This document shows positions 1-16,195 of a DNA stretch of 16,195 nucleotides, one piece after another (position 1 is the stretch's first letter; each line of letters begins with the position of its first letter). This stretch comes from Desulfomonilia bacterium (GTDB lineage Bacteria > Desulfobacterota > Desulfomonilia > UBA1062). A program made the position numbers and the translations under genes. The notes under the pieces are model-generated. The model saw only the letters and a list, made by a program, of their open reading frames with translations, did not search any database and was not told where the DNA came from. The DNA is taken from contig JBEKDT010000027.1 of the NCBI GenBank assembly GCA_050014195.1, positions 1 through 16,195 of the forward strand, written 5' to 3'.

Positions 1-123
1 ACTCGCTACCGGCCCGCTGGCTAGGCTTTGGCCGGGCAGGACTCTCACCTGCTGGGTTCCTTCCTCGAATTTCAAAGAGACAGACCACCTCCTTTCCTTT
101 CGAGCCAAGCTTACCTGGCGCAC
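1..123 (-). mobile_element. 5' end (domain I start) of a group II intron, continuing beyond the left edge of the window
   Basis: The reverse complement from 123 reads GTGCGCCAGGTAAGCTTGGCTCGAAAGG...GCAGGTGAGAGTCCTGCCCGGCCAAAGCCTAGCCAGCGGGCCGGTAGCGAGT. It has the canonical GUGYG 5' boundary and the GCAGG-TGAGAGT-CCTGC hairpin typical of bacterial group II intron domain I. The RT ORF and domains V/VI are not in the window. Confidence 0.72.
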
Positions 124-261
124 CCAAAATGTGTACTCTGCGCGTGAGATAAAAAAGTACATATATCGTCCGGATATCTAAGGGGATCATCAAATTATCT
201 TCTGACTAAATCTATATCCATTCTTATCCCATTGAGACAATTATTTACCACACTATCGTAG

Positions 262-290
262 TTGACTTGCTACCATCCCATTCTTATTAT
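262..290 (+). promoter_or_regulatory. sigma70-type promoter for katG
   Basis: TTGACT (262-267), a 17 nt spacer, then TATTAT (285-290) in an AT-rich intergenic region. The SD AAGGAG lies just upstream of the ATG at 432. Confidence 0.6.
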
Positions 291-392
291 CTTTTTCATA
301 ATGAATATATGGGTGCGGTAAATGATTACTGCAAGTAGGCGGACTAATCCATGTTAGCTATATGGGCAGCGAAACACTATTATTCATAGTAG

Positions 393-2600
<2,208 letters not shown>

Positions 2601-2649
2601 GATAAACGTCTTCGAGGGCTTCTGAATGGGCGGCCGAAAAAACGGTCAG

Positions 2650-2704
2650 CTCCAACAGGTTCCAGCGGACGGCGTATCGCCGCCGCTGAACCGGAATGTT
2701 ATAA
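2650..2704 (+). mobile_element. degenerate integron attC site
   Basis: CTCCAAC-AG-GTTCCAGCGGAC-GGCG TAT CGCC-GCCGCTGAAC-CGGAAT-GTTATAA. It shows AAC...GTT cores, an imperfect palindrome with the unpaired extra bases typical of attC L boxes, and a short central hairpin. The left spacer is shortened to 2 nt instead of about 5. Confidence 0.65.
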
Positions 2705-2708
2705 GCAG

Positions 2709-2805
2709 ATGATGACCATGAGGCGATTCTGAATTCCGAGTGGTTAAAGAAGTATCATCGTCTTTTATAGATTTAGCCAAGGACTTTATAAATGGCCACT
2801 TATAA
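2709..2805 (+). pseudogene. internally deleted gene-cassette remnant
   Basis: An ATG at 2709 directly follows the GTTATAAG core but stops at 2732. A second frame reads EFRVVKEVSSSFIDLAKDFINGHL* with its TAA (2803-2805) inside the CTTATAAC core, the usual position of a cassette gene stop codon. Confidence 0.4.
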
Positions 2806-2844
2806 CCAGCGGCTGCACAAGGACCGACCAGCTCCGCTACGCTC
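2799..2844 (+). mobile_element. truncated attC site (left half only)
   Basis: CTTATAAC-CAGCG-GCTGCACAAGGACCG fits the R''/L'' pattern, and CTTATAAC is the exact reverse complement of GTTATAAG at 2698-2705. No right arm follows. Confidence 0.5.
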
Positions 2845-3023
2845 AACATGAGTACATATATCATCAGAAGATGGAAAAATGTGGTCCTCAGGACAGAATG
2901 ATAGGTTACTATAAGATATGACGCATTAATAAAACTGAAGATTGTTTCTGTAAATGCCTTTTTTCTCTAATCGGAAAGATGAATCTTATATAAGAAGACT
3001 GGTCATTCTTTTATGGTATCGCA

Positions 3024-3848
3024 TCAAATCTTCAGATAATCCGACCACCTCTTCATAGTAAGCCTGCCCATGAGGTTCACGGCCCTACGGGGCAGGAGCT
3101 TCATGATACCCAGGTGGAGCGCCTTGTTCTGCCAGCCCGGCACATAGAACAGCCTGCCGTTCTTGAATGCCTTATAGCCCAGCTCAACCACCTCGTCCAC
3201 GGTCTTGAATGAGATAGTGAACGGGATGAAGTCCTCCGGCACCCCTGCATCATTGATCAGGTCGGTGCGGGTAAAGGGCGGATTCAGCGTGGACACCTTT
3301 ACCTTCGACCTCCAGGGCAGGTCTCCTGCAACCCCTTCAGTCAGCGATTGGGTGAAGGCCTTTGTCGCCGCGTACAGGGCGAGTGATGGCAGGGGCTGGA
3401 ATGCCGCCACCGATGACACGTTCAGGATGGCACCGCTGTCACGCTCGATCATGGAAGGCAGGAAGAGCCGCATGAGCTTGGCATACCCCAGGCAGTTGAG
3501 CAGAACCATTTTATCAAGACGGTCCTTATTCATCTCGTCGAACTTCCCGTAGGAGCAGATCCCTGCATTGTTCACCAGCACATCCAGGCCCTGTGCCCTG
3601 GTCATGACTTCATGATGCAGGGTCTCGGGCCCTTGGTGCGCTGTAAGGTCCACACAGGTGGTCCAGGTCCGGATACCGTGGTCCGCCTCCAGTTCGGATG
3701 CCCACTTTTCAAGCTGCTCTTCCCGGGATGGCAGGTCTGTGAGAAAGAGGTGCGCCCCGTCTCGCGCAAAGCACCTTGACAGCCCCTTGCCGATGCCCAT
3801 GGATGCACCGGTGATGAGTACCTTCTTTCCTCTGAAATCAAGCTTCAT
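3024..3848 (-). CDS. classical short-chain dehydrogenase/reductase (ketoacyl-reductase/DltE-like)
   Basis: 274 aa with TGASMGIG (TGxxxGxG), VNNAG, NVSS and YAATK (YxxxK). SD GGAGG upstream. Confidence 0.92.
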   Translation of the reverse strand: MKLDFRGKKVLITGASMGIGKGLSRCFARDGAHLFLTDLPSREEQLEKWASELEADHGIRTWTTCVDLTAHQGPETLHHEVMTRAQGLDVLVNNAGICSYGKFDEMNKDRLDKMVLLNCLGYAKLMRLFLPSMIERDSGAILNVSSVAAFQPLPSLALYAATKAFTQSLTEGVAGDLPWRSKVKVSTLNPPFTRTDLINDAGVPEDFIPFTISFKTVDEVVELGYKAFKNGRLFYVPGWQNKALHLGIMKLLPRRAVNLMGRLTMKRWSDYLKI

Positions 3849-3859
3849 GACAGACCTCC

Positions 3860-4849
3860 TTATCTACTTCGAAAGGCATTGGATATACGGGAAATCAGGG
3901 TGGCCTTGTTCTCCTTCACATATCTCGCAAAGTCCTCAAAGGCCTCACGCGTGGTGTACTTAAAGGTATAACCAAGTTCACGCTTGAGCTTGTCATTGCT
4001 CGCGATCCACGGGTAAACAAGCATCGTGAGCCCTGCACTCGGGAATTCGGTCATGAAATTAACCCGCCCGAACCACATGAGGTTGTTCATCACGTACAGG
4101 ATGGGGTAGGGCAGTTTGAGCTGATGGTTGCCCAGGATATGAATCATCTCATCGAAGCTCATGGTTCCGTCTGCTGCAAGATTGTATGCCCCTGTCTTTT
4201 TCTCCTTGAGCAGGAGATAGATGATCTCCACGAGATCGTTCTCATGGATGAACTGGAATGGAACCGTGTTGCTCGGCAGCATCACGATCTTTTTTTTGAG
4301 ATGGCGGGCAAGGGGGTTGTCGAATCCGGGCCCCACAACGAAGCACGGCCTGACCACGGCCAGGCTGACGTCGGGGTTCTCCTGCTGAAACCGCGAGCAG
4401 ACCTCTTCGAGCTCCCGCTTGTTCTTTGCATAGGTGAAATCCGCATTACCCCGCAAAGGACTCTCTTCAGTGAGCGGCATGTCATTGTCCGGATGGAACC
4501 CGTAGGCCGTGGTGGATGAGCACTGGAGGAGCTGTGGTATGCCTGCCTTCAGGCACGATGAAAGGAAGTTCTTCGTGCCGTTTATATTAATATCCTCCAT
4601 AAGCCCCTTGTCGTGGATGGGCGGCAGGATATAGGCGGCATGGATGGCCCAGTCGATATCCCTGTCCGTGAGAAGGGGATACATGTCCGCGCGTACGTCG
4701 TGACGGATGAACGTGAGCTTGGCTGAAGGGCGTCTGGGCTTGATAATGTCGATACCGATGATCTCGATAACATCTTCCTTGCTGCCCAGATGCTCCACGA
4801 GCTTCGAGCCGAAATAGCCCGAAACCCCGGTGATGAAGACACGCTTCAC
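3860..4849 (-). CDS. NAD-dependent epimerase/dehydratase family protein (extended SDR)
   Basis: 329 aa with a GTG start and SD AAGGAGG. Motifs TGVSGYFG, IHAA, NINGT, SSTTAYG, YAKNK (YxxxK), RPCFVVGP and QFIHEND. Confidence 0.9.
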   Translation of the reverse strand: MKRVFITGVSGYFGSKLVEHLGSKEDVIEIIGIDIIKPRRPSAKLTFIRHDVRADMYPLLTDRDIDWAIHAAYILPPIHDKGLMEDININGTKNFLSSCLKAGIPQLLQCSSTTAYGFHPDNDMPLTEESPLRGNADFTYAKNKRELEEVCSRFQQENPDVSLAVVRPCFVVGPGFDNPLARHLKKKIVMLPSNTVPFQFIHENDLVEIIYLLLKEKKTGAYNLAADGTMSFDEMIHILGNHQLKLPYPILYVMNNLMWFGRVNFMTEFPSAGLTMLVYPWIASNDKLKRELGYTFKYTTREAFEDFARYVKENKATLISRISNAFRSR

Positions 4850-4870
4850 CGGATGATCCTCCTTTCAAGA

Positions 4871-4903
4871 AAGGGGGCCCTCCCCATGCTGACAGGGCCC
4901 CTT
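4871..4903 (-). terminator. GC-rich intergenic hairpin (possible partial terminator or mRNA-stabilising stem)
   Basis: GGGGCCCT (4874-4881) pairs with AGGGCCCC (4894-4901). On the minus strand it is followed by CTTTCTT and then the SD of the next gene. Confidence 0.4.
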
Positions 4904-4916
4904 AAGGATGAGGATG

Positions 4917-6155
4917 TCAAACCTTCTCGAATATATGTATGGTCATGGAGGCTTCTTCCACGCCTAGATTTCCGCCGCCGTTCTCGGTGAGCCCGATCCG
5001 GGCCCCTTCCACCTGGCGCTTTCCTGCAAGGCCTCTAAGCTGCGTGACGACCTCATGGATCTGGGCAAGGCCCGATGCCCCTATGGGGTGGCCCCTGCAC
5101 TCCAGGCCGCCGCTCGTGTTGATGGGCAGCTTGCCGCCGAGCGTTGTGGCGCCGGACTCGGCAAAGATGCCGCCATCGCCGAGCCTGCAGAAACCCATGG
5201 CCTCGGTCTGGTGGAGCTCGCCGTATGAGGTGGCATCGTGGAGCTCGGCCAGGTGGATGTCCTTGGGACCAATGCCGGCCATGTCATATGCCTGCCTTGA
5301 GAGCCGCTCGCCGATGTCTGTCCCCTCGATTTCGCGGTGCATGCCCGAGCCCAGGACCGAGGCCCTGATGCGGACAGGCCTCTTCGCTTTCAGCCTCTTG
5401 AGATACGATTCCGAGCAGAGGATGGCCGCGGCGGCGCCATCTCCCACGGGCGCGCACATGGCCCGCGTCAGGGGATATGCCACCGGCTTGTCTGCCATGA
5501 CCTCTTCTACGCTCATGGTGGTTTGGTACTGGGCCAGGGGATTCAAAGATCCATGCAGGTGGTTCTTGGAACAGATCACGGCGAGCTGCTTCTGGGTGGA
5601 GCCGTATGTGGACATGTGCCAGCGGGCGCCCATGGCATAGGCGTCCATGAAAATGCTCCTGCCTTCACCGGGGGGTGACTGGCCGTCCGGCATTTTCACC
5701 GTGAACCGCTTGCTCAGTTCTTCGAACATCTTGAGGTGCGCCGCAAAGTTCTCCACGTCCATGCAGGTGGCGTATGCGCTGAGCGACAGGGCCTTGTTCT
5801 CGTGGGTGATCTTCTCGGAGCCGAGCGCGAGCACCACGTCGAACATGCCCGCCTTGATTGCCGTATAGCCAAGGTATAAGGCCGTTGATGCCCCGGCGCA
5901 GGCATTTTCGCAGTTCACGATGGGTATGCGGTCAATGCCCATGTCCCAGAGCATAACCTCGCCGCGGATGGAATGCTGGTTGGCGAACATGCCCCAGAAG
6001 GTGTTGGAAACATAGGCGGCCTGGATATCTCCCTTTTCGAGCCCGGCATCCTTGAGCACAAGATCCACGGCCTGGTGAGCCATGGTGCGCACGGTGGCAT
6101 CCGGGTATTTGTTGAACCTGATCATTCCGGTGCCGATTACGAATACATCGCTCAT
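4917..6155 (-). CDS. thiolase family protein, SCP2/nonspecific lipid-transfer type
   Basis: 412 aa with ENACAGAS (nucleophile Cys), DGAAAAIL, ELHDAT, INTSGGL and GHPIGASG. ENGGG stands in place of the C-terminal CxG motif. Confidence 0.93.
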   Translation of the reverse strand: MSDVFVIGTGMIRFNKYPDATVRTMAHQAVDLVLKDAGLEKGDIQAAYVSNTFWGMFANQHSIRGEVMLWDMGIDRIPIVNCENACAGASTALYLGYTAIKAGMFDVVLALGSEKITHENKALSLSAYATCMDVENFAAHLKMFEELSKRFTVKMPDGQSPPGEGRSIFMDAYAMGARWHMSTYGSTQKQLAVICSKNHLHGSLNPLAQYQTTMSVEEVMADKPVAYPLTRAMCAPVGDGAAAAILCSESYLKRLKAKRPVRIRASVLGSGMHREIEGTDIGERLSRQAYDMAGIGPKDIHLAELHDATSYGELHQTEAMGFCRLGDGGIFAESGATTLGGKLPINTSGGLECRGHPIGASGLAQIHEVVTQLRGLAGKRQVEGARIGLTENGGGNLGVEEASMTIHIFEKV

Positions 6156-6183
6156 ATCATGTTCTCCTTCGTGTCAGCCGTCA

Positions 6184-7416
6184 TTATTCCTCGCGCAAGA
6201 TCAGGCCTGCTGCAGCCAGGGCGAGGATGTCGTTGGAGCCGTCCTCGATCATGCCGGCCCTTGCGTCCCGGAAGATCTTCTCGATGGGGTACTCCTTGGA
6301 AAGGCCGTTCCCACCGAAGATCTGCATGGCATCGCTTGCCACCTCGAACGCCGACCTTGTTGCAAACACCTTGGCCGCGATGGAATACTCGGTCTTGGGT
6401 GGTGTTGTGGAGAGGTTGAAGATCAATGCCGCCCTTGAGTAGGCCCGGGCGAGCTCAACCTTAGAGAACATGTCGAAGAGCTTCTTCTGCACGGTCAGGT
6501 GGTCGCACAGCCTTTTTCCCCCCTGGATGCGCTCCTTGGAATAGTCAAGCGCCAGGTCATAGGCCGACTGGGCGACCCCCGTGAAGAAAGCACCCATGCC
6601 GGCATTCGCCGTGGCAAGCGTGATGTCTGTGAACATCTCATAGCTCTCATTGTCAATGATCATGTCTTCAACCGGGACTTCGGCATTGTCGAAAAAGATC
6701 TCACCCTGGGGCAGCTCCCGCTGGCCCATCTTGTTGAGCGGCTTGCCCCGGGACACACCTTTCTGCGTGAGGTCGACGAGACAGATGCCTCCGCCCGACA
6801 TGCCTAAAGATGGATCGATGTTGACGAACAGGGCGGCCTGAGTGGCAATAGTCCCATTGGACACCCAGGCCGCCTTCTGGCCGTTGAGAAGGTACTTGCC
6901 TCCCTTTTTGGTGGCCTTGACCTGCTGGGTGATCTTGGGGTTGTGGAAGTTGCCCGTGAAGGGCATGAGGATGTCCGAGCCATGATCAGGCTCGGTGATG
7001 GCCCAGCACGACATGATGCTCGCATCTTTGCAGTTCACGTACGGCAGGATGAACTTATCGATGATGTGGTCCTCTGCAATGAGTGATGCATAGAAGGCAG
7101 AGAAACAGGCAACGCCGATGGACACGGCAAATCCCACGCTGCCGTAGGCTATCTCCTCAAACACGATGTGGATGCCCAGCGGATCGACTCCAAGACCGCC
7201 GTATTCATCCGGGATGAGCACGGTGTGGTAGCCGTTCTCATACATCTTTTTCATACAGTCCCAGTAGACGGAGCCCTTGGCAATGACCTGCTCGGGCGTC
7301 ATGGTGTCGAGCTCGATTGCAGCAGGCCGCAGGACTTCCACAGCGAACTTGTGTGCATTTTCTTTGAGAGCAATGTGCTCGTCTGACATTTCAAGATTCA
7401 ACTCGGTATAGGGCAT
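6184..7416 (-). CDS. acyl-CoA dehydrogenase family flavoprotein (atypical catalytic motif)
   Basis: 410 aa with IPDEYGGLG, WAITEPDHGSD, LNGQKAWVSNG, KMGQR, YSKERIQGGK, QIFGGNG, EYPIEKIFRDAR and IEDGSN. Confidence 0.93.
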   Translation of the reverse strand: MPYTELNLEMSDEHIALKENAHKFAVEVLRPAAIELDTMTPEQVIAKGSVYWDCMKKMYENGYHTVLIPDEYGGLGVDPLGIHIVFEEIAYGSVGFAVSIGVACFSAFYASLIAEDHIIDKFILPYVNCKDASIMSCWAITEPDHGSDILMPFTGNFHNPKITQQVKATKKGGKYLLNGQKAAWVSNGTIATQAALFVNIDPSLGMSGGGICLVDLTQKGVSRGKPLNKMGQRELPQGEIFFDNAEVPVEDMIIDNESYEMFTDITLATANAGMGAFFTGVAQSAYDLALDYSKERIQGGKRLCDHLTVQKKLFDMFSKVELARAYSRAALIFNLSTTPPKTEYSIAAKVFATRSAFEVASDAMQIFGGNGLSKEYPIEKIFRDARAGMIEDGSNDILALAAAGLILREE

Positions 7417-7502
7417 GGAAACCTCCTTTTTTAGTTCCGTTCATGTGTCCCTGCACTCATGGTTCTCCTGTTCATCACTTTCAACACAGGATGGGCAAAC
7501 AC

Positions 7503-9116
7503 TCACTTGTAGTCGTCATATGAGTAAATCGCCCCGATCTTGTTCAAGAAATCCTCCCGCAGCTTCCTGTCCAGCGCCTTCTCAGAGATCGTCTTGGGGA
7601 TCTCGGATACAATCTGGAGATAGGATGGGATGAAGTTCGCCTCGAGGCTTTTCCTGCACGTTTCAAAGATGTCCTTCGGATCGATGGGCTTCCCTTCAAA
7701 GGAAGCGATGGCTGCCACCAGGTCGCTCTCGCCGGGGGCCCCGGATGCTGCGGGGACCCCATATACACACACCTCGCTCACACCGGGATGCTCACCGATG
7801 ATGCGCTCCACATGATCCGGCTGGATGAAATCTCCCGCCCTGCGGAGCTCGGTGCCCTTCCTGAAGTCGAAGTAATACCAGCCCTCGGCATCGCGGTGCA
7901 CGATATCGCCGCTCCTGAGCCAGCCTCCTAAAGTCTTCTCCTTGGAGGCCTCGGGAAGGCCCAGGTAATCCACCTTGGTGTCTCCCCGGACCATCCTGCT
8001 GATGAGCTCACCCATCTGACCTACCGGGACCTCGTTGTCGTTCTCGTCCACCACCTTGAATTCCATGATCCCGGGTATCGGTTTTCCGAATGAGCCGACA
8101 GGTCCTTTGCCGATGGGCTTGTAGGCGAAGCCGCCTTCCACGGCGGCATACCACTCGAGGATCTTGACATTGAACCGTTTCTCGAAGGCCTCCCAGATGG
8201 CAGGAGGGGTGCCGGCGCTGATGACCATCTCCACCGGGTTGTCGGCATCGTCGGGCTTTTCCTGTTCATTAAAGATACCCCCCATCATGCCGCCTAAGAG
8301 CGAGAAAGAGGTGCATCCGTATTTTTTGCAGATATCCCAGATCCTGCTCTTGGTGAACCGCGGGCTGAAGACGGCCTTTATCCCGGCATACAGCGCAGGG
8401 AACAACGTGACGGACTGTGCGTTGCCATGGGTGAGAGACAGCCCGTTGTAGAGCACGTCGGTCTGCTTGTATTTCCAGACGAGCTGGTTGAGGATGTTGT
8501 ACACCCCGGTGCGGTTGTTCCTGATCTTCACGCCCTTGGGGTCGCCCGTGGTGCCCGAGGTATAGATGATCTGCATGGGGTGGCGCACATCAAAGACCTT
8601 CTGGTCCACCCTTTCCCACGAGTCCTTCTCAAGGGTCTCGTTCATGGCATGGAACCTTCTGTCCACGGGTATGCCATGCTCTTCCCGGTAGGCCACGGAC
8701 ACGAGCTTGACCTCGTTCAGGTCATTGATGATCTCACCGAGTGGTTCCAGACACTCGTCCGAGATGATGGCGGCCTTGGCCCCGGAGTTCTTGAAGAAGA
8801 ATTTCAGCCGCTCCCCCCGGGACCTGGGATCGATGGGGATCATGATGGCCCCGATGGTGGTTCCTGCCAGGAGCGCGTACACGAACTCCGGTTCGTTCCG
8901 CATGAAGACCGCGAAGGTGTCGCCCTCCCCGATGCCGTTTTCCAGGAGCATCCGGGCTACCTTGTTCGAGTTGTCGTGGAGCTTGCCGTAGGTAAGGATA
9001 TCCTCCCCGTGCTCTCCCCGCTCGAAGATGTAGACCTGCCTGTCTGGCATGCTGTCCGCTTTCATTTCCACCAGGTGGGATGCAATCGCCTGGTTCAGAT
9101 GTGTTTTCGTTGACAT
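7503..9116 (-). CDS. ATP-dependent acyl-CoA ligase (AMP-binding, CaiC-like)
   Basis: 537 aa with the IYTSGTTGDPKG P-loop, WYAAVEG, GSFGKP, GWLRSGD, and C-terminal IPKTISEK (A10 Lys). Confidence 0.93.
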   Translation of the reverse strand: MSTKTHLNQAIASHLVEMKADSMPDRQVYIFERGEHGEDILTYGKLHDNSNKVARMLLENGIGEGDTFAVFMRNEPEFVYALLAGTTIGAIMIPIDPRSRGERLKFFFKNSGAKAAIISDECLEPLGEIINDLNEVKLVSVAYREEHGIPVDRRFHAMNETLEKDSWERVDQKVFDVRHPMQIIYTSGTTGDPKGVKIRNNRTGVYNILNQLVWKYKQTDVLYNGLSLTHGNAQSVTLFPALYAGIKAVFSPRFTKSRIWDICKKYGCTSFSLLGGMMGGIFNEQEKPDDADNPVEMVISAGTPPAIWEAFEKRFNVKILEWYAAVEGGFAYKPIGKGPVGSFGKPIPGIMEFKVVDENDNEVPVGQMGELISRMVRGDTKVDYLGLPEASKEKTLGGWLRSGDIVHRDAEGWYYFDFRKGTELRRAGDFIQPDHVERIIGEHPGVSEVCVYGVPAASGAPGESDLVAAIASFEGKPIDPKDIFETCRKSLEANFIPSYLQIVSEIPKTISEKALDRKLREDFLNKIGAIYSYDDYK

Positions 9117-9134
9117 GAATACCTCCTGTTCTCC

Positions 9135-9794
9135 TTACCAGTCCTCGTCCTCGACCGCACCGATGAATCCCCTGGTGAAGGTCGGGAATTCCTTTTTAAA
9201 GGTCTGGTCCCACACGTCCTGGGTCCAGAACTTGTGCCGGTCGAAGAACGGGTCGACCTTGGCTGCGCTCACGGCAATGCTCACGATTATGTCAACATCA
9301 GGCATGATCTCCAGGGCCTTGGCCGCAAAGGCCAGGGTGGAGAACACCCTGCAGTGCAGGCCCAGCCTCCATGCCATGGCTGCAGCTGCATCGGCCGCCA
9401 TGTGGATGTTGATGTTGCGGAAGATGCAGCTCGGGCCGTTACTGGTGAGCGACTCCACCATCTCGGCCTTGTTCAGCTCGGCGCAGGTGCGGTAGCCGCA
9501 TGCCCCGCAGTTGTAGTTGAAGAGCGACTGGCGCTTGTCACCGATGAGCAGCACGGCAGCAGGTTCCTTGATGAGGTCTGCGGCGAATCTGCCGTCACGG
9601 GCCGCCAGGGGGGACATGTCACCCAGCGAGAAGCAGTATTCGGCCAGCTGCTCGATCTCCTCATTGGTTATCTTGATGAGTTTCATGGTATTGCGCTTGC
9701 CGAACTTGAAGCTCGTTTGCGCCGCCAGGGCCATCATTTCCACGGCCCTGTCGAGGCCGGCCTGTAACATGTCATCCATTTCTCTGATAGCCAT
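9135..9794 (-). CDS. DUF2148-like ferredoxin-domain (Fe-S) protein, copy 2
   Basis: N-terminal helix MMALAAQTS, NCGACGYRTC plus GPSC four-Cys motif, then AADAAAAMAWRLGLHCR. Start placed at ATG 9794 (GGAGG 5 nt upstream) rather than GTG 9800. Confidence 0.75.
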   Translation of the reverse strand: MAIREMDDMLQAGLDRAVEMMALAAQTSFKFGKRNTMKLIKITNEEIEQLAEYCFSLGDMSPLAARDGRFAADLIKEPAAVLLIGDKRQSLFNYNCGACGYRTCAELNKAEMVESLTSNGPSCIFRNINIHMAADAAAAMAWRLGLHCRVFSTLAFAAKALEIMPDVDIIVSIAVSAAKVDPFFDRHKFWTQDVWDQTFKKEFPTFTRGFIGAVEDEDW

Positions 9795-9809
9795 ATCCAC
9801 CTCCCGTCC

Positions 9810-10487
9810 TTAACTGTAGATGGACCTGAACTGAGGCCAGAGCCTGCGGATGATCCGGTCGTTCATGGTCCGCTCGTTGATCTCACCGTACTTGACCGGG
9901 ATGTCCCTGAACGGGCTCTTCTCGGTCACCGATATTGCAACAGCCAGAGCGAATCCTGTCGCTTTGGGCAGGATCCCCATCCTCATGGCTGCCGCACCTG
10001 CAGACCAGTACACCCCGTAATCGATGCCTAAGTTGCGTGCCAGCGTCGCGATTCCGTCGACGGCGTATGAGATGTTCATGGCCCTGAAGGTGCACAGGGG
10101 GCCCGTGTAGGCCACACCAGGCTCCAAAGGGAGCTTGTCTTCCTTCCTGAGGTATTCGCAGGTGAGTTTGCCGCACAGGTTGCAGTTGATGTCGGACGGA
10201 TCGGTAAGGCTTCTGAGCGAGGTCACCACCAGCACCGCATCGGCGTCGCGGATCATGGCTGCATCGCGCATGAAGAATTCCCATGCCTTATTCTCAGAGC
10301 TCATCTCCTCGACTGCCTGGCAGAGGTCCTCGATGTCGCACTCATCGTCAATGATATGCACCGTGCACTCGCCGACACCACCTACCCTGGGAGAGGTGAC
10401 GGCTGATGCCAGGAGCATCCGCGCCGCGATCTGCGCCGCTTCCTTCCTGTCTTCTTCGAACTGTTTGAGGGTTCTCTCAACGCTCAT
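9810..10487 (-). CDS. DUF2148-like ferredoxin-domain (Fe-S) protein, copy 1
   Basis: 225 aa with LASAVTSPRVGG, FFMRDAAMIRDADAVLVV, NCNLCGKLTC plus GPLC four-Cys motif, YWSAGAAA and SVTEKSPF. SD AGGAGG upstream. Confidence 0.78.
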   Translation of the reverse strand: MSVERTLKQFEEDRKEAAQIAARMLLASAVTSPRVGGVGECTVHIIDDECDIEDLCQAVEEMSSENKAWEFFMRDAAMIRDADAVLVVTSLRSLTDPSDINCNLCGKLTCEYLRKEDKLPLEPGVAYTGPLCTFRAMNISYAVDGIATLARNLGIDYGVYWSAGAAAMRMGILPKATGFALAVAISVTEKSPFRDIPVKYGEINERTMNDRIIRRLWPQFRSIYS

Positions 10488-10517
10488 AGTGTATCCTCCT
10501 TATCATTTCATCTAGAA

Positions 10518-10916
10518 TCACCCGGCGATGGGGAGATTGTGCTTCCTGGCGATTGCCGGGTAATTCGCGTATGCCGGCTTTAAGAGGGGCAGGAGCTTGA
10601 GCACTTTGGGCATGGGCCCTTTGGCCTTGATGAGGCCCTTGGCGAGTGCTATTGGCAGGCTTACCTCCTTGAGCCAGAACTTGTGGCAGGTGTCGCCGCT
10701 CAAGGTCATCTCGATGGTGGGTTTGTAATCCGCAGGGCCACAGATGACCTTGCCGTCGTTGGTGAGCCAGATGAAGCCTTCCGGGTCGCTGATGGTGAAC
10801 TTGATGACGATGTTCGACTCGAGGTACTTGTCGTAGAGTCCCTTGTCCTGCATGAGGAGATTGAAGAGACTGCCCAGAACCTCGTACATCTTGTCGGTAC
10901 TTGCAAATACTGCCAT
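10518..10916 (-). CDS. SCP2 sterol/lipid-binding domain protein
   Basis: 132 aa from ATG 10916 (SD AAGGAGG), preferred over the 10973 start. The C-terminal half, MTLSGDTCHKFWLKEVSLPIALAKGLIKAKGPMPKVLKLLPLL, fits the SCP2 pattern. Confidence 0.8.
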   Translation of the reverse strand: MAVFASTDKMYEVLGSLFNLLMQDKGLYDKYLESNIVIKFTISDPEGFIWLTNDGKVICGPADYKPTIEMTLSGDTCHKFWLKEVSLPIALAKGLIKAKGPMPKVLKLLPLLKPAYANYPAIARKHNLPIAG

Positions 10917-11039
10917 AGAATCCTCCTTTTTGTCGTGTATGGTCGGGACAAAAATAACGTCCGTAAATCCCATGTATTCAAAAGTCGTGAGTACAAGCTC
11001 ACAAAATCAAATCAGATGCCATTTCCGCATTCCGCTTTA

Positions 11040-11693
11040 TTATTTCCGCAATTTTTTTGTCTTTGCTTCCCTCCTTTCCTGTTTTGCGGGGCCTTCATAT
11101 GAATCCAGGAGGCCTCTGACGGACCGCTTAAGACTCTCGACGGCCCACTGGGTGGAATGTTCGCCGCGTGCAAGATACCAGCGTGTGGCTATTCCCTGGT
11201 AGATGGCCGAGATGGTGCGTGCAGCACATTCGGCGTCCACATTAACATAGCGTCCCTGGGACTGGCCCAGGAGGATAGCCTTTTTCAGGAGCTTGACCCA
11301 GTTGTTGATCCAGTCGCTGAAGATCTCCCGGTATTCCTGGTCGTGGACGGCAATGGACATGAAATCATAGAGGATGGGGTATCCGGTATCAACGTCAGGG
11401 TCCTGCGCATTATAGAGCCATTCAAAGGAAAGGACCTGCTCCAGGGGGTCATCGAAGAAGGACATGGTTTCATCGCCGCGCACGAAGATGCGCTGAAAAA
11501 ATTCCTGGAACGCGGCCTTGAAGAGGTCGTTTTTGGATTTGTAGTAGTGGGCCAGACCGCCCTTGGAGAGGCCTGCGGTCTTGCAGATGTCATCCATGGT
11601 GACGTTTGCACACCCTCTTTCGGTAATGGTCTTAAGGGCGGCATCGATGATCTGGGCCTTACGAATCGCCTCAAGCTCCGCATTCGGCGGCAT
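11040..11693 (-). CDS. TetR/AcrR family transcriptional regulator
   Basis: N-terminal HTH RKAQIIDAALKTITERGCANVTMDDICKTAGLSKGGLAHYYKSKNDLF. Start placed at ATG 11693 with GGAGG at 11705-11701. Confidence 0.95.
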   Translation of the reverse strand: MPPNAELEAIRKAQIIDAALKTITERGCANVTMDDICKTAGLSKGGLAHYYKSKNDLFKAAFQEFFQRIFVRGDETMSFFDDPLEQVLSFEWLYNAQDPDVDTGYPILYDFMSIAVHDQEYREIFSDWINNWVKLLKKAILLGQSQGRYVNVDAECAARTISAIYQGIATRWYLARGEHSTQWAVESLKRSVRGLLDSYEGPAKQERREAKTKKLRK

Positions 11694-11852
11694 CAAAAAC
11701 CCTCCTTATAACTTATGGCTTCTTTTGGATAATAATGCCCGTATTCTTTGAGAGCGCACAAGGGTATCACCCATGCGGATGGCAATCGTGATGCGGGAAT
11801 CTTTGCTCGGCGGAATCGGCTATCTCAATAAACCGACCATGTGATATTTCTA

Positions 11853-11864
11853 CCGACCGGTCGG
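11853..11864. promoter_or_regulatory. palindromic operator, probably bound by the adjacent TetR
   Basis: Perfect 12 bp palindrome CCGACCGGTCGG just downstream of the predicted -10 box. An extra half-site ACCGACC lies at 11832-11838. Confidence 0.65.
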
Positions 11865-11875
11865 ATTATTTTTAT

Positions 11876-11903
11876 ATAATATTCGCCTCTCCCTCTTTGT
11901 CAA
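11876..11903 (-). promoter_or_regulatory. sigma70-type promoter of the tetR-led operon
   Basis: On the minus strand: TTGACA (11903-11898), a 16 nt spacer, then TATTAT (11881-11876). Confidence 0.65.
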
Positions 11904-11970
11904 GAGGGAAGCTTATAATAAGTTGTCAGACAATATATCAAGGCAAGTATTGATGGCTCATCACCGTAAT

Positions 11971-12206
11971 GCATCCTCGAGAGCACACAAAGGGCTATCC
12001 CACCACGAAGAGCACGAAGGACACGAAGAAAAGAATCCTATTGAAATCTCCGACTGAGGCAAGAGATCCACGAGTGTCCGTTCTGATTTTCTCTGATCAT
12101 CTTCGTGCTCTTCGTGGTGGTACTCCTATGTCTGCTCGAACCCCATGCTCCATTTTGGTTGCGGCTATGCTGCGCTAAGTCCTTCGTGTCCTTCGTGGTA
12201 AGAACA
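11971..12206 (+). repeat. palindromic CACGAAG-type repeat element, copy A (REP/MITE-like)
   Basis: Left arm CCACCACGAAGAGCACGAAGGACACGAAGA (12000-12029), right arm TCTTCGTGCTCTTCGTGGTGG (12100-12120) and a second right arm at 12180-12199. It aligns by eye with the reverse complement of 12641-12809. Confidence 0.8.
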
Positions 12207-12280
12207 ATGAGCCCTGCGGTATACACACAAGGATGTTGACACAGCATGGCCCCCCATGACATATTCCCCAAGAGTTATTC

Positions 12281-12508
12281 ATGGCGGGGTTGCTCATGGG
12301 GTTGAAGGGTTTCGGGGAAAATTCCAAGCTCATCTTTATCGGCATTGCCGTGGTCTTAGGCTTTATCTTCATCCTCCAGAACTTCGAGCAGACCTCCTTC
12401 CAGTTCCTCATCTGGACGCTCTTTACCGCACCCAAGTGGATCGTGGTCTCAGGCACCTTCCTCATCGGGATGGCCTTCGGGTTCTTGATGGGCAAGAAGA
12501 AGGCCTGA
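12281..12508 (+). CDS. small two-TM membrane protein, LapA/DUF1049-like
   Basis: Up to 75 aa; the start could be the second Met. Pattern: TM helix, FILQN, FLIWT, TM helix, basic tail KKKA, typical of LapA-domain proteins. Confidence 0.72.
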   Translation: MAGLLMGLKGFGENSKLIFIGIAVVLGFIFILQNFEQTSFQFLIWTLFTAPKWIVVSGTFLIGMAFGFLMGKKKA

Positions 12509-12640
12509 TCAAGACATAAAGCTCTTCTCATTGAAGCATACTTTTTAAGAGGCTCTCAACAGATCTGAAGATAATACCCCTTTATTTTGCATTGAATTGA
12601 GGGTCAGGTGTATGGCATGGTTCGCATGTTCTTTGGTACT

Positions 12641-12809
12641 GGTGTTCTTCACCACGAAGGACACGAAGAGCACGAAGAAGATCTAAGAAATTCAGAACAG
12701 ACAATCGTGGGTTCTTTGAACCGGTCAACTATTTCAAAAGGCTTCCTTTCTTCGTGTCCTTCGTGCTCTTCGTGGTTAGATATCCCTTTTGTGTGCTCCT
12801 CAATGATCC
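12641..12809 (-). repeat. palindromic CACGAAG-type repeat element, copy B (inverted relative to copy A)
   Basis: Arms CACCACGAAGGACACGAAGAGCACGAAGAA (12650-12679) and TTCTTCGTGTCCTTCGTGCTCTTCGTGGTT (12748-12777). The loop and outer flank are also homologous to copy A. Confidence 0.8.
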
Positions 12810-12877
12810 GAGTATGCTTTATGTGATGAACCGGACATATACATGTCTTGGGCGAAGTCCGCATGGATTGCCCCTCA

Positions 12878-13846
12878 TCATGTGTGCGCCTGACCGCCCA
12901 CCACATGGTTACGATACCAGCGTCTTCCCAGCATGCGCTGGTAATGCCAGGCAACCATGGGCAATAGACCCCGCGACCTTAACCAATATTGATCGGGTAT
13001 TTTCTCATGGCTGGGCACTTCGCCCAGAGAAACCTCGGCGCAGACAATGCCCTGGCCTTCATCATGACTGCGGCGTGCGATCACCCTGCCTGCTGCATCC
13101 ACGATGGCCGCATTCCCTTCAAAATATCCCCAATACGGCAGCAGGGGCAGGCCGAACATGGGGCACCTGATTTGTCCGCAGTGTGCGGCGTGGATGACCG
13201 GGGTGCCCACCAGCCGCGCGGTATCCTGCACGCACGCCAGGGCATTAAGGGCGTTCTGAGTCTCCCATGGGTCCTTTATCCAGCCCGGCAGATAGGTAGG
13301 GATGCTCCACCAGCACGAGCCTCCCATGATGACATCGACCCTGTTTCGAAGTCTTTGTGCAGTCATGGTGCGCATGTACTCCCAGCAGACCGCAGCCCCG
13401 ACACGGACACCATCATATTCCCCCAGAATACCGGTATCACCCGGATCGCCCCCCTCATAAAACGCATTCTCCCACATGGTCGGCAGATCCTTGTCATGCC
13501 GGCCGATCAGCGTGCCGTTCGCGAATGCCATATAGCGGTTTCTCACGGCACCGCCGGATATGCGGCACAGGAAGGAACCACCGATGACGATGTGGTGCCG
13601 TGCCGAGAAATCACGCAGAAAAGACGCAGCCGGACCGCTGTCGGTTTCTATGGCGTCTGCAATCCGCGGGTTCCAGGCAACCCCGGTGTTGAAGAATTCC
13701 GGGAGCGCGATCCATTGGGCGCCTTCCTGAACAGCCTCCCATGCAAGTCGCTCGCAGCCTGCAATATTCGCTGCCGAGTCGGCTATCTTCGTGGCAAGCT
13801 GAATTGCCGCCGCCCTCACTGGTTTGTTCATATTTTCATCATTCAT
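12878..13846 (-). CDS. carbon-nitrogen hydrolase (nitrilase/amidase superfamily)
   Basis: 322 aa with the catalytic triad motifs LPEFF (Glu), HDKDLP (Lys) and VCWE (Cys), plus an N-terminal AAAIQL strand. Confidence 0.92.
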   Translation of the reverse strand: MNDENMNKPVRAAAIQLATKIADSAANIAGCERLAWEAVQEGAQWIALPEFFNTGVAWNPRIADAIETDSGPAASFLRDFSARHHIVIGGSFLCRISGGAVRNRYMAFANGTLIGRHDKDLPTMWENAFYEGGDPGDTGILGEYDGVRVGAAVCWEYMRTMTAQRLRNRVDVIMGGSCWWSIPTYLPGWIKDPWETQNALNALACVQDTARLVGTPVIHAAHCGQIRCPMFGLPLLPYWGYFEGNAAIVDAAGRVIARRSHDEGQGIVCAEVSLGEVPSHEKIPDQYWLRSRGLLPMVAWHYQRMLGRRWYRNHVVGGQAHT

Positions 13847-13944
13847 GGTGATTTATGATGCCTCCTTATTTGTATTCTCTAAAACTGGAGCACTTATGAT
13901 AAAATACGTGCTATCATCAAAATATCAATACGGGGGTTTATTCT

Positions 13945-14340
13945 ATGGCATATCTTCTTTATCTGCATATTTTTTTCATGGCATCAGCAGTAGTGCTCGT
14001 CATATCCGCCTTTGCAATCGTCCGCAGAAAGAAAACCGGCTGGTTCGCCCGTCACCGCAGGATAGCGCTTCTGTCAGTATTGTCGGCACTTCTTGGGTTC
14101 ATTGCAGAGTTCATCTTTAAGACAGCCATGCATTACCCGCACTTGAAATCGCCGCATGCCTTTGCCGGTGTGATATCATTAATCATGCTCATCATTACCC
14201 CTGCCACGGGTTGGCTGATTGCCTCTGACCCCAAGAGATACCGGGTAATTCACAAGACCCTGGGAAAAATCACTTCTGTTGCCGTTCTTATAACCGCATC
14301 CATGGGAATAGCGCGGTTTATCCAACTTTCGAGGAGATAA
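13945..14340 (+). CDS. four-TM membrane protein with four His, cytochrome b561-like (DUF420/DUF4079-like)
   Basis: 131 aa with four hydrophobic helices, each with a His at its start: LYLH, WFARH, KSPHAFAG and RVIHKTLG. Confidence 0.7.
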   Translation: MAYLLYLHIFFMASAVVLVISAFAIVRRKKTGWFARHRRIALLSVLSALLGFIAEFIFKTAMHYPHLKSPHAFAGVISLIMLIITPATGWLIASDPKRYRVIHKTLGKITSVAVLITASMGIARFIQLSRR

Positions 14341-14471
14341 ACCTAACGGCTTGTAGCTTACCCGCCAGGCGAATTTATGAGGCTTCTATCTGTTCGAGGC
14401 TACCTGTGAGACGAAACCCTGCCTTAATTCGGCGCACGATTAGCCTGGTCGGGTGCAGCGACTGGTTGGGC
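14341..14471 (-). mobile_element. integron attC site (131 bp) of the HEPN gene cassette
   Basis: Minus strand reads GCCCAAC-CAGTC-GCTGCACCCGACCAGGCTAAT...ATTCGCCTGGCGGGTAAGC-TACAAGCC-GTTAGGT. It has RYYYAAC and GTT-core ends, pairing L boxes with extrahelical bases and a long central loop, and it overlaps the 3' end of the upstream ORF. Confidence 0.78.
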
Positions 14472-15977
14472 AGACTCTTCTGCTTCCTTCTGTTTCTGCA
14501 AGTGCTCTAGATTGAAATAAAGCATAAAGGTGTAATGCCATACACTGTCTATCATTGAAGCTACTGTAGAACGCAGGTCGATTGGCGAAAACGGTCGTGC
14601 AATGCCTCCTGATTTGAAGCTGTCTTGGATTACCTTCAAGAGCGATAACGCCTCATAATAATTGTCAGAATCTATCACAGCGAATTCCTGCATTCGCTTG
14701 GTTAGTTCTGAAGACTCATCAGGAGCAGAGGCGAGGTACTGCTGAATCATCAGTTTAGCAGTGCTTATCAATTGGTCAACCTTCAACCCTTTTTCTGCGA
14801 CAAACCGATAGGTCTCAATGTCGCGAACATCTTGACTCGTGGCTACTATTCGATCGGTAGGAGTTCCATCTCCTTTGCTAAGCGCCTGGCAAATCCGTTC
14901 TAATCTCTGCTGATTTGTCACCAGCAAGGAGTCCAACTTCAGTCGCTTGGCTATCTGTGCACCAGTTAGTATAGTCGCGACACAAACCTGGAATACCTGC
15001 CGCCCATAAGAGACCAATGAGCGATATTCCAACTCAGGCCTCCCGGATGGCTTTTTGGGGTCATCGGTGGCGACGAACATTAGGCTGGCAGACCGCCCTT
15101 TATGAACAATCTGGGAGCGAGCTCCGTAGAACTGCGATAGCCAACTGTCGAGGCGGGGGACATCTCCTACAAGGAGACCGACTGCCTCTTTGAAGCGTGC
15201 GGTAACTTTCTCCCCTGCCTCAAGGTCTAGCAGGCTTTCGAAGGCAATTGCAAGATTGACTAAAGCCACACTTTCATCAATATCGATTTCTATGCTTCTA
15301 TTATACCAAGTAAGCGCAGTGAGCATCCGTTCGCTCAAATTGTCTCTCTCTTCTCTCGCTGTGAAATACTCAAGTACTGGTCGGTAGAGTCGAGACTGAG
15401 AGAGACGATAGTTGAGGTCGGCGCTTAAGTCCTGGGAGATGTTGAGCCACAGACTCACCGTTGGAGGGAAGATGCGACTACCACGAGTTACCCAAAAATA
15501 CAATTCGTTGTTGAGTCTGCCTTCATAGCCTTCTATTTCGCTTCTGGAGTCGAAATCTAGATTTTGACCTTCTGCTAGGGTCTCTACATTGTGATCGTTT
15601 ACGAGTAGGTATTTGGAAACCTGCTTAGGTTGAAGCAGGTAGAGGCTCGCGTGTTCGTACCGCAAGAAGGGGTCTCCAGATGTGGGATGAGGCGAAGAAT
15701 AGATGAAGCGTGCAAGTGCCTGGAACTCAAGGAGCTGCTGTGTGAACTCGGAAGCGCTAAAACCCTCACTTGAAGCGTGAAACGCATATGATATCTTCTG
15801 TATTCGGTGATGATCGCGCAGGAAGAACATAGTGCAAAGCGTTTTGAGATGTCGAACCACATCAGGCGGTAGGTCAGTAAAGTCGTCACTGTTTTTAATC
15901 GCGAGACTCTGATAGAGCACCGGCCCCGAGGTCTTGAGGTAAGGGAAAAATGCAAATGTGTATTCGCTTTCTGCCAT
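14424..15977 (-). CDS. HEPN-domain protein (ApeA-like HEPN), candidate defence or toxin RNase
   Basis: 517 aa containing ALTWYNRS...LVNLAIAFESLL...QFYGARSQIVHKG, with the RxxxxH motif at 15119-15102. SD AGGAG at 15990-15986. Visibly less GC-rich than the operon, and the stop codon lies inside an attC. Confidence 0.75.
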   Translation of the reverse strand: MAESEYTFAFFPYLKTSGPVLYQSLAIKNSDDFTDLPPDVVRHLKTLCTMFFLRDHHRIQKISYAFHASSEGFSASEFTQQLLEFQALARFIYSSPHPTSGDPFLRYEHASLYLLQPKQVSKYLLVNDHNVETLAEGQNLDFDSRSEIEGYEGRLNNELYFWVTRGSRIFPPTVSLWLNISQDLSADLNYRLSQSRLYRPVLEYFTAREERDNLSERMLTALTWYNRSIEIDIDESVALVNLAIAFESLLDLEAGEKVTARFKEAVGLLVGDVPRLDSWLSQFYGARSQIVHKGRSASLMFVATDDPKKPSGRPELEYRSLVSYGRQVFQVCVATILTGAQIAKRLKLDSLLVTNQQRLERICQALSKGDGTPTDRIVATSQDVRDIETYRFVAEKGLKVDQLISTAKLMIQQYLASAPDESSELTKRMQEFAVIDSDNYYEALSLLKVIQDSFKSGGIARPFSPIDLRSTVASMIDSVWHYTFMLYFNLEHLQKQKEAEESAQPVAAPDQANRAPN

Positions 15978-15999
15978 TTAGCTCACTCCTGTTGAACCC

Positions 16000-16027
16000 C
16001 ACTGGCAAGACTTCGTCTTTGCCAGTG
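16000..16027. repeat. REP-like hairpin in the leader of the HEPN gene
   Basis: CACTGGCAAGAC-TTC-GTCTTTGCCAGTG forms a 12 bp stem with one bulged T. Confidence 0.6.
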
Positions 16028-16195
16028 CCACCCAATACATACCTTCTATCATTTCTCACCCAGGCCACCCGTGATGTTCCCCAAGAAAAGTGGACCACTA
16101 TTTGTATTACCTTGCCAGTGCTTCATATTCAACAGGGGAACAGTAATTGATCCCCGAGTGTATCCGTTTCCTGTTGTAAAAATGGGTGATATATC

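Follow-up and report, generated by a model that had tools for sequence, protein, structure and literature searches.

How can a gene set of the beta-oxidation type work when it carries no hydratase gene of its own, and what do two DUF2148 proteins contribute to it? This question is raised by an operon in a 16,195-nucleotide stretch of DNA from a Desulfomonilia bacterium (hereafter the window). In sediments, peat, aquifers and digesters, the breakdown of fatty and lipid-like acids is a limiting step of carbon turnover, and the most conserved component of this compact unit belongs to a family for which literature searches (DUF2148, COG4739 or PF09918) yielded no published function.

The operon occupies positions 3024-11696 on the minus strand and comprises nine co-oriented genes encoding, in this order, a TetR repressor, an SCP2-fold protein, DufA, DufB, a ligase, an acyl-CoA dehydrogenase (ACAD), a thiolase, an extended SDR and a classical SDR. 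From tetR to the last SDR gene, the intergenic gaps measure 123, 30, 9, 18, 86, 28, 67 and 11 nt. All families scored above their Pfam cut-offs with the exception of SCP2, which was recognized by its fold; the gene set proposed in the initial annotation was thus borne out. The gene tetR (11040..11696) encodes a TetR-family repressor of 217-218 residues (TetR_N, 53.4 bits; TetR_C_6, 34.3 bits), for which the ATG at 11693, preceded by AAGGAGG, is a likelier start than 11696; an NCBIfam equivalog search of this protein gave no match above cut-off. A weak minus-strand hairpin (10985..11004; seven pairs, three of them G-C) followed by a T-rich tail separates tetR from the SCP2-like gene (10518..10916; 132 residues), whose ATG at 10916 is preceded by AAAGGAGGA, whereas no SD sequence precedes the ORF start listed at 10973. 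DufA (9810..10487) and DufB (9135..9800) are our names for the two DUF2148 paralogues, which share 29% identity and both pass the PF09918 gathering cut-off of 25 bits (70.6 and 67.4 bits, respectively). Downstream lie the genes for an AMP-forming acyl-CoA ligase (7503..9116; 537 residues; AMP-binding, 205.6 bits), the ACAD (6184..7416; 410 residues; three ACAD Pfam domains above cut-offs) and the thiolase (4917..6155; 412 residues), the beta-oxidation parts above Pfam cut-offs. They are followed by those for an extended SDR of the epimerase/3-beta-HSD type (3860..4849; 329 residues; Epimerase, 87.3 bits; 3Beta_HSD, 45 bits) and a classical SDR (3024..3848; 274 residues; adh_short, 153.1 bits), a candidate 3-hydroxyacyl-CoA dehydrogenase. 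For that step the operon offers these two SDRs and no HADH of the PF02737 type.

A sigma-70-like promoter (TTGACA-16 nt-TATTAT; 11876..11903, minus strand) matches 11 of 12 consensus positions and is the best of five such sites in positions 2550-12200. Because this number is at chance level (5.0 +/- 2.1 in shuffles), the argument for the promoter is its position and not the count. The palindrome CCGACCGGTCGG (11853..11864) begins 11 nt past the -10 hexamer and overlaps the expected transcription start. Upstream of tetR, the window and 15 of the 51 related loci with a called tetR carry CCGACNNGTCGG, and only five further sites occur elsewhere in those loci across 1.22 Mb; the half-site AAACCGAC is present upstream of tetR in 32 of the 51 regions. 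Located in tetR's own promoter, the palindrome is likely to be the operator of the repressor, as predicted from these sequence patterns. The promoter/operator noted at the outset was thus confirmed as a sequence feature.

The same gene order was seen in 80 loci from other genomes. The six-gene core SCP2-DufA-DufB-ligase-ACAD-thiolase was complete and collinear in 57 of the 61 related loci with enough sequence, and these loci span Thermodesulfobacteriota, Spirochaetota, Chloroflexota and Bacillota. Conservation of gene order across genomes, a check set beforehand, thus gave a clear answer, and it confirms that the operon is a real conserved unit. DufA is its most conserved protein, with a median identity of 76% (range 72-96%) over the four phyla. 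The SDR end and tetR differ from locus to locus: of 51 related loci with sufficient sequence, 31 encode the extended SDR and 44 an SDR, the latter often non-orthologous (median identity 42%). This variability is the one feature that would suit unrelated metabolic genes lying together by chance, a reading that we regard as extremely improbable, since genes of the same order and orientation are found in 57 of 61 loci from four phyla, the gaps are just 9-123 nt, and beyond the cassette no common neighbour is found, the most widespread unassigned ORF family occurring in only 14 of the 80 loci. In a tree of DufA, DufB and ACAD (49 rows), the six Chloroflexota form one clade nested among Spirochaetota, with short branches. 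The cassette is distributed patchily, occurring in 13 of 401 genomes of the phylum and in 9 of 254 genera.

A predicted model of DufA (pLDDT 91.6) provides a structural view of the DUF2148 pair. Structure comparison placed 3e39 on top (Z 13.9; 132 residues superposed with an rmsd of 2.7); the nitroreductase superfamily accounts for every one of the 47 chains with Z of at least 8, and its enzymes headed the 117 Foldseek matches with E<=0.001. A ferredoxin fold, considered for DUF2148, was rejected on this basis. Into the fold is inserted a C102-x2-C105-x4-C110...C132 site, which corresponds to C98-x2-C101-x4-C106...C125 in DufB; all four cysteines of either protein are invariant in 49 of 49 orthologues, in which DufA has 83 invariant columns altogether. 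Among 99 DUF2148 sequences, C105 and C132 are invariant and C102 and C110 occur in at least 90%. On the evidence of the model, DUF2148 is a nitroreductase fold carrying an inserted four-cysteine cluster site, an assignment that is new here. The number and spacing of the cysteines fit a predicted [4Fe-4S] site in each paralogue; the FeS family PF04060 matches DufB at 19.2 bits, below its cut-off of 23. No match to the nitroreductase family PF00881 was reported in DufA or DufB, and hhalign of the 99-sequence DUF2148 alignment with 14 nitroreductases of the same genome gave 70.5% probability over only 36 columns. The N-terminal Arg/Ser motif through which nitroreductases bind FMN at their dimer interface aligns (AArTAPK with AaRxAPS), but its FMN-phosphate arginine is replaced by V30 in DufA and by Gln in DufB, which makes flavin binding doubtful.

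Among the matches of DufA are enzymes that reduce or form a C=C bond beside a carbonyl, namely CLA-ER (4qlx, Z 11.9), the C-terminal domain of FbiB (4xom, Z 12.6) and AlbAB (8uc3, Z 11.3). They share the DufA fold over about 134-150 residues, and the cyclodipeptide oxidase AlbAB, too, consists of two different chains. Unlike these enzymes, DufA and DufB carry the inserted Cys-x2-Cys-x4-Cys...Cys site, are silent to PF00881 and have other residues in place of the FMN-phosphate arginine. DUF2148 is a small family, with 437 representatives among 1.84 billion proteins. Its short forms (COG4739; about 175-190 residues) have the PF09918 domain and the four cysteines; they are 17-32% identical to the cassette proteins, which are long (221-225 residues), have conserved C-terminal tails and always occur as an A/B pair. 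In one database representative (P0128), an A'-type DUF2148 and a GltD-like NAD(P)H/Fe-S oxidoreductase make up a single fused protein.

Pfam scanning revealed no crotonase, MaoC or ETF in the window, in agreement with the initial annotation, which had reported hydratase and ETF as missing from the cluster. Asking whether homologous clusters routinely carry crotonase or MaoC, a check likewise fixed in advance, gave the same picture: there is no crotonase (ECH) across the 80 related loci, MaoC occurs in two (stray, distant and on the opposite strand) and ETF in one (stray), and neither ECH nor MaoC was detected in 48 Pfam-scanned ORFs neighbouring the cassette loci. The genome of the window encodes 24 ECH, 3 MaoC and 8 ETF matches elsewhere, and each of the five host genomes tested from other phyla contains 4-24 ECH and 2-10 ETF matches. 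Since the hosts encode both functions elsewhere, their absence from the cassette need not mean replacement; of the suggestion that the DUF2148 pair may stand in for a missing hydratase, the absence stands and the conclusion is weakened.

Related pairs occur outside the cassette. The same genome has a second pair, DufA'-DufB', within an SCP2'-ACAD'-A'-B'-thiolase'-SDR' cluster, and in 21 variant loci a Duf pair lies in a CoA-ester cluster beside a flavin- or tungsten-dependent dehydrogenase (ACAD, VAO-type, CrtI-like, OYE or AOR). DUF2148 members thus recur in clusters for CoA-ester degradation. Only about 10 of the 21 have an ACAD within 5-7 kb, and compact variant operons such as that of PaaK-type ligase, DUF35, thiolase, A' and B' (L118) have no dehydrogenase whatever. 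ACADs adjoining Duf genes form one subfamily with mutual identities of at least 49%; of the 26 ACAD homologues in the genome of the window, the other 23 share no more than 32% identity with the cassette enzyme. ECH or MaoC is found within about 9 kb in only 4 of the 21 variant loci. In a neighbouring cluster of the same genome (C16:33-40 kb), a canonical PF00881 nitroreductase replaces the Duf pair and an ECH-like gene is present.

It is quite unlikely, in our judgement, that DufAB, alone or with the ACAD, supplies the addition of water and that the cassette is a complete, hydratase-independent beta-oxidation unit. The scarcity of ECH and MaoC in cassette loci, their neighbouring ORFs and variant loci speaks for this reading, as does the single case of the C16 cluster, and self-sufficiency would account for intact travel between phyla. 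Fe-S hydro-lyases of the aconitase type, however, keep one iron free, and the invariance of all four cysteines in both paralogues favours electron transfer over Lewis-acid hydration. Moreover, none of the listed nitroreductase-fold matches is described as a hydratase, and every tested host has its 4-24 crotonase-family matches. An extension of this reading, which we hold to be similarly improbable, makes DufAB a heterodimeric nitroreductase-fold [4Fe-4S] enzyme class acting on CoA thioesters, which together with its own ACAD subfamily would take acyl-CoA to the 3-hydroxy or 3-oxo level with neither crotonase/MaoC nor ETF. If so, DufAB would found a new enzyme class and the six-gene unit would be a self-sufficient, transferable beta-oxidation module for strict anaerobes.

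The closest relatives of the remaining proteins bear on the substrate. The SCP2-like protein scores 17.0 bits with Pfam SCP2 (PF02036), below the cut-off of 21.3; its AlphaFold model (pLDDT 94.8) retrieved, among matches with E<=0.001, 34 of 34 SCP2 proteins or SCP2-like domains, headed by the SCP2 proteins of Yarrowia and humans and by the SCP2-like domain of MFE-2 (4jgx, 8af2 and 1ikt). Its identity as an SCP2-fold protein was thereby substantiated, and it is predicted to bind lipid. The best solved relative of the ligase is FATP2, a very-long-chain acyl-CoA synthetase (149 bits). In the ACAD, IEDG stands where MCAD reads IYEG, the aspartate aligning with Glu376 of MCAD, the position expected for the catalytic carboxylate; in 49 orthologues I390 and E391 do not vary, and D392 occurs in at least 90%. 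The thiolase is of the SCP2 type (SCPx/BbsB-like), its best solved matches being the type-1 SCP2-thiolase 6hsj (208.6 bits) and BbsB 7pxp (202.4 bits); against the NCBIfam BbsB model it scores 228.5 bits (cut-off 750). The nucleophilic cysteine (NACAGAS) and the histidine of GHP are kept, and HDCF, the motif of the acid/base cysteine, reads HDAT (HDAF in BbsB). Solved matches of the extended SDR are weak, with GalE the best.

These relatives also allow, in place of a repeating beta-oxidation cycle, a one-pass route in which the CoA thioester serves as a handle, the SDRs together with DufAB alter a ring or functional group in a molecule resembling a steroid, bile acid or oxylipin, and the side chain is shortened once; such logic is known from the bai pathway and from the CLA-HY/DH/ER pathway of fatty-acid saturation. 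Two distinct SDRs, one of the 3-beta-HSD/epimerase type, the SCP2 fold of the small protein and the FATP2-like ligase fit such a route, given that FATP2 relatives activate bile-acid precursors, as does the match of DufA to the enone reductase CLA-ER, which works alongside an SDR on fatty acids. We nevertheless consider it unlikely: the SDR part is the least conserved, the extended SDR resembles steroid enzymes weakly (3Beta_HSD, 45 bits; GalE as best solved match), and ACAD and thiolase are fixed parts of the core.

A reversed direction, in which ACAD and DufAB would act as an enoyl-CoA reductase on low-potential electrons (compare CarC-CarDE and CaiA-FixABCX) and the operon would serve the reduction of unsaturated acids or chain elongation, appears very unlikely. 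In its favour, low-potential four-Cys clusters would suit electron donation, the GltD-like module to which an A'-type DUF2148 is fused oxidises NAD(P)H, CarC is among the solved relatives of the ACAD (6fah_C, 132.9 bits), and the CaiC and CaiA models give sub-threshold matches in the operon. However, a TetR repressor combined with an SCP2 protein and a ligase that activates acids is typical of operons for degrading an external acid, the thiolase belongs to the degradative SCP2 type, and the dehydratase that reduction would require is missing just as the hydratase is.

The explanation that we favour, and to which we give an even chance, is that the locus is a self-contained, TetR-repressed, catabolic, beta-oxidation-type cassette for a bulky hydrophobic acid, horizontally mobile between strict anaerobes, in which DufAB has a redox role and the hydration step is left to enzymes of the host. 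The FATP2-like ligase would activate a bulky hydrophobic carboxylic acid (very-long-chain, methyl-branched/isoprenoid or steroid-type), a substrate class to which the SCP2 fold and the SCP2-type thiolase also point. The SCP2-fold protein would hold the acid or its CoA ester, the ACAD would introduce the alpha,beta double bond, one of the many host crotonases would add water, an SDR would oxidise the 3-hydroxy intermediate, and the thiolase would carry out the cleavage. DufA and DufB, each with one predicted four-Cys [4Fe-4S] site, would assemble into a two-part protein of nitroreductase fold and constitute the redox component of the cassette, acting as a dedicated electron conduit of the ACAD or, equally, as a C=C oxidoreductase on the CoA ester like other nitroreductase-fold enzymes; a hydratase it would probably not be. 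The pair looks redox-active in view of its fold, the invariant cysteines and the GltD-like fusion. The recurrence of Duf pairs in CoA-ester clusters and the hydratase and ETF genes elsewhere in the hosts also speak for this explanation. Mobility across phyla, which as part of it is given the same even chance, is supported by the DufA identity of at least 72%, the nested Chloroflexota clade, the short branches and the patchy distribution.

Several observations count against this explanation: the V30/Gln replacement, the presence of an ACAD near only about half of the variant pairs (about 10 of 21), the dehydrogenase-free operons such as L118, and P0128 being a single representative. Specialised beta-oxidation clusters (bbs, steroid side-chain, ali/bad) usually encode their own hydratase, so its absence from a cassette found across phyla is odd if hydration is borrowed. 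Against the conduit role in particular, every tested host has ETF, so the ACAD would need no private acceptor, and a low-potential [4Fe-4S] cluster is ill suited to accept electrons from the acyl-CoA/enoyl-CoA couple.

Literature searches found no described pathway matching the operon, which accords with the earlier statement that the gene set was not recognised as one. As judged from sequence and predicted structure, its parts resemble the peroxisomal branched-chain/bile-acid set (FATP2/VLCS, ACOX2/3, MFE-2, SCPx): the FATP2-like ligase, the SCP2-type thiolase, an SDR dehydrogenase and a free-standing SCP2-fold protein that matches the SCP2-like domain of MFE-2 (1ikt). Unlike that set, the operon has no hydratase-2 (MaoC) domain and an ACAD instead of an oxidase, its parts are all separate proteins of strict anaerobes, and DufAB and TetR are added. 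With the bbs operon of anaerobic toluene degradation (BbsEF, BbsG, BbsH, BbsCD, BbsAB) it shares an ACAD and an SDR within one operon of anaerobes and a thiolase that matches BbsB, with the HDA(F/T) variant of HDCF; it differs in having neither a DUF35 partner (BbsA) nor a crotonase (BbsH), and a ligase in place of the CoA-transferase. As in Bcd-EtfAB, CarC-CarDE and CaiA-FixABCX, the ACAD gene, whose product has CarC as a solved relative, lies near genes for a candidate private redox protein, but DufAB is unrelated to ETF, with its nitroreductase fold and Cys4 sites, and its partnership with the ACAD is hypothetical. The reaction of DufAB, once found, would fill a step in anaerobic degradation of lipids or hydrocarbon-derived acids and give a function to a nitroreductase-fold type of Fe-S protein. 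The related loci come from metagenome bins, with record names that point to sediments, peat, aquifers and digesters. Two carriers are in culture, Desulfosarcina widdelii PP31 (L057) and Desulfarculus baarsii DSM 2075 (P0098), which makes the cassette testable.

The cassette comprises nine co-oriented open reading frames (ORFs) on the minus strand at positions 3024-11696, separated by intergenic gaps of 9-123 nt. Shine-Dalgarno-like sequences precede the likely starts of tetR (ATG at 11693), the SCP2 gene (ATG at 10916) and dufA. Pfam assigned TetR_N and TetR_C_6 domains to the regulator, SCP2 to the second product (17.0 bits, under the cut-off of 21.3), DUF2148 to the paralogues DufA and DufB (70.6 and 67.4 bits), AMP-binding to the ligase, three ACAD domains to the ACAD, Thiolase_N and Thiolase_C_1 to the thiolase, Epimerase/3Beta_HSD to the extended SDR and adh_short to the classical SDR. 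No crotonase, MaoC or ETF gene was found within the window by Pfam. On both points, the arrangement of the genes and the missing families, these data agree with the initial annotation. NCBIfam yielded no equivalog above cut-off for any of the nine cassette proteins.

The DufA alignment was scanned over one genome per species; 80 loci were kept and 165 stretches encoded a relative. The ORFs of the 80 loci were searched with the nine window proteins, and counts were restricted to loci with enough sequence. The core SCP2-DufA-DufB-ligase-ACAD-thiolase is collinear, co-oriented and complete in 57 of 61 such loci; two exceptions (L010 and L065) contain fragments of the ligase and ACAD, and no thiolase was found at the thresholds used in the other two (L041 and L047). 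Conservation of gene order, which had been proposed as a test of the operon, is therefore borne out, and a chance neighbourhood is scarcely credible. The outer genes are less constant: 51 of 70 loci with enough sequence have tetR, and of 51 that extend far enough for the SDRs, 44 carry the classical SDR, 31 the extended SDR and 46 at least one of the two. Median identities to the window proteins are 76% for DufA (minimum 72%), 72% for the thiolase, 71% for the ligase, 69% for the SCP2 protein and DufB, 68% for the ACAD, 54% for TetR, 53% for the extended SDR and 42% for the SDR. No further neighbour is common to the loci: sensor kinases, the most widespread family among 562 unassigned flanking ORFs, are found in 14 of the 80.

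The best promoter-like site between 2550 and 12200 is TTGACA-16-TATTAT at 11903..11876, which matches 11 of 12 positions; the number of promoter-like sites in this interval is at chance level (5 versus 5.0 ± 2.1). Downstream of it lies the palindrome CCGACCGGTCGG at 11853-11864. The predicted operator CCGACNNGTCGG occurs upstream of tetR in 15 of the 51 loci with a called tetR and at only 5 other sites in the 1.22 Mb of locus sequence; the half-site AAACCGAC is found in 32 of the 51 regions upstream of tetR. A weak hairpin with a T-rich tail lies in the gap from tetR to the SCP2 gene (10985-11004, minus strand); it may act as a partial terminator, setting an autoregulated tetR apart from the structural genes.

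By record label, the carriers are Desulfomonilia, Syntrophaceae/Smithella, Desulfobacterales (including Desulfosarcina widdelii PP31), Desulfarculus, Spirochaetota, Dehalococcoidia and Clostridia; the nearest relatives of the window share 95-96% identity in DufA and come from bins whose labels read Desulfomonilia or Bacteriovoracaceae. Desulfosarcina widdelii PP31 and Desulfarculus baarsii DSM 2075 are carriers available in culture. We built a tree of DufA, DufB and ACAD with 49 rows, namely the window and the first 48 of 52 loci with three proteins of near-normal length. The six Chloroflexota form a single clade inside Spirochaetota, Thermodesulfobacteriota are scattered over several positions, and branches are short. 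In the window's phylum, cassette-type DufA is found in 13 of 401 sampled genomes (9 of 254 genera). Of two other genomes from the window's genus one carries it, and four other genera of the family lack it. Taken together, the nested clade, scattered placement, short branches and patchy occurrence are the pattern expected of an accessory cassette that moves horizontally.

The enzymes give some indication of the substrate. The nearest solved relative of the ligase is FATP2, a very-long-chain acyl-CoA synthetase (149 bits), and the thiolase matches type-1 SCP2-thiolase (208.6 bits) and BbsB (202.4 bits) among solved structures. It retains the nucleophile Cys and the GHP His, and carries HDAT in place of HDCF, as does BbsB. 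The ACAD is MCAD-like, with IEDG where MCAD has IYEG; among its orthologues E391 is invariant and D392 is present in at least 90%. The SCP2-like protein is predicted to adopt an SCP2 fold rather than a hot-dog fold, and on this model we ruled it out as a hidden hot-dog hydratase. The FATP2-like ligase, SCP2-type thiolase, ACAD and predicted SCP2 fold point to a bulky hydrophobic substrate. The parts resemble the peroxisomal branched-chain/bile-acid set, but the cassette lacks the hydratase of that set. One-pass remodelling of a steroid- or oxylipin-like CoA ester strikes us as rather unlikely.

Profile HMMs were built from the 21 crotonase-family (ECH), 3 MaoC and 8 ETF segments of the own genome and run on all ORFs of the 80 loci. 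They gave no ECH match, two MaoC matches (L026 and L063), each on the opposite strand and kilobases away, and one ETF match (L070); because the same HMMs detect ECH, MaoC and ETF in other loci, they evidently work. A hydratase as a routine member of homologous clusters, which would have spoken against the initial annotation, is thus not what these loci contain. Outside the cassette, the own genome has 24 ECH, 3 MaoC and 8 ETF matches; the corresponding numbers per genome are 4-24 for ECH and 2-10 for ETF in five carriers that belong to other phyla (two Dehalococcoidia, two Spirochaetota and one Clostridia).

DufA and DufB share 29% identity. The AlphaFold model of DufA, based on a 99-sequence alignment (pLDDT 91.6), resembles FMN nitroreductases and not ferredoxins. 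Foldseek returned 117 matches to the model at E<=0.001, with 3gfa, BluB and iodotyrosine deiodinase at the top; a second, independent all-against-representatives structure search gave a best Z of 13.9 (3e39), and all 47 chains with Z>=8 belong to the nitroreductase superfamily. Among these are the FbiB C-terminal domain (12.6), the fatty-acid enone reductase CLA-ER (11.9) and the cyclodipeptide oxidase AlbAB (11.3). At the sequence level, DufA has no significant match to solved structures (best E 0.26), the ESM Atlas search returned DUF2148 clusters only, and hhalign of DUF2148 against nitroreductases aligned only the N-terminal motif (36 columns, 70.5% probability). The position of the FMN-phosphate Arg of nitroreductases is occupied by V30 in DufA and by Gln in DufB. 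With this Arg replaced and only the N-terminal motif aligned, flavin binding by DufAB is doubtful. The cobalamin domain of reductive dehalogenases is nitroreductase-like; a corrinoid in place of flavin in DufAB was considered on this analogy and set aside, although it may still apply; no such chain is among the 50 structure matches listed.

Four Cys residues are invariant in each protein (C102, C105, C110 and C132 in 49/49 DufA orthologues; C98, C101, C106 and C125 in 49/49 DufB orthologues), with the common spacing C-x2-C-x4-C...C. In the DufA model these residues occupy an inserted loop that links a strand of the fold to a helix. The predicted cluster would be fully ligated, which favours electron transfer over Lewis-acid hydration; that DufAB provides the hydration step absent from the loci is accordingly improbable.

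The explanation we prefer, and to which we give an even chance, is that the genes form a mobile beta-oxidation-type cassette under TetR control that acts on a hydrophobic acid, with DufAB as its redox component and hydration from host crotonases. DufAB would serve either as an electron conduit for the ACAD or as a C=C oxidoreductase acting on a CoA ester, and the hydration step would be borrowed from the host. That the cassette as a whole runs reductively seems very improbable to us. Three points weaken this explanation: the hosts also possess ETF, flavin binding by DufAB appears doubtful from its sequence, and some variant operons carry the pair without any dehydrogenase.

The variant loci include a second pair, DufA' and DufB', on another contig of the own genome (locus L005; C16:13500-33499, cluster at locus positions 7420-18127). 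Its order is SCP2'-ACAD'-DufA'-DufB'-thiolase'-SDR', after which come a nitroreductase-Fer4 fusion, a ligase, a Fer4 protein and a nitroreductase. The cluster is preceded by a sigma-54 activator of 1043 aa that contains a GAF domain, and a gene of the HGD-D (2-hydroxyacyl-CoA dehydratase) type is found upstream. At E<=1e-5, 74 of the phylum's 401 genomes encode DufA' relatives, a count that includes weak matches to other DUF2148 types, with up to six copies in one genome. All-ORF comparison of 21 variant loci (L005 and 20 further stretches) placed A' next to B' in 20; in L135 a long A'-type frame alone was seen. The pair adjoins an ACAD of the same subfamily in seven (L005, L116, L117, L123, L124, L129 and L131). 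An SCP2-type thiolase lies near it in about 12, in 6 of them together with a DUF35 partner, and 6 loci have a PaaK-type ligase. The remaining neighbours include VAO-type/CCG, CrtI-like, OYE-type and aldehyde:ferredoxin oxidoreductases; ETF is found in two of the 21 and ECH or MaoC in four. The compact operon of L118, PaaK-ligase-DUF35-thiolase-A'-B', has no dehydrogenase. Among 25 other ACAD homologues of the own genome, two are near the cassette ACAD (49% and 47%) and the rest reach at most 32%; the nearest is the neighbour of the second Duf pair. The Duf pair is thus often, not always, beside its own ACAD subfamily, and the variant contexts together with this subfamily indicate a recurrent module of anaerobic CoA-ester clusters.

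Several further features of these clusters were observed. Variant Duf clusters (L124:12116-13609, and also L118, L120, L132 and L133) include a fusion of a FabH/HMGCS-like protein with DUF35, SCP2-type thiolases with DUF35 partners, PaaK-type ligases, a double VAO-type flavoprotein with a CCG protein, and an HpaB/AbfD-like protein. A third ACAD of the Duf-associated subfamily in the own genome (C14:4797-6080; 47% to the cassette ACAD) lies behind a 1098-aa ORF, with no DUF2148 gene nearby. A third cluster (C16:33143-40331, minus strand) reads ACAD-ECH-thiolase-nitroreductase-ligase-SDR; here a canonical nitroreductase (PF00881 type) stands in the position of the Duf pair, and the cluster includes an ECH-like gene.

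The DUF2148 family has 437 representatives at E<=0.001 in 1.84 billion proteins, and the cassette DufA clade is one 50%-identity cluster. A single metagenomic representative (P0128, 747 aa) is a putative fusion of an A'-type DUF2148 with Fer4_20 and Pyr_redox_2, a module that from its sequence would be of the GltD/NfnB-like NAD(P)H oxidoreductase type. No longer protein containing DufA was found, which is weak evidence. In titles and abstract openings, no papers appeared under DUF2148, COG4739 or PF09918, and broader queries gave nothing on the cassette gene set, which the initial annotation had likewise not recognized as a described pathway; proteome tables of sulfate reducers could name the proteins by locus tag. 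Within the literature seen to this depth, the operon type is known, but there is no description of the present variant or of its Fe-S pair.

The cassette is flanked by KatG catalase-peroxidase (432-2600, plus strand; 1359 bits to NF011635), a CN_hydrolase (12878-13846, minus strand), a cytochrome b561-like membrane protein (13945-14340, plus strand) and a 517-aa ORF without Pfam or NCBIfam match (14424-15977, minus strand), none of which is kept beside the cassette in other loci. A dispersed intergenic repeat of tandem 9-bp units, CACGAAGNN, is present at 12004-12030, 12101-12117, 12182-12198, 12653-12678 and 12750-12775, its arrays being inverted and flanking a small ORF (12175-12531) on both sides. 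There are 109 copies of the doublet CACGAAG-NN-CACGAAG in the 4.2-Mb own genome, and the repeat looks like a REP-type element.
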